DNA from: Candidatus Kapaibacterium sp. | GTDB lineage: Bacteria > Bacteroidota > Ignavibacteria > Kapaibacteriales > UBA2268 | Direction of reading: 5' to 3' | Assembly (NCBI GenBank): GCA_963664875.1 | Contig: OY761611.1 | Location: 1,728,001-1,792,000, forward strand | Length of the DNA stretch: 64,000 nt | Shown here: positions 1 through 64,000 of the stretch, one piece after another | Layout: every line of letters begins with the position of its first letter | How positions within the stretch are numbered: the stretch's first letter is position 1 | Notes under the pieces: generated by a model | Databases searched by the model: none | Told to the model about the DNA's origin: nothing | Seen by the model: the letters and a program-made list of their open reading frames with translations, nothing else | Made by a program: the position numbers and the translations under genes

Positions 1-2
1 TT

Positions 3-977
3 GGTAATGTTCTGGTTTGTGATGATTATCCAATGACACTGTCAGTAGTAAATCCATCTTCGAATGAATCAGTCTCTATTTCAAGTATTTTGCTTCAAAG
101 TGGTGAGGCATTTTATGCAACTCATGAATCTTTGCCTTATGTGATAGCACCCCTTGATTCGATGCTAATAGACTTACATTTTAATCCAAAAGACGCAAAC
201 GATTATCAGGATATATTGACTGTTACTGACATGGACAACAATCAATATCAGGTGCAGTTAATCGGCAGAGCAGTAGATCCTGTCTTTTACGCAAATGTTG
301 ATACTTTGACAGTTGTACCTTTTGGAGATAATCTAAATGGATTTGGGGTAAAAGCTACTTTCCCTACATTAAAATATGGTGCAATCACAAGCTTCAAACT
401 CGAAATTGAAGTAAACGAAGAGCTTGTGGAAATCAAAAATATAAACAATACTAAACCTGCCGGATTTACTTGGAAACAAGCTCAGAAAACCGGAGCAGGC
501 AAGTACATTGTAGAAGGTTCCGGTAATTTGAATACACCGTTTGATGATGTATTTATTATTGTAGAGTACAGGGCATTGCTCGGTGCCGAATTAGTTACTC
601 CGTTCAAGGTTAGACCTTTGTACACGGAATGTCCAAGCGATTTTACAGTACCTATCCATTTGGCAATGAACGGTATATGTTTTAATGAAGGCATCCTGAT
701 AAACCAAGGTAACTTCATCACAGACATTCAAAAAGTGAATCCTAATCCGATATCCACAAGTACTGATTTAATCTTTACAACCGGATACGAAGCAGGTACA
801 AAATTAGAAGTTTTCGATATGCAGGGCAATAAAGTCGAAACACTTTATGACGGAAGATTGCCATCGGGCAAATACTCTGTTACTCTTGATGTTGAAAAAT
901 ATAATTCCGGTGCTTATATGTTAAAATTACATTCCGGTCACATCATCAAGACGGAAAAAATAATTATAAGCAAATAA
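3..977 (+). CDS. T9SS type A sorting-domain protein with ASH/choice-of-anchor-D and cohesin-like domains (5' truncated by window edge)
   Basis: Frame is open from position 3 (GNVLVCDDYPMTL...). C-terminal NPNPIS...LEVFDMQGNKV...SGAYMLKL...KIIISK matches the T9SS CTD pattern. Confidence 0.85.
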   Translation, partial: GNVLVCDDYPMTLSVVNPSSNESVSISSILLQSGEAFYATHESLPYVIAPLDSMLIDLHFNPKDANDYQDILTVTDMDNNQYQVQLIGRAVDPVFYANVDTLTVVPFGDNLNGFGVKATFPTLKYGAITSFKLEIEVNEELVEIKNINNTKPAGFTWKQAQKTGAGKYIVEGSGNLNTPFDDVFIIVEYRALLGAELVTPFKVRPLYTECPSDFTVPIHLAMNGICFNEGILINQGNFITDIQKVNPNPISTSTDLIFTTGYEAGTKLEVFDMQGNKVETLYDGRLPSGKYSVTLDVEKYNSGAYMLKLHSGHIIKTEKIIISK

Positions 978-995
978 GTCAATTGCAGATACTAT

Positions 996-1035
996 CTCAA
1001 AAAAGCCACCTCTACTATAGAAGTGGCTTTTTGAG
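996..1035. terminator. Bidirectional intrinsic terminator
   Basis: CTCAAAAAAGCCACCTCTA-CTA-TAGAAGTGGCTTTTTGAG inverted repeat with A/T tails, between convergent genes. Confidence 0.85.
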
Positions 1036-1056
1036 TTTTTGAGAAAGTGCAGAGAT

Positions 1057-3252
1057 TTATCTTACCTCAGCTCCGCTGCCTATTTCAGCTTTTTCCGGAG
1101 ATAGGAAGGATAATTTACCATCATCTGTATTGGCTGCGAGAATCATACCTTGTGACTCAATGCCCATGATTTTTGCAGGTTTAAGATTAACTACCATGAC
1201 CACTGTTTTACCAACTAAGTATTCAGGTTCGTAGTGCTCAGCTATGCCTGCTACCACCTGTCTTTGTTCCTCGCCGATTTTTACTTGTAGTTTAAGTAGC
1301 TTTTTAGATTTTTTAACTTTTTCTGCTTCAATGATTGTAGCCGTTCTAAGTTTTACTTTCATGAAGTCTTCGAAGTCAATTACCTGCGAAAGTTCTTTTG
1401 CTTTGGCTTTTGCAGCTTCGATTCTTGCAGCGGCTTCTTTCAATGCTTCAACTTCTTTTTCTACTGTTTCATCTTCTATTTTAGTAAAGATAATTTCAGG
1501 TTTTCTGATTGGGCGACCTTCTTCCATAGTAGGATAAGCAGCGATATCCCATAGATTTCTTGTTTCCTGTCCGTTGTTCGCTTCGCCGGTATTTGACGAA
1601 ACTTCTAAAATCTTACTGATTTTTTTAGATGCAAACGGTACAATCGGAGCAAAGATAATAGAAAGAGTATGCACAAGTTGTACACAGAAATACAATGATT
1701 TTGCAGCTCTGTCTGCATCGTCTTTAATAGCTTTCCATGGCTCTTCGTCGTTAAAATATTTATTAGCTGCACGGGCAACATTCATTGTTTCTGTCATTGC
1801 ATCGCGGAAACGGAAGCGTTCGTAGCAGTCTGAGATTTTTTTCAAGCCATTGTGCAATGCCTGAATTATCACCAAGTCGTTATCAGAAAACTCAGCATAA
1901 TCTTCTCTGTTGATTTCTTTCTCAGGGTGTTCGCTCATGAAATCAATTAAGTTATTCCACTTAGCAGGGATTCGGGCATATTTATCAGCCAATGTAGGAA
2001 CTTTACCGTCAAAGTTTTTATGAGTGAACTGAAGCGAACGATTTACAAAGTTGCCGAAAATAGCAGCAAGTTCGTTGTTGTTTTTGCTTTGGAAATCTTT
2101 CCATGTAAAGTCAGCATCTTTTGTTTCAGGGAAATTAGTAGCCAAAGTATATCTAAGTGCATCTATATAATGCTTTTCGCTATAGCTGCTTACGAAATCT
2201 TTTAGGTCAATACTCCAGTTTCTGGATTTAGAAAACTTTTCACCTTCAAGATTTAAGAACTCATGAGCCGGCACATTGTCAGGCATAATATAACCACCGC
2301 GAGCATGAAGCATAGCAGGGAAAATTAGAGTATGGAACACGATATTATCTTTACCGATAAAAGCAAGATATCTTGTTTCTTCGTCTTGCCACCATGTTTT
2401 CCAGTCATCAGCTCTGCCCTGAGCTTTCATAAACTCTTTAGTAGCTGAGATATATCCAAGAACGGCATCAAACCATACATAAAGCACTTTACCTTCTGCT
2501 TTTTGTTTGTCAACTCCCTGGATATCTTTTATTTTTACGCCCCAATCCAAATCGCGGGTAATAGCGCGCTCAGCAAGACCTTGTTTAAGCCAGCTACGAG
2601 TTTGCTGTATAACGTTATCTTTCCAGTATTTAGATTTTTCTTCAATATAATTTTCCAAAAATTCCTGGAACTTATCAAAGCGGAAATACCAGTGAGTAGT
2701 TTTTTTCACCTCAGGAGTGCCACCGGAAACTGTAGAGATTGGATTTTTTAATTCAATCTGGTTGTAATAAGCACCGCATTTATCGCACTGATCGCCTCTT
2801 GCACCATCTTCACCGCAGTTAGGGCAAGTACCTTCCACGTATCTATCTGGAAGGAACATTTTTGCTTTTGGGTCATAAAACTGCTCTTCTTCTCTATCGA
2901 TTAGATATCCTTTTTGAAGGAAGTCTGCAAAAAACTCTTTTGCAGTTTCGTGGTGCGACTCGACAGATGTTCTTGAGTAATTGTCAAAACTCATCCCGAA
3001 AGCCTCGAAAGCAGCTTTGTTTGCAGTGTGGTATTTATCTATAATATGTTTTGGAGTAACTTTTTCTTTTTCGGCAGAAATAGTAATTGCAACACCATGC
3101 TCATCTGAACCGCAGATATATAGTACATCTTCGCCTCTTAGTCTTGAGTAGCGGGCATAAATATCGGCAGGCAGATATGCACCGGCAGCGTGGCCAAGGT
3201 GAATATAGCCGTTCGCATAAGGCAACGCCGAAGTAATCAGTGTTCTTTTCAT
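1057..3252 (-). CDS. metG: Methionine--tRNA ligase with C-terminal tRNA-binding OB domain
   Basis: ITSALPYANGYIHLGH (HIGH), Zn knuckle CPNC...CDKC, KFSKS (KMSKS), C-terminal NLKPAKIMGIESQGMILA. Start moved to the ATG at 3252. Confidence 0.98.
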   Translation of the reverse strand: MKRTLITSALPYANGYIHLGHAAGAYLPADIYARYSRLRGEDVLYICGSDEHGVAITISAEKEKVTPKHIIDKYHTANKAAFEAFGMSFDNYSRTSVESHHETAKEFFADFLQKGYLIDREEEQFYDPKAKMFLPDRYVEGTCPNCGEDGARGDQCDKCGAYYNQIELKNPISTVSGGTPEVKKTTHWYFRFDKFQEFLENYIEEKSKYWKDNVIQQTRSWLKQGLAERAITRDLDWGVKIKDIQGVDKQKAEGKVLYVWFDAVLGYISATKEFMKAQGRADDWKTWWQDEETRYLAFIGKDNIVFHTLIFPAMLHARGGYIMPDNVPAHEFLNLEGEKFSKSRNWSIDLKDFVSSYSEKHYIDALRYTLATNFPETKDADFTWKDFQSKNNNELAAIFGNFVNRSLQFTHKNFDGKVPTLADKYARIPAKWNNLIDFMSEHPEKEINREDYAEFSDNDLVIIQALHNGLKKISDCYERFRFRDAMTETMNVARAANKYFNDEEPWKAIKDDADRAAKSLYFCVQLVHTLSIIFAPIVPFASKKISKILEVSSNTGEANNGQETRNLWDIAAYPTMEEGRPIRKPEIIFTKIEDETVEKEVEALKEAAARIEAAKAKAKELSQVIDFEDFMKVKLRTATIIEAEKVKKSKKLLKLQVKIGEEQRQVVAGIAEHYEPEYLVGKTVVMVVNLKPAKIMGIESQGMILAANTDDGKLSFLSPEKAEIGSGAEVR

Positions 3253-3484
3253 AACATTTTCCAAAAATCGATTCCAAATATTCCAATATTGCAAATATAA
3301 TGATTTTTTGGAAAGGTTGGGGCAAATGGTTGAGGGAATTATAATTAGTCATGGATCCCTTAGAATCTCAATTGAAATCCTACTCCTCCCTATTTTTTAC
3401 ATTTTGTTAGGTTTTAGTTTACCTTGTTTGGAAAATAAGTTATATATTTGAACCAACTTTTTGAGACTAATAGCAGATAATGTA

Positions 3485-3973
3485 ATGAATAGACAAGATA
3501 AAATTGCTGTTTATCCGGGTTCGTTTGATCCTATTACAAATGGACATATTGATGTAATCGAGCGTGCAAGTTTGATTTTCGATAAGGTGATTGTTTTAGT
3601 TGGCGTCAATTCAAAAAAAACAAATCTTTTTACAGAAGATGAAAGATGCAGCATGGCTGGTGAAGCTCTTAAGCATTTGCCAAATGTGGAAGTTAGCAAG
3701 CATCAGGGGCTTATAGTTGAGTATTGCAAGCAGTATAAAGCAATTGCAATGATTCGCGGGATCAGAGCCGTTTCAGACTTTGAGTACGAATTTCAAATTG
3801 CACTTATGAACCGCAAACTTGAGCCGGAAGTTCACACAGTGTTTATGATGCCTCACGAAAGATATACTTATCTTAATTCAAGTATTGTCAGAGAGTTGGC
3901 AAGATACAAAAAAGACACTTCAGATTTTGTGCCACCTTGCGTAGCTAAAAAACTGGAAGCGAAATTTGACTAA
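3485..3973 (+). CDS. coaD: Phosphopantetheine adenylyltransferase
   Basis: AVYPGSFDPITNGHID, RGIRAVSDFEYE, SSIVRE motifs. ATG at 3485. Confidence 0.97.
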   Translation: MNRQDKIAVYPGSFDPITNGHIDVIERASLIFDKVIVLVGVNSKKTNLFTEDERCSMAGEALKHLPNVEVSKHQGLIVEYCKQYKAIAMIRGIRAVSDFEYEFQIALMNRKLEPEVHTVFMMPHERYTYLNSSIVRELARYKKDTSDFVPPCVAKKLEAKFD

Positions 3974-4008
3974 AATCTTCAATAATTTGGGCTTTAATAT
4001 TTTATTAT

Positions 4009-5406
4009 TTAGACAGTCTTTTTTTGTCGGTAGCTTTGCACATTAATATCGTATTTTCTGATTTTATTGTGCAAAGTTTCGCGGCTTACTCCAAGTAGAG
4101 CAGCAGACTTGCTTACATTACCTCTACATTGTTCCAATGTGGTTTCAATCTTCCTTTTATCGACCAAAGCCAAATCTTCTTTCAATGTATTACCTAATGA
4201 GATAGCGGGAGCTACAACTTGTGTTTCAATTGTTTGAGACGAATTGGAAATTATTCTGTGCAAATCGCTAACTTCTATCTGTTTTGTTGTAGCAGTCTGC
4301 AGAGTTACTCTTAGCACACTTGACAGCTCGCGTACATTGCCTCGCCAAGTTTGTTCCTGCATATAATCTAATGCAGATGGAGCAAAAAACTTTTCGTCGT
4401 TGAAATCTGCATTGTGTTTTTGCAGAAAGTATTTGATGATTTCAGGTATATCTTCCTGACGTTCCTGTAGTGATGGCAGGTGTATTTCACACTCTCTGAG
4501 TCGGTGATAAAGCTGCTCTCTAAAGTTGCCGTCTTTGATACCTTCAAGCAAATCTTTATCCGTTGCAGAAACAAATCTGATATCCATCTCTTCGCTTTGC
4601 ACGGAACCAACTTTTCTTACTACTTTTTCTTCGATTGGAATGAACAAATTTGATTGGAGACTAAGCGACATATCTCCTATCTCATCCAAAAATAAAGTAC
4701 CTTTGTTTGCCTGATGGAACAGACCTTTTTTATTTTCGGAGGCACCGGAGAAAGCCCCTTTTATATGCCCGAATAGCTCACTTTGAAATAGTTCTTTGGG
4801 AATATTAGGAATATCTACGGTTACAAACGGATATTTATTTCTACGGCTTGCAGCGTGAATAGCTTTTGCAACTAACTTTTTGCCTGTACCTGTTTCGCCG
4901 GTGATAAGTACATTAAGATCAGTTCTGCCGAAACGGATTATTCTGTCGCCAACGTCTAACATAGCTTTTGACCTTGCGATAATACCGTTGGCTTCCAAAA
5001 ATTTTCTAATTTCTTCTTCTTCACCCTGCTGCTTTTTGCCCAAGGCACTATTTAGCACTTCTTTGATTTTTTCTTTACTGATAATGCTTTTTTCAATAAA
5101 ATTCATAGCTCCGAGCTTGGTAGCACGTACTGCAGTTTCTATTGTACCCTTACCACTAACCATAACAACAGGCAAAGAAGGGTGTGATTTCCTAATAGCT
5201 TCTAACACGTCCAAACCGCTCAACTGTTCCTCAGGTCCAAACTCAATATCAAGCAGAACTATGCCGATAGAGCTATGATGCTTCGAAAGGTATTCAATAG
5301 CAAGAGTCGGTTTATAGATATTTTCATATTTATAACCAAAATCACTAACTATATCTGCTATGGTGGAACCAAATTCTACATTATCATCTACGATTAGAAC
5401 TTTCAT
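4009..5406 (-). CDS. Sigma54-dependent response regulator (NtrC family: REC-AAA+-Fis HTH)
   Basis: Receiver LIVDD...LLD, Walker A GETGTGK, SELFGH-GAFSGA, Walker B LFLDEIGDM, GNVREL, C-terminal AALLGVSRETLHNKI. Confidence 0.93.
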   Translation of the reverse strand: MKVLIVDDNVEFGSTIADIVSDFGYKYENIYKPTLAIEYLSKHHSSIGIVLLDIEFGPEEQLSGLDVLEAIRKSHPSLPVVMVSGKGTIETAVRATKLGAMNFIEKSIISKEKIKEVLNSALGKKQQGEEEEIRKFLEANGIIARSKAMLDVGDRIIRFGRTDLNVLITGETGTGKKLVAKAIHAASRRNKYPFVTVDIPNIPKELFQSELFGHIKGAFSGASENKKGLFHQANKGTLFLDEIGDMSLSLQSNLFIPIEEKVVRKVGSVQSEEMDIRFVSATDKDLLEGIKDGNFREQLYHRLRECEIHLPSLQERQEDIPEIIKYFLQKHNADFNDEKFFAPSALDYMQEQTWRGNVRELSSVLRVTLQTATTKQIEVSDLHRIISNSSQTIETQVVAPAISLGNTLKEDLALVDKRKIETTLEQCRGNVSKSAALLGVSRETLHNKIRKYDINVQSYRQKKTV

Positions 5407-5744
5407 ATTAGCTTTGCCCAATCTCGTTTTTCCGTACGATTCGAATTAGAAATGCAGTTACTATTCTTTTATTGTGTGCGTCCTGCATCAGAATTATTTT
5501 TTGTTGTAAGCTTGTTATTATAACAAATAAAACAGTAATATCAAAATGCTATTTTAGAGAATTTATAAAATACCATTTTGACTTATCAAATAAAAACATT
5601 TTTTAGATTTTTTGAATAAAACGACTTTGTTCGAGGATAAATATTCGGATTTTGCTATTTTATAAAATCAAATTAGTCATATTATTTTACACATTGAACT
5701 AATTATATAATTGTCCGTTTATTTACTCAAATAACTATACAGTA

Positions 5745-6371
5745 ATGAACAAATTTATTATAGAATTGCTCCAATTCCTAAAAAAGCCCACCGAAGTAGT
5801 ACGGGGCAAAGGTAAAAATGTTACTTCTGATATTCTTAATCTATTGCTGTTAGACATACTGCTCATGATGATAGCTCTGCCTTTAGCGCAGCTGTTGGAT
5901 ACATTTGATCTTGTTGACTTCGATACTCATGACTTGAATAATATTTTAACTGATACCAATATTATTTTAGCTCTTGCTTTAGTCTCGATTGTAGTCCCGG
6001 TTATCGAAGAGTTTATATTTCGTCTCCCACTTAAAATGGGCTATAACGTATTCCCAATGTGGCGTCTAATGGCAGCAAGGAAGATGAGCGATGCAGACGA
6101 AGCACGTGAGATATACAAAACTAAAAAAGCCTGGCTCGCTAAATATCCATATATATTCTACGGCATGGCTTTACTTTTTGCTCTTATTCATTTGACTAAT
6201 TATCAGATTTCTCTTTCTGTCATCATATTTTCTTTTATACTTTGCCTTCCTCAATTCATTCTTGCAGTGCTTGTTTCTTATGCAAGATTGAAACATGGTT
6301 TATGGTCGAGTATGTTATTGCACGGATTGCATAATCTTATATTTTCATTATTTGCTTATGCTGCTATGTAG
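5745..6371 (+). CDS. CPBP/Abi (CAAX-type) intramembrane glutamic protease
   Basis: EEFIFR, FALIH and HGLHN motifs in a polytopic membrane protein. Confidence 0.88.
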   Translation: MNKFIIELLQFLKKPTEVVRGKGKNVTSDILNLLLLDILLMMIALPLAQLLDTFDLVDFDTHDLNNILTDTNIILALALVSIVVPVIEEFIFRLPLKMGYNVFPMWRLMAARKMSDADEAREIYKTKKAWLAKYPYIFYGMALLFALIHLTNYQISLSVIIFSFILCLPQFILAVLVSYARLKHGLWSSMLLHGLHNLIFSLFAYAAM

Positions 6372-6406
6372 GCGTTCTTTAGTTAACTAATTAGGATTCT
6401 TTGTGC

Positions 6407-6841
6407 ATGAAAAAAGTTGAGATATTCGAGATATCCGCCATTACGTGCCTCTATATTGTATTATTGATTGTAATGTGGGTTAATTTGCTCTTCGATGCAA
6501 ATCTGGCTGACTTAAAACTTACATTTCTGCTCACTGAAAAATACGGGATTTACTACTTTATCATGAGCACAGGTAGTTTGTTCTTGCTGTGGCATGGAAC
6601 GCGGTTTAAGTTCACAAAAGATATTCCCGAATCTACTATGCAAAGATTTTTCAAAACCTTAGCTTTGATTATGTTTGAGATACAGATTCTTCTGCTCACA
6701 GTTGATTTTGGAATTGAGCCAAAATGGTTGCAGCTGCTTATCGGACTAATATCTACATGGATATTTGGTACTTTTGCTATTTCATCGCTGTGGGATATGC
6801 TTAAAAGTTTTTCGTCTGTTTTTTTTGGCAAAAAACACTAA
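6407..6841 (+). CDS. Hypothetical membrane protein (about 4 TM)
   Basis: Hydrophobic ORF co-directional with its neighbours; no family recognised. Confidence 0.65.
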   Translation: MKKVEIFEISAITCLYIVLLIVMWVNLLFDANLADLKLTFLLTEKYGIYYFIMSTGSLFLLWHGTRFKFTKDIPESTMQRFFKTLALIMFEIQILLLTVDFGIEPKWLQLLIGLISTWIFGTFAISSLWDMLKSFSSVFFGKKH

Positions 6842-6949
6842 TTAGACCTCAAATATCAGATTATAGATACTAAGCACAGTCTCATGTGTAAATATTTTGA
6901 AGCCATAAATTGACATATATATAATAAGTCTTTGAAAGGAACTAATCTT

Positions 6950-8797
6950 ATGAATAGAAAGATTTTATTACTATCATCATTTGTGATACCTTTTTTAGTG
7001 TATATTCTCACAATTGTTCCGGGTATTACTTTTACTGATAGTGGTGAGCTTATGGGTGCTGCTTCTACCTTTGGGGTAGCTCATCCGACAGGTTACCCGC
7101 TTTTTACATTGCTTGCATATTTATGGCATTTTTTACCCTTGCCTATTGATGCCCCATTGCAATTTAACATCTTTGCGGCTTTATGCACTGCGGCTTCAGC
7201 TTCATTTTTCTTTCTAAGTGCAGAAAAGTTGCTTGATTATATATCTAAGAAAAAGGACTTGGATCTTTGTAATAATAGCATCAGTGCAGCTGCATTGTCT
7301 TTTTCGCTGCTTTATGCATTTACTGCTACAATCTGGCACGAAGCATTAGCTTTTGAAGTATATCCTTTGCAAAATCTGATGATAAATCTGATTATCTTTT
7401 TAGCAATGCGCGCTGTACTTAGCGATTACGACATCAGGAAATACATAGCTGTTACTTTTGTATTGGGATTAGCTTTTGCCAACCACATGACAAGCATATT
7501 ATTAGTACCCGCTCTTCTGTTTTTGTTTTTCAAAAGACCGGATAGTAAGGGCTTCAAATCTGTTGCTTCTACAAGAAGCTTGATTTTAATTTTTGCACCT
7601 TTGCTGTTTGGTGCTGCAATGTATTTAATTTTGCCGATAAGAAGCAGTATGTCCCCTGAGTTCGACTGGGGAGGTGTTTCCCGCAGCTTCGATAAATTTT
7701 GGTATCACGTTTCCGGAAAGCAATACCAAGTATGGATGTTTTCAGGTGCAGATGCTTTCAAGGAGAATTTGGGCGAATTTTTCTCTAAACTACTTCCACA
7801 ATATGCTTATATAGGATTTATTCCTGTTTTGCTCGGCTTGTGGTTTGGGAAAAAATATTCAGGTACTTTGCTTACTTTTCTCCTGCTACTTGCTACAACT
7901 TGTATATTTTATGCTTCTAATTATGATATTCATGATATTGATGCTTACTATAGCCTTGCATACACAGCTTTTGCTCTGATATCAGTGTTTTCAGTTCCTT
8001 ATTTCATTGCTGCTGCTAAAAGCAAAAAAGCTACCTATTTTATGCTGCTGTTACCCATGCTACTTTTAGTATTCAATTTTTCTGCAAATAACAGAAGTAA
8101 TGAAGTTTATGTACCGGAATATACTCAAAACCTGATTGACAATCTTGAACCTAATGCCATTATTATTTCTGCACAGTGGGATTACTGGTGCTCCGCTTTT
8201 TGGTATTTGCAAAAAGTACAGGGAGTAAGAAAAGATGTTGTATTAATAGAAAAAGAACTGCTCAGGCGAACTTGGTATTTAGATCAGTTGCAGAAATGGT
8301 ACCCTGAGGTAATGTCATTGCATAAAGATGACTTCGATTCTTTTCTTGAACAGCTGGAGTTATTCGAATCAGGAGAGAACTACGATCCGAGAGCAATTCA
8401 GTCACGTTTTGAAAAATTACTAACCGGATTTGTCTCTAAACATATCTCAAAGAGACCAATATACATCACTGCTGACATTTTGCAGACTGAGCCATATCTT
8501 GCTCAAGCTTACGAAAAAATCCCTCAGGGATTTGCCCTAAGATTAGAGGAGGAACACAAGACGTATCCTGTTAGTTGTGATAATATAAATATTAGCAAAT
8601 TAGCCTCTTCACTTTCTGATGATCCTGATCATTTAGAGCTTGGAATCAAACAAAGTGCAGTTTTGCAATTGGTTTATCTCGCAAGGTATGCCAATCTTCA
8701 AAACGACACTAAAACTGCAAAAGATGCATATAGCAAAGCTCTTCAGATAGTCCCGTCAGATAATGCTATAGCAGCAGAAGCGGAAAAAATAAAGTGA
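6950..8797 (+). CDS. DUF2723 / TMEM260-like GT-C membrane glycosyltransferase with C-terminal TPR-like end
   Basis: TDSGEL...GVAHPTGYPLF N-terminal motif, EVY motif, NHMT, many TM helices, periplasmic C-domain ending in a TPR-like helix pair. Confidence 0.85.
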   Translation: MNRKILLLSSFVIPFLVYILTIVPGITFTDSGELMGAASTFGVAHPTGYPLFTLLAYLWHFLPLPIDAPLQFNIFAALCTAASASFFFLSAEKLLDYISKKKDLDLCNNSISAAALSFSLLYAFTATIWHEALAFEVYPLQNLMINLIIFLAMRAVLSDYDIRKYIAVTFVLGLAFANHMTSILLVPALLFLFFKRPDSKGFKSVASTRSLILIFAPLLFGAAMYLILPIRSSMSPEFDWGGVSRSFDKFWYHVSGKQYQVWMFSGADAFKENLGEFFSKLLPQYAYIGFIPVLLGLWFGKKYSGTLLTFLLLLATTCIFYASNYDIHDIDAYYSLAYTAFALISVFSVPYFIAAAKSKKATYFMLLLPMLLLVFNFSANNRSNEVYVPEYTQNLIDNLEPNAIIISAQWDYWCSAFWYLQKVQGVRKDVVLIEKELLRRTWYLDQLQKWYPEVMSLHKDDFDSFLEQLELFESGENYDPRAIQSRFEKLLTGFVSKHISKRPIYITADILQTEPYLAQAYEKIPQGFALRLEEEHKTYPVSCDNINISKLASSLSDDPDHLELGIKQSAVLQLVYLARYANLQNDTKTAKDAYSKALQIVPSDNAIAAEAEKIK

Positions 8798-8824
8798 TGT
8801 AACCGTTTTTATAGTTTATTCGTA
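8798..8824 (+). promoter_or_regulatory. Candidate ECF sigma promoter
   Basis: TGTAAC-N17-CGTA about 35 bp upstream of the 8860 ATG; fits the general ECF AAC/CGT pattern. Confidence 0.5.
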
Positions 8825-8859
8825 TAATTAAATATACATTATACGTACCGGAGTGAGTT

Positions 8860-9579
8860 ATGAAATACAAAATCTTGTTATTATTGATTCCATTAGCTTT
8901 GATTGTTAGTTCCTGCCTGCGCTCAGGATACAATTTTGTTAGTTACAGAGAGCCCGGAGTTTCTCCGAAATTATACAAAAAAGTATGTATTTTCGCAGAT
9001 TTTGATGACCCATTTGCAAAAAGGGAAACTGAATTGGAAGTAGGCAAGCATTTATTCGAATTAGGCATGAACACAGTTCCTGCTTTCCACATTATGCCCC
9101 CAACCCGCGAGCGTACTAATGAAGAAATACACCAAATACTCGTGGACAACGGCGTTGATGCTTTCATCAGAATCTCCATAGAAAATATACAGGAAAATAC
9201 AGCAATTGTTCCTGCCAGAACCACTTCCACGACTGTGGTTAGCGAAAAAGTTGTAAAAGACGATAAAAATGACAAAAAAAGAGATAGCAACAGCGATAAA
9301 AAAAGTCACTACAAAGGCAGCAGAGAAAAAATCACAACTGAACAAACTACTGTAACAAATTCTCCCGGATATGAATACAAGTATATGACCGGAGATTTGA
9401 AAGTTAGTTTGATCGACGTAGGAACTTCTCAACTGGCTTTTGTTCAAAACATTCATTCGGGCAGATATTCGCCACAATTTAAATTAGATTATCTAAGATA
9501 TGGCGAAGTACAGGAAAAGATTGCTTTAACAATAGAAGCAGGCTTAAGAAATGATGGCTTTCTGCCGCCTAAAAGATAA
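8860..9579 (+). CDS. Hypothetical lipoprotein
   Basis: Signal peptide ending LIVSSC; charged low-complexity insert. Confidence 0.75.
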   Translation: MKYKILLLLIPLALIVSSCLRSGYNFVSYREPGVSPKLYKKVCIFADFDDPFAKRETELEVGKHLFELGMNTVPAFHIMPPTRERTNEEIHQILVDNGVDAFIRISIENIQENTAIVPARTTSTTVVSEKVVKDDKNDKKRDSNSDKKSHYKGSREKITTEQTTVTNSPGYEYKYMTGDLKVSLIDVGTSQLAFVQNIHSGRYSPQFKLDYLRYGEVQEKIALTIEAGLRNDGFLPPKR

Positions 9580-9717
9580 TTGTTCTAAATCAATACTATT
9601 TTGACAATAAGTGGAAAACTTTTTTCTTTTATGATGATTTTTTTTTATGCTAAATGATTTGATTTTGTTATATTTACTTCGGAGTGTCTCTCCGAGTTGA
9701 TAAAAAAATGGAATTAG

Positions 9718-9750
9718 AGGACAATGGTGTAAAAGCTATTGTCCTTTTTT
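9718..9750 (+). terminator. Intrinsic terminator
   Basis: AGGACAATGGT-GTAAAA-GCTATTGTCCT followed by a T run. Confidence 0.75.
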
Positions 9751-9893
9751 ATTATCTGCTGCTAAATTTTCTGTATTTGCCTTTTCTAAAGCTTATATAA
9801 ATCAAAAACTTCCTTGCTTTTATTTAATTGATATTAGAATTGAATTTGATTACATTTGTAAACTTTATTGCATATTCCTACAGATATATATAG

Positions 9894-11756
9894 ATGAATA
9901 ATACTTTTGATATAATAGTTGTCGGAGGCGGACATGCCGGTATTGAGGCGTGTTTTGTAGCTTCCGGAATGGGCATGAAAACGGCACTGCTGACTATGGA
10001 TTTGAAAACCATGGGCAGGCCAAGTTGCAATCCGAATATAGGCGGCACTGCAAAAGGACATCTCGTTAAAGAAATCGATGCTCTTGGAGGAGCACAGGGA
10101 ATACTGGCAGACAGAGCCGGACTCCAGTTTAAAATGTTAAATATCTCCAAAGGTCCGGCGGTTTGGTCACCTCGAGCTCAGATAGATAAAGACCTCTACC
10201 CTCTTTATACCTACGATTTGCTACGTAAACGCAGCAATCTTACTCTAATCACGGGACAAGCAGCTGAGGTCATAATCAAAAATGACAGAGTTACGGGCTT
10301 GATAAGCAAAAATGGTGAAACATTTCACGCAAAAGCAGTTATACTCTGTGCCGGTACTTTCCTCAATGGTGTTATGTTTACCGGTAAAGAAAAATATGTC
10401 GGTGGAAGAAGAGGCGAACCTGCTGCAGATAAAATCTCTGATATGCTGCATTCTTACGGATTTGAAGTTGGGCGGCTAAAAACAGGGACTCCACCTCGAA
10501 TTTTGAATTCTTCTATTGACTACACTAAGGTTGAAAAAGAATATGGCGATGATTCACCACAGCCGTTTTCTATACACACACCACGTGTGAAAAACACAAT
10601 GATATGTTACTCTACTGCTACTCATTCGTTTACTCATGACATTTTACGTACGGGATTTGCTGACTCTCCGCTCTTCGGAGGAGATATTGAAGGCACAGGA
10701 CCACGCTACTGTCCATCTATAGAAGATAAAATAAACAGATTCGCAGGAAGAGACTCACACAAGATATTGTTAGAACCGGAAGGACTAAATACTAACTCGG
10801 TTTATGTAAATGGTTATTCGACTTCACTCCCTGCAGATGTTCAGCTGCAAGGACTAAGATCTATTCCGGGACTCGAAAGATGTGAAATGCTGTTGCCGGG
10901 TTATGCTATAGAATATGACTTCTTTTTCCCTTATCAACTAAAATTTACCTTAGAGACGAAAGCAGTTGCAGGGCTTTATTTTGCGGGACAGATTAACGGC
11001 ACTTCCGGCTACGAAGAAGCTGCCGCACAGGGACTCGTCGCAGGCATCAATGCAGCTCTGAAAATACAGGATAAACCGGAATTCAAACTTAAAAGATCAG
11101 AAGCTTATATCGGCGTTTTAATCGATGATTTAATAAATAAAAATACTGAGGAGCCTTATCGTCTTTTTACCTCTCTGGCGGAATATAGACTGCTACTCAG
11201 ACAAGATAATGCAAGAACAAGACTTTCAAAATATGGTCATTCTTTTGGCTTGGTCTCCGATTTACTACACGAAAAGCAAATGCGCTTTGACGAAAGAGTA
11301 GTAAGCGGATTTAACCGTACAAAAGAGGTCAAAATTAGACAAGAAGTTATCAATACTTATTTGGAAAAGCTCGAAGAAAGCACAGTTAATAAAACAGTTT
11401 CATTGTATGAAATGACCAAACGAAGTAAAGTGCAGCTCAACGATTTGCTGAACCTTGCAGATGACGATTCTGACATATTTGATTTGATGAAAAAGAAGGA
11501 AGAAATAACGAAAGCTATACAAATAGAAATCAAATATGAAGGCTATATACAGAGACAGAAAAAAGAAGTAGAGTATTTCCTTAAAAATGAGGATAAGCGA
11601 ATTCCTGATAGTTTTGACTATAACTCCGTGAACTCACTTTCAACTGAGGCTCGGGAAAAGTTGAATAAAATCAGACCTTACTCTCTCGGTCAGGCTTCAA
11701 GGATAGCAGGCGTTTCAGCAGCTGATGTATCAATCATTTCACTTTATCTGAAATAG
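9894..11756 (+). CDS. mnmG: tRNA uridine-5-carboxymethylaminomethyl(34) synthesis enzyme MnmG
   Basis: [52 protein letters not shown]. Confidence 0.98.
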
Positions 11757-11925
11757 TGTGTGCATTATTTGCAACATATTGGCTCATATTATTACACACT
11801 AAGATTGAATAAGAAGCGAGACCGATATTTTTAGGATGTGGAAAAATAATATGCAATGCCGTAAAGCTATTGATAGTCTATCTTTATAGGAAATTATAAA
11901 AAAAGTGCCAATATGAAATTTCAAA

Positions 11926-11942
11926 TTGGCACGTACATTGTA
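11926..11942 (+). promoter_or_regulatory. Sigma54-type -24/-12 promoter (forward), predicted start about 11953
   Basis: TTGGCACG-TACA-TTGTA versus consensus YTGGCACG-N4-TTGCW (GG-N10-GT). Confidence 0.65.
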
Positions 11943-11952
11943 CTTAATCTCA

Positions 11953-12038
11953 TACTCGAAAAAAGCTCCATTTTTATATGCCTGTTTTAATGGAGCTAAC
12001 TACCCCCGGGGGTCGCATTAGCGGCTCCCGCTTTTTTT
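11953..12038 (+). ncRNA. Candidate sigma54-dependent small RNA (sense)
   Basis: Lies between the predicted start site and the hairpin CGGGGGTCGC-ATTA-GCGGCTCCCG + T7; also contains the AGCTCCATT/AATGGAGCT hairpin. Confidence 0.5.
11959..12032 (-). ncRNA. Candidate antisense small RNA from the reverse sigma54-type promoter
   Basis: Predicted start about 12032; ends at the AGCTCCATT...AATGGAGCT hairpin, with a U tract on the minus strand (A6 at 11959-11964). Confidence 0.4.
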
Positions 12039-12042
12039 ATCT

Positions 12043-12059
12043 AACATATAGCATGCCAA
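12043..12059 (-). promoter_or_regulatory. Sigma54-type -24/-12 promoter (reverse)
   Basis: Minus strand reads TTGGCATG-CTAT-ATGTT (GG-N10-GT). Confidence 0.5.
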
Positions 12060-12085
12060 AAACCTAACAACTCTATCTTGTTTTA

Positions 12086-12098
12086 TATCAATATTTTA
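12086..12098. promoter_or_regulatory. IHF-like binding site
   Basis: TATCAATATTTTA is an exact match to WATCAANNNNTTR, just upstream of the reverse sigma54 motif. A one-mismatch copy lies at 11863-11875, upstream of the forward motif. Confidence 0.45.
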
Positions 12099-12339
12099 CA
12101 AAGCTGCCAATTAGTTTGATGACGTTTTTTTTGTTTATGGAAATTCAAACTTTACACTCCCTGTTGCTATGTAGTATTAAAAATGCTGCTTAGGCAATAG
12201 GTAAATATCAGCATCAAAATTCTATAAAATATAATAGGAGACACAAAATATTGCGGCTCCTACATAGTATTTAGGTATTTATAGCTTTGCTTCCAATGGA
12301 TTGGAATATATGAAATATTGGTTATACCGGTTTATTCTC

Positions 12340-13602
12340 TTAAGTCTTCTGCTTTTTCTTTTTAGCAGCAGGGAACAAAATATTATTTAATATTAGCCTA
12401 TATCCGGGGGAGTTTTTATATAGATTCAAATCCGTCGGAGGATCTCCGACAGCATGACGATAATCTTCGGGGTCATGTCCGCCATACCATGTAAAAAATC
12501 CCTTCCCGTAGTTACCATGAATATATTTGACTTCGTCAGTCCCTTCCCTTTCTGCCATGACAACTACCGAGTTCTTGATTTTGTCTTTGTGGAATGCTGT
12601 AGTTTGCCCCAAAAAGCCCTTTATGATATTTGCATGGCACTGTGTCAGCATTGTTGGAACCGGGTCGTATTTTGCAGAAAAATCAAACAAGGTAAAATAA
12701 TCTATCTCAGGATTAGCAATAGTTGAAGGACCAACATCAATATCTGAAAACTCGTATTCTGCAGGATTCATTATCAATCTGAAATTTTCAAATGCTAATG
12801 TTGCATCAAAATCTAATTTACTTTGCGCATTTTTGTCAGCAGGGTCACCGTCGAACATGTGCTCACATATATCTGTATGCTCAGCTGCAAGAGCGATATC
12901 ATAAGTATCTGTGCCACTGCACATTGCAAATAAGAAACCTCCTGCGTCTATAAATCGTTTTATTTCTTTGGCTACATCTAACTTCAACTTTGAAACTTTA
13001 TTGTAGCCGAGCGAGCTTGCCATACTTTCGTTTAAAGCCACCTGCTGCACATACCATGGTTGATTAGCCATATTAGCCCAGAATTTGCCGTACTGCCCTG
13101 TGAAATCCTCATGGTGTAAATGCAGCCAATCATATTCATTGAGCTTTCCTTCCATGACCTCTTTATCCCAAATAATATCGTGCTCTACCTGAGCATACTC
13201 CAAAGCAAGCCTTACCGCATCGTCCCATGGCTGAGCTCCCGGTGGTGCATAAACAGCAATTTTAGGAGCTTTTTCTAATCTTGCTACGTCAGTGTTACTG
13301 TCTTCTGCCTGTACCTCAGAGTAAATTGAAGCAGCAGAGGCAACAGAAATTTTCTCAAACATAACTCCGCGTATTCTGCATTCGGTTTCGATAGTAGCAC
13401 TGTAATCTGTCATAAAAGAGCCACCTCGATAGTTCAAAAGCCAATCCACCGGTTGATTGTTTTTAATTACCATAAAAGCAATGCCATAGGCTTTAAGATG
13501 ATTTGTCTGTGCCAAATCCATTGGGATCAGGATTTTTTGAGCAAAGCTTCCTATGCTCATAATCACAAGGAAAATAGGGATGAGATAGATTTTAAGTTTC
13601 AT
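12340..13602 (-). CDS. Exported class-I glutamine amidotransferase-like protein (family often auto-annotated as asparagine synthetase B in Bacteroidota)
   Basis: Signal peptide ending SFAQ, ILIPMD..Q.NHLKAYG, WLHLHHEDFTGQYGKF, GGFLFAMCS elbow, GGHDPEDY. Confidence 0.75.
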   Translation of the reverse strand: MKLKIYLIPIFLVIMSIGSFAQKILIPMDLAQTNHLKAYGIAFMVIKNNQPVDWLLNYRGGSFMTDYSATIETECRIRGVMFEKISVASAASIYSEVQAEDSNTDVARLEKAPKIAVYAPPGAQPWDDAVRLALEYAQVEHDIIWDKEVMEGKLNEYDWLHLHHEDFTGQYGKFWANMANQPWYVQQVALNESMASSLGYNKVSKLKLDVAKEIKRFIDAGGFLFAMCSGTDTYDIALAAEHTDICEHMFDGDPADKNAQSKLDFDATLAFENFRLIMNPAEYEFSDIDVGPSTIANPEIDYFTLFDFSAKYDPVPTMLTQCHANIIKGFLGQTTAFHKDKIKNSVVVMAEREGTDEVKYIHGNYGKGFFTWYGGHDPEDYRHAVGDPPTDLNLYKNSPGYRLILNNILFPAAKKKKQKT

Positions 13603-13692
13603 TTGATTCGACTTTCTCGATTTGATTGTACTTTTTGTCTATAGAACTTATAACAAGGTAAATATTTTACTTTAATTTGTCAAGATAAATAG

Positions 13693-13724
13693 AAAATGGG
13701 GCTTCGATTTATTCGATAGCCCCA
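13693..13724 (-). terminator. Catalase terminator
   Basis: TGGGGCTTCGA...TCGATAGCCCCA hairpin preceded by A4 on the plus strand. Confidence 0.65.
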
Positions 13725-13751
13725 CTAAAGTTTATTTCTAAAATAATTATT

Positions 13752-15212
13752 CTAATCAACTTTGCTCATGTCGATTCCTAATGCATTTGCTACGCCTTCG
13801 CCATAAGCTTTGTCAGCTTTTAGGCAGTTTTTAATGTGGCGTATTTTGATAAATTCAGGACTGTCGCCCATATTGCGTGCCGTGTTTTCAAAAAGTACCT
13901 GCTGCTGAGCTGCACTCATAATGCGGAACAAATCACCCGGCTGTGAGTAATAATCATCATTGTCTTCTCTGTGATCCCAATGATAAGCTGCTCCCTGCAA
14001 TTCCAAAGGTGGTTCTTTTTGTTCAGGGTTATCCTGCCACTCTTGGAAGCTGTTTGGTTCATAACCTAAAGTTGCTCCGTGATTGCCATCCACTCTCATC
14101 TGTCCGTCTCTGTGATAGCTATGGAACGGACAACGAGCTTTATTCACAGGGATTAGGTGATGATTAACACCTAAGCGATAACGCTGAGCATCGCCATAAG
14201 AAAACAATCTACCTTGAAGCATTTTATCCGGAGAGAAACCTATACCGGGAACAATATTAGTAGGATTGAAAGCTGCCTGCTCTACATCTGCAAAGTAGTT
14301 TTCAGGATTTTTATTTAGCTCAAGCACACCTACATCTAACAAAGGAAAATCTTTATGAGGCCAGATTTTTGTTAAATCAAAAGGATTCATCTTACAGTTT
14401 TTCGCTTGTTCTTCTGTCATTACCTGAATCTTCATATTCCATTTTGGGAAGTCCCCATTTTCGATACTGTCGAATAAGTCTCTCTGATGGCTTTCTCGGC
14501 ATTTCCCCACAACGGCTTCAGCTTCCTGGTCAGTCAGGTTTTTGATGCCTTGTTGAGTTTTCAGATGGAACTTAACCCATACTCTTTCGTTGTCTTTATT
14601 TATCATACTAAAAGTATGGCTACCGTAGCCGTTCATGTGTCTATAAGTAGCAGGAATACCTCTATCATTCATAGTAATAGTAATCTGGTGAAGAGCTTCA
14701 GGGAGATTAGACCAGAAATCCCAGTTATTTGTAGCGCTTCTTAGGTTAGTTTTAGGGTCGCGCTTAACTGCGTGATTCAAGTCAGGAAACTTTAAAGGGT
14801 CTTTTAGGAAGAAAACAGGTGTGTTATTACCAACCAAGTCCCAGTTGCCTTCTTCAGTATAAAACTTAATTGCAAAGCCGCGAATGTCTCTCTCTGCGTC
14901 AGCAGCACCTCTTTCGCCGGCTACAGTAGAGAATCTGACAAATAAATCTGTCTTTTTGCCTACTTCAGAGAAAATTTTAGCTTTAGTATATTTTGTAATA
15001 TCATGAGTAACTATAAAAGTACCAAATGCTCCTGAGCCCTTAGCGTGCATACGCCTTTCGGGGATAACTTCTCTGTCGAAATGTGCCAATTTTTCTAAAA
15101 ACCAAACATCTTGTAGCAGCATTGGCCCTCTTGGTCCTGCCGTCATGACATTTTGATTGTCGGCTACAGGAGCTCCGTTGTTCATAGTAAGTTTTTGTTT
15201 TGATTCTGACAT
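13752..15212 (-). CDS. katA: Monofunctional heme catalase (small subunit)
   Basis: [24 protein letters not shown], proximal [14 protein letters not shown]. Confidence 0.97.
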
Positions 15213-15428
15213 TTCATATTCTCCCTATTCTGAAAATAAAATTGCATCAAATTGAATTCCATATAATTTACTGGACTATACAATACTGATTACATTGTAT
15301 AAATATTTGAGATACTTTTATAATCAGTAATTATAGACTCTGATTTTAGAAATCATATAAATATTTGAACTTATCACCGTCTTAAGTTAAATTGCAGATT
15401 GGGTAAATGTTATATTGGTATTTTTTCT

Positions 15429-16163
15429 ATGATATATTTTGTTTCTGATGTGCATCTCGGACATACTGAAAGAAGCTCCGACAGAGAAAGAGAAAAGCTC
15501 TTTACAGACTTCCTTGACAAAATCAAAGATGACTGCGAAGTGCTGTATCTTGTAGGAGATATTTTTGACTACTGGTTTGAATATAAAACAGTAATTCCAA
15601 AGATATATGTTCGTAGCCTTGCTGCACTTGCTAATTTTGCAGATTCTGGAAAAAAAATAGAATATCTCATGGGCAATCATGATTTCGGGCATCTTCGTTT
15701 CTTTGAAGAGGAACTCGGAATTAAAATCATCAAAACCGATATTGAAAGAGAGCACAAGGGTAAAAGATTTTATATCTCCCATGGTGACGGAAAAGCCTAC
15801 AATGATCAGCTTTATCTCGTGCTTAGAAAGATCCTCAGAAACCGCCTTGCATTATGGCTATTCGGTAAGGTGCATCCGGATTTCGGCATAAAACTTGCAT
15901 TAGGTAGCTCTCGTAAAAGCCGCAAATATACTATACAAAAAGATTACGGCAAGTCAGACGGCATGAGAGATTTTGCTCGTGATAAAATCGAAAACGAGCA
16001 CTACGACTATGTAATAATGGGGCATCGCCACATTGCGGAGATAACACCTTTCGATGGTGGAAAATATGTTAATATCGGAGAGTGGTTAAAGAGCCCAACT
16101 TTTGGTAGATTTGACGGAAAAGAAATGTATATTGAAAAAGTTTATGACTTCTTGAGCAAATAA
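15429..16163 (+). CDS. lpxH: UDP-2,3-diacylglucosamine diphosphatase-like metallophosphoesterase
   Basis: SDVHLG, GDIFD, GNHD, SHGD and GHRH motifs. Confidence 0.8.
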   Translation: MIYFVSDVHLGHTERSSDREREKLFTDFLDKIKDDCEVLYLVGDIFDYWFEYKTVIPKIYVRSLAALANFADSGKKIEYLMGNHDFGHLRFFEEELGIKIIKTDIEREHKGKRFYISHGDGKAYNDQLYLVLRKILRNRLALWLFGKVHPDFGIKLALGSSRKSRKYTIQKDYGKSDGMRDFARDKIENEHYDYVIMGHRHIAEITPFDGGKYVNIGEWLKSPTFGRFDGKEMYIEKVYDFLSK

Positions 16164-16166
16164 ATT

Positions 16167-17993
16167 ATGAGTGAGCAAATCCAAGCTAAAGATTTTGTTG
16201 TTACCGCACGTAAGTGGCGTCCGCAATCATTTGCAGATGTAGTTGGACAACAACATATATCAAATACTTTAAAAAATGCTATTAAAAACAATAGAGTTCA
16301 CCACGCATATCTTTTTTGCGGGCCTCGTGGCGTTGGTAAAACTACTACTGCCCGTATCCTGTCGCGCGCTGTCAACTGTCTCAATCCTGTTGATTTTGAG
16401 CCGTGCAACGAGTGCGAAAACTGTAAAAATATCCTGAACGGCCAGTCTATGGACGTTATAGAGATTGACGGTGCTTCTAACAATAGTGTCGATGACATCA
16501 GAAAGCTAAGGGAAAATGCTAAATATGCCCCTTCCGGTAGCAAGTATAAAATGTACATCATCGATGAGGTTCACATGCTCTCAACTTCTGCGTTTAATGC
16601 GTTGCTTAAAACGCTTGAAGAGCCACCTCCGCATTTGATGTTTGTCTTTGCCACTACCGAAGCTCATAAAGTGCCGGCTACTATTATAAGCCGCTGCCAG
16701 AAATTTGATTTCCGTAGAATGGAAATTGATTCAATAGTAAACCGCTTGAAATTTATTGCTGAAAACGAAGGTATTACTGCTGACGAAGAGTCATTAATCA
16801 CAGTTGCCAAAAAAGGCGACGGCTCTATGCGTGACAGTCAGAGTATTTTTGATCAGGTGGTTGCCTTTTGCGGAAAAGATATTCGCTATAAAGATATGGC
16901 TGATGCTCTAAATCTAATTGATGAAGATTTCTATTTCAGAATTAGCGACTCTATACTGAAGCACGACCTTGCTGATATGTTTGAAATAGCTGCCGGCGTG
17001 GTAAATAGAGGTTATGATTTAAAAGAAGCACTCCATGGTCTGATTGAATTTTTCAGAAATATTCTTACTATCAAAGTTACCGGCGAAACCAAACTAATAG
17101 AAACTTCTGAAGCATATCTACAGAAATACAGAGAAACAGCCGGAAGTTACACCAAGGAAGATTTGATTAGATTTATCAACTTTGTTACCCAGACAGAGCT
17201 TAATCTGAAGTTTGCACCGCAACCTAAAATCAAGTTCGAAATGACGCTTGTTCAGCTTGCATCTATGGATTCGGTTTCTCAGATTAGCACCTTAATCGCA
17301 GAACTCCAGGATTTAAAAGCACAGCTTGCTTCGGGGAATATGCCTGTGATAGCAGCAGAAGAAAAAAAAAAATCTAATGTGATTTCGGATAACCGGGAAG
17401 CAGATTACACTGCAAAACCTGTAGCTATTTCCCAAATGGGAACGCAAGAAGAGACTCCTTCTCAAGTGAGAATTAATGACAATTCTCAAAAAGCATTAGA
17501 ATCACACTGGCAGGAGTTTTTAGATAAGAAATGTTCTGCTGAGCTTGCGATAGCGAAACAGTGCAAGGCAAAGTTTTATGACGGCGAAGTGCTACTGTTT
17601 TCGACTCAAAGTTTCCAGAAAATGGTACTCGAATCGAAAAAAAATGAGCTTAGCAATGTAGCTACTGAATTTTTCGGAAAACCCGTAAAAATAATGGCTG
17701 GAGATGAAAATAGCGTCGAAAAAAAGTCAATAGCTGACCTTGTATCTGCCCTGCCCAAAAAAGCAGAGATCAAAGAAGAAATATCTTCAATCAACGAAGA
17801 CAAAAAAGAGCCTGCAAACGACAGAGATGAATTCGCAGCAGCTCTCAAAAGACAAGAAGAGTCAGCTAAATTTGAAGACACGTCTCACAAATCAGAACAT
17901 AGCACAATAGCTACTACAAAAGAGGAAATAGAGAATTTGCACCCGGTGGAGCGTGCTATAGTTGAAATATTCGGGGCAAGAGAGGTTAGATAG
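16167..17993 (+). CDS. dnaX: DNA polymerase III subunit gamma/tau
   Basis: ARKWRP, GPRGVGKTT, Zn-binding Cys cluster, DEVHMLS, SRC, GSMRD. Confidence 0.97.
   Translation: MSEQIQAKDFVVTARKWRPQSFADVVGQQHISNTLKNAIKNNRVHHAYLFCGPRGVGKTTTARILSRAVNCLNPVDFEPCNECENCKNILNGQSMDVIEIDGASNNSVDDIRKLRENAKYAPSGSKYKMYIIDEVHMLSTSAFNALLKTLEEPPPHLMFVFATTEAHKVPATIISRCQKFDFRRMEIDSIVNRLKFIAENEGITADEESLITVAKKGDGSMRDSQSIFDQVVAFCGKDIRYKDMADALNLIDEDFYFRISDSILKHDLADMFEIAAGVVNRGYDLKEALHGLIEFFRNILTIKVTGETKLIETSEAYLQKYRETAGSYTKEDLIRFINFVTQTELNLKFAPQPKIKFEMTLVQLASMDSVSQISTLIAELQDLKAQLASGNMPVIAAEEKKKSNVISDNREADYTAKPVAISQMGTQEETPSQVRINDNSQKALESHWQEFLDKKCSAELAIAKQCKAKFYDGEVLLFSTQSFQKMVLESKKNELSNVATEFFGKPVKIMAGDENSVEKKSIADLVSALPKKAEIKEEISSINEDKKEPANDRDEFAAALKRQEESAKFEDTSHKSEHSTIATTKEEIENLHPVERAIVEIFGAREVR
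17362..17382 (+). other. Putative slippage/frameshift site producing the short gamma subunit
   Basis: A11 run (17362-17372) followed by TCTAATGTGA: TAA in the -1 frame (17375-77) and TGA in the +1 frame (17380-82). Confidence 0.7.
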
Positions 17994-18188
17994 TTAACTC
18001 ATAACTTGCTTTATTCTAAAAAAACACCAAATGTTATAAATGTTATCATATTTTTTGAGGCTTTCGGCATACTTGCACGGAAGCTTTTTTTTCTTAGGAA
18101 ATAGTCCATACAAAAAAATAATAATAATGCTGAAAAGTATTTATTACATTTGTCTTTAAGTGCTACACACATGACATGAGAAAGAATA

Positions 18189-18785
18189 ATGACAGTATCT
18201 GAAATATTGAATTGGTGCAAACAGGAAAAACTTGAAAAGGGATATATCAGCTTTCCTCAGGAACTGTTTGACAGTTTTAATGAAGAAATCGCAAAGGCTA
18301 TTGTTGTGGAGATGAAGCACAACGCTCTGATAAAATTGCCTCAGTATGAAATCGAATTTTATGAATGGCTTAAAGAAAATGACAGAAGCGTTTGGGATGA
18401 CTTATGGTCATGTGAGCTACACGAGCCTTATATTGTAAGTTGCATATTCTTACCTAATCTTGTTGAAAGAGATGGCAGAGGCTTTCCAATTTGCGATTTG
18501 GAACACAATGATAACTATTTCTTTAACGAAAAACACATGACCGACGAAGAGTCGAAAGTCTATATCGAAACATCAAGGAATAGATTTCAGGATAGACAAA
18601 AGCTAACCGTACCCCAGTTGCTCGCACTCGAAATTTCAGTGGGACCAATAGATATTTGGCACTTTGCATATAAATATAAAATCAGTATCGCACAAGCAAA
18701 AGCCGCAGTAGAAGAACTAAAAGATGATTTTGCCCTTGTGCATCTGACAAATGCTGAGCATTTAGCTAAGTTCATGGAGGAATAA
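18189..18785 (+). CDS. Hypothetical protein, translationally coupled to aspartate kinase
   Basis: 198-aa acidic ORF; its TAA abuts the next ATG. Confidence 0.8.
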   Translation: MTVSEILNWCKQEKLEKGYISFPQELFDSFNEEIAKAIVVEMKHNALIKLPQYEIEFYEWLKENDRSVWDDLWSCELHEPYIVSCIFLPNLVERDGRGFPICDLEHNDNYFFNEKHMTDEESKVYIETSRNRFQDRQKLTVPQLLALEISVGPIDIWHFAYKYKISIAQAKAAVEELKDDFALVHLTNAEHLAKFMEE

Positions 18786-20048
18786 ATGATAGTACTCAAG
18801 TTTGGAGGTACATCAGTCAAAGATGCTTCTTCTATGAAACTTGCTTACAATGCTGTCAGCAGTCAAAATGATAAATGTCTCGTGGTGCTTTCTGCCTGTT
18901 CCGGCATTACTGATATGCTGATTGCTTTGCCGGAATTGCTGGTAAAGAATAAAGAAGAAGCTAAAGAATTGCTGTCAAAAATTGAGTTGCACCATATCAA
19001 TCTCATCAAAGAATTGGGAATTGAAGATAAATGCGAAGCCTTTTTTACCAAGTTGGGTGAGCTTGCAGATATGTGCGAAGGTGTCGCTATATTAGGGGAG
19101 TATTCCGAAAGAAACTATGCTAAGATTGTTTCATTTGGGGAATTCCTATCTACTGCAATCTTCGAGGCGTATTGCAGAAAATCAGGTTTAAAGAGTTGCC
19201 TAATAGATTCTACAAAATTTATTAAAACTGACTCGAACTACTCATCCGCTAAGTATCAGGCAAATTTGAGCAGACATCTGTTTGCGGAATTGCGAAATTT
19301 CAAAGACAACTATGATTTAGCAATCGCACAGGGTTTTGTTGCATCTGACGCTGAAGGGAAAATAACACTTCTCGGAAGAGGTGGGTCGGATTTTTCAGCA
19401 GCTATCTTCGGCAAGGAGCTTTCCGCAAAAGAGATACTCATATACACTGATGTTAACGGGATATTGAGCACAGACCCACGTTTGGTACCTCAAGCGAAGC
19501 AACTTTCTATTTTGAGCTTCGACCAAGTCAGGCGACTTTCTTTTTTCGGAGCAAAAGTAATCCATCCCGATACCATTTTGCCTGCAATGGAAGCCAATAT
19601 CCCCGTGAAGATATTAAACACGTTTGAGCAATCAAATCAAGGAACTACAATTATATCAGAAGGAAGCGGCGAAAACGAAATACAATCACTTGTGCTAAAG
19701 AGGAACTGTTTGCTTCTACGTACCGATAACAACTTGCCTGAAAGCTTAAAAGATAAAATGAAAGTTTTATTTTCCGCTGAATCTGACGGACGCAAAACTA
19801 TAATCATCGAAAATATTCCTCATTTGAAAGCTAATTTGGACAATTTAGAAGAAACTGATATAATAGCAATTTGCGGCAATTTTGTTAATCGCTCTTCAGG
19901 TTTATTGAGGATAATCCATGCCTTACTCACTCACAGTGCAGGTATTGATATATACACAGGCTTTTCCCAGCATGCAATTTTGCTAACTGTTCCAAATTCG
20001 CATTCAGAAAAAGTATTAAAGTTGCTACATTCCGGTCTTTTTGAATAG
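18786..20048 (+). CDS. lysC: Aspartate kinase
   Basis: VLKFGGTSV, LGRGGSDFSA, TDVNG..STDPR, GAKVIHP; degenerate ACT region. Confidence 0.93.
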   Translation: MIVLKFGGTSVKDASSMKLAYNAVSSQNDKCLVVLSACSGITDMLIALPELLVKNKEEAKELLSKIELHHINLIKELGIEDKCEAFFTKLGELADMCEGVAILGEYSERNYAKIVSFGEFLSTAIFEAYCRKSGLKSCLIDSTKFIKTDSNYSSAKYQANLSRHLFAELRNFKDNYDLAIAQGFVASDAEGKITLLGRGGSDFSAAIFGKELSAKEILIYTDVNGILSTDPRLVPQAKQLSILSFDQVRRLSFFGAKVIHPDTILPAMEANIPVKILNTFEQSNQGTTIISEGSGENEIQSLVLKRNCLLLRTDNNLPESLKDKMKVLFSAESDGRKTIIIENIPHLKANLDNLEETDIIAICGNFVNRSSGLLRIIHALLTHSAGIDIYTGFSQHAILLTVPNSHSEKVLKLLHSGLFE

Positions 20049-20124
20049 AGTAAAATTTGAGCAATGAGGCTGATAAATTGAGAGATACAAATACTGCTAT
20101 AGATTGACATTATAAGGATTTACT

Positions 20125-20592
20125 ATGCTTAAAATATTGATATTTTCATTGCTCTTGCTTTTTGTCGGTGAAGCAAAACATATTTTAGAAAGGCTTGCAC
20201 TTAATACTTGGGTCGTTGATGAGTATTTTGAAGATGGTGATTATCTATATCAGGAATACTCTTTTATTAAAATCGACGACACCACCTATATTCATAAGAC
20301 TTTTGCCAAAAAAGCCGAGCAATCCGAGCTTATGTTTCTTTCAGAAAACAAACTTATCCTTTCAGGGAATAAGGTAAAATGTAGCACTGCAGACTCAAGC
20401 CTGCATCTTAAATATACATTTGAAAATCAAAATATTTATCTTGATTATGATTATGTACTTCACGGCAGAAATGCTACTATGAGAGATTCTTGGATATATC
20501 AGAACGATTCTTCTTTCAAGTTCATAATTGGAGAATGGGATGGAAATAAATATACCAAAATATATATGGAGACTCCTCTCAAACGCCGATGA
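20125..20592 (+). CDS. Hypothetical exported protein
   Basis: Signal peptide-like N-terminus, beta-rich body; ATGA overlap with the next gene. Confidence 0.7.
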   Translation: MLKILIFSLLLLFVGEAKHILERLALNTWVVDEYFEDGDYLYQEYSFIKIDDTTYIHKTFAKKAEQSELMFLSENKLILSGNKVKCSTADSSLHLKYTFENQNIYLDYDYVLHGRNATMRDSWIYQNDSSFKFIIGEWDGNKYTKIYMETPLKRR

Positions 20593-21710
20593 TTAGTTAC
20601 AATGCCATATCCGCAAAATCTATATTGCGACCAATGAAGCAAGTTGATTCATGGTTTTTGTCAGCCTATGGAATGAACTTGTATCGAGGGTGTGCTCATA
20701 ATTGTAGCTATTGCGATGGCAGAGCAGAATCATATTATGCTCCCGCTAATTTCGCTTCTGAAATAGAAGTCAAATCTAATGCTATAGAAATTTTAGACAG
20801 AGAACTTAATCCTTCCCGAAAGAGAAAACAGTTTGAAAGAGCATTCATCTTGCTTGGAGGTGGTGTAAATGACAGCTATCAACCTGCAGAAAAGAAGTAT
20901 GAACTTACAAAAAAGACATTAGATTTGCTTCTAAAATACGGACATGCTGTTCATATTCTCACTCGCTCACCGCTCGCTATGCGAGACAGCGAAATAATTA
21001 AAGACATCTACAGCAAAAGAGCGGCACTTTTTTCAATGAGTTTTTCTACTGCAGATGATAAAATCGCCTCCATATTTGAACCCAATGCACCGTCACCTAC
21101 TCAAAAACTAAAGACAATAGAGCATTTCAGGAATATCGGAATACCTGCCGGCATTTTTCTAATGCCTGTTATTCCATTTATAACAGACACTCCTAAGCAA
21201 ATGGACTTAACCATAAAAGCAGCTAAAGACGCCGGTGCTATGTATGTTGTTTTTGGAGGAATGACTTTAAAAGAAGGCAGACAAAAAGAGCATTTCATGA
21301 AAGTGCTTAGCGACAATTTCCCGGAACTTGCCATCAATTATGATATGATTTATAATAAGAACAAGTGGGGCAATGCTAATTCGGACTACTATAATTATAT
21401 AAATTCAGTGTTCGACCAAGTTGCATCTCATCATAAAATGCCTAAGAGAATAAACGTCTCTCTTGCTAAGAACCTATTTGATGTTAATACGAAAGCTGCA
21501 ATAATTCTTGAGCATTTAGATTATATTGTCAAACTTCGTGGACAACAAACTCCATACCTACAAGCAGCACGTAAAGTTCGAGCACTGACAGAGTCAATAG
21601 AATCATTACATTCACTCAGATCACTGAACGGTGTTGGTACATTCACTGCTAAAATATTACGAGAAATTATAGATACCGGTACTTCTTCCTACTACGAAAA
21701 GAACCTATAA
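20589..21710 (+). CDS. SPL-like radical SAM protein with C-terminal HhH (PolX N-terminal-like) domain
   Basis: NLYRGCAHNCSYC, DSYQPAE, ILTRS, MPVIPFITD; tail YLQAA...LNGVGTFTAKILREIIDTG. Confidence 0.85.
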   Translation: MISYNAISAKSILRPMKQVDSWFLSAYGMNLYRGCAHNCSYCDGRAESYYAPANFASEIEVKSNAIEILDRELNPSRKRKQFERAFILLGGGVNDSYQPAEKKYELTKKTLDLLLKYGHAVHILTRSPLAMRDSEIIKDIYSKRAALFSMSFSTADDKIASIFEPNAPSPTQKLKTIEHFRNIGIPAGIFLMPVIPFITDTPKQMDLTIKAAKDAGAMYVVFGGMTLKEGRQKEHFMKVLSDNFPELAINYDMIYNKNKWGNANSDYYNYINSVFDQVASHHKMPKRINVSLAKNLFDVNTKAAIILEHLDYIVKLRGQQTPYLQAARKVRALTESIESLHSLRSLNGVGTFTAKILREIIDTGTSSYYEKNL

Positions 21711-21771
21711 CTGTCAATATTCCGAAAACTATGCTCGAAATTGTATATAAAACGTAGAGCAGATTGAATTT

Positions 21772-21820
21772 AAAAAAAGCTGCAAACAGATGGGATCAAT
21801 TCCATTCCAATTTGCAGCTT
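21772..21820 (-). terminator. Terminator between convergent genes
   Basis: A7-GCTGCAAA...TTTGCAGCTT inverted repeat. Confidence 0.7.
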
Positions 21821-21843
21821 CAAAATAATATTCTTTAACGATG

Positions 21844-23709
21844 TTAGAAGTTTCTGGACTGAATCATATTTTCAGGTTTTAACAAATCATCTAACTTTTC
21901 TTTGCTTAGCATCTTATGTTCTAATACCAAATCATATACTGATTTTCCTGATTCCAATGCTTCTTTTGCTATTTTGCTTGAATTTTCATAGCCTAATACA
22001 GGATTTAATGCTGTAACAAGTCCAATTGAATTTTCAACTAATTTGCGGCATACATCTTCGTTAGCAGTTATACCGTCTATGCAGCGGTATTTCAAAGTTT
22101 GCATACCGTTTTTGAGCATTTCAACTGATTCAAAGATACTTTGAGCAATTATTGGTTCCATTACATTGAGCTGCAACTGACCGGCTTCTGCCGCCATTGT
22201 AACTGTAATGTCATTGCCGATTACTTTGAATGCTATCTGATTAACAACTTCAGGGATTACCGGATTTACTTTGCCCGGCATGATTGAAGATCCCGGTTGC
22301 ATTTTAGGTAAATTAATTTCGTTGATACCAGTGCGAGGACCGGAGCTTAGAAGTCTCAAATCATTACAGATTTTAGATAATTTCACAGCTAAGCGTTTAA
22401 CTGCAGAAGAATACATAACAAAAGAACCGGTATCCTGAGTAGCTTCTACTAAGTCAGAAGCAAGCACAACAGGAAGTCCTGTAATCTCAGCAAGGTGTTC
22501 CATTACTTTCGGGCTGTATTTAGGGTCTGCGTTGATACCTGTACCGATTGCAGTACCACCCATGTTAAGCTCAAGGAACAATTTTGAGTTTTCTTCAAGA
22601 CGTTGGATTTCTTCAGACAACGTAGAAGCAAAAGCAGCAAATTCCTGTCCCAATGTCATAGGAACAGCATCCTGCAACTGAGTACGTCCCATTTTGATAA
22701 TATGAGCAAACTCATTAGCTTTGTTTTTGAAAGAATCTATTAAGGCTTTTAAACCTTTTACAAGCTCTTTGTTTTGATAGATAAAAGCAAGTTTTAATGC
22801 AGTTGGGTAAGCATCGTTTGTAGATTGAGCTAAGTTTACATGGTTATTAGGGTGGCAATATTCATATTCACCTTTCTGATGCCCCATGATTTCTAAAGCT
22901 CTGTTTGCTATTACTTCGTTAGCATTCATATTTGTTGAAGTACCTGCACCACCTTGAATCATATCAACTACAAAGTGAGTGTGCATTCTACCATTAATTA
23001 GCTCTTCGCAGGCTGCTACTATACCATCTTTTATATTAGGTTCCAACCAGCCCAAATCACAGTTAGCTTTAGCTGCAGCCATTTTAACCTGAGCCAGAGC
23101 TACGATTAAAGCAGGGAAGTGATTTATACCAATACCGCTGATATTGAAGTTTTCCACAGCTCTAAGAGTCTGCACGCCATAATATACTTCTTCAGGCACA
23201 TCTCTGTCGCCGAGAAGGTCATGTTCGCTTCTTGTGCGACCGGAAACATACTGAGCCGCAGCATCAACCACCTGATTGGTAGTGTGACGCATTCTTCTTG
23301 CTATCACTCTGGAAATTCTCGATAAAATTTTAACAGCTACTTCCGGATGAGATTCCAAAAAGTCTTTGAAGCTGACTCTCGGTATATTCAGAATATTTGA
23401 GTCCTGAGCTGCACGAGCTGAAGTAGAGTGAGGATAGTTATCCATAAAAGCACCTTCGCTTAGGAAATCGTATTCGCCAAAGCGCGTGATCACTTTTTCC
23501 TGTCCAAAAGTACCATTAACATATAACTCAATTGCACCTTCATATACAAAAAATACATGCTGGCGTTCTGTGTTTTGTTCAAAAACGATCTCGCCTTCTG
23601 CGTAATTTTTTTGTTGAACCATTTCGGCAACAAGTTTAAGCTCGTCAGTTGTCAAATCAGCAAAAAGTTCTATTTTTGCGAGGAAATCCATAATATTAGT
23701 GGGTTGCAT
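21844..23709 (-). CDS. aspA: Aspartate ammonia-lyase with N-terminal cyclic-nucleotide-binding domain
   Basis: GGAGTSTNMNANEV, KMGRTQLQDAVP, GSSIMPGKVNP; the first ~145 aa show a CNB pattern (LFADL...GEIVFEQ...EGAIEL...HSTSARA). Confidence 0.93.
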   Translation of the reverse strand: MQPTNIMDFLAKIELFADLTTDELKLVAEMVQQKNYAEGEIVFEQNTERQHVFFVYEGAIELYVNGTFGQEKVITRFGEYDFLSEGAFMDNYPHSTSARAAQDSNILNIPRVSFKDFLESHPEVAVKILSRISRVIARRMRHTTNQVVDAAAQYVSGRTRSEHDLLGDRDVPEEVYYGVQTLRAVENFNISGIGINHFPALIVALAQVKMAAAKANCDLGWLEPNIKDGIVAACEELINGRMHTHFVVDMIQGGAGTSTNMNANEVIANRALEIMGHQKGEYEYCHPNNHVNLAQSTNDAYPTALKLAFIYQNKELVKGLKALIDSFKNKANEFAHIIKMGRTQLQDAVPMTLGQEFAAFASTLSEEIQRLEENSKLFLELNMGGTAIGTGINADPKYSPKVMEHLAEITGLPVVLASDLVEATQDTGSFVMYSSAVKRLAVKLSKICNDLRLLSSGPRTGINEINLPKMQPGSSIMPGKVNPVIPEVVNQIAFKVIGNDITVTMAAEAGQLQLNVMEPIIAQSIFESVEMLKNGMQTLKYRCIDGITANEDVCRKLVENSIGLVTALNPVLGYENSSKIAKEALESGKSVYDLVLEHKMLSKEKLDDLLKPENMIQSRNF

Positions 23710-24022
23710 TGGTATCCCCTTATTTAGAATGTCTAATAAGTCAGTAAATTCGTATCAAAAAGCAAAATTACTCTTTTCGGCGGATAATATCCAATATATC
23801 CATACAAGTTAGCAATTACTAATTTTAAAATAACCCGAACTAATTTGCTTTTACTAAATAATTACTAAACCTGTATTTCAATAAGTCCGATATTAGATAA
23901 ATTGGCGAGGTGAATCAAGGCTGTTATGCTATAAAGTAAAGCTAATATAAACCATGAATAAACAACAGATGATACTCTAAAATGTAGAATATCCTGGCAA
24001 TGCCACATTAGTATTGAGAAGT

Positions 24023-26005
24023 CTATAAATCTAAGGACAAAGAATAAATTACTCTTCTGCCGAAGCCTGTAGTAGGAATTGTATTTACATTTTCTCTACC
24101 TCTTATATATTCAGGAATTAACATATCACTATCTGTGATGTTAGTCAATGATATAGCATGGGTAAGCCCAAGCTTATATAATATATTATGGTGATACGAC
24201 AAATGAATATTTAGAGCAAATTGGGTTGATATTTTTTCTAAACTACCTTTGGTATTACTATAAATAATGCCATCTACTGCTAAGTTCACATCGTCAATAT
24301 CTTTATTAATGCCAAATGATACTGTGTGTTTTGGAACAAATCTATAATTTGAAAACGCTTCTTCACTATCATCACCAATAATAATGTTGTAATTCACAAA
24401 AAAGCTAAACACTTCTCTATTTATATATTTGATTTCTAATTCAGAGCCATATCCTGAAAATTTGCCAACATTTCTGTATTCAGAAGGTTTTTCTCTGCTA
24501 AAACTCACCCTTTGAATCAAATCTTCGTAAGTAGCATAATACAAAACAGCTTGTGCAAAAAGGTTGTCAATCTGAGTGATATAGGCAATTTCTAATGTCT
24601 TTGAAGTCTCAGGTGACAAATCCGGATTGCCTACAACACTCGGATGAGAAAAATAAAGCTCAAACATTGTCGGAGTTCTGAATGACTCCCCAAACATAAG
24701 CTTCAAGGCATTGTAATCGCTTAATTTAAAATTTGCTGTTGCCCTCGAAGAAATATTGCTGTTGAAAGTTTTATTACCCGTGTATCTGCTACCCAAAAGC
24801 AAGCTGAGAAAACCATACTTTATGCTACTTTGTATATAAGCAGAATACTCGAACAAATTAGCTTCATCTTTCAAATTGTTTCTAACTATAGTATTGTCTA
24901 TCGTAGAATTTATAGAGTGGTTGTAATCTATACCCTTAATCAAATCTGCTCCTAATTCAAAGCCGAAATTCTCACTCAGTTTGTAGGTGGTGCTAAGTTT
25001 AGAGCCAAATTTTTTGTCATAGATATTTACATGTTCTGTGTGGATATAATTTATTGGATATTCGCGTTTAAAAAAATCATAATATATATTGAGTCCCAAG
25101 GAAAAGTCATCAAAAAGCTGATGTTTTTGATAGTTATATGCTACTAAAAAGCCTCTGTCTTCCAAATCTCCGGGCATCCCGGTTGAATAAGAAAAGTATC
25201 CTCCCAAAAAGGCATGTTTGTCTGCGAAAGCATTGATTGATAAAGAGTGGTCTTTATAGCTTAGTCTCACATCTGCAACATTTATATCATAATGTTCCTG
25301 ATAATTAACTACTGAGTCGTAATTTATAACCAAATCTTTGCTTACGACGATACTGTCAGGGGCAACTACAATATCATAAGGATTACGTAGTTCATGCAAA
25401 TTTGAAGCTGCAACCCGGATAGAAAAATCACCGATGAACTGTGTGAGATTAATGGATGTCGAATTTAGACCAGGGTAACCTATCCTAATCTGACCTGAAG
25501 CATCTGAACGCTCAGGATTTTTTGTTATAATATTTATAACACCGGAGTATGCATTCGTACCGTATAGAACTGAGGCTGGACCTTTCAATATCTCTATACG
25601 TTCTACATTATTGATGTTTATCCTATTTAGAATATGATTACCATAGATTGTTTGCCAAGTTGGCGTATTGTTGATAAGCAGTAGTGTTTTATTGTTGTAA
25701 TAGTTCTGCAATATCCCTCTAAAAGATTCAACGTTTCTGTCGTTATTAGTTTGAGTTATATCTACTCCGGCAACTACCCTGATTGCATCGGCAACACTTT
25801 CGAAATGATATGCTTTGATCATATCTTTATCTATCACTGACACTACAGACGGAGTGCAAAATATTTCTGAAGGAAGGCTTGTAGATACATTTATTGGTAT
25901 CTGCATTAGCTCTTCCATTGTCATATTTTTTATCCTCTCGTATTCGTCTTCAGCCAAAGCTGAACATGATACCAATAAAAGTATCAAGCCTACTATATAC
26001 CCCAT
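24023..26005 (-). CDS. TonB-dependent receptor
   Basis: Plug motif VERIEILKGPASVLYGTNAYSGVINIITK, FRTPT..ELY, GNPDLSPETS, C-terminal GRRVIYSLSLDL. Confidence 0.92.
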   Translation of the reverse strand: MGYIVGLILLLVSCSALAEDEYERIKNMTMEELMQIPINVSTSLPSEIFCTPSVVSVIDKDMIKAYHFESVADAIRVVAGVDITQTNNDRNVESFRGILQNYYNNKTLLLINNTPTWQTIYGNHILNRININNVERIEILKGPASVLYGTNAYSGVINIITKNPERSDASGQIRIGYPGLNSTSINLTQFIGDFSIRVAASNLHELRNPYDIVVAPDSIVVSKDLVINYDSVVNYQEHYDINVADVRLSYKDHSLSINAFADKHAFLGGYFSYSTGMPGDLEDRGFLVAYNYQKHQLFDDFSLGLNIYYDFFKREYPINYIHTEHVNIYDKKFGSKLSTTYKLSENFGFELGADLIKGIDYNHSINSTIDNTIVRNNLKDEANLFEYSAYIQSSIKYGFLSLLLGSRYTGNKTFNSNISSRATANFKLSDYNALKLMFGESFRTPTMFELYFSHPSVVGNPDLSPETSKTLEIAYITQIDNLFAQAVLYYATYEDLIQRVSFSREKPSEYRNVGKFSGYGSELEIKYINREVFSFFVNYNIIIGDDSEEAFSNYRFVPKHTVSFGINKDIDDVNLAVDGIIYSNTKGSLEKISTQFALNIHLSYHHNILYKLGLTHAISLTNITDSDMLIPEYIRGRENVNTIPTTGFGRRVIYSLSLDL

Positions 26006-26098
26006 GCGACCATACCCTTAAAATATCATATATATTTATTAAGACAATTAAGCAATAGAAATATTATTGCAATAAAAAACATTATTTATTTGCATTCT

Positions 26099-26169
26099 AC
26101 TAAAGTTTTAGTTGTATAACTAAATTCTTAGTAGTATATTGACTTTAGTTGTGAACTAATTTTTTTAGT
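26099..26169. promoter_or_regulatory. Three palindromic operators (ACTAA-N4/5-TTAGT) overlapping a sigma70-type promoter
   Basis: Sites at 26099-26112, 26119-26132 and 26155-26169; TTGTAT-N17-TATATT at 26112-26140. Confidence 0.8.
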
Positions 26170-26188
26170 TGTTGATATGGAGCTTATT

Positions 26189-26563
26189 ATGAAAGAACTT
26201 ACCAAAGCTGAAGAACAGATAATGCTAATACTTTGGGAGAAGCAAAAGGCTTATGTGCGGGATATAATCAGCGAAATGGATGAGCCTAAGCCGGCTTATA
26301 CAACTGTTTCGACTATTGTCAGGATTTTGGAAAGCAAAGGCTATGTTTCTCATGAGGAAGTTGGGAAAATGCACAAATATTTTCCACTTGTCTCTAAAGA
26401 TGAATACACCGGCAGCTTTATGAAAGGATTTATCTCGAACTATTTTTCAGGTTCTTACAAAAATCTGCTTTCATTTTTCTCTAAAAACAAGGACTTAAGT
26501 CTAAGAGATTTAGAAGAAATAAAAGCTATAATTGATAAAGAAATCGATAATAAGAAGGATTGA
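26189..26563 (+). CDS. BlaI/MecI/CopY family repressor
   Basis: LTKAEEQIM.ILW...PAYTTVSTIVRILESKGYV pattern. Confidence 0.93.
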   Translation: MKELTKAEEQIMLILWEKQKAYVRDIISEMDEPKPAYTTVSTIVRILESKGYVSHEEVGKMHKYFPLVSKDEYTGSFMKGFISNYFSGSYKNLLSFFSKNKDLSLRDLEEIKAIIDKEIDNKKD

Positions 26564-26567
26564 TAGC

Positions 26568-28232
26568 ATGGAACTCCTGATTTATAATTTAGAAGTAGCT
26601 GTTTGCCTTGCTGTATTATACTTTTTGTACTTCGTTTTCTTTAGAAGTACAACTTTTCATCAACTTAATAGAGCTGTGGTTCTGCTTTCTCTTTTGACGG
26701 CATTTGTTTTCCCTATGCTTGAATTCCAATCAGATTTAGACATATCTAGTGAGTTCAGAATAGTGGAATTGCAAGATGAAGTAACTTCTTTAGAAACAAA
26801 GTTGATTGAAGTTCAAGCAAATACAAATAAATTGGTAAAGAAAAAAGAAACTTCCTTCTTTTGGTCAGAGCATTTTTTGTATGGTATGATGGCTTTTTGG
26901 CTTTTGAAATACATATATTCAAACATAAAAATCGTAAACCTAATTAGAAAATCCCATCTTATCAACCACAAGGGCAATAGCTTATATCTATCAAACAAAG
27001 ATTTAAGCCCATTCACTTACTTTAATAAAATAGTTATGCCACGAAGTATGTTTGAAAGTGAAAACAGAGAAGCCGTAATAGCACATGAACTCATTCACGC
27101 TAAACAGTGGCATAATCCTGATTTGCATCTGATAAACATTCTAAAGTCATTTCAGTTTTTCAATCCGTTTATCTACCTATTTGAAAAAGAGCTCAAAGCA
27201 ACTCACGAATATATAGCCGATTCTGTAGCGGTTAGAGATTCAAATAATAAATCTGACTATATGCAAAGTCTGCTTAGTATTTCTCTTGGCGCCAACGTCA
27301 CAGGCATTGCAGATAGTTTCAATGGTATCAAACTCATAAGGAGATTGAAAATGCTCAATAAAGAAAAATCAGGTTCAACTGTCAAATTAAAGTATCTGGC
27401 TCTATTGCCTGTGCTTGCAGGACTATTTTTTGTGTTCGCCTGCACCGAGCAGGGACATTTTGGGTATCGAAATGAAGATAATTATGTTCGTGCTGATTCT
27501 TTTGCGACCACAAGTATTAAGATGCGTGAAGAAATACAAAAAAGACTACGGCTTTCAGAAGAATGGAAAAACGGAACTAAATGTGCAAAGTTTATAGTAA
27601 GCTATGAAGTCGATACAAACGGAAACATTAGGGAGCCTTATATCTCGAATGCAAAATTTGCTCAGAGTAAAAAATGGAGTCTCAAAAGCATTGATAAAGA
27701 TATAGAATTGCAAATTATTCAAGCAGTCAAAGACATCAATCCAAAATACAGACCTGCCTTGAAAGACGGCAAACCTGTTTTAGGTACAGCCGGTTGTGAA
27801 ATACTTTTAGGTAGTCGCTCTAAGTGGAATACTTATAATGCAGCCGGCAAAGTATCAGTAAAATTGGCAGATAGAGACTACACTGTGGGATACATCAATC
27901 CTTCTGAACAGGCTGAAAATAAAGATGATATGGGGCTGCCACTCCTTAGTCATACTCAATGTCAAGAACTTCCTAAGCTAATGGAATACCCTGATGCAGC
28001 AAGAGAAGCAAAAGCGATTGGCTATGTAGAGCTGACTTTTAAAGTAAACAAAGAAGGAAATGCGACTAATATTAGAGTTATCAAAGGCATGGACTATGGT
28101 TGTGATGAAGCTGCAGTTGCAGCTCTAACTAAACTTGGTGGTTTCCGACCAAATCAAACTTTTGATGGACAGGAACAGCTAAATCTTACTTTGAAATATC
28201 GATATGGTTCGTATTCCACTTATAAACCATAG
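26568..28232 (+). CDS. BlaR1-like M56 peptidase with C-terminal TonB_C-like domains
   Basis: TM N-terminus, SPFTYF, HELIH zinc motif, FFNPF, HEYIAD; RPALKDGKPV and YPDAARE...G.V.LTFKVNKEG TonB_C motifs. Confidence 0.9.
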   Translation: MELLIYNLEVAVCLAVLYFLYFVFFRSTTFHQLNRAVVLLSLLTAFVFPMLEFQSDLDISSEFRIVELQDEVTSLETKLIEVQANTNKLVKKKETSFFWSEHFLYGMMAFWLLKYIYSNIKIVNLIRKSHLINHKGNSLYLSNKDLSPFTYFNKIVMPRSMFESENREAVIAHELIHAKQWHNPDLHLINILKSFQFFNPFIYLFEKELKATHEYIADSVAVRDSNNKSDYMQSLLSISLGANVTGIADSFNGIKLIRRLKMLNKEKSGSTVKLKYLALLPVLAGLFFVFACTEQGHFGYRNEDNYVRADSFATTSIKMREEIQKRLRLSEEWKNGTKCAKFIVSYEVDTNGNIREPYISNAKFAQSKKWSLKSIDKDIELQIIQAVKDINPKYRPALKDGKPVLGTAGCEILLGSRSKWNTYNAAGKVSVKLADRDYTVGYINPSEQAENKDDMGLPLLSHTQCQELPKLMEYPDAAREAKAIGYVELTFKVNKEGNATNIRVIKGMDYGCDEAAVAALTKLGGFRPNQTFDGQEQLNLTLKYRYGSYSTYKP

Positions 28233-28245
28233 CTGAACTAAGTAA

Positions 28246-28379
28246 GAGGCTGAAAGCCTCAAAGATAACAGCCCGGGGCAGCACCCCGGGTAAATTATCT
28301 ATAAAAAAATATTGAGCCCTGTAAGTTCCGTCAGTTTGAGACACTAAAGGTCACTGAGCGAGTGAAACGAGTCGAAGTG
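28246..28379. repeat. Cluster of REP-like GC-rich palindromes
   Basis: GAGGCTGAAAGCCTC, CCCGGGG-CAGCA-CCCCGGG, GAGCCCTGTAAG and GTCACTGAGCG...GAGTCGAAGTG in an AT-rich intergenic region. Confidence 0.55.
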
Positions 28380-28720
28380 TGCCCTTAACATTTTGTGAAA
28401 CTCAACTTACTGAGAATAATGAACAATCAGCTATTTAATTTGCTTTTCATTCTGCTAAAAAGCATTCAATTGAATATCTATGCTCACTGGTGACATATTC
28501 AATTGCGACTCTTTATTTTTGACGCTGGAAGAAGAGTAATCATATTTTATATCAAAAACAAGGGAAGCAGATTTTTTAAGCTTTCTTATATTGACTCTCG
28601 CTACATTTTACAAACTTTCAGAACCTGCCTCATTTAGCCAACGCCAAAGCAAATAAAAATCCAACATTAGCAAAGTTTTTACCTGCTTATACGTAACTAA
28701 ATAAAAAAGTAAATGCACTT

Positions 28721-28747
28721 TGCAACCAATTATTGATTGCTGTGTAA
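28721..28747 (+). promoter_or_regulatory. Candidate autoregulatory ECF promoter
   Basis: TGCAAC-N16-TGTAA just upstream of the ECF sigma ATG at 28780. Confidence 0.45.
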
Positions 28748-28779
28748 CTTATATAAAATGTATCCCAATACTGTTTATT

Positions 28780-29349
28780 ATGGCGAATAATTTTGCAGCA
28801 TATAGTGATATAGAACTCGCAGAGATGCTAAGCTCCTCGACTAAAGATTCGGAGTTTGCTTTCAGAGAGCTCTACGACAGGTACTCGGCAGGGGTGCATG
28901 CCTACTGTTTGCGTGTGCTTGGTGATGAAGATGCTGCAGAAGACATTTTCCAGGAAACTTTTATAAAGTTCTACAAAAATGTGCAGGGCAATCACGAAAG
29001 CAAAAATATTCAAGGCTTTTTGATAACTATTGCACGAAATTTGTGTCTCAATTACAAAAGAGACAAAAAAAATACCGTCGAAGTTGACAAACTCGACTTT
29101 TATATGCACGACAATCAAAATTATGAGCAAAAAGAACTTTTAGATTTGATAAATACAGCCTTAGAACTCGTGGAATATGAATACCGCGAGGCTTTTGTCC
29201 TAAGAGAATATAGTGGTTTTTCGTATCAGGACATTGCTGATGCCTGCGAAATAACAGTAGCAAACGCAAAATCCCGAGTGTTCAGGGCAAAACAAAAAAT
29301 AAAAGAAATACTGCAACCTTATCTGAAAGATTTATCTAAATTGCGGTGA
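28780..29349 (+). CDS. ECF RNA polymerase sigma factor
   Basis: Region 2 AEDIFQETF...IARNLCLN; region 4 GFSYQDIA...AKSRVFRAK. Confidence 0.95.
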   Translation: MANNFAAYSDIELAEMLSSSTKDSEFAFRELYDRYSAGVHAYCLRVLGDEDAAEDIFQETFIKFYKNVQGNHESKNIQGFLITIARNLCLNYKRDKKNTVEVDKLDFYMHDNQNYEQKELLDLINTALELVEYEYREAFVLREYSGFSYQDIADACEITVANAKSRVFRAKQKIKEILQPYLKDLSKLR

Positions 29350-29353
29350 AATT

Positions 29354-30595
29354 ATGGAAAAAGACAGAATTATACATGATTTTTTAGATGGCTCGCTGTC
29401 TAACGAAAAAGAAGCAGAACTGTTCTATAGTCTATCTTCTGACGATGAATTGCGGATGGAACTGAAAGAACAGCTCGCTATAAAAAATGCTATCAAGGGC
29501 GATTTGAAAGCTAAAACTCCGAAAGTAGCTTCTACTATGGCTATTTTCTCAGAGTTGGGCTTTACTCCTCCTCCTGTGGCAAATATTCCTAACACCGGTT
29601 CTGCTGTTACTTCGCCTCTAAGCAAAGTTGCTGCTGTTTTGTCAAAATATACCGGCTTTATAGCTACAGGTATAACTGCTGCTTTGACTACAGCTGTAGT
29701 TATGCTAATGCTTTTGGAACCTGAGATTTTCTCCAATTCCGATCTCGCTTCTGTGAGCAAGGATAAAATAACTGTAAGCGAGCAAAACGATAATCAAAAT
29801 AATAATAATCAGAACCAAATACCTGTCATTAGCAGCGAAGAGGATACTAAGCAAGAAAGTGTTGCTACTGCCGACAATAAAGAAACTGTTGTTTATAAAT
29901 ATATCTATATTACCAAAGAGAAGCCTGAAGCTAAAGATGTTGCACAGGTAGAATCCATTGTAAAACAGCTGCATCAATCTGAGCCTGCAAGCCGTTCTTT
30001 GCCTTCTGCAATTGAAAGTAAAGTTGTTTTCCCTATTTATCAAAGTCCGGTTTCAAATACTATTGTAGGGGCATATCGGTTTGATAAAACTGAAGAAATA
30101 TCTTCTTCTAATTACGGAATCGTTATAGAGTTTAGATCTGCAAAAGACTGGACTAATTCCAACGGATTGAATCCTGCAAGTTATCAGGACTGGAATAACA
30201 TTTCATTAGGCTTATTCAAATCTGTCAACGAAGAGTTTATGCTTGGTGTGGAATACAGAAGAGAAAATTTCTATCTCGACTTCAAAGGCATTGAAGGCGA
30301 GAACGATATGTATAAATACGAAGTATATCCAAATTTGAGTTCTCTGACAGCAGCTGTGCGTTACTCTCCTGACTTTATGAAATTTTATGATTTGTCTCCG
30401 TTTTTGCAGTTGTCTTTGGGTGCAAACAATGCCGGCCCTATAGGTAGATTCTTTGTAGGAACTGAGTATTCTCCACATCAATCCTATTCTTTAATTTTCG
30501 GAATAGATGGAAGTGCTATGCGTTACAATTTCCAAAATGTAGATTATACTTCGCAGAAATATGGTATTCAATTTGGAGCATCGTTCAAATTCTAA
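29354..30595 (+). CDS. Putative anti-sigma factor: N-terminal ASD, TM helix, disordered linker, C-terminal OM beta-barrel
   Basis: FLDGSLS..E N-terminus, one TM (~aa 100-120), N/Q/E-rich linker, amphipathic strands ending YGIQFGASFKF. Confidence 0.75.
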   Translation: MEKDRIIHDFLDGSLSNEKEAELFYSLSSDDELRMELKEQLAIKNAIKGDLKAKTPKVASTMAIFSELGFTPPPVANIPNTGSAVTSPLSKVAAVLSKYTGFIATGITAALTTAVVMLMLLEPEIFSNSDLASVSKDKITVSEQNDNQNNNNQNQIPVISSEEDTKQESVATADNKETVVYKYIYITKEKPEAKDVAQVESIVKQLHQSEPASRSLPSAIESKVVFPIYQSPVSNTIVGAYRFDKTEEISSSNYGIVIEFRSAKDWTNSNGLNPASYQDWNNISLGLFKSVNEEFMLGVEYRRENFYLDFKGIEGENDMYKYEVYPNLSSLTAAVRYSPDFMKFYDLSPFLQLSLGANNAGPIGRFFVGTEYSPHQSYSLIFGIDGSAMRYNFQNVDYTSQKYGIQFGASFKF

Positions 30596-31302
30596 TGAAA
30601 AAGGTACGCTACATATTGCTTTTCAGTCTGTGGATGATTTTCCTTGTTGCCTGTGATAGCCCGACAGAGTTGGATGAAAACGTCAAGAAGACATCCATAG
30701 AAAAAAATCTTACAGAATCATCGGGTTTGCTAATTGAAAATGACAGTATAATTTCGCCGCCCGTAAATGGCAAAATTGTATTTGATACCACAAATCTTAA
30801 AGGTTCCAGTGGCATTATAGAAACATATAATTACTATGGCGACTATTATATGTGGGAACGAAAAGTTTTTTGGTTTGATGCTTTCAAAATTGAAATAGAC
30901 ACCGCAACACAAAAAATATCTTTTAATATAGACATAAAAACAAACGATTTGCAGAAATACAGCTTTTCACCATCTGACAGAATAGGCAAATTCCAAATAC
31001 AAATCGAGGATTTGGATTACTCAGAACCTCAAACTGATTTACCACTAAACTCTGCACTTGGTGAGAGCTTATGGTCATTATATACGGTCAGATCGGTCAA
31101 TGCACAGCCGGGTGAGGGGCATATAAAAATATACGAAGGCAAATCTTCATTGGCGTTCCTGAGCCTAATTCCACGTAAAAAGAAGGACAGTCAGGAAATC
31201 GCAGGGCTTTCAATCATGTTTGTACTCAATGCAGAGCAAATTAGCCTATCTTATCCGGGACTTTATTTCAACTTAGTTTACCAATTAGAGCTGTATCTTT
31301 AA
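30595..31302 (+). CDS. Hypothetical lipoprotein
   Basis: Lipobox LVAC; TAATG overlap with the upstream gene. Confidence 0.75.
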   Translation: MKKVRYILLFSLWMIFLVACDSPTELDENVKKTSIEKNLTESSGLLIENDSIISPPVNGKIVFDTTNLKGSSGIIETYNYYGDYYMWERKVFWFDAFKIEIDTATQKISFNIDIKTNDLQKYSFSPSDRIGKFQIQIEDLDYSEPQTDLPLNSALGESLWSLYTVRSVNAQPGEGHIKIYEGKSSLAFLSLIPRKKKDSQEIAGLSIMFVLNAEQISLSYPGLYFNLVYQLELYL

Positions 31303-31349
31303 CACAAAACACATATAACATTAGCATTTGATAATACCGAAATTCTTTC

Positions 31350-31380
31350 TTGCTTTTAGAACTACGAATAGCTATATTTG
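31350..31380 (+). promoter_or_regulatory. Housekeeping promoter of tRNA-Met
   Basis: TTGCTT-N17-TATATT(TG), which also matches the Bacteroidota TAnnTTTG element. Confidence 0.65.
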
Positions 31381-31394
31381 TATCACATAATCAC

Positions 31395-31467
<73 letters not shown>

Positions 31468-31475
31468 CAAAAATC

Positions 31476-31508
31476 AAAGCAGTATTTTTTAAAAGTACTG
31501 CTTTTTTT
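31476..31508 (+). terminator. tRNA terminator
   Basis: AAAGCAGTATTTT-TT-AAAAGTACTGCTTTTTTT. Confidence 0.85.
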
Positions 31509-31660
31509 GTTGACTGCTCTTATTATTTCTACTTTTATAAATACTACTATTTTACACGCCCCTCACAAATAGATTTCCAAAACATTTTAAGATGTTGTAA
31601 ACAATAAAGTTTTCACTCCTCCCCCACACATACCTAAGCCACCTCAAATCACTACTGATC

Positions 31661-32683
31661 TTAAGATGAAAATGCTAACTTTAGTTGCAAAGAAAAATAT
31701 TGATGATTCCAGTTTGTTCCATCTATTATGCTATTAAAAGGCAGATGATACAGCAAATTTAGGTTCGCAAAGACAGGCTTTGCTATTATATTAATCCCAA
31801 ATCCAAAGACATAATGCGAACGAATCCGATTTACCTCTGAGATATTTTGGTCTTCTATGAGGTATTTTCTGTCATTACCATTTTCATATCTTATTCTTGT
31901 GTCTTCCGATACCAGTTGGTAGAATTGGCTTGCTTTACTGTGAAAAGCATATTGCCCCTGCAAACCAAGCAAAAAATAATAGTATGTAGCTGCTGCTGTA
32001 CCCCCCGGAGACACTGCCATTCCCCAAATAGGTAATTCAGCCATAAAGCGTGCATTGAATAAATATTCTTTTAGCTCAATAATATTTGCTTCCTTCACGG
32101 TACGAGTTATGCCTTCGTGATCCACAAAACGTTTATCTTCATTGATTGAGTATAGCACAGAGTTTACATCTATAATCCCCAAGTCCAATTGCAAAGGAAA
32201 CATATAAGGAGTAGTATATATTGATGAAAAACCAATTTCGAAAAATGAAGATGAAATTGGAGATTCTGTTTTGTTTTCTATAAAACCGCTATTTACTTTA
32301 AGCATATCATCTTCTAAATTGGTAGAACCATTGAAAGGATATTTTGCTTTAAAAAAGCCTGATGGAATAACATTTTCTGCATGATTAAATGCACCGATAT
32401 TTGAATTGAAATAGAATCCTTTAAAAGTTTCAGCTTTATCTATGTGAGGAAAAAAACTAAAATAATCTTTCGGATTCCACTCGTCGAAAGTTAGAGTGTC
32501 TATGTCTAAATTGTCAAGATTAAGCGAATCGGCTATCCATGAATTATCTTCCTGCAGAGAATCCGGAATTTGAATATCCATATCTAATGAATCAATTGAA
32601 TTTACAGGCATAGATTCATCAGCGTATGATAGCAACCAACAAAATGCACTACTCAATAAGGCTATCAAAATCATTGTCCTCAT
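31661..32683 (-). CDS. Hypothetical outer-membrane beta-barrel-like protein
   Basis: Signal peptide, acidic D-S/T-rich linker, amphipathic strands, ends FSLQLKLAFSS. Confidence 0.65.
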   Translation of the reverse strand: MRTMILIALLSSAFCWLLSYADESMPVNSIDSLDMDIQIPDSLQEDNSWIADSLNLDNLDIDTLTFDEWNPKDYFSFFPHIDKAETFKGFYFNSNIGAFNHAENVIPSGFFKAKYPFNGSTNLEDDMLKVNSGFIENKTESPISSSFFEIGFSSIYTTPYMFPLQLDLGIIDVNSVLYSINEDKRFVDHEGITRTVKEANIIELKEYLFNARFMAELPIWGMAVSPGGTAAATYYYFLLGLQGQYAFHSKASQFYQLVSEDTRIRYENGNDRKYLIEDQNISEVNRIRSHYVFGFGINIIAKPVFANLNLLYHLPFNSIIDGTNWNHQYFSLQLKLAFSS

Positions 32684-33399
32684 TTAATCACCATAAATGT
32701 TTTTGATACCTCTCCGTGATTAGTTACTAATCTTAGCTTGTAAGCACCGGCAGGCAGATTTTTGTCAAGTTTAATCATAAGCTTGTTGTCTCCTTTCGGG
32801 AAAACCTGACTATCCATCTCGTAGGTTCTGCCATCGTATGCTGTCAGATGTACTTTGATGTCTGACTCTCTATCGGTAACAAACTCGCAATATAAATTTT
32901 CCCCGGTATAAATAGGACTTGGGTAAAGAGCGTTCATTTTCGCAAAACGAATATAAATAATTGGTACACTTTCGTATTTAATCTTGATAACATAATTACT
33001 TTCAATATTAAAACTATCGAGTACGCTTTTTGCTTTTCCTACCACTTTAACATTACAAATGGAATCTGCACCGGCAAGGACAATACATTTAATAAATAAA
33101 TCTATATCTTCACTAAGATTGACATCTTGTGCGTCCAACTGATAAATATCATAAGAAGTTCGACTTACTTTTGTATCTATCTGATTAGAATCAGACTTGC
33201 AGATAGAATGCGGTTTCAACAATGTGGATTCTGAATTTTCCAATTCAAAAGACATATCGTATTTCGAATCGACTGCTTGACTTAGTTCGATTGGTATTCT
33301 GAGGTAAATAACATCTCCGGACTCTGCCGACAATGTATCAGCTGCTTTAAGATTGGGGGTCAGCAACAGTATTAACAATATAAATATTATCTTATTCAT
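32680..33399 (-). CDS. Small T9SS-CTD protein with cohesin-like domain
   Basis: Signal peptide; LYPSPI...YDGR...LPAGAYKLRL...KTFMVIK CTD pattern. Confidence 0.75.
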   Translation of the reverse strand: MNKIIFILLILLLTPNLKAADTLSAESGDVIYLRIPIELSQAVDSKYDMSFELENSESTLLKPHSICKSDSNQIDTKVSRTSYDIYQLDAQDVNLSEDIDLFIKCIVLAGADSICNVKVVGKAKSVLDSFNIESNYVIKIKYESVPIIYIRFAKMNALYPSPIYTGENLYCEFVTDRESDIKVHLTAYDGRTYEMDSQVFPKGDNKLMIKLDKNLPAGAYKLRLVTNHGEVSKTFMVIK

Positions 33400-35164
33400 T
33401 TTCGAGCACCACAAATTCTGTTCTTCTGTTGAGTTTTCTGTTTTTATTCGAATCATTTGGTACTAAAGGCTGCGATTCTCCAAAACCTTTTGTAAATAGT
33501 CTGTTTTGTTCAATACCCAGACTTATTAGAACATCTCGAACTGATTTTGCCCTTTCCTTTGAAAGGATTAGGTTATCTTCTTCTGCACCAACATCGTCAG
33601 TATGGCCATGTATTGCTATTTTTATCCCCGGGTTGTTACGCATTACTTCGTAAACTTGAATGATATATTCGCGGGAAGATTCTGAAAGTTTAGCACTTCC
33701 GGTTTCAAATTCTATATTCAACATAGCAGTTGTACCTGCAGCATCAAATTGAGTAATTATGGATTTATCATAATATATCGTATCAGAAGCATTTATAGAA
33801 GTTATATTAGGAAGCTGCACATTTAAGTTCACTCTGTGAATACCTGCGCATTTTGGAGGCTCATATCTCACAAGATAGTAATTATTTAGTGAGTAGTAAA
33901 TATCTCTAAACACGAACGGAAACTCTTTTATCGAAAAAATCTTATAATAAGTGCCACCTGTATAAACTGAAACATCACGCAAAAGCTGATTGTCATAGTC
34001 AAAATCTATTGATATGATTGAAACTTTGTGCTTTTTGCATTCTTTTATAGCGGAATCCAATATTGACTTATTAGAATTATCAGCTCCGTCCGAAAGCAAA
34101 ATCAAGCTTCTTTTATATCCTGCGGGAGCTTTTGCCAACTCATCAATCCCTACATTCAAAGCATCATAAATACGAGTGCCTCCGCCCACATCAGGCTTTT
34201 CTTTCAGCTCATTTTTAAATTTAGTTACGTAGTATTTTTTATCATTACTCAAAGGTATCTGAACAAAAGATTTGCCTGCAAACTTAACTACAGAGACATA
34301 ATCCTGCCTTTTCAACGCAGTAAGTATTCTAGCTAATGCCTGATTCAATAAGTAAATTTTGCCTTCGCCCATAGAACCGGAATGATCTAAAACAAAAGCT
34401 ATCGCATTTTGGACATCTGACTTTTCACTAATCTCTTCCACAAAAAAGTCGGTAATTTTATGTACTCCGCCGCAGCTATCCTGCAGCAGGTGCCAATAGT
34501 CCTGCCACTTCCCTTTGCCTTTGAAGTTAGGAGGAGCAAGACCGGCGATGCTTCTACCGGCAGTATCCTTTACACTTAATCGGAGCTCAATCGAATTTGG
34601 ATAATCATCAGTGTGAATGGAGTTGATTTTCATAACCCATGGCAAAACAGTCTCATTACTTTGCTTATTAATTGTATTATTTACTGAAGAATTAGATTCA
34701 ATACTCAGCTGTGAAGAAGTTTTGTTCTGCACAGAATCATTATCCATTCTATGATTTCCGGGCAAGTAGGCAGCAGTTCCTCTTAGGCTATCTGTAGTTC
34801 TTTCGTTACTTATGTTTGTATCAAGATTACTGTCATATAAGCCACGCATTTTCCCGGAATTACGAACTATATTTGCAATATTGGGTTCTTCCTGAGAAGC
34901 TCCGAAATTGTTTAGGGTATCTAAGTTTTTGCAATTGTTTCTTTGCTCACTCGAATCATCTTCTACAAGTAACTCTAACCTATCCAAAGATATTTTATCA
35001 GATGAATTTTGGGAGTAATCCGGCTTTCTTTCATTTAGCTCCTTAGCCCTCTCAGCATCTTCCTGTATAGCCTTATAAGCTATATGCGGACAAGCAGTTA
35101 TGAATAAGCATGTTGCAATCAGCATAAAGAATAAACCAACTTTATTATATTTCTCTATATTCAT
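33392..35164 (-). CDS. Lipoprotein with VWA domain and C-terminal OmpA peptidoglycan-binding domain
   Basis: Lipobox ITAC, MIDAS DHSGS, GGT, LLSDG; IEFETGSA...GHTDDVG...LSKERA...NRRTEF. Confidence 0.9.
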   Translation of the reverse strand: MNIEKYNKVGLFFMLIATCLFITACPHIAYKAIQEDAERAKELNERKPDYSQNSSDKISLDRLELLVEDDSSEQRNNCKNLDTLNNFGASQEEPNIANIVRNSGKMRGLYDSNLDTNISNERTTDSLRGTAAYLPGNHRMDNDSVQNKTSSQLSIESNSSVNNTINKQSNETVLPWVMKINSIHTDDYPNSIELRLSVKDTAGRSIAGLAPPNFKGKGKWQDYWHLLQDSCGGVHKITDFFVEEISEKSDVQNAIAFVLDHSGSMGEGKIYLLNQALARILTALKRQDYVSVVKFAGKSFVQIPLSNDKKYYVTKFKNELKEKPDVGGGTRIYDALNVGIDELAKAPAGYKRSLILLSDGADNSNKSILDSAIKECKKHKVSIISIDFDYDNQLLRDVSVYTGGTYYKIFSIKEFPFVFRDIYYSLNNYYLVRYEPPKCAGIHRVNLNVQLPNITSINASDTIYYDKSIITQFDAAGTTAMLNIEFETGSAKLSESSREYIIQVYEVMRNNPGIKIAIHGHTDDVGAEEDNLILSKERAKSVRDVLISLGIEQNRLFTKGFGESQPLVPNDSNKNRKLNRRTEFVVLENE

Positions 35165-35397
35165 TAAGTTATTCGGTTATTTATTACTATAATATTCACA
35201 ATATAACGATTATTTATCGAAATAGTTCAATTTTGGGAATTATTTCAAGTTTATACCTAACTATTTTCAATAATTCAAACATTGCCTGTTACATTTAGCT
35301 CAATCAACTGTTTATACTAAGATATGCAAGAATAAAGTTGTATATATTAAATATCTTTATATATTGCAGTTACAGCATAATTTCGTGAGATTAGCCT

Positions 35398-38300
35398 ATG
35401 AAATATATATACACTCTTTTGATAATATCATTTTTATCTTTCAGTGCTTTACAAGCCGATTACTGGGAAGAAGTGACTGATATTACTCCATCATCTTTTA
35501 TTGATTCTTATTGGCTTGATATTTATTTCCTGCCTTCAAATCTAAATTATGGTTGGGTTTGTGGACGAGATGCACGAGTTCTACGCACTACTGACCGCGG
35601 GAAAACATGGCGTGGAGTTACACTCCCATCTACTGAGCATCTTGAAAGTATTCATTTTACAACTCAAAATATTGGATATGTCTCCGGCGTTGATGGTATT
35701 TGGAAATCTGAAGATGGCGGGATTAACTGGACTGACATAACCCCTTCGGACACAGTTAGTTATTGGGGTTGCTATTTTTGGGACTCAAACACCGGCGTAG
35801 TTGTAGGTGACGGCTGCTCGCTTTACCACCAATATTTCTGGCATACTACTGATGGTGGAAACTCGTGGACACAATTTGAAGGGAATCAGGAAAATAGCGG
35901 ACTCACTGACGCACTTATCGTAAACCCTAATACTGAAGCCTATGCTATTAGCAGCGGCAGATTATGGATTAGCTACGACGGTGGCAGAAACTGGGAAGTC
36001 AAAGATACTACAGGCACTACAGTCTGGCACGAAGAAATTACAAAATTCTCGAATTCATTCCTGATACCAACTTCAGGCACTACTTGTTCTGGTGGAGGTT
36101 CCGTAGGCGGTATGCGATTTTCCACAAATGGTGGTGCTACATGGACAGACAGATCTGCACCTCGAGGTCCAATGTACGGCACGTTTCTTATTAATCAGGC
36201 GAAAGGCTGGGCTTGTGGACTATATGGACAAGTACTATATACAGACGACGCCGGGCAAAGCTGGAAAGAAATGAGCTGTGGTCTTGACAACTCACATCTT
36301 GATGACATTAGATTTTTGTCTGAAACAGAAGGCTGGGTAGTTGGTCAGGGACTATATAGGCTTGGGAAGAACACATACGAAGTTTCTGAAGATCCTGTTA
36401 TATTTCCGGATATGTGCCTGCCCGGATATAAAGATCACACGATTTACATCAGCAATAAATCTTTCGAATCCAATATTGTTAGCCTAAATATTATTGGACT
36501 CGACAAAGACGATTTCACATTGATGATGCCTAAAACTACAATAAATATGGCAAGCTGTGATGATATTCCTGTAGTAATTCGATTTGAACCCAACACATTG
36601 GGCGAAAAAAATGCGATACTGCATTGCGAGTTCACAGGAGTAGTTACGCGTGACATCCCTTTAAATGGATTTGCATTAGAGCCTTCCTTGATAATGGATA
36701 GCACTACAATCGTTATCAATCCTGCATACTGTGGACTGATGAACAGTCGATATATAGAACTCGGCTCTCTAACTAAAAAAGATACGATAGATTCCTATAA
36801 CAAGAAAAACGGCTCCAATGATATAAAAATATTAAGTTCGATGCCCCTTGGAGTTACGGTAGGTTCTACTTTTGCAGTGGAGGCTACCCCTAAAGACACA
36901 GGCTGGGTAGAAGCCCAGTACCTGCTCCACCTAAAGCCGTGCGAAAACGACACAGTAATTACAGTCAGAGCCTATGGAGTGTCTCCAATTATCAATGCTC
37001 CGCTTCAGATCCAACAAGTGCTTGCCTGCACAAATAAGGGAGAGATACTTATACCGATAAGCAATACAGGAAATACTGAACTTTATCTTCCAAATCTGGA
37101 CTTTATAGAAGACAACGCGAACTTCAAATTTAAGGGTACAAAAAGTAAAAAATCCTTTCCGCTTTCAATAGCCCAAGGGAGTTCTGATACCTTAATAGTA
37201 GAGTTGCTTCCGCAGGATTTCGGGATACATGAAGAAACATTATATATCTACAATAATGATTCTACGAAGGTACGAGGCAATAAAAATCCATTTATAATAG
37301 AGCTTCGTTATGAATATTCCACTCCGCTACCGGAAATTTCCACCGAAAAAATAGATTTTGGCAGAATTTGCTTAGGGGAGTCTCAACTACAGAGCTTTAA
37401 GTTCTTTAATAAAGGAAGTATAGAACTTACACTAACTAATATACTTGCAGAACTAAATCTCTTTGGAATTGATTCCGAAAAATACTCAAATAGAACTATA
37501 CATCCGCTCGACTCTTTAGAGATAGATATCAACTTTTTGGCTACTGAGATTGGTAAGAAATATGATACTTTAAAGATAGTTACCAATCCTTGCGAAGATA
37601 CTCTATTTGTTGTACTAACATCCCAAGTAGAAACTGCAGCAATCAGAGCTACTCCTGAAGATGTGTTACTCAACCTACAAACAGGAGAAAGTGAAGAAGC
37701 ATCGTTGAATCTGAAATCATACTCTACCATAGATTTGAATATTACCAATATATCATTAGTTCCTGAAAATCCTGATTTACTTGTTCAATTCGCAGATACT
37801 TTTCCGTTAGAACTAAAGTCAGGAAAATCTCTTGATTTGCTTTATTCAATTATTGCGTCAAAAGATTTAAGCTATTCCGGTAGCTTATGTATTGAAACTG
37901 ACGGTTTTTGCGATGCAGATACATGTATTCCGTTTACAATTGAAAGTTTTTCCGGAAAAATTGAGCTTTCAGCAAATGATATAAATTTCGGTTATTTTAC
38001 TTGCGAACCTCAAACAATAACAAAATCTATTACTATCACTAATAGTAGCGATTACGCTGATACTCTAACTAAAATTACAATAAATCCTACCGGAGATTTT
38101 GCAATAACCAACTTGCCTTCTTTGCCTCTGCTAATGAAGTCCGGAGATGAATTGACATTAGATATCAGTTACGTAATACAAAATGAAGGTAAGTTTTCCG
38201 CCGAGTTGCTAATATCATCCTATCTCATGCAAGGTAGAGATATAAAAGTTCCCTTAGATATTGAGTTTAGAACGCCAAAAATTTCTGTATCAGCATTATC

Positions 38301-39612
38301 TGCAGATTTTGGTACAAAAGAACGCTGCGACATCGCAACAAGTTTTAGCTTCAGCATCGCAAATAGTGGGACTTTGGCAGATACTTTGGAGTATAGTGAT
38401 AATAGTATTGCAGGATTTTCGAATACTTTAAATGATAATCTTATCATTCTTCCAAATACTGATACTACTATCACAATTACATTTGACCCGACACAAACTC
38501 AAGGCTTGGGCAATAAATCATACAAAATTACCTTAAGAAGTGAAGTCTGCGATTTTGAATTTACACATACATCATCGGCTGATATTATAGCTCCAAGAGT
38601 TTCATTTTTACCTACAACAGTCAATCTGGGACAGGTTTGGAAAGATTTCTCCAAGGATACGGTAATAGTGATTTTTAACAACTCACAAGTAGAAAGAACC
38701 ATAAGTCATATAGAGTTTATGCCGGAAGTACCGGGATTAGAATTTGATTTTGACCTGCCTAAAGCAATCCCTGTAGGACTCACAGATACAATATATATCA
38801 ACTTCAAAGCCACAGAGAAAGGCAACTTCTCAACTAAGCTATTTATTGAAGATAGGTCTGTATGTATTGATTCTACTTATTTGGACTTTGTTGTTTCTGT
38901 GCCTGATGAATATTACAAAGTAGATTTAAGAACCAATAATTACATTTTCGATATTCACGAAAAAGGAACCTTAGAAGTATTTCTCGACAATCCTGTTTTC
39001 AAATTTAATCCCGAAAATATTACTCTTGACCTGAATTATGATATTAATCTATTTAATCCTGAAAAAGCATATCTGCACAACAAAGGAGTGAAAACTGAAA
39101 TCGAATTTCAGCCCATTTCCAATGGTGTAAGTATCACAAGCAATAGTGTAAGCATAGACAGCTTATTCACAGAAGCAGGACTCATACTTTCGGTAGAAGG
39201 CAAACCTCTTGCCTCTTTCCCACAATCCAGTGGACTTTTGATTTCTGAAGTTCATTTTGGTACGAATAAACCTTTTGATTTGGAAACGAAAAATGGTAGC
39301 ATACAGGTTGAAGGTTACTGCGAAGCTGTGATAAACGATGGTCTAATGATGCTACCAAATATGCAGGCAAGGCTCATAAACAGCATAAACTCAGATAATA
39401 TTGTTTTAGAATTGGAAAGCGATTTGCCTCAACTGGCAGATATTTCAATAATAGATTTGAGTGGCAGTGAAACTAAAGCTAAAATATTCGTAGATAAGAA
39501 AGCAGAATATCAGATTAGCACTGCCACTTTCTCTCAGGGAGTATATTTCATTGTGTTAAAAACAGAATGGGGCAAGCGGGTCGTAACTTCAAAATTTTTA
39601 ATTTTGAAATAA
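35398..39612 (+). CDS. Large T9SS-secreted protein: YCF48/BNR beta-propeller + ASH repeats + cohesin-like + CTD
   Basis: Repeated T/S-x-DGG-x-x-W Asp boxes, DFGxxC...N.G repeats, C-terminal SQGVYFIVL...KFLILK. Confidence 0.87.
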   Translation: MKYIYTLLIISFLSFSALQADYWEEVTDITPSSFIDSYWLDIYFLPSNLNYGWVCGRDARVLRTTDRGKTWRGVTLPSTEHLESIHFTTQNIGYVSGVDGIWKSEDGGINWTDITPSDTVSYWGCYFWDSNTGVVVGDGCSLYHQYFWHTTDGGNSWTQFEGNQENSGLTDALIVNPNTEAYAISSGRLWISYDGGRNWEVKDTTGTTVWHEEITKFSNSFLIPTSGTTCSGGGSVGGMRFSTNGGATWTDRSAPRGPMYGTFLINQAKGWACGLYGQVLYTDDAGQSWKEMSCGLDNSHLDDIRFLSETEGWVVGQGLYRLGKNTYEVSEDPVIFPDMCLPGYKDHTIYISNKSFESNIVSLNIIGLDKDDFTLMMPKTTINMASCDDIPVVIRFEPNTLGEKNAILHCEFTGVVTRDIPLNGFALEPSLIMDSTTIVINPAYCGLMNSRYIELGSLTKKDTIDSYNKKNGSNDIKILSSMPLGVTVGSTFAVEATPKDTGWVEAQYLLHLKPCENDTVITVRAYGVSPIINAPLQIQQVLACTNKGEILIPISNTGNTELYLPNLDFIEDNANFKFKGTKSKKSFPLSIAQGSSDTLIVELLPQDFGIHEETLYIYNNDSTKVRGNKNPFIIELRYEYSTPLPEISTEKIDFGRICLGESQLQSFKFFNKGSIELTLTNILAELNLFGIDSEKYSNRTIHPLDSLEIDINFLATEIGKKYDTLKIVTNPCEDTLFVVLTSQVETAAIRATPEDVLLNLQTGESEEASLNLKSYSTIDLNITNISLVPENPDLLVQFADTFPLELKSGKSLDLLYSIIASKDLSYSGSLCIETDGFCDADTCIPFTIESFSGKIELSANDINFGYFTCEPQTITKSITITNSSDYADTLTKITINPTGDFAITNLPSLPLLMKSGDELTLDISYVIQNEGKFSAELLISSYLMQGRDIKVPLDIEFRTPKISVSALSADFGTKERCDIATSFSFSIANSGTLADTLEYSDNSIAGFSNTLNDNLIILPNTDTTITITFDPTQTQGLGNKSYKITLRSEVCDFEFTHTSSADIIAPRVSFLPTTVNLGQVWKDFSKDTVIVIFNNSQVERTISHIEFMPEVPGLEFDFDLPKAIPVGLTDTIYINFKATEKGNFSTKLFIEDRSVCIDSTYLDFVVSVPDEYYKVDLRTNNYIFDIHEKGTLEVFLDNPVFKFNPENITLDLNYDINLFNPEKAYLHNKGVKTEIEFQPISNGVSITSNSVSIDSLFTEAGLILSVEGKPLASFPQSSGLLISEVHFGTNKPFDLETKNGSIQVEGYCEAVINDGLMMLPNMQARLINSINSDNIVLELESDLPQLADISIIDLSGSETKAKIFVDKKAEYQISTATFSQGVYFIVLKTEWGKRVVTSKFLILK

Positions 39613-39669
39613 AGCCTGCGGATATTCGATTTACGCTTTATGTGTTGAACCCATTATAGAAGGCTGAAA

Positions 39670-40518
39670 ATGAAAACTAAAATTGTCGCTTTTGCGATTG
39701 CAGCATTTGCACTAAGCTCTTGTGTGTCTTCTTCAAAATATGACGCTATGGTAGCAGAACGCGATCAGGTAACTGCTTCCAAAGATTCGCTTCAAAACGA
39801 ATACCGTTTATTAAATGCAAAATATTTAGAGAAAGTTGATGAAGTTGCCGGTTTGAAACAAGAATTAAAAGTAATGACTGATAAGTACAATGAGCTCAAA
39901 AAAAGCTATGAGGCTCTGAAAACAAGCTCAACAGAAAATGTTCAGGATTTGCTCACAAGAATCGAAACTTTGGAGAAATCTATCGCTGAAAAAGAAGCTA
40001 AAATTGCTGATATCAACCAAAAACTTGCAGAACGAGAAAACAAAATGAAACGCTTGCAGCAAACTATCAGCAATGCTTTGCTCAGCTTCAAAGATAGCGG
40101 ACTGGAAGTTAGCATCAAAGATGGCAAGGTTTATGTTTCACTTTCAAATAAACTTTTATTCTCTTCAGGAAGTACTAAAATTGACAAAGAAGGACAAAAA
40201 GCTCTTATAGAGCTTGCCAATGTTCTGAAAACTCAACCTGATATAAACGTACTTGTCGAAGGTCACACTGATGACAAAAAAGTTTCCGGGGGTCAAAGAT
40301 TTAGCGACAACTGGGATTTGAGTGTGCTACGTGCTACTGAAGTTGTGCGTTATCTTACTGTGGACGGTGGTCTCGAATCAACAAGAATCATCGCTTCCGG
40401 CAGAGGAGAGTTTTTCCCTATTAGAGCTGAAGACTCTGACGAAGCAAGAGCAGTAAACAGAAGAACCGAAATCATCCTAACGCCTAAATTAGATGCACTT
40501 TTCGAGATTATAGAGTAA
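39670..40518 (+). CDS. OmpA/MotB-family lipoprotein with coiled coil
   Basis: Lipobox LSSC, heptad-rich middle, VEGHTD, DNWDLSVLRA, NRRTEI. Confidence 0.9.
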   Translation: MKTKIVAFAIAAFALSSCVSSSKYDAMVAERDQVTASKDSLQNEYRLLNAKYLEKVDEVAGLKQELKVMTDKYNELKKSYEALKTSSTENVQDLLTRIETLEKSIAEKEAKIADINQKLAERENKMKRLQQTISNALLSFKDSGLEVSIKDGKVYVSLSNKLLFSSGSTKIDKEGQKALIELANVLKTQPDINVLVEGHTDDKKVSGGQRFSDNWDLSVLRATEVVRYLTVDGGLESTRIIASGRGEFFPIRAEDSDEARAVNRRTEIILTPKLDALFEIIE

Positions 40519-40570
40519 AATCTGACTCTACGAGTCTTTGAAGATTTAGATTTTAGTATGAAAATCATTT

Positions 40571-40610
40571 CGCCATGGCAAAGAAGAAAATTTCCCATGG
40601 CGTTTTTTTT
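40571..40610 (+). terminator. Intrinsic terminator
   Basis: CGCCATGG...CCATGGCG followed by T8. Confidence 0.75.
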
Positions 40611-40726
40611 ACTTATAATGAGACGATATTTTTCAACTCACAAATACTTTCCTGCCAATTTGCATAAGAATCATACAACCAGTATATTTGTTTATCATAA
40701 TAGTAACATCATCATTGTTTTTTTCG

Positions 40727-41029
40727 ATGAAACTTAAGATCTTACTTCTCGAATCTGCGTTAGTCTCGATTGCAGCAAGCATAATAACTTTGCTTATCTT
40801 ATTTTTGTTTAGTCAGATAGATAGCCTTGGAATGTTGTTAATTAAAACAATAACAAGTGCTTTTATCTTTAGTCTTATTTTATTTCAATTCTCCGGCGAT
40901 GCTTACAAAAAGAATTTGTCTGAATTGAAGAATATCTCGGAAATCAGACTGACAAACTTTGGCTATTGGTCATTATTCATAAAATTAGCATCAATAACTG
41001 TATTCTTGGTTTTTACGGAAATGTTTTAA
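40727..41029 (+). CDS. Small hypothetical membrane protein
   Basis: Three hydrophobic segments; start uncertain. Confidence 0.5.
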   Translation: MKLKILLLESALVSIAASIITLLILFLFSQIDSLGMLLIKTITSAFIFSLILFQFSGDAYKKNLSELKNISEIRLTNFGYWSLFIKLASITVFLVFTEMF

Positions 41030-41368
41030 ACCTCATTTGTCATTAGGGCTCAAAAAGACATTTATTTTTCTTTATTTACAAAGAAAAATTCAAATCGTAA
41101 ATGTAAGAAAAACTTACATATTGAATCATCGAACAAGGTAAAGATTGCTGAGCTGAGAGTTTATGCCGAGCAAAGTCGAGGTAAAGCATAACCCATTTCC
41201 CAGCAACAAGATATCGACGTATATTGATTTTTCTAATGACATCTATTTTTTATAAAATCTTTTGCTCATTTTGCAATCGTCGCCACAGTGTAGCGACAAT
41301 ATTAACAAAAATATCCGCAGCAAATCAAATTCACTGCGGATATTTAATATTACAGATACTAATTTGGA

Positions 41369-42796
41369 TTATAACCAAACATCCGGATTTTTCAAATATT
41401 CGTTGATTGATTCAGCTGCTGTTCTGCCTGCTCCCATCGCTAGGATTACGGTTGCACCACCTGTAACAATATCACCACCGGCAAATATGCCTTTTTTGTT
41501 AGTTCGCATTGTTTTTTCGTCAACTAAGATATTGCCCCATTTGTTTACATCCAAATCAGGTGTTGATTGGCTTATAATTGGGTTGGAACCATTGCCGATT
41601 GCTACCACTGCAACCTGAACTTCAATTTCTTCGATAGCTCCTTCGATTGGAACCGGTCTTCTTCTGCCTGAGGCATCAGGTTCTCCTAGTTCCATTTTCT
41701 GCAGCTTCATAGATTGCAACCAACCTTTATCATTTCCGATTAGTTCAGTTGGATTGTGAAGCAGCAAGAACTCTACACCTTCTTCTTTGGCATGATGTAT
41801 CTCTTCCACACGAGCCGGCATCTCAGCTTCAGTTCTGCGATATATAATCATGGCTCTTTTTGCACCAAGACGAAGTGAAGTCCTCACCGCATCCATAGCA
41901 GTATTACCACCGCCAAAAACTGCAACTGTTTTACCTTTTATGTCAAACATTGGAGTGTCGTTGTTAGGGAAATCGTAAGCTTTCATTAGGTTTACACGAG
42001 TAAGGTATTCATTAGATGAATATACACCGTTCAAATGCTCACCCGGGATATTAAGAAAGTAAGGCAATCCTGCACCGACACCAATGAATGACGCATCAAA
42101 ACGAAGCATAAGCTCCTCTAATGTTTCAGTCAAACCAACCACATAGTTAGTTTCAAATTTCACACCGAGGGTCTTTAGATTTTCTACTTCTGCTTGCACT
42201 ATTTCTTTTGGCAGACGAAACTCTGGGATACCATACATCAAAACGCCGCCGATTGCGTGCAATGCTTCAAATACAGTAACTTCATGCCCCATTTGGATTA
42301 AATCGCCGGCACAGCTCAAGCCTGCAGGGCCGCCACCTATAATGGCAACTTTTTTGCCTGTCTTATTTTTTATTTCAGGAAGCTCTATTTTGACATTATT
42401 TCTCTGCCAATCTGAGGCAAATCTTTCCAAGTATCCAATTGCAACCGGAGTGCCTTTTTTGCCGAGAATACATACTTTTTCGCATTGCTCTTCCTGTGGA
42501 CAAACACGACCGCAAACTGCAGGAAGTGCGTTATCTTCTTTCAATATTTCTGCAGCTCTATTAAAATTACCCAGAGCTATTTGCTCTATAAATTGAGGGA
42601 TTTTAACATTAACCGGACATCCGTCAACGCATAGAGGATTTTTACATTGGATACATCTGTTTGCTTCTTCGATAGCAGTTTCCGGTGCATAACCCAAATT
42701 TACTTCTTGAAAATTTTTATTTCTTACATTTGGATCCTGCTCAGGCATCTTATGTCTTGGAATAGCCATTCTTTCTTTTTTGGTCAATTCAGCCAT
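41369..42796 (-). CDS. nfnB: NfnB/SudA (GltD-like large subunit of electron-bifurcating transhydrogenase; often annotated gltA)
   Basis: RCIQC..P.CVDGCPV, CGRVCPQEEQCE, GGGPAGL, GGGNTAMD, AGGDIVTG; paired with an NfnA-like gene and no gltB nearby. Confidence 0.9.
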   Translation of the reverse strand: MAELTKKERMAIPRHKMPEQDPNVRNKNFQEVNLGYAPETAIEEANRCIQCKNPLCVDGCPVNVKIPQFIEQIALGNFNRAAEILKEDNALPAVCGRVCPQEEQCEKVCILGKKGTPVAIGYLERFASDWQRNNVKIELPEIKNKTGKKVAIIGGGPAGLSCAGDLIQMGHEVTVFEALHAIGGVLMYGIPEFRLPKEIVQAEVENLKTLGVKFETNYVVGLTETLEELMLRFDASFIGVGAGLPYFLNIPGEHLNGVYSSNEYLTRVNLMKAYDFPNNDTPMFDIKGKTVAVFGGGNTAMDAVRTSLRLGAKRAMIIYRRTEAEMPARVEEIHHAKEEGVEFLLLHNPTELIGNDKGWLQSMKLQKMELGEPDASGRRRPVPIEGAIEEIEVQVAVVAIGNGSNPIISQSTPDLDVNKWGNILVDEKTMRTNKKGIFAGGDIVTGGATVILAMGAGRTAAESINEYLKNPDVWL

Positions 42797-43659
42797 TACT
42801 TTTTCTCCTCTAAGCCTGCATTAAACATCTTGTCCATATTACATTCGTGTTCTTCTTTTGAAACGGTTTCCTGTTCTTGGTACATGAAGTTTCTGTTTCT
42901 TAAAATATCAAAATCTACTTCATGCGCATCAAACTCAGGGCCATCAACACAGACAAATACTGTTTTACCGCCGACAGTTGCACGACATCCGCCGCACATT
43001 CCCGTACCGTCAACCATAACAGGATTCAAACTTACCACGGTTTTAATGCCATAAGGACGAGTGAGATCAGCAATAGCTCTCATCATCGGGATAGGACCTA
43101 TAGCAAGCACAAAGTCAATCTTCCTGCCTTCGTCAATCAATTCCTGCAACTTCTGAGTTACAAAGCCATGGAAACCATAAGAACCGTCGTCAGTTGTAGG
43201 ATAGACCTCATCAGAGACTTCTTTCATCTCATTTTCTAAAATAACATGTTCTTGAGATCTGCCACCTATAATACTGATTACGTGATTACCTGCTTCTTTT
43301 AGTGCTTTAGCAGTTGGGAAGGCAATTGCAGTACCCACGCCTCCACCAATAGAAACAGCAGTCCCGAAGTTTTCAATGTGTGATGCTTTGCCGAGTGGAC
43401 CGACTAAATCCTGGATATAGTCTCCTGCTTCGAGATTATTAAGCATCTTTGTGGTTTTACCCACACCTTGAACGATAATTGTTATGGTGCCGTCATTTGT
43501 ATTCGAATCAGCTATAGTTAGCGGTATTCTTTCACCGTTTTCGTGAACTCTAAGTATGATAAACTGTCCTGCTTTACGCTTTTCAGCAATTTTTGGAGCT
43601 TCAATTCTGAAAAGCTTTATCTCAGGGCCTATAAATCTGGCTTCAACTATTTTGTTCAT
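42796..43659 (-). CDS. nfnA: NfnA/SudB (PyrK-like FAD/[2Fe-2S] small subunit)
   Basis: GERIPLTIAD, GGGVG, MVDGTGMCGGCR...CVDGPEF. Confidence 0.92.
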   Translation of the reverse strand: MNKIVEARFIGPEIKLFRIEAPKIAEKRKAGQFIILRVHENGERIPLTIADSNTNDGTITIIVQGVGKTTKMLNNLEAGDYIQDLVGPLGKASHIENFGTAVSIGGGVGTAIAFPTAKALKEAGNHVISIIGGRSQEHVILENEMKEVSDEVYPTTDDGSYGFHGFVTQKLQELIDEGRKIDFVLAIGPIPMMRAIADLTRPYGIKTVVSLNPVMVDGTGMCGGCRATVGGKTVFVCVDGPEFDAHEVDFDILRNRNFMYQEQETVSKEEHECNMDKMFNAGLEEKK

Positions 43660-43991
43660 GTTGTCCCCTGAATGATATATATATGTGAGTGTGAGTGTTA
43701 ATTAGCCGTTAGCATTTTTCTAATATAAGAAATAAAAAACAAAATTGCATAGAGAATAGTAAAAATGCTTCGACTTCTGATACTATTAACTTACCAAAAG
43801 GTCAAATATTTAGCTTTGACAGAGAAATAAGCTCAGAGGCTATACGAAGTTTATATAATATCCAAAGCAATATTTAGCTTTTAATCTTATCAGTGTTTTA
43901 TTTAAATAGTATCTTTTTTGAACTTTATTCGTATTATTAGCAATTGTTTTTCGATTTTGTACTTTCGTTACATCTAAAGCCGGAGCGTATA

Positions 43992-44882
43992 GTGAAAAAT
44001 GTAATTTATACTTTTGCCATTCTATTGTTGACTTTTTCCGTTTCCCTTTCTGCTCAAGACACTTATGTAGAAGATGAAGCAGATACACTAACTAAGCAGG
44101 AACCAAGGATTACTCATCGAGATGTATTGGACAGTCTCAAAAGATTTGTCAATACAAGATCTGCTATCGGCTTGATGGGAGGAACAACAATTAACGATAA
44201 TAGCGATGCTTTCGGTGAAGGGAATACTTCTTTTGGTTTCTTTTTGGGTACTATTAGCACTACAAGATTAGAATTTGAAAACATAATTGATGTAGATCAG
44301 TCGCATTTAGGCATCAACTTTACGGATTTCATAGGCGAATCAGGCAACAAGTTTAGCTTATTTTCCGTCGAACTTTCAGATGTGGCAGGAAAATCATGGG
44401 AGTTGTCAAAGGATCACCTTTTAGGTTTCTATGTTGGTGGTGCTATTACATGGACAAATATTGACCTCGAAAATCCATATTTAGGTAGCTTTAACGAAGG
44501 TGAAGCCCGAATATCAGCAGAGGATGATGATTATCTGGCTACAAATTTTGGTGACACCTATAAATGGGGTATCACATATTCTGTTGCAGAATCTATTAAT
44601 TTTAATGCAGGCTGGGAATCCAATCACGTATTGCATCACTTTCTGCCTTACAAATATATCTTGAGTAGAATGCTTTATGCTCTTGGCCATGAAATTATCA
44701 AAGGAACCAGTTCTACAATTTTTGGAGTAAATTATTTTACGCCTGTAGTCGATTTCGTGCTTAGAGGTGCGTATTATTTACTCTTAGATAATATAAATAA
44801 AAAGGAAATGTACGGCCCATATAGTGGTTCGCCTTCATTCCACTTCAATCAATTCAAATTTGCAGTTTCTTACAGTTTGTAA
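43992..44882 (+). CDS. Hypothetical outer-membrane beta-barrel protein
   Basis: GTG start with GGAG upstream, signal peptide ending LSAQ, ends FKFAVSYSL. Confidence 0.7.
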   Translation: MKNVIYTFAILLLTFSVSLSAQDTYVEDEADTLTKQEPRITHRDVLDSLKRFVNTRSAIGLMGGTTINDNSDAFGEGNTSFGFFLGTISTTRLEFENIIDVDQSHLGINFTDFIGESGNKFSLFSVELSDVAGKSWELSKDHLLGFYVGGAITWTNIDLENPYLGSFNEGEARISAEDDDYLATNFGDTYKWGITYSVAESINFNAGWESNHVLHHFLPYKYILSRMLYALGHEIIKGTSSTIFGVNYFTPVVDFVLRGAYYLLLDNINKKEMYGPYSGSPSFHFNQFKFAVSYSL

Positions 44883-44916
44883 GGCAAAAAAATAAAATTA
44901 CAAGTGATAAAGACAT

Positions 44917-44961
44917 AAAAAAAATCCGCATCGAGTCCCATAGCCAATGCGGATTTTTTTT
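44917..44961. terminator. Bidirectional terminator
   Basis: A8-TCCGCAT...ATGCGGA-T8. Confidence 0.88.
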
Positions 44962-44995
44962 ATGTACGGTGTGAGTCCGATTTTTTTGTCTTTTT

Positions 44996-46501
44996 TTATT
45001 TGTCACAGATATAGTCGTTCCAGTTTACCCCTCTCATGTCGCCATCCTTCTGCAATTTGATGTGCATACCAAATGCTGCAGCAAGGTGAGTTGGTGTATG
45101 ACTGTGGTCACCTGTTATTTTTACATATTCCCAAAGCTGATCTTTGTAATCAGGATGAACGCAATTTTCGATGATCGCTCTCATTTTTTCTTTAGGAGAT
45201 TTGGATCTCAAATCAGCGATACCTTGCTCAGTGATTATTATCTGTACTGAGTGTTCGTTGTGATCTACGTGCGATACCATTGGAACAAAAGCGGATATTT
45301 TTCCACCTTTAGCAACTGAAGGGCAAGTAAAGATAGAAATATAAGCATTACGTGTGAAATCGCCTGAACCGCCGATACCGTTCATCATTTTTGAACCCAT
45401 CACCTGAGTGCTGTTTACGTGTCCAAAAAGGTCACATTCCAAAGCTGTATTTATTGAGATAATACCAATTCTTCTTGCAATCTCAGGGTTATTTGATATT
45501 TCCTGAGGTCTTAGAACTAATTTATCTTTAAAGAAGTCCCAATCAGCATATATTTTTTTGAGCTGGTCATCAGAAACTGTTAGTGAGCAGCCAGAAGCAA
45601 ATTTGATTCTACCTTCGAGCATCAAATCTATAACAGAGTCTTGGATTACTTCTGTGTACATTTCAAAATCAGGAATATCTTTTGCCTGTCCTAAAGCTCC
45701 AAGTACAGCATTGGCAATATTGCCCACACCTGACTGTATCGGAAGGAAAGAAGCAGGAATTCTACCGTCTTTCAGTTCTTTTGCTAAAAACGCTGCTACG
45801 TTTTGTCCGATTCTGTTTGTAACTTCATCAGTAGCTGAAAAAGCACCAACACCATCGGGAGCATTTGTTTTTACAACACCAACTATTTTGGCAGGATCTA
45901 CTTTAATTACAGGGCTACCCGCTCTGTCTTTTGCACTATATAATGGAATTTCTCTTCTGTTTGGTGGGTCTAAAGGTATATGAATATCGTGCAGACCTCT
46001 TAATTCTTTAGGATGAAATTCATTTAGCTCTATCAAGATTTTATCTGCTACCTGGCAAATCGAAGGTGAAATGCCAACACCTGTAGTCAGTACTATTTCG
46101 CCGTCTTCTGTAACGTCGCAGGCTTCTATAATACCCCATTTCATTTTACCTAAAAAGCCATAACGAAGATTTTGTGCAACCACAGATAAGTGCGAATCGA
46201 AGTACTCAGCTCTGCCTTCGTTGATTGCATCTCTAAGGTCTTTGTTTGATTGGTATGGAGTCCTGAAAGCAACTGCATCAGCACGAGCCAAAGCACCATC
46301 TAAAGAGTCTCCTGTAGAGGCACCGGTTATAACTCCGATTTTGAAAGGATTACCTTCTGCATGGATTTTTTTTGCCATTTCACCTATTGCTGTAGGTATT
46401 GCTTTTGCTGCACCTGCAGGAGTGAATCCACTAAAACCAACTATATCGCCATGCGCGATATGAGACGCTGCTTCTTCCGCAGAAATAAAATTGAGAGCCA
46501 T
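44996..46501 (-). CDS. Succinate/acetate CoA-transferase (acetyl-CoA hydrolase family)
   Basis: SGFTPAG, TGASTG, QSGVGNIANA, YTEVIQD, NGIGGSGDF. Confidence 0.93.
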   Translation of the reverse strand: MALNFISAEEAASHIAHGDIVGFSGFTPAGAAKAIPTAIGEMAKKIHAEGNPFKIGVITGASTGDSLDGALARADAVAFRTPYQSNKDLRDAINEGRAEYFDSHLSVVAQNLRYGFLGKMKWGIIEACDVTEDGEIVLTTGVGISPSICQVADKILIELNEFHPKELRGLHDIHIPLDPPNRREIPLYSAKDRAGSPVIKVDPAKIVGVVKTNAPDGVGAFSATDEVTNRIGQNVAAFLAKELKDGRIPASFLPIQSGVGNIANAVLGALGQAKDIPDFEMYTEVIQDSVIDLMLEGRIKFASGCSLTVSDDQLKKIYADWDFFKDKLVLRPQEISNNPEIARRIGIISINTALECDLFGHVNSTQVMGSKMMNGIGGSGDFTRNAYISIFTCPSVAKGGKISAFVPMVSHVDHNEHSVQIIITEQGIADLRSKSPKEKMRAIIENCVHPDYKDQLWEYVKITGDHSHTPTHLAAAFGMHIKLQKDGDMRGVNWNDYICDK

Positions 46502-46918
46502 ATAACTAAATCCTTGTTTTTACTTATAATTGCTCTAAACACATAAGAGACTTATGTTTAGATATTTCAACCATACAAATTTAAAATTTTTAGGATTAAG
46601 CAGACAATTTAATTTACTGCTGTATGAACGCTAAAATAGGACTAAATGAGCATTTCAGGTATATGCTTTGTAGCAGATATGATATTATAATGGCTTAGAT
46701 TTAAGTATCTCAACAATCACAAACAAGATGAATGCCATAGATTTGACATAGCTTATAATCTATGTTTTGAGCGAAGCGAAAGTCAAGAATATTAAGACAA
46801 TGTAAAAGTGGAGTTAATATTGCCGCTAAGAAATACAAATAAATCAATATTACAATCCTATAACCGAGATAAATTTCCCTATATCTAAGATTTAATTGTA
46901 TTGTTTATGAAAAGCCGT

Positions 46919-47455
46919 CTATCTGTTGATTTCCCTTCTTGGAATCATAAGTAGCATGGCAAAAATTGACATAATTGTAGTATATAGAGAGATTGCCAGA
47001 CCATATTCGGTAAATAGTGCCCAGTAATCCATCTCGCTAACTTTAATATAAAAGAAGAAATAAATGATATTGTGGAATAAGGAAGCCAGAAATACTGTAA
47101 TTAAAAACCTTACACTGCCTATAGTCTGATCCTGTTTGCCTTCTTTGTAGAAATATCCGGCTATAAATGCCACTACAGTTTTGGCGAGTGCATTGGTACC
47201 AATCACATCATGAGAGGTCATATCAAACAGCAAGCCTATACCAAAACCAAAAAAAAGACCTACAAACTGACCTTCTGATAGAGCTATCCAAACAACTAAT
47301 ATCAATAATAAATCCGGAGTCAGCCCACCAATTTCGATAAACTCAATGAACAGTGCATTTGCCAAAGAAAGGATTAGTGCAACAAGTGTATAAACTACAT
47401 AAGTCAAACCTTTAGACTTTTTACCCGTGTTCAGCTGATCTAAATATGGAAACAT
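46919..47455 (-). CDS. mreD: Rod shape-determining protein MreD
   Basis: PDLLLILVV, GLLFD, IGTNAL; polytopic; directly follows mreC. Confidence 0.88.
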   Translation of the reverse strand: MFPYLDQLNTGKKSKGLTYVVYTLVALILSLANALFIEFIEIGGLTPDLLLILVVWIALSEGQFVGLFFGFGIGLLFDMTSHDVIGTNALAKTVVAFIAGYFYKEGKQDQTIGSVRFLITVFLASLFHNIIYFFFYIKVSEMDYWALFTEYGLAISLYTTIMSIFAMLLMIPRREINR

Positions 47456-47457
47456 AT

Positions 47458-48309
47458 CTATTTTTTCTTCCTTGCTATTAGTTTTTCCTCAAACTCTTTT
47501 ATCAATTCCAATCGCTCTTCGTCCGGTATATATTTCATAACAAAGACCTGCTCTATGGTCGAAAAGTTCACGTAAGGCTCTATCTCAACTTTAAAGAACA
47601 AAGATCCCGGGTCATCCTTGATTTGTTTTATCACACCTATCGGCACATTTTTCGGATATTTATTGGTAAAATTTGAGGTAAGCACCACATCACCTATCTG
47701 GACATCAAACGATGTGGGTATATTTTTAAGCAGAAGATACTCATCACCTTCCCATGCGACAATACCGTCGATGCCGGTTCGCTGAATTTTTGCAGAGATT
47801 CTGACGTTTCTGTTGAAGATAGATTCCACAAGGCTGTAATTATCAGATGACGACACAATTTGCCCGGCAAGTCCGGCATCAGTCCTTACAGACATACCCT
47901 CAGTTATTCCTTCGATTTTGCCACGGTTTAAAGTAAGTGTATTTCTCATTTCGACTGAATTTTTACCAACAACCTCTGCACTTATGACCTCGTAATCAGC
48001 ATCATCTTTAAATTCAATCATCTGACGGAGACGTTTGTTTTCAATTAGAGCATGCCTCATCCTTGTTATCTCAGCCGATTGACGAAGATTTAACTCTCTT
48101 ACGGCTCTGTTTTCGCTTTTAAGAGCTCCGGGGTTAGGAATCCAGGCAAATGCCTCCTGCATCCAGCCAACCGTCCCGATAATTACTGCCCGATACCCGC
48201 CCAACTTAGAAACATCGCCCATTGAGATTAGAGCAAGACATATAACTATCAGCGAAGCGAAAGTAATATATTCTTTGAACTTGACTATAAAATTGATTAT
48301 TCTTTGCAT
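47458..48309 (-). CDS. mreC: Rod shape-determining protein MreC
   Basis: N-terminal TM, coiled coil ENKRLRQMI, G.AG.I, GDVVLTS...YPKNVPIG. Confidence 0.93.
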   Translation of the reverse strand: MQRIINFIVKFKEYITFASLIVICLALISMGDVSKLGGYRAVIIGTVGWMQEAFAWIPNPGALKSENRAVRELNLRQSAEITRMRHALIENKRLRQMIEFKDDADYEVISAEVVGKNSVEMRNTLTLNRGKIEGITEGMSVRTDAGLAGQIVSSSDNYSLVESIFNRNVRISAKIQRTGIDGIVAWEGDEYLLLKNIPTSFDVQIGDVVLTSNFTNKYPKNVPIGVIKQIKDDPGSLFFKVEIEPYVNFSTIEQVFVMKYIPDEERLELIKEFEEKLIARKKK

Positions 48310-48579
48310 ATAGAAGTCTATCGTAAAATGCTAAAACAGCAACAATCGGAATATACAATTATATCATATATTCCGATAAGACACAAAAATAATAAGCAAT
48401 TCGCATATAAATGAGCTAATATTTTTTGAAGCTCGAAAAAGGTACTCAATTTTGAGTTTGAAGAAGCAATAATATGTCAGGTTTATTGCTGCCAATATAT
48501 TATTATAGAAGATAAAAGAGACGATCCAGTTAAGACTCTGTGAGCAAATGCAGTCATTCACTATAACGATACATTTGTT

Positions 48580-49167
48580 CTAAAAACCTATCCCCAATCC
48601 GACTCCATAGACTACAAAAACAGTGCTTTCTATTATGTCAGCACTTATGGTAGGGCTTATCGAAAATTGTTGATAATGAAAATCATAGGCAGCTCCAAAC
48701 CTAACAAAGAAATGAGAATTGGAGTGTGATATATTTTCCTCTAAAGCACTTTCTGTCCCTGCCAGCAGCACATCATTTGCTTCAAACTTATGTGTTTGAG
48801 TGTCTCCTGTCTCTAAGGTGTGATCAGTTGTGTGCGAGTCACTTGCAGTTATATATCCCGGTGCAAAAAACAATTTTAATCCCTGCCATGGATGTATAAA
48901 CAATGGCAAGGCTGCAATATATTCGGTATGTTCGGCAAGAACTATTTCACCTATCAGACCAATCCCGACATTAGGTGTCGTATGAATAAATCGATATTCG
49001 TAATCAATGCCGACTGTAAAATTGAATTCGAAAGCTATATCAGTATTAGTGGTTCCGCCAAGGAATATACCGGCATGATGCTCGTGTACCTTATGTCCGT
49101 GAGCTTCTTCAGCATTTGTATTATAGAAGCAGCAAAACAACGCTATAAGCAATATAAAACGTTTCAT
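48580..49167 (-). CDS. His-rich small outer-membrane beta-barrel protein
   Basis: Signal peptide, HGHKVHEHH, about eight amphipathic strands, His-rich loop, C-terminal GVGLGIGF. Confidence 0.7.
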   Translation of the reverse strand: MKRFILLIALFCCFYNTNAEEAHGHKVHEHHAGIFLGGTTNTDIAFEFNFTVGIDYEYRFIHTTPNVGIGLIGEIVLAEHTEYIAALPLFIHPWQGLKLFFAPGYITASDSHTTDHTLETGDTQTHKFEANDVLLAGTESALEENISHSNSHFFVRFGAAYDFHYQQFSISPTISADIIESTVFVVYGVGLGIGF

Positions 49168-49182
49168 TACTCAAACCCCTAT

Positions 49183-50139
49183 TTATTTGCGAATAAAAAT
49201 AAAAATGAGTCCACCTGCCAATAAAGCTACTACGATAACAAAAATGCCCATATAGACCATACCCGGAGTCGAAAATAAACCTTTTTCTATAGCAGGAACC
49301 TCAAATTTATTCATATCTGTCGGCCCATCTTTTTTATCTTTTCCGTGGCTGATAAGTTCAACTTGCTGAGGATGCTCTCCAAGCCATCTGACTTTACCTG
49401 ATTCGATGTCGTAAACAGCACCGACTACTGCCAACTTGCCTGTTTTTACAAGCTCTCTTGCATCTTTGGAGAAATGGAACAAATCGCTTATAGATTGCCA
49501 TACATTTTCTTCAATTGCGTAAGGAACAACCTCTTTTCCTTTCAAATGACTATACTTAGATTTGGCTTTACGAACCGCCGGCTCAATATTATCCACAAGG
49601 GCAGGTATATTGCCATGCACATGGTCTTTCATTGTTACAGCAGTAACTGCTCCACAGCTCGAATGTCCCAAAACAACCATCAATGGAGTACCAAGATGGG
49701 CTACACCATATTCTATAGAACCTATTTCGTCAACATCGCTTACGTTTCCTGCTACTTTAATCACAAACAAATCACCAATGCCCTGATCAAAGAGTATCTC
49801 AACAGGTACACGAGAATCTGAGCAAGCCATAATAGTAGCAAACGGCTTTTGCCCTTCTGTGCTTGTGTTATACCTTACTCCGTCATCAAGCCTTGGATGC
49901 ACAGAGTTACCGGCAAAAAATCTTTCATTGCCTGCCTGCAATTTCTCAAAAGCAATTTTGATTTCTTTTATCTCCAGATTTCCGGAAGATGAAGTCTGAT
50001 GCTCTGCACTATCAGTCTCATGTTCGGAAGCAGCTTCATGAGCGTCATGTTTTTCTTCGTGCGAAGGCTCATTAGATTGTAGATAAAATAGAGGTAATAA
50101 AAACAATAATGCAAAAGCGAATATAGATTTGAAGCTCAT
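49183..50139 (-). CDS. Exported beta-class carbonic anhydrase with C-terminal membrane anchor
   Basis: CSDSRVP, GDLFVIKVAGN, GHSSCGAV; signal peptide and C-terminal TM followed by RK. Confidence 0.92.
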   Translation of the reverse strand: MSFKSIFAFALLFLLPLFYLQSNEPSHEEKHDAHEAASEHETDSAEHQTSSSGNLEIKEIKIAFEKLQAGNERFFAGNSVHPRLDDGVRYNTSTEGQKPFATIMACSDSRVPVEILFDQGIGDLFVIKVAGNVSDVDEIGSIEYGVAHLGTPLMVVLGHSSCGAVTAVTMKDHVHGNIPALVDNIEPAVRKAKSKYSHLKGKEVVPYAIEENVWQSISDLFHFSKDARELVKTGKLAVVGAVYDIESGKVRWLGEHPQQVELISHGKDKKDGPTDMNKFEVPAIEKGLFSTPGMVYMGIFVIVVALLAGGLIFIFIRK

Positions 50140-50493
50140 GGTTTTCTCCGGAATAGGTTATAACAGTACAATCGAAAATAAGGACAAAATATTATTAAAC
50201 AGAATATAGTGTTTTTTTTTGAATTGCAAGTATTTGCCACATAAAATACATCAATAATCGTAAAAACTAAGATCTTATATTTTATTATAAACACATTTTT
50301 CGAGCCTGTAATCGGCTACTATAGATGCACTGCAACGATAATAACATAAAATTAATTAGGCAAATGATAAATTGAAGTTAACTTTGTATATATCCATGAA
50401 ATAAAGTCAATTTGAAGAAATTGCATTCTTTATTTCCACTAATAGGAAAACAATCATTTTTCTTGCCAATTTAAACTATGTTTGGGAGATAGT

Positions 50494-51981
50494 ATGGAAA
50501 AATTTAAAAACTACATTAACGGACAGTGGGTTGACGCTGTTTCCGGTAAAACTTTTCAGAACATTAACCCCGCCAATTTAGAAGATATTATTGGCGAATT
50601 TGCTCTTTCAGAACAAGCCGACGTTGATAACGCAGTAGCAGCAGCTCGCGAAGCATATAAAACATGGAAAAAAATCCCTGCTCCTAAAAGAGGCGATATC
50701 CTCAAAAAAGCAGGCGACATTTTTGTTCGTCGCAAAAAAGAATTAGCTAAAATCATGACACGCGAAATGGGCAAACCTACATTCGAAACTGAAGGCGATG
50801 TGCAGGAAGCTATCGATACAGCTTTTTACTCTGCAAGCGAAACACGCCGCCTGTTCGGATTTACTGCTCCTTCTGAAATGGACAATAAAATGAATATGTC
50901 TTTCAGAACTCCTATCGGTGTTTGTGGTATCATCACTGCTTGGAATTTCCCTGTGGCTGTGCCTTCTTGGAAAATTCTTCCTGCACTTGCTGCAGGTAAC
51001 ACTGTTGTTTACAAACCTTCTAAAGAATCTCCGCACTCAGGTGTGATTTTTGCAGAAATCCTCGAAGAAGCAGGCCTACCAAAGGGCGTATTTAACTTAT
51101 TGACCGGCAAAGGCTCAATGGGTAACCTTATGGTTGAGCATCCTGGTATTGACCTTATCGGCTTTACCGGCTCTACTAATATTGGTTTCCAAATTGGCGA
51201 AATTTGCGGTAAAACTAATAAAAAATGCTCTCTCGAAATGGGTGGAAAAAACGCTCAAATCGTTATGCATGATGCAAACATGGACTTAGCAGTCGAAGGT
51301 GCATTATGGGGCGCTTTCGGTACGACAGGTCAAAGATGTACTGCAACTTCTCGCTGCATCGTTCACGCTGACGTTTATGATGAGTTTTTGGATAGAATGA
51401 AAGCAAGAGCTGAAAAATTGAAATTGGGTTACGGCCTTCTTAAAGAAACAGAAGTTGGTCCGGTTATCCACGAAGGTTCTTTGCAAAATTGCTTGAATTA
51501 TGTAGATATCGCTTTGAAAGAAGGCGGTCGATTAGTTACCGGTGGCAAAAGAGCTACTGACGGCGATTTAGCAAAAGGTTGCTTTATGGAACCAACTATC
51601 ATTGCTGATGTAACTAAAGATCACACTATCTTTAACGAAGAAATCTTCGGTCCTGTGCTTTCTGTTACTAAATGCGAATCATTAGACGAAGCAATCGAAT
51701 TGCAAAACCATTGCGAATTTGGTTTGTCTTCTGCTATTTTCACTCGCGACGTAAACGCTGCTTTCAAAGCAATCAGAGACATCGAAGCCGGTATTACTTA
51801 TATCAACGCTCCTACTATCGGCGCCGAAGCTCACATGCCTTTCGGTGGTGTAAAAGGTACCGGTAATGGTCACAGAGAAGGTGGCTGGACTGTATTTGAT
51901 ATCTTCACAGAATGGAAAACAGTTTATGTTGACTACTCTGACAAACTACAAAGAGCACAAATTGACAACTATGACGAATAA
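50494..51981 (+). CDS. NAD(P)-dependent aldehyde dehydrogenase
   Basis: ITAWNFP, FTGS, LEMGGKN, GQRCTA, EEIFGP. Confidence 0.95.
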   Translation: MEKFKNYINGQWVDAVSGKTFQNINPANLEDIIGEFALSEQADVDNAVAAAREAYKTWKKIPAPKRGDILKKAGDIFVRRKKELAKIMTREMGKPTFETEGDVQEAIDTAFYSASETRRLFGFTAPSEMDNKMNMSFRTPIGVCGIITAWNFPVAVPSWKILPALAAGNTVVYKPSKESPHSGVIFAEILEEAGLPKGVFNLLTGKGSMGNLMVEHPGIDLIGFTGSTNIGFQIGEICGKTNKKCSLEMGGKNAQIVMHDANMDLAVEGALWGAFGTTGQRCTATSRCIVHADVYDEFLDRMKARAEKLKLGYGLLKETEVGPVIHEGSLQNCLNYVDIALKEGGRLVTGGKRATDGDLAKGCFMEPTIIADVTKDHTIFNEEIFGPVLSVTKCESLDEAIELQNHCEFGLSSAIFTRDVNAAFKAIRDIEAGITYINAPTIGAEAHMPFGGVKGTGNGHREGGWTVFDIFTEWKTVYVDYSDKLQRAQIDNYDE

Positions 51982-52020
51982 ACAATTTAGATTTGTTTAT
52001 CTCATCAGTTAGCTGAGTTG

Positions 52021-52056
52021 CCGCAGATATCACCAAGGTATCTGCGGTTTTTTTTT
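52021..52056 (+). terminator. Intrinsic terminator
   Basis: CCGCAGATATC...GGTATCTGCGG followed by T9. Confidence 0.85.
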
Positions 52057-52099
52057 GGAAGATATTTTAGTTGTTCAAGTTAAATTCACCAAGAATTAT

Positions 52100-52133
52100 A
52101 AAAAAAGAGCATATATCTTAAATATATGCCCTT
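52100..52133 (-). terminator. Intrinsic terminator of the FKBP gene
   Basis: A run followed by GAGCATATAT...ATATATGCCC. Confidence 0.65.
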
Positions 52134-52163
52134 CAATTTTTTTATCTAAAGAGAGAGAAGATA

Positions 52164-52853
52164 TTACTTAAGAATATCTAATAGCTCTACTTCAAATACA
52201 AGTGTTCTGTTTGGTCCAATTTCGCCCGGGCCATTAGGACCATAAGCTAAATTAGCAGGTATGTAGAATATATATTTGCTGCCAACGCTCATAAGCTGCA
52301 AACCTTCTGTCCAACCCGGAATAACTCTGTCAAGCGGAAATTCTGCAGGTTGGCCACGCTCTACTGAGCTGTCAAATACTTTACCATCAATAAAAGTACC
52401 ATGGTAGTGCACTTTAACTCTATTTGTAGCAAGCGGTTTAGCTCCGTCGCCTTCTTTGATTACTTTATATTGCAAACCTGAAGCAGTTACTTTTACGCCT
52501 TCTTTGCTTTTATTTGCTTCTAAGAATTTGTTACCTTCTTCGAGATTAGCACTTCCGGCTTTGTTTTGCTGTTTCATTAAGTAAGCATTGATAAGCTCAC
52601 CTGCTTTTTCGCGGTTAATCAAAGTGTCTTTGTCGCTACCAAATGAGTTCCGGATACCTGATAGGAATGCATCTAAGTTCATTTCATCCAGTTTATCGTT
52701 TTTAAGGTTCAAGCCAATTGACTGACCTATTGCATAAGACACACTGTCCAATTCAGTTTTTAGAACAACTTTTTTTGTTTCGTTGTTTGCATTGGCATTG
52801 CATGCTATAATACCTACAATCACTGCAGCTAATACTAACATTTTAGCTTTCAT
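52164..52853 (-). CDS. FKBP-type peptidyl-prolyl isomerase (FklB/Mip type)
   Basis: SYAIG N-domain, SGLQY, VHYHG, FDSS, VIPGWTEGL, LAYG. Confidence 0.95.
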   Translation of the reverse strand: MKAKMLVLAAVIVGIIACNANANNETKKVVLKTELDSVSYAIGQSIGLNLKNDKLDEMNLDAFLSGIRNSFGSDKDTLINREKAGELINAYLMKQQNKAGSANLEEGNKFLEANKSKEGVKVTASGLQYKVIKEGDGAKPLATNRVKVHYHGTFIDGKVFDSSVERGQPAEFPLDRVIPGWTEGLQLMSVGSKYIFYIPANLAYGPNGPGEIGPNRTLVFEVELLDILK

Positions 52854-53034
52854 TAGGAAACTCCCTTAATGGTTATAATAAAAAAAATCTTATCTTCGTA
52901 TTATACTTATTGCAAATTTTGGACTATATTTTCCTATTGTGCAAAATTACAAACAGTAAAGATACCAATATTTTAAGACAAAGAAAAGATTATTCAATAG
53001 TAATATTAACATATCCTAAAAGACGGAGTATATC

Positions 53035-53502
53035 ATGCCAAAAATTATCGAAGGGATGTATGATGCAAAGGGCAAATCTTTTGCCATAGTTGTAACCAGA
53101 TGGAACCAGTTTGTAGTTTCCAAATTATTAGATGGTGCGTTGGACGGGCTAAAAAGAAACAAAGCCGACGACGCAAAAATCACAGTTGCGTATTGCCCCG
53201 GCTCTTTCGAAATTCCGCTTGTAGTGCAAAAGTTTGCCAAATCCGGCAAATATGATGCTGTTATTGCTCTCGGTGCAGTCATCAGAGGAGCTACTCCTCA
53301 TTTTGATTACGTTTCTGCAGAAGTAACAAAAGGGGTCGCTCATGTCCAACTCGAAACAGGTATCCCATGTGTCCTTGGAGTACTTACAACTGATACAATC
53401 GAGCAGGCAATTGAACGTGCAGGCAGTAAAGCGGGTAATAAAGGTTTTGAAGCTGCCACTACTGCAATAGAAATGGCAAATTTACTTCAGGAACTCAAAT
53501 AG
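53035..53502 (+). CDS. ribH: 6,7-dimethyl-8-ribityllumazine synthase
   Basis: [32 protein letters not shown]. Confidence 0.97.
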
Positions 53503-53534
53503 CATTTGTAACACCAATTTACTGTGATATAGCA

Positions 53535-55757
53535 ATGCGTAAACTTAGTCTGATATTATTGCTCTCTATATTTTCCTTAACCACTTCATACAGTCAGGTC
53601 AGACTTGACAATTGGAAGACATATTCATCGCTTACAGACATCTATCAGGTCGATGTGGATGATGATATGAATGTCTGGGCAGCATGCTCAGGAGGTCTGT
53701 TTAAGTATGAAACCGGAACAGAAAAACTGATTCCATATACTAATATCGACGCTCTTTTGAGTTTAGATATCAGCTCAGTTCTGTGTGGTAATAACGGAGA
53801 AGTTTACGCCGGCTCTACTGATGGTGTTATTCATGTTTTAGACAAAAACGGCAAATGGAGCTATCTTACAGATATTCGCTCTGCCGGAAAACCTAATCCT
53901 TCCATAAGAAAAATGTTCCTCTATGATGAGAAGCTCTATGCTGTAGGTGGATTTGGAATTTCTGTTATAGATAAAGATCAACATATTTTTATAGAGTCTG
54001 CTTCTAAATTCGGAGACCTTCCTGCCAATGCTGAAGTCAGAGATGCTACAATACTTGGCGATTCGGTATTTCTTGCTACATCAACAGGCATTGCAGCTGC
54101 AAAAATAAATAAATCACTTGTTGATCCCAATAACTGGTTAACATACAAGAATAAAGACTTCGGCAATAATACTTTTTTCCATATTGCTGCTTACAAAGGT
54201 CAAATCTATGCCGGCACGGAAGAAAATATTTATATTGTCAAATCAGATACTTTCCTTCTTCATAAGAAAGTTGAATACGGACTCACAGGACTAAAATCTA
54301 CTGAAAGTAATCTTTATTATTCAAGTTTATCAAAAATAATAAGCACTGAGGGAGAGATTGCATTCCCTCACTCAGAACCCGTTTCAGGATTTATAGTGTT
54401 AGATGAGCAGGAAGGCAAATTTCTTGTTACTCTCAAAAAATATGGTATCAGTTTAGTTAAATCAGGAGAGAGTAAAGAAATAGTACCAAACTCACCAAAT
54501 TCGAATCTATACAGCTCAACTGACGTTGATAGCCAAGGCAATTTTTGGGTAGCCAGTTCATCAGGAGGCGGCACAGGTGTTATGAAATTTGATGGAGAAA
54601 ATTGGACAAATTATACAGCCAAATTGCCTGAAATAGAAACAAACGACTTTTTCAAAATAAAATCAGGAAGCAACGGTAAAACGATTGCTTCTACATGGGG
54701 CGATGGTTTTTATATATTCGAAAATGACGGCTCTATTACTCATTACGACGAGAGCAATACTCCAATGAAAGGTATTGCATCTGCACCTACTTATACATTG
54801 GCAGGATGCTCTGAATATGACTTTATCGGTAATCTCTGGGTTGTAAATTATGGAGAAAATTCTGCAGGTCCTGTGCTTATAGCAATGGAACCAAGCGGCA
54901 CTATGCATTCTTTCCAAAACAACTACAGTCCCAATGCCCGCCATTATGTTGCAATGACTATTGACTACTCCGGTACAAAATGGCTGGGATCTACAGAAAA
55001 GTTTAATTCAGGTCTTTATTATTTCAATGAACGAAACACTTTAGAAGATTTGTCAGATGATATTTTTGGTACATTTACAAGTTCTTCTCTAAACAATCTA
55101 CCTGCGAATACTATCAATGACCTCGCAACAGACAAGCAAGGCAAGGTCTGGGTTGCTACTTCTTCCGGTATATGCCAAATACTTAACCCCGGAGCAGTGC
55201 TTAGCAATCAGAAGCCTATCGCAGTCTTTTCTAATTTGATTGGCAATGTTCAGGTTTACGATATAGAAGTAGATGCAATAGATAATAAATGGGTAGCTAC
55301 TTCTTCAGGTTTGTGGGTATTAGATGCGGAGGGAACTGAAGTACTGGCTATTATAAATAAAAGTAACTCTCCCCTAACTACAGACGTAATAGAAAGTGTT
55401 TCACTCGACGATGGTACAGGTAGAGTCTTTATTGGCACTAAAGAGGGACTTTTCACTGCTTATAGCTTGTCAGTAGCACCTGAAGATAATCATAACATTT
55501 CTTGCTATCCGCAGCCATTCAAACCGAGGAAAGACAGCGAAATAGTAATAGAAGGGCTAGCAGGGAACTCTGATGTGAGAATTCTGACTACCAACGGACA
55601 GTTAGTTGCTTCTATCCAAAGTGCAGGTGCTAAAACGATTTGGAACGGAAAAGACCAAAACGGAAACTATGTCCAGACAGGTGTGTATCTTATTGTAGCA
55701 AGCTCAGAAACCTCAGGAGCAACTGCAGTACAAAAAATTGCAGTAATCAATGATTAG
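53535..55757 (+). CDS. porZ: PorZ-like T9SS component (two beta-propellers + CTD)
   Basis: WKTYSS N-terminus, Reg_prop-like repeats (D..G.KW...T..G), IEVDAIDNKWVAT, C-terminal YPQP...WNGKD..G..V.TGVY. Confidence 0.75.
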   Translation: MRKLSLILLLSIFSLTTSYSQVRLDNWKTYSSLTDIYQVDVDDDMNVWAACSGGLFKYETGTEKLIPYTNIDALLSLDISSVLCGNNGEVYAGSTDGVIHVLDKNGKWSYLTDIRSAGKPNPSIRKMFLYDEKLYAVGGFGISVIDKDQHIFIESASKFGDLPANAEVRDATILGDSVFLATSTGIAAAKINKSLVDPNNWLTYKNKDFGNNTFFHIAAYKGQIYAGTEENIYIVKSDTFLLHKKVEYGLTGLKSTESNLYYSSLSKIISTEGEIAFPHSEPVSGFIVLDEQEGKFLVTLKKYGISLVKSGESKEIVPNSPNSNLYSSTDVDSQGNFWVASSSGGGTGVMKFDGENWTNYTAKLPEIETNDFFKIKSGSNGKTIASTWGDGFYIFENDGSITHYDESNTPMKGIASAPTYTLAGCSEYDFIGNLWVVNYGENSAGPVLIAMEPSGTMHSFQNNYSPNARHYVAMTIDYSGTKWLGSTEKFNSGLYYFNERNTLEDLSDDIFGTFTSSSLNNLPANTINDLATDKQGKVWVATSSGICQILNPGAVLSNQKPIAVFSNLIGNVQVYDIEVDAIDNKWVATSSGLWVLDAEGTEVLAIINKSNSPLTTDVIESVSLDDGTGRVFIGTKEGLFTAYSLSVAPEDNHNISCYPQPFKPRKDSEIVIEGLAGNSDVRILTTNGQLVASIQSAGAKTIWNGKDQNGNYVQTGVYLIVASSETSGATAVQKIAVIND

Positions 55758-55785
55758 TTTTCATAAGTTTGCATCTTACTAAAAC

Positions 55786-57456
55786 ATGCAAACAATCAAA
55801 CGGAGCAAGACCTTGGAGCAAGTAAAAATATCTATATTGATGATTTTGTTTGGCATATTTATCTATTCAGAGGCCGAATCACAGTTGAAAATTGACAATA
55901 TCTATTTCGAACAAAAAGATGTTTTCGATTCGACACAGTCTGATTGGTTTTTTGCGGCTCCACTTCTTAATGCTCTTCACACTAACACGAGAAACTACAT
56001 AGTTCGCGACGAATTGCTATTCGAATCTAATCAATGGGTCGAAGAAGAACTATTGTTCGAGACAGAGAGGAATCTGCGTCAAAGCGGTCTTTTTACTAAT
56101 GTCAGAATTGAACTCGATTCAGTTGGTGAGGATCGATACGATGCTTATGTAATCACTCAGGACAGATGGTCCACTTATCCCTCTGCATTATTCGGAACGG
56201 GCGGTGGTGAAAACACCTACGGATTCCGCATGGAGGAGTTCAATCTGGCAGGATTTGGCACTTACATTGCCGGAGAAGCTCTTCACCGCTCAGAAAACGG
56301 TATTGGTTGGCAGGGTGCAGCGACTCTGACTCAACCACGCCTCTTTAGATCGGAATTAATGCTAACAGCCGGAATTTTGGCTCATGAAAAGCGGACCACT
56401 CAATCTTTTGCAATAACAAAGCCATATCGAACAACCTATACTAATTTTGCTTATGGAGTAAACGCCGAAAATACATTTGGCAGCGACTATATGTACCTTT
56501 TTGATCAAAGCAGCTACACTTTGCTCGATTTTACCGAAAAAAAAGCACAGGCATGGTTTTCGAAAGCTTGGGACAAAAAGGACAGAATCTTTTTTACGGG
56601 ATTAGTAGAATACCATGATGTCAATAGAAGTAATATCTACGACCCGGTTTCAAAAAAATATTCGAGCACAGCAAGAGCTTTTGACAATACAGGTAAAATC
56701 ATTGCAGCTTTTTCTTCGATAGACCAAAATTTCTATTCAACAACAAAACTTAATTCTTACTTTGTTGAAGATATGACCGTAGGTGGGTGGGGTACTGCAA
56801 TTTTAGGTAAATTTTTTCCAATTGGCAGCAAAGGTGAGAGTTATTACTACGTAGCCGGAAAAGGGGAAATGTCCCACTATGACGGCATAAATTATATCTT
56901 TGGTTCTGTTGTCGGGGCGAGTGCTTTCGAAACCGGCAGAAGTGTCAATACTTATTTGGAATTCCAAGGCAAAGCATTTCACAGGTTCAATTCGGACTTG
57001 CTAATTGCACTTAATCTAAGGCAACAAACAGTTTGGAACTGGTTCGCATTACGCCAGCTGATAATAGATAATGACTATGGAATGAGAGGCTATCCTGTCA
57101 ATTACCTTTCAGGTGACAACAGAATAATCGGCAATCTTGAGCTACGGTACTTCCCTGATTGGGAACTGTCAGTCTTCAAACTAAGCGGCGTAGTCTTTTA
57201 TGATTTTGGCTCAGTATGGGAACAGCAAACTCCTGTTTACAAATCAAAACTGCACAATTCTATGGGTCTGGGACTCAGGTTCCATTTTACCAAATCTCCA
57301 AATGAAAACCATGTTTTTCGTATAGATGTGGGCTACAATTTCGATGATATGAAAATTGGCGGAATAGTATTTACAACATCTCAGCAGTTTTCTGCATTTA
57401 CAAATCACCTATTCAAGTTGCCAAAAATCTTCGGATTAGATTTTGATTACGAGTAA
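55786..57456 (+). CDS. Omp85/BamA-TamA family outer membrane protein (single POTRA)
   Basis: LHTNTR...ELLF...ETERNLR POTRA, EFNLAGFG, MRGY loop-6 motif, ELR, FYDFG. Confidence 0.82.
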   Translation: MQTIKRSKTLEQVKISILMILFGIFIYSEAESQLKIDNIYFEQKDVFDSTQSDWFFAAPLLNALHTNTRNYIVRDELLFESNQWVEEELLFETERNLRQSGLFTNVRIELDSVGEDRYDAYVITQDRWSTYPSALFGTGGGENTYGFRMEEFNLAGFGTYIAGEALHRSENGIGWQGAATLTQPRLFRSELMLTAGILAHEKRTTQSFAITKPYRTTYTNFAYGVNAENTFGSDYMYLFDQSSYTLLDFTEKKAQAWFSKAWDKKDRIFFTGLVEYHDVNRSNIYDPVSKKYSSTARAFDNTGKIIAAFSSIDQNFYSTTKLNSYFVEDMTVGGWGTAILGKFFPIGSKGESYYYVAGKGEMSHYDGINYIFGSVVGASAFETGRSVNTYLEFQGKAFHRFNSDLLIALNLRQQTVWNWFALRQLIIDNDYGMRGYPVNYLSGDNRIIGNLELRYFPDWELSVFKLSGVVFYDFGSVWEQQTPVYKSKLHNSMGLGLRFHFTKSPNENHVFRIDVGYNFDDMKIGGIVFTTSQQFSAFTNHLFKLPKIFGLDFDYE

Positions 57457-57604
57457 GATGTAACCGCAAAATTATTGGTTATTCTATATTTTTCGAGATT
57501 GATAAATATATATCAAAAACCGGAAATACATTTCTGCATCTCCGGTCTGATGTTTAAACTTTTTCAAAAATAACTTCAATCTTATAGTGAATTGCTATAT
57601 ACTG

Positions 57605-58294
57605 TTAGTCATTGTGATATACAAATGTAACTGCGTCATTAGGCAGCTTGCTGACAGTTTTTTTAGAAGAAGGACCTGATTTGTGCTCTTCAAGATTCCA
57701 GCCTTTTTTGCAATTAATATCGAATCCACTTACTAAATCGCCTGCAAAGTTGATGCCGTCGCCTTTTGCACTGCCGTCAGCTGAGTAGAAGTAATAGTAA
57801 TAATCCGTATCAAATTCTTCTTCAGATTTGCTTAAAACTTTAGAGAACATTAGTCTTTCTTCGCCATCAACTACAACATATGCTTTTGCAGGAAAAATTG
57901 AAGCAGCAAGATTCGACGGATTAACAACAACTCCTGTTAAGTTATATGCAACATCAAAAGTATTTGCTGTACTCATTGACTTTGTAAGAGTGTATTCGTA
58001 AGTACCGTCTGCATTTACTTTGCCTTCTCCTATTTTATACTCTTCACTGCCATTTGTACCAAGATAAACATTGATTTGGCACTCGCCCAAAGACCATGCA
58101 CTTATTTCTGCACCTAATATAAGGCTTGTAGATTTTTGCAATGTACCATTTACAGTAAGCTCAGTTGCCTGAATAGTGGTAGTTGTAGGTGTAGTGATTG
58201 GAGCAGTTGTGCTTTCATCGTCAGAGCAAGCTGCTACAAAACTAACCATTAGTGCTAATAAAAGCACTTTCAAAAGATAATTAAATTTTGCCAT
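57605..58294 (-). CDS. Hypothetical lipoprotein
   Basis: Lipobox VAAC-SDD, Thr-rich linker, KKGWN near the C-terminus. Confidence 0.8.
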   Translation of the reverse strand: MAKFNYLLKVLLLALMVSFVAACSDDESTTAPITTPTTTTIQATELTVNGTLQKSTSLILGAEISAWSLGECQINVYLGTNGSEEYKIGEGKVNADGTYEYTLTKSMSTANTFDVAYNLTGVVVNPSNLAASIFPAKAYVVVDGEERLMFSKVLSKSEEEFDTDYYYYFYSADGSAKGDGINFAGDLVSGFDINCKKGWNLEEHKSGPSSKKTVSKLPNDAVTFVYHND

Positions 58295-58437
58295 CTGAAA
58301 TCTCCTGATTTTGGATTCTGTTAAAAAAGATAATGCAAAATACTATATTTTAATATAAAACCATAAAATATTTACTTTACACATGGTTTTACAGTTGATT
58401 ACAATAGCTCAGTCAGCCATTTTTTCATTTACCAAAG

Positions 58438-59889
58438 TCAGTTCTTGTTTGTTTGCAAAAATTGTTCTGCAGTTTCAAGAATAGTTGCCCATGCTTCTTG
58501 GACATGATATTCTTTTAGATAGGTCTGACCTGCCACCATTCTAATTGTATATTTGCCGTTGAGCTTGGTATGAGTCAGATACAACTTTCCATCTGAATTT
58601 ATAGTCTCAAGAAATTTTGCATTTATGTTATTTATTTCTTCCGAATTCAATTCGATTGATGGTACTAATCGAAAGCAAATTAAGTTCAGAGAAACCGGAG
58701 CCAGTATTTCGAAATTGGGATGAACTTTCATCTGTTTTGCAACATTTTGCACCCATTTAATTTGATTACGGATTATCTGCTGCATTTGCTCTATGCCAAA
58801 GCTACGAATCACAAACCAGAGTTTGAGCGCTCTGAACCTCCTGCCTAACTGGATACCCCAGTCACGGTAATTATTAACTACATCATCGGATTTTGTTTTC
58901 AAATATTCAGGCAAAATTTCAAATGTCCTTACCAGAGCTTCCTTGTCCTTTACAAAGTAAGCTGTACAGTCAAAGTTTGTAAACATCCATTTATGCGGAT
59001 TGAATACATAGGAATCTACAAACTCAGCCCCATTGATGAAGTGCCTGTATTCAGGAAGCAACATTGCAGTCCCGGCATAAGCAGCATCAACATGCAACCA
59101 TATTCCATATCTGTTGCAAATTTCGCCTATTGCAGCAAGCGGATCGATAGCTGTGCTTCCGGTTGTACCTATAGCAGCAACGGCGAAACAAGGAACAAAA
59201 CCCTCAGCCAAATCCCGTTTGATATTTTGTTCAAGATCATTTACGTCCATTGCGAAGTTTTCGTCAGTTTTTATAAGTCTCAGAGCAGTTCTACCAAATC
59301 CTGCTATCTTGGCAGCTTTTTCTATAGATGAGTGTGCCTGCTCCGAACAGTAAACAGTAAATTTCTCACTACCATCAAATCCTGACTGATTTATTTTATA
59401 TGAGCTTTTTTTCTCTCGGGCGGACAATAGAGCAGCCAGAGTGGCAGTAGAAGCAGTATCCTGTATGACTCCCTCCCAGCTTTTTGGAAGCCCACACATA
59501 TCACGTAGCCATTGCATCACTCGTTCTTCTAGTTCCGCAGCCGCAGGAGAGGTATCCCAAATCATACACTGTGAAGCAAGAGCTGAACTAAGCAACTCAC
59601 CAAGAAGCGCAGGATAGCTACTGTTTGCCGGAAAGTAAGCCATGAATTTGGGATGTTGCCAGTGAGTAATTCCGGGCATTATAATCTGCTTGAAGTCATC
59701 ATAAATCGAGTTGAAATCTTCTGCTTTTTCCGGAGCAGATTCAGGAAGCTGTGATAAAATATCACCCGGTTTGACTAAAGATTTCGGAGGTAGATTTTCA
59801 ATATTTTCAAAGTAATCTGCAATTTCATCTACCATATTGTGCGCATAAAGTCGAAAATCGTCAAGAGTCATATTATTTTCCCTTTTCAT
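58438..59889 (-). CDS. Group II PLP-dependent decarboxylase (aromatic-L-amino-acid decarboxylase-like)
   Basis: PGITHWQHP, SPAAAELE, AHSS, HVDAAYAG, NPHKW, LGRRFRALKLW. Confidence 0.92.
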   Translation of the reverse strand: MKRENNMTLDDFRLYAHNMVDEIADYFENIENLPPKSLVKPGDILSQLPESAPEKAEDFNSIYDDFKQIIMPGITHWQHPKFMAYFPANSSYPALLGELLSSALASQCMIWDTSPAAAELEERVMQWLRDMCGLPKSWEGVIQDTASTATLAALLSAREKKSSYKINQSGFDGSEKFTVYCSEQAHSSIEKAAKIAGFGRTALRLIKTDENFAMDVNDLEQNIKRDLAEGFVPCFAVAAIGTTGSTAIDPLAAIGEICNRYGIWLHVDAAYAGTAMLLPEYRHFINGAEFVDSYVFNPHKWMFTNFDCTAYFVKDKEALVRTFEILPEYLKTKSDDVVNNYRDWGIQLGRRFRALKLWFVIRSFGIEQMQQIIRNQIKWVQNVAKQMKVHPNFEILAPVSLNLICFRLVPSIELNSEEINNINAKFLETINSDGKLYLTHTKLNGKYTIRMVAGQTYLKEYHVQEAWATILETAEQFLQTNKN

Positions 59890-59963
59890 ATAAACTAATT
59901 CCTTAAATATCCTTATTTTGGAGGATAAAATCAAAATTATTATTCAGAAGTTTGATATTGCAG

Positions 59964-60854
59964 ATGAGAAAGTATAAGATATTGCTAACTAATCACAGCC
60001 TTGATAAAACCACCGGCTCCGAAACTTATTGCTATAATTTAGCCTTTAGATTTTCACAAGAGCATGATGTATATATATGGACACCAAATCAGGGACAGAT
60101 GTCAGAAAAAATCAAACAATTTGCCACAGTTTTAGACAAACCCGAAGGTAAGTTTGATTTCATATTTTATAATCATAACAATACTCAATCTGATGATTTT
60201 CATGCTGAGGCTAAAATATTTACTATGCAGGGAATCTTCCCGGAATTGGAGCAACCTCCTTTGGGAATGGATGCCTACGTAGCCATTTCAGAAGAAATTG
60301 CAAACTTTCACTGCCAACTCCAACCGCATATAATCCGAAATGGAATAGATACAGAATTATACAATATGACGAAACGACAAGGCAAGCCCAAAAATGTGCT
60401 TTTTTCGAGCAATTACAGATCAAAATTGCACAAAACTATAAAGTATGCTTGCTGGAGTCTTGGCTTAAAATTTAGAAGAATAGGGGATAAAAACCTTAAA
60501 TATGACGTATTGCCTGAATTAGAATGGGCTGACATAGTAATCGGTTTAGGAAGAACCGCTTTGGAAGCTCTAAGCTGTAATAAAAAGGTAATAGTTGCCG
60601 ACAGAAGAGACTACAGTGATTTGGGTATGGATGGTTTGCTTACAGTAGAAAATATCAAAGATGTTCAACAGAACAATTTCTCCGGCAGAAGATACAAAAA
60701 ACCAATCTGCTACCTTAGCATTAGAGATGAATTAAAAAAAGCCCTCAATGATAGTTCAACATGGGAAAGACAGTACATCCTTGATAACTATGATATCAAT
60801 AGTATTATCAAACAGTACATCAGTCTCGCAGAAAGCATTGCTGCATCTAAATAG
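59964..60854 (+). CDS. GT-B (family 4-like) glycosyltransferase
   Basis: TGSETY, AISEEI, IRNGID, ADIVIGLGRTALEALSC. Confidence 0.72.
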   Translation: MRKYKILLTNHSLDKTTGSETYCYNLAFRFSQEHDVYIWTPNQGQMSEKIKQFATVLDKPEGKFDFIFYNHNNTQSDDFHAEAKIFTMQGIFPELEQPPLGMDAYVAISEEIANFHCQLQPHIIRNGIDTELYNMTKRQGKPKNVLFSSNYRSKLHKTIKYACWSLGLKFRRIGDKNLKYDVLPELEWADIVIGLGRTALEALSCNKKVIVADRRDYSDLGMDGLLTVENIKDVQQNNFSGRRYKKPICYLSIRDELKKALNDSSTWERQYILDNYDINSIIKQYISLAESIAASK

Positions 60855-61857
60855 ATTGGAATAGTTTTTCTCTCATATTTTGATAAGAGTATTTTGCAAT
60901 AAGCTCAATATCAGGATTAGCATTTTGCTTGTAGAAGTCCGGGTCAGTCGCAAGTCTTTTGCCAAGATTTATAGCTTTATCTATCTGGAATTCATTATCC
61001 ACAGTTAGTTCCGGGAACAAAGTCGTTCCATGTCCGGTAGATTTAGTGGTAATAATAGGAATTCCGAGAGCAGCTGCATCTAACACGTACCTTGCCCATG
61101 TATAGCGTTCGTCAAGATTCACCCAAAAATAGGTGTTGCTAAGTTGATGAAAATAGTCTTTAAGAGTATAGGCTCTACGGATTTCGAGCTTATCGTCTTT
61201 ATAGAATTTCTTTACTTTGTCCATACGGATATTACCATTTAAAGTACCGTATTTTTTTAGCATTTTTGGAATATTCCTCAAAGTTCTATGCTCTTTTTCT
61301 TCGATGCCAAAGTAAGGCAGCCCGCTTGCACGAGCAACAGAGTGATCGTTCCACCTTTTTAGAAGCATAGGAGCAATAAAGACTTCTCGCTTTCTTTCAC
61401 CAATGCTTTTCCTAAGATTGTACACATTTTCAACAGGATAAGGCACTCCAATAAATTCAGCTTTTGTACCGGTCAGTTCTCTGAAAAATGGAAGCGATTG
61501 TTCGTTTATTACATTGATTAAATCTGAAGCTGCAAAGATTTCTTTAATATAAGACATCGGTCTCAAATATTCTTTGGCACAGCCTTCTATCAGAGAAATC
61601 CACTTTACGCTCTGATTTCTGCCTGTGCAAAGCTGAAGCAGTTTTTCCTGATATTTTGGAGCAAAGTTAGTATTTCCGATTACTATATCAAAGCTGTCAA
61701 CGATTTGCTGAGTACACTCAAAAACATTGCAGTATTCGCCATCGCAAGCGTAAACCCAAGATTCTATTCCTGTCATAAAGTCTCTGAAATGAGGGCGTTC
61801 AGATGCCTTCCATCTACCAAGATTATCTGCAATAACTAATACTTTTGGGAATTGCAT
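60847..61857 (-). CDS. GT-B glycosyltransferase-like protein
   Basis: TWARYVLDAAALGIPIITT resembles the GT-B donor-binding motif. Confidence 0.65.
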   Translation of the reverse strand: MQFPKVLVIADNLGRWKASERPHFRDFMTGIESWVYACDGEYCNVFECTQQIVDSFDIVIGNTNFAPKYQEKLLQLCTGRNQSVKWISLIEGCAKEYLRPMSYIKEIFAASDLINVINEQSLPFFRELTGTKAEFIGVPYPVENVYNLRKSIGERKREVFIAPMLLKRWNDHSVARASGLPYFGIEEKEHRTLRNIPKMLKKYGTLNGNIRMDKVKKFYKDDKLEIRRAYTLKDYFHQLSNTYFWVNLDERYTWARYVLDAAALGIPIITTKSTGHGTTLFPELTVDNEFQIDKAINLGKRLATDPDFYKQNANPDIELIAKYSYQNMREKLFQSI

Positions 61858-61983
61858 AATTGCTCTTTTCTCACAAATCGCACAATCAAATAACTTTAAA
61901 TATACAATACTTTTGCTAATAATCTTAAGCAAAATAGAAATAGGGTAAGTTGAAGCTAAGGAATACTTCCATTATTTTATAAG

Positions 61984-62922
61984 CTAACTGTCCATCTCCT
62001 GAACAATAGTAAAGAGACCTTTGTTTCTATATACTTCACAAATCTCTTCAGCGTATTTTTCGGAAAAATATCTTTCGAGCGAGAAGGCAATGCCTCCGGC
62101 AACTTGCTTTTCCTCCGCATCAGGCTTTATTTGACGAATTAGGGCAGTTTGTTCTTCGTTTTGCGGCACTATCAATACGTGGAAATAGCTTTTTGCATTT
62201 TCTCCGCTCAGATAGTGCGAGGCTATAGCATCTAACTCAGAGAAAATAATTTCCTCTTCTTTGGAGACAAGCTCATCTGCTTTTACTAATGTCTCCAATA
62301 AATCAATCAGCTGAGCCAACTGCTCATGTTTAGGTTCAGTAGCGAGGTAGTTCTGCATACCACTCCTGAGATTGTTCAATTTATCTGCAAAAGAGAGTGC
62401 AGAATTTACTTCTGGCTGCTGCAAATTGAAATCAATATTCCATGCATTGGCAAAATCATTTATTAACTTCTCTTCCTTTTTATCCAAATTATTATCTATC
62501 CACGCTAACTGATTGAGAATTTCAAGGATTGCTTTGGCTTCGGTTTTACCTGAAAGCGTATTAAGCAGGTAAGTCGCTTCTTTTCTCTCGAGAGTAATCG
62601 CATTTTTTATCAACTGCATGAATCCTAATTTCTTATTGCCCCCAACAAAAAAACCTGTACTGATCACAAGTAAAATCAATGTTTCGAAGATATAAATGGC
62701 ATTATCCACTATTGAGGTATATTCTCCGATAATGATATATTTCACAGTCCACACCACGAGTATAAAAAGAGACAGAGAAAGCCCCAAAATAGACTGCGAC
62801 TCTGCTACTTCCCTTTCTGCTTTCCTCTTCCAAATTTTATTTACTTTCAGATACACTTCTAAAAGGGCAAAACCAAGAGCTACATATATAATCAAATCAA
62901 GTATTTTTACGATTAGTTCCAT
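61984..62922 (-). CDS. Membrane protein with TerB-like domain
   Basis: Three N-terminal TM helices; LAWIDNNLDKKE and LVKADELVSKEE TerB half-motifs. Confidence 0.75.
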   Translation of the reverse strand: MELIVKILDLIIYVALGFALLEVYLKVNKIWKRKAEREVAESQSILGLSLSLFILVVWTVKYIIIGEYTSIVDNAIYIFETLILLVISTGFFVGGNKKLGFMQLIKNAITLERKEATYLLNTLSGKTEAKAILEILNQLAWIDNNLDKKEEKLINDFANAWNIDFNLQQPEVNSALSFADKLNNLRSGMQNYLATEPKHEQLAQLIDLLETLVKADELVSKEEEIIFSELDAIASHYLSGENAKSYFHVLIVPQNEEQTALIRQIKPDAEEKQVAGGIAFSLERYFSEKYAEEICEVYRNKGLFTIVQEMDS

Positions 62923-62927
62923 AGTGT

Positions 62928-63998
62928 TTAAACCTGCCCTTTTAGTAAGATAATTTTATCACCGGAAAGGAGATTGCCCGATTCAATTTTTTCAATTTTA
63001 TGTGAGTTATGGTTATACTTTCCAAATACTACTGCTCTTGCATCAAATTGTAATATCAGGTCTTCCGGTAAATCTTCATATTTGATTGGTGCAATTTCAA
63101 AGCTTTTGGTATTGAATATTGCTTCAATTATTTGCTTAGAATCAGGATTGAGAGCAAACTGTGCTAAAATAGCATACGTTAGTCGCTGCAGACTTAGATA
63201 ATTATCCGGCATCAAATCCTCACCGAGTTTAGTATTTACTATTTCAGCAAGAATTTCTATGTTTAGATTCTGCTTAGTCAAAATGTCTTTAATATAAGTG
63301 TAACACAGCACCGCTTCTGTGTCTGCTTTGCTAAAATCAACAAAATCGGAATAATTAATTATATATATCCTATCGTATTTCTGCCAATCGAGTAACAAAA
63401 GCTGGTCGTAATCATTATGAAGGTAATGCCCAATAGAAATCTTGATATTATTAGTTTTGTTTGTAATTTCAGGCAACTCAGGCAAAATTTTTGGAGTAAT
63501 GAGTATTTCAATATTGAAATCTTTACCGTAGCTATCCATTTCATCTATTACACTAAACAAGTAATCATTGAAACCAATTATCAAAATATTTTTGATGGCA
63601 TTATTAGTGTTAAATTCCAATTGAGTTGATTTTGAAGTTTGTCTTTTACTGATTTCCGAATACTCAAAAGATTCGGAATCATCTGCTATAGCTATCAGTT
63701 CATCACTCGTACCAATAACATAATCATGTTCCGGAAGAAACACTATTTCATTGTTAGTGCGTTTTATACCTATCAACAATGCATCTTTAAAGTTATTGAT
63801 AAGATTGCCAAATGTTTGCCCTGCAGCTTTATCAATACGTTTGACATATACTTCCCTTCCTTCAAACGAAAGTAGCTCTTCATAAACTTTAAAAGTAAGA
63901 GGTTCGAGGATTGAAAGTGCAATAATTCTGCTGATAATCCCATTGTTATCAACAGGTAGAAATCTATCATTCAATATATTTTTGCAGAATGGTCTCAG
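62928..63998 (-). CDS. CASTOR/POLLUX-like ion channel, RCK-containing C-terminal part (5' truncated by window edge)
   Basis: VYEELLSFEGREVY, LIGI, LIAIADD, ILIIGFN, ADTE, ILAEI; frame is open to the window end. Confidence 0.75.
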   Translation of the reverse strand: MRPFCKNILNDRFLPVDNNGIISRIIALSILEPLTFKVYEELLSFEGREVYVKRIDKAAGQTFGNLINNFKDALLIGIKRTNNEIVFLPEHDYVIGTSDELIAIADDSESFEYSEISKRQTSKSTQLEFNTNNAIKNILIIGFNDYLFSVIDEMDSYGKDFNIEILITPKILPELPEITNKTNNIKISIGHYLHNDYDQLLLLDWQKYDRIYIINYSDFVDFSKADTEAVLCYTYIKDILTKQNLNIEILAEIVNTKLGEDLMPDNYLSLQRLTYAILAQFALNPDSKQIIEAIFNTKSFEIAPIKYEDLPEDLILQFDARAVVFGKYNHNSHKIEKIESGNLLSGDKIILLKGQV

Positions 63999-64000
63999 TG

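What the first reader, a model, noticed from the sequence alone, without database searches (positions are those of the whole stretch)
11756..12160. Mirror-symmetric sigma54 cassette: two convergent promoters transcribing the same ~80-nt element as a sense/antisense sRNA pair
Seen in sequence: forward TTGGCACG-N4-TTGT (11926-11941; predicted +1 about 11953) and reverse TTGGCATG-N4-ATGT (12059-12044; +1 about 12032). Both have exact GG-N10 spacing and the same GT-for-GC deviation at -12. The two predicted starts fall at the two ends of a two-hairpin element. Hairpin 2 (12007-12030 + T7) depends on G-U pairs, so it terminates the plus strand only; hairpin 1 (11964-11997, preceded by A6) terminates the minus strand. 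Each promoter has an IHF-like site behind it (11863-11875 with one mismatch; 12086-12098 exact) and enhancer-like sequence further out (TGTGCATTATTTTGCAA and TCATATTATTACAC at ~11759-11797; TCAAACTTTACAC at ~12145-12157). Established: UAS-IHF-(-24/-12) is the canonical sigma54 layout, and sigma54-driven sRNAs exist (e.g. Vibrio Qrr). Inference: two activator-controlled, mutually complementary RNAs could form a titration or toggle switch integrating two signals. I do not recognise a described family.
Basis: partly seen in the sequence, partly recalled or inferred. Interest (0 to 1): 0.88.

Follow-up and report, generated by a model that had tools for sequence, protein, structure and literature searches.

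The report
Predicted sigma-54 small RNA with antisense promoter
Just downstream of the tRNA-modification gene mnmG, this uncultured Kapabacteria genus keeps a very conserved non-coding stretch that looks like a small regulatory RNA gene switched on by sigma-54, faced by a second sigma-54-type promoter that is intact in four sister species but worn down in this genome.

Summary
The motifs and hairpins are at the stated coordinates. The forward site (TGGCAC-N5-TTGT, 11927-11941) is well supported. In this genome TGGCAY-N5-TTG occurs 23 times in intergenic DNA against 0-6 at other spacings. T is the commonest base after TTG (11 of 23), so the "GT deviation" is the lineage norm. The site is invariant in 5 of 5 species of the genus. 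It is followed by a ~85-nt body (70 of 79 positions invariant) ending in a plus-strand terminator. rpoN and six activator genes are present.

The reverse site is weak here (ATGT at -12, within chance). In 4 of 4 sister species it reads TGGCATAAGCTTTGC, a canonical promoter at the same position. It is a conserved minus-strand terminator whose right arm is the forward -24 box.

The IHF-like and outer "enhancer" strings are not conserved. The better enhancer candidate is the conserved block 11837-11898. The element is restricted to the genus and matches no Rfam family.

No RNA data exist, so transcription on either strand is inferred. Verdict: a probable sigma-54-dependent sRNA gene. The convergent antisense promoter is plausible for the genus and doubtful in this genome.

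The parts
9894..11756 (+). mnmG (GidA). The element follows its stop codon in all five species of the genus.
   Evidence: Pfam GIDA 1.4e-147; synteny.
11757..11797 (.). Partly conserved block just after the mnmG stop. Role unknown (distal activator site or mnmG 3'UTR).
   Evidence: 76% mean pairwise identity, 22 of 41 positions invariant, followed by an unalignable stretch at 35%.
11837..11898 (.). Conserved upstream block, about -116 to -55 from the predicted plus-strand start. It is the best candidate for an activator (bEBP) binding or bending region. It begins with the ATGTGGAAAAATAA box, which starts one base earlier (11836-11849), and also holds AATAGTCTAT.TTTA.
   Evidence: 81% identity, 39 of 62 invariant. 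TGTGGA.AAATAA is kept in 5 of 5 species. ATGTGGAAA also lies upstream of 2 other strict sigma-54 sites, but this is not significant in an unbiased k-mer test.
11898..11932 (-). A7 tract plus hairpin H0 (GTGCCAAT...ATTGGCAC, 11905-11932). Read on the minus strand it is a hairpin followed by U7, an intrinsic-terminator shape. Its right arm is the forward -24 box.
   Evidence: Fold (-10.5 kcal/mol). 92% identity, 29 of 35 invariant. A6-A7 tract in 5 of 5 species. 10 of 11 pairs never vary.
11927..11941 (+). Forward sigma-54-type promoter TGGCAC-GTACA-TTGT (GG 11928-29, GT 11940-41). Predicted start about 11953.
   Evidence: Matches the motif enriched at N5 spacing in intergenic DNA. PWM 18.1 bits, rank 26. 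The -24 and -12 boxes are invariant while 2 of 5 spacer positions vary among the 5 species.
11953..12038 (+). Predicted plus-strand small RNA of ~85 nt: 5' leader with A6, hairpin H1 (11964-11997, 16-nt loop), C-rich linker, then hairpin H2 (12007-12030) plus U7 terminator.
   Evidence: Body 11953-12031: 94.6% identity, 70 of 79 invariant, against 75% for the last 600 nt of mnmG. Terminator found. H2 has one compensatory G-C to A-U change and a G-U pair kept in 5 of 5. Fold z-score -6.6. No Rfam match.
12044..12058 (-). Reverse sigma-54-like site TGGCAT-GCTAT-ATGT. Predicted start about 12032. It is degenerate here. Orthologous sites in 4 relatives read TGGCAT-AAGCT-TTGC.
   Evidence: In this genome PWM 11.5 bits, rank 289, with no class enrichment. 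The -24 box is 94% conserved and conservation stops right after it.
11898..12032 (-). Predicted minus-strand (antisense) RNA. It would run from ~12032 to the H1(-)+U6 terminator (~11958, ~75 nt) or on to H0(-)+U7 (~11898, ~135 nt). It would be fully complementary to the plus-strand RNA.
   Evidence: Inferred from the promoter and terminator geometry. The U-tract after H1(-) is 6 long in 3 of 5 species and 4 long in 2 of 5. No expression data.
12340..13602 (-). Convergent 420-aa ORF with no recognised family. It is present beside the element only in this genome. Its read-through would also be antisense to the element.
   Evidence: No Pfam or NCBIfam hit. Downstream genes in the 4 relatives are different and co-directional with mnmG.

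Best explanation
The conserved ~220-bp block 11837-12059 is a genus-specific small-RNA locus embedded in the 3' flank of mnmG.

Inferred plus-strand unit: an enhancer-binding protein bound in the conserved block around 11836-11890 activates sigma-54 RNA polymerase. The polymerase sits at TGGCAC-N5-TTGT (11927-11941). Transcription starts near 11953. It ends at hairpin H2 plus U7 (12038), giving an ~85-nt RNA. Its invariant H1 loop and C-rich linker are the likely working surfaces. These would serve for base pairing without Hfq, or for protein binding.

Inferred minus-strand unit: a second sigma-54-type promoter points back into the same DNA. It is canonical in the four sister species and weakened here. 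Its transcript would be perfectly complementary to the small RNA. It would stop at H1(-)+U6 or at the conserved H0(-)+U7, which overlaps the forward -24 box. I take this antisense unit to be a brake on the small RNA, acting by RNA duplex formation and by polymerase collision or occlusion of the forward promoter.

Shown: the motifs, their lineage-specific enrichment, the conservation pattern, the hairpins, and the presence of rpoN and bEBP genes.

Inferred: both transcription starts, activator dependence, and any function of either RNA.

My odds: forward sRNA unit real about 0.7; reverse promoter active in the genus about 0.5; reverse promoter active in this genome about 0.3. The confidence of 0.5 given for this explanation is for the whole picture at genus level.
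For: Sigma-54 machinery and motif in this genome:
- rpoN is complete, with AID, CBD and DBD domains. There are six strong Sigma54_activat genes among 10 matches.
- TGGCAY-N5-TTG occurs 23 times in intergenic DNA, against 0-6 at seven other spacings.
- 21 of these 23 sites lie within 450 nt upstream of a co-oriented ORF.
- The base after TTG is T 11, A 8, C 2, G 2.

Relatives:
- TGGCAYN5TTGY occurs 30-41 times per genome, against 6-11 for the reversed control.
- In each of the 4 relatives the two sites face each other 118 nt apart.

Forward promoter and sRNA body:
- The -24 and -12 boxes are invariant in 5 of 5 species, while the spacer and the -11..-1 region vary.
- The body is 94.6% identical, against 75% for mnmG coding sequence and 35-43% for the flanks.
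- A plus-strand terminator is present.
- H2 keeps a G-U pair in 5 of 5 species and has one compensatory pair.

Reverse promoter:
- It reads TGGCATAAGCTTTGC in 4 of 4 relatives.
- Conservation ends exactly at its -24 box, even between the near-identical pair G002 and G003.

Minus-strand terminator H0 plus A6-A7 is kept in 5 of 5 species, although 4 of 5 have no convergent gene.

Negative control: among 27 loci from other genera of the family, a strict site lies within 600 nt downstream of mnmG on the forward strand in 1 of 27 and on the reverse strand in 0 of 27.
Against: - There is no expression evidence for either strand.
- Covariation is nearly absent. 27 of 30 pairs never vary, one pair is compensatory, and 90 of 500 shuffles do as well. 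The hairpins therefore rest on thermodynamics and conservation.
- The forward -24 box is also the arm of hairpin H0, so part of its conservation could come from the hairpin.
- The reverse site in this genome has A at -15. Its PWM rank is 289, its class is not enriched, and convergent pairs at that score are at chance (4 against 2.8).
- No conserved upstream region lies behind the reverse promoter.
- Only about four independent lineages are available, because G002 and G003 are close.
- No activator could be assigned. The bEBP gene in the window is not linked to the element in relatives.
- The shared ATGTGGAAA motif fails an unbiased test.
- The target search gave nothing above shuffled controls.
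Confidence: 0.5

Rival explanations
1. Only the plus-strand sigma-54-dependent sRNA is real. The reverse TGGCA box would be a non-initiating site, for example poised holoenzyme or another protein acting as a roadblock or insulator just past the terminator. Alternatively it would be a relic. H0 would be a protein-binding inverted repeat or would stop stray antisense transcription.
For: - The reverse site is degenerate and within chance in this genome.
- No conserved upstream block lies behind it.
- H2 is a plus-strand structure.
- The body is equally conserved here, where the reverse site has decayed. The sRNA therefore does not need an intact reverse site.
Against: - In 4 of 4 relatives the reverse site matches the full promoter motif, spacing included, at one fixed position.
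- Such a match appeared on the reverse strand in 0 of 27 control loci.
- A minus-strand terminator (H0 plus U6-7) is conserved in 5 of 5 species, although 4 of 5 lack a convergent gene.
Confidence: 0.25
2. There are no internal promoters. The region would be the long 3'UTR of mnmG ending in a compound bidirectional terminator: A-tracts, three hairpins and a T-tract. The TGGCA strings would be incidental parts of hairpin arms or inverted repeats.
For: - No terminator lies between the mnmG stop and H2, so mnmG mRNA probably does run to 12038.
- A-tract, hairpin and T-tract geometry is present on both strands.
- TTGGCAC is an arm of H0.
Against: - Terminators do not normally keep loops and linkers invariant. 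Here 70 of 79 positions are invariant, against 75% identity for the coding sequence.
- The -12 TTGT lies outside any hairpin, is invariant, and sits at exact N5 spacing.
- The motif class is a validated promoter signal in this genome.
- It is absent downstream of mnmG in 26 of 27 other genera.
Confidence: 0.12
3. The block is a DNA-level protein-binding cluster and not an RNA gene. TTGGCA/TGCCAA half-sites at 11907, 11926, 12053 and 12106 would be bound by a dimeric regulator. Alternatively the ATGTGGAAAA box would act as a relaxed DnaA box (consensus recalled from memory).
For: - Four TGCCAA/TTGGCA copies lie within 200 bp.
- The reverse complement of ATGTGGAAA fits TTWTNCACA.
- TTTTCCACA occurs 25 times in intergenic DNA.
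Against: - This does not explain the invariant 75-nt hairpin body, the terminator with a compensatory change, or the exact N5-TTG spacing.
- The fourth copy (12106) lies in unconserved DNA.
- No DnaA-box cluster is present here. The only triple of perfect TTATCCACA boxes lies elsewhere, at genome position 2.36 Mb.
Confidence: 0.05

Closest known systems
Qrr sRNAs of Vibrio (sigma-54 plus LuxO dependent; Rfam RF00378)
   Same: A ~100-nt non-coding RNA gene. It is driven by a -24/-12 promoter with an upstream activator region and ends in an intrinsic terminator. It stands alone in an intergenic region.
   Different: - No homology: RF00378 scores 17.0 bits against a gathering score of 50, and on the opposite strand.
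- Single copy.
- The genome has no Hfq.
- A facing sigma-54-type promoter is not a Qrr feature (recalled).
- The lineage is Kapabacteria, not Gammaproteobacteria.
Other sigma-54-dependent sRNAs: GlmY/GlmZ, CrcZ/CrcY, NrsZ, Pxr (recalled; several appear in the listings)
   Same: The logic is the same: a two-component or bEBP signal is converted into a small RNA through a sigma-54 promoter.
   Different: No sequence or Rfam similarity. None is described, to my knowledge or in my searches, with a convergent sigma-54 promoter making the exact antisense.
sRNAs embedded at the 3' end of a gene with their own promoter, such as MicL or DapZ (recalled)
   Same: The element shares the terminator of the upstream gene (mnmG). 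It keeps that linkage in 5 of 5 species while the downstream genes change.
   Different: The promoter lies in the intergenic 3'UTR and not inside the coding sequence. It is of the sigma-54 type.
Convergent-promoter sense/antisense switches and the 'excludon' idea (prgQ/prgX of pCF10 recalled; PMC7154746, PMC5001618 and PMC6593788 seen only in the listing)
   Same: Two face-to-face promoters ~130 bp apart, overlapping transcripts, and expected interference by collision plus RNA pairing.
   Different: - Both promoters here would be activator-gated sigma-54 promoters.
- Both products would be short non-coding RNAs.
- Each would terminate at the edge of the other promoter.
- Nothing here has been demonstrated by experiment.
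Bidirectional intrinsic terminators between convergent genes
   Same: A-tract, hairpin and T-tract geometry. Hairpins H0 and H1 are usable on the minus strand and H2 on the plus strand.
   Different: Conservation is far above that of coding sequence, and the hairpins are flanked by promoter motifs. 4 of 5 species have no convergent gene.

Membership tests
Sigma-54 (RpoN)-dependent promoter: forward site 11927-11941 | Genome encodes a complete RpoN | tested here: met
   562-aa ORF with Sigma54_AID, CBD and DBD domains.
Sigma-54 (RpoN)-dependent promoter: forward site 11927-11941 | GG and the -12 element at fixed spacing, matching the organism's own promoter set | tested here: met
   TGGCAC-N5-TTGT. 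The motif is enriched only at N5 (23 against 0-6 intergenic). T follows TTG in 11 of 23 sites. PWM rank 26.
Sigma-54 (RpoN)-dependent promoter: forward site 11927-11941 | Conservation of both boxes in orthologous loci | tested here: met
   Boxes invariant in 5 of 5 species with a variable spacer.
Sigma-54 (RpoN)-dependent promoter: forward site 11927-11941 | Activator (bEBP) genes and an upstream activator site | tested here: inconclusive
   Six bEBP genes. A conserved block lies at -116 to -55. No dyad was found and no activator assigned. Motif sharing is not significant.
Sigma-54 (RpoN)-dependent promoter: forward site 11927-11941 | rpoN- and activator-dependent transcription start | not testable with these tools
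   No RNA run holds the locus.
Sigma-54 (RpoN)-dependent promoter: reverse site 12058-12044 | Match to the organism's own promoter set | tested here: not met
   In this genome the site is TGGCAT-N5-ATGT. The class TGGCAY-N5-VTG is not enriched (12 against 6-16). PWM rank 289.
Sigma-54 (RpoN)-dependent promoter: reverse site 12058-12044 | Conservation in orthologous loci | tested here: met
   The -24 box is kept in 5 of 5 species. The full TGGCAT-N5-TTGC is present in 4 of 4 relatives at one position. A reverse-strand site appeared in 0 of 27 control loci.
Intrinsic terminator | GC-rich hairpin directly followed by a U-tract | tested here: met
   Plus strand: H2 with 10 pairs (8 G-C) plus T7. 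Minus strand: H0 plus U7 and H1 plus U6, both weaker at about -10.5 kcal/mol.
Qrr RNA (RF00378) or any Rfam family | Score at or above the family's gathering threshold | tested here: not met
   9 matches at E up to 10, all far below threshold. The best was 20.5 bits against 52.7. Qrr scored 17.0 against 50.
Cis-encoded sense/antisense RNA pair | Both strands of the same DNA transcribed into discrete RNAs | not testable with these tools
   Only promoter and terminator signals on both strands are available. No RNA data.
Structured RNA supported by covariation | Compensatory changes in helices above control level | tested here: inconclusive
   1 of 30 pairs has a double change and 27 never vary. 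90 of 500 shuffles reach the observed value.

The most novel reading that the evidence does not exclude
A two-promoter sigma-54 toggle. Two activator-gated, face-to-face sigma-54 promoters ~130 bp apart would transcribe the same DNA into perfectly complementary 75-135-nt RNAs. Each RNA would terminate at the edge of the other promoter, and the minus-strand terminator would be built from the forward -24 box. Whichever promoter fires would silence the other by collision, promoter occlusion and RNA duplex formation. This genome would then show the circuit decaying or being rewired, after a convergent gene arrived next to it.
Probability: 0.2. Interest if true: 0.8.

Novelty: new variant of a known kind. 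Interest (0 to 1): 0.55.

Why it matters
Sigma-54-dependent small RNAs are known almost only from Proteobacteria and Myxococcus. This would be a predicted one in Kapabacteria, an uncultured class of the Bacteroidota/Chlorobi group. Nothing in the 15 Kapabacteria paper titles and abstract starts listed by my one search concerned transcription.

I found no described convergent pair of sigma-54 promoters producing an sRNA and its exact antisense (searches; listings only). If real, it would be a compact circuit. Because sigma-54 closed complexes are stable and silent until activated, it would be a clean natural case for studying transcriptional interference.

The work also gives a practical result. 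In this genus the -12 element is TTGT or TTGA far more often than TTGC. Standard sigma-54 matrices built on TTGC would therefore miss most of its regulon.

Tried and rejected
- Rfam at E up to 10 on 11500-12600: nothing near threshold.
- tRNA/tmRNA scan: none nearby.
- Expression: no RNA holder listed for the locus. Read laying was not used, because the listed runs are kept only as contigs of unrecorded library kind.
- Wider homologues:
  - A DNA search of 41 genomes found strong matches only in the genus.
  - Covariance model R1 on 130 family genomes found strong matches only in the genus. The two weak hits, in G041 and G130, are ordinary terminator-like hairpins in unrelated contexts.
  - The genome contigs pattern scan returned 4 records, apparently the four genus mates already found: same contig numbers, and their titles name Ca. 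Kapaibacterium or Chlorobiota.
  - One metagenome scan gave 0 hits and a second gave 2 unrelated hits.
- Small-protein reading: the ATG at 11980 opens a ~29-codon frame that runs through the terminator. The T-tract length differs between species, and the G002 changes are compensatory in RNA but non-conservative in protein. Rejected.
- Target prediction for the H1 loop, the linker and the 5' end against -50..+25 of 2,756 crude ORF starts: no better than 5 shuffles each.
- Activator assignment by synteny: the orthologue of the window's NtrC-type bEBP lies 19 kb or 233 kb away, or on another contig, in the 4 relatives.
- Shared upstream motif:
  - ATGTGGAAA occurs 66 times in the genome, 20 of them intergenic. 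5 copies lie at 3 of the 23 strict sites.
  - It also lies near 3 variant promoter-like sites.
  - An unbiased 8-mer test over 4,000 words does not single it out.
  - It also fits a relaxed DnaA box (consensus recalled). Kept as a lead only.
  - The genes behind those promoters are mixed: two flagellins, a flavodiiron-like protein, a CMD-family protein and Fe-S/CCG proteins.
- CsrA sponge idea: CsrA is present, but the plus-strand RNA has one GGA and it lies in a stem. Rejected.
- Supplements of PMC12316311, which may list phylum-specific sigma-54 matrices, could not be seen. I read only the passages. They give the consensus as TGGCACN5-7TTGCT, and neither 'sRNA' nor 'small RNA' occurs in that paper's main text.
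- Gene calls used for 'intergenic' are my own crude ATG-to-stop ORFs of at least 90 aa. The intergenic counts are therefore approximate.


Full report
**Setting**

The window is G000:C1:1728001-1792000 of a 3.83-Mb single-contig genome with 36% G+C. Record titles of the genus mates name it Candidatus Kapaibacterium, or Chlorobiota.

The finding lies in a 583-nt gap between two convergent genes:
- mnmG (9894-11756, plus strand; Pfam GIDA 1.4e-147);
- a 420-aa ORF (12340-13602, minus strand) with no Pfam or NCBIfam match.

**Observation**

One quoted string has one T too many.

Corrected coordinates:
- A7 tract: 11898-11904.
- Hairpin H0: 11905-11932 (GTGCCAAT...ATTGGCAC).
- Forward TGGCAC: 11927-11932. 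Forward TTGT: 11938-11941.
- Predicted plus-strand start: about 11953.
- A6 tract: 11959-11964.
- Hairpin H1: 11964-11997.
- Hairpin H2: 12007-12030.
- T7 tract: 12032-12038.
- Reverse ATGT: 12047-12044. Reverse TGGCAT: 12058-12053.
- Predicted minus-strand start: about 12032.

On the minus strand it is a hairpin followed by U7, and its right arm is the forward -24 box.

Folding:
- The 156-nt stretch 11890-12045 folds with z = -6.6 on the plus strand and -3.4 on the minus strand.
- H2 is -18.3 kcal/mol on the plus strand and -10.5 on the minus strand.
- H1 is -12.5 (plus) and -10.6 (minus). H0 is about -10.5 on both strands.
- The terminator scan finds only the plus-strand H2 plus T-tract: 2 overlapping calls against 0.6 +/- 0.9 in shuffles.

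**Is GT at -12 a deviation?**

No. rpoN is present and complete, and six strong bEBP genes exist.

I used my own crude gene calls (13% of the genome counted as intergenic). On these, TGGCAY-Nk-TTG falls in intergenic DNA 4, 3, 6, 23, 3, 0, 4 and 4 times for k = 2 to 9. Only the canonical spacing is enriched. Of the 23 sites at N5, 21 lie within 450 nt upstream of a co-oriented ORF. These ORFs include two flagellin genes and a rod-protein-like gene. The base after TTG is T in 11, A in 8, C in 2 and G in 2.

In the four sister genomes TGGCAYN5TTGY occurs 30-41 times, against 6-11 for the reversed-pattern control. Many promoters are orthologous and carry TTGT.

The forward site therefore fits the lineage consensus completely (PWM 18.1 bits, rank 26 of all positions).

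**The reverse site in this genome**

It reads TGGCAT-N5-ATGT, with A where all 22 training sites have T (by construction).
- It ranks 289, and only 79 of those 289 sites are intergenic.
- The class TGGCAY-N5-VTG shows no excess at N5: 12 intergenic against 6-16 at other spacings.
- Convergent pairs at that score number 4 against about 2.8 expected.

Taken alone, the reverse promoter of this genome is not evidence of anything.

**Comparative evidence**

A DNA search of 41 genomes (own genome plus 40 relatives) gave strong matches only in the 4 of 4 other species of the genus.

The alignments show one conserved block, 11837-12059, between unalignable flanks. Mean pairwise identity by region:

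| Region | Identity | Invariant positions |
|---|---|---|
| Last 600 nt of mnmG | 75% | 342 of 600 |
| 11798-11836 | 35% | 1 of 39 |
| Upstream block 11837-11898 | 81% | 39 of 62 |
| A7 plus H0 | 92% | 29 of 35 |
| Body 11953-12031 | 94.6% | 70 of 79 |
| Reverse -24 box | 94% | 6 of 7 |
| Beyond 12060 | 43% | 10 of 61 |

Within the forward promoter the two boxes are invariant, while 2 of 5 spacer positions and half of the -11..-1 positions vary. Conservation resumes at the predicted start.

In all four relatives the reverse site reads TGGCATAAGCTTTGC. That is a full match to the canonical consensus, at the same distance from the terminator. The alignment breaks immediately after it, even between the otherwise near-identical G002 and G003.

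Downstream genes differ. G002, G003 and G004 share one pair of co-directional genes, G001 has others, and this genome has the convergent 420-aa ORF. The element therefore travels with mnmG.

As a control, I examined 27 loci from other genera of the family (30 loci fetched, out of the 61 genomes matched). A strict site lies within 600 nt downstream of mnmG on the forward strand in 1 of 27 and on the reverse strand in 0 of 27.

A covariance model of the element hit only the five genus members among 130 family genomes. Two weak hits were unrelated hairpins. Public-collection scans added nothing.

**Structure evidence**

Covariation is almost nil. Of 30 modelled pairs, 27 never vary, one changes G-C to A-U, one changes U-G to U-A, and one is broken in one species. 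90 of 500 shuffles do as well.

A G-U pair in H2 is kept in 5 of 5 species. It would be an A-C mismatch on the minus strand, which fits H2 being a plus-strand terminator.

The minus-strand U-tract after H1 is 6 long in 3 of 5 species and 4 long in 2 of 5. The tract after H0 is 6-7 long in 5 of 5. H0 is therefore the conserved minus-strand stop.

Four of the five species have no convergent gene that could need this stop. A promoter inside the element is the simplest source of minus-strand transcripts.

**What it most likely is**

A genus-specific small-RNA locus, laid out in this order:
1. upstream activator region;
2. forward sigma-54 promoter;
3. ~85-nt RNA with two hairpins and a terminator, sharing that terminator with mnmG;
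4. a facing sigma-54-type promoter.

The facing promoter's product would be the exact antisense. It would end at H1(-) after about 75 nt, or at H0(-) after about 135 nt, across the forward promoter.

Each predicted RNA ends within a few bases of the region that a closed complex on the opposite promoter would cover. That geometry suits mutual interference. This is inference.

In this genome the reverse -12 region carries 7 substitutions in the 14 positions that are identical in the 4 relatives. I read that as decay or rewiring. It may be linked to the arrival of the convergent ORF, whose read-through would supply antisense RNA. That link is speculation.

**Function of the RNA**

Function is open.
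- There is no Hfq, one CsrA gene and two HU/IHF-family genes.
- A duplex scan of three candidate seed regions against crude translation-start regions was no better than shuffles.
- No activator could be assigned.
- The box ATGTGGAAAAATAA (11836-11849) is conserved in 5 of 5 species (with one change in two of them). Its core also lies upstream of the flagellin promoter (three copies) and of one other strict site.
- An unbiased word test does not support this sharing, and the box also fits a relaxed DnaA-box consensus (recalled). It is a lead only.

- The exact IHF string at 12086-12098 is expected about once per 4.8 kb of intergenic DNA and lies in unconserved sequence.
- The one-mismatch string at 11863-11875 is not kept in relatives.
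- The strings at 11759-11797 lie in a partly conserved block (76%).
- The string at 12145-12157 aligns only with G001. There it reads as a one-mismatch copy of the ATGTGGAAA box in reverse.

**Comparison with the known**

Sigma-54-dependent sRNAs are a known kind (Qrr, GlmY/Z, CrcZ, NrsZ, Pxr; recalled, and several appear in the listings). This one matches none of them and no Rfam family.

My searches (listings only) turned up no convergent pair of sigma-54 promoters making an sRNA and its antisense. I read passages of PMC12316311. That paper gives the consensus as TGGCACN5-7TTGCT, and 'sRNA' and 'small RNA' do not occur in its main text. Its supplements could not be seen.

**Verdict**

- Observation: partly confirmed.
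- Interpretation: partly supported.
- Odds: forward sRNA unit about 0.7; antisense promoter active in the genus about 0.5, and in this genome about 0.3; the full toggle idea about 0.2.
- Everything about transcription is prediction, because no RNA data hold this locus.

Noticed in passing
whole genome G000 and genus mates G001-G004: In this genus the sigma-54 -12 element is TTGT or TTGA far more often than the textbook TTGC. Among 23 intergenic TGGCAY-N5-TTG sites the next base is T 11, A 8, C 2, G 2. Relatives show the same bias. Standard TTGC-based matrices would miss most of the regulon.
   Followed up: partly
window 46724-46737 (-): Another strict sigma-54-type site (TGGCATTCATCTTG) lies 222 nt upstream of a co-oriented 502-aa ORF. 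Its long leader was not examined.
   Followed up: no
window 4009-5421 (-): An NtrC-type enhancer-binding protein (REC, AAA+ and HTH_8 domains) lies 6.5 kb upstream of the element. Its orthologues are not linked to the element in the 4 relatives.
   Followed up: yes
outside the window: G000:C1:1945244 (+) and 1945559 (-): A second convergent pair of sigma-54-like sites (PWM 15.3 and 14.9, 315 nt apart). It lies in the 1.1-kb gap upstream of a 5,645-aa ORF. The plus-strand site would transcribe antisense to that gene's leader. An ATGTGGAAA box lies 115 nt behind the minus-strand site.
   Followed up: no
outside the window: upstream of sigma-54 sites at G000:C1:1581901, 2133229, 2497210, 2547625: The word TCGACAAT (either strand) is the top shared 8-mer in the unbiased test: 4 of 23 upstream regions, Poisson p 2.4e-5, borderline after 4,000 tests. 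A related TCGACA repeat is visible by eye upstream of the site at 3420741. It is a candidate binding site of another activator.
   Followed up: no
outside the window: G000:C1:1714359 and ORFs 1714465-1717163: A near copy of the ATGTGGAAA box (within a GGAAAC-TTTCC palindrome) lies ~105 nt upstream of a bEBP gene, followed by a gene whose product carries a histidine-kinase-type ATPase domain (HATPase_c). This could be autoregulation and a lead to the activator that reads this box.
   Followed up: no
window 12340-13602 (-): A 420-aa ORF with no Pfam or NCBIfam match. It is not next to the element in any of the 4 relatives. Whether it is a real gene was not tested.
   Followed up: partly
outside the window: G000:C1:1841936 and 2903252: Two other strict sigma-54 sites also have an inverted copy of the -24 box (TGCCA) 15-20 nt upstream, as in hairpin H0 (by eye). 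That makes 3 of 23 sites. By my rough estimate, not a computation, fewer than one would be expected. The meaning is unknown.
   Followed up: no
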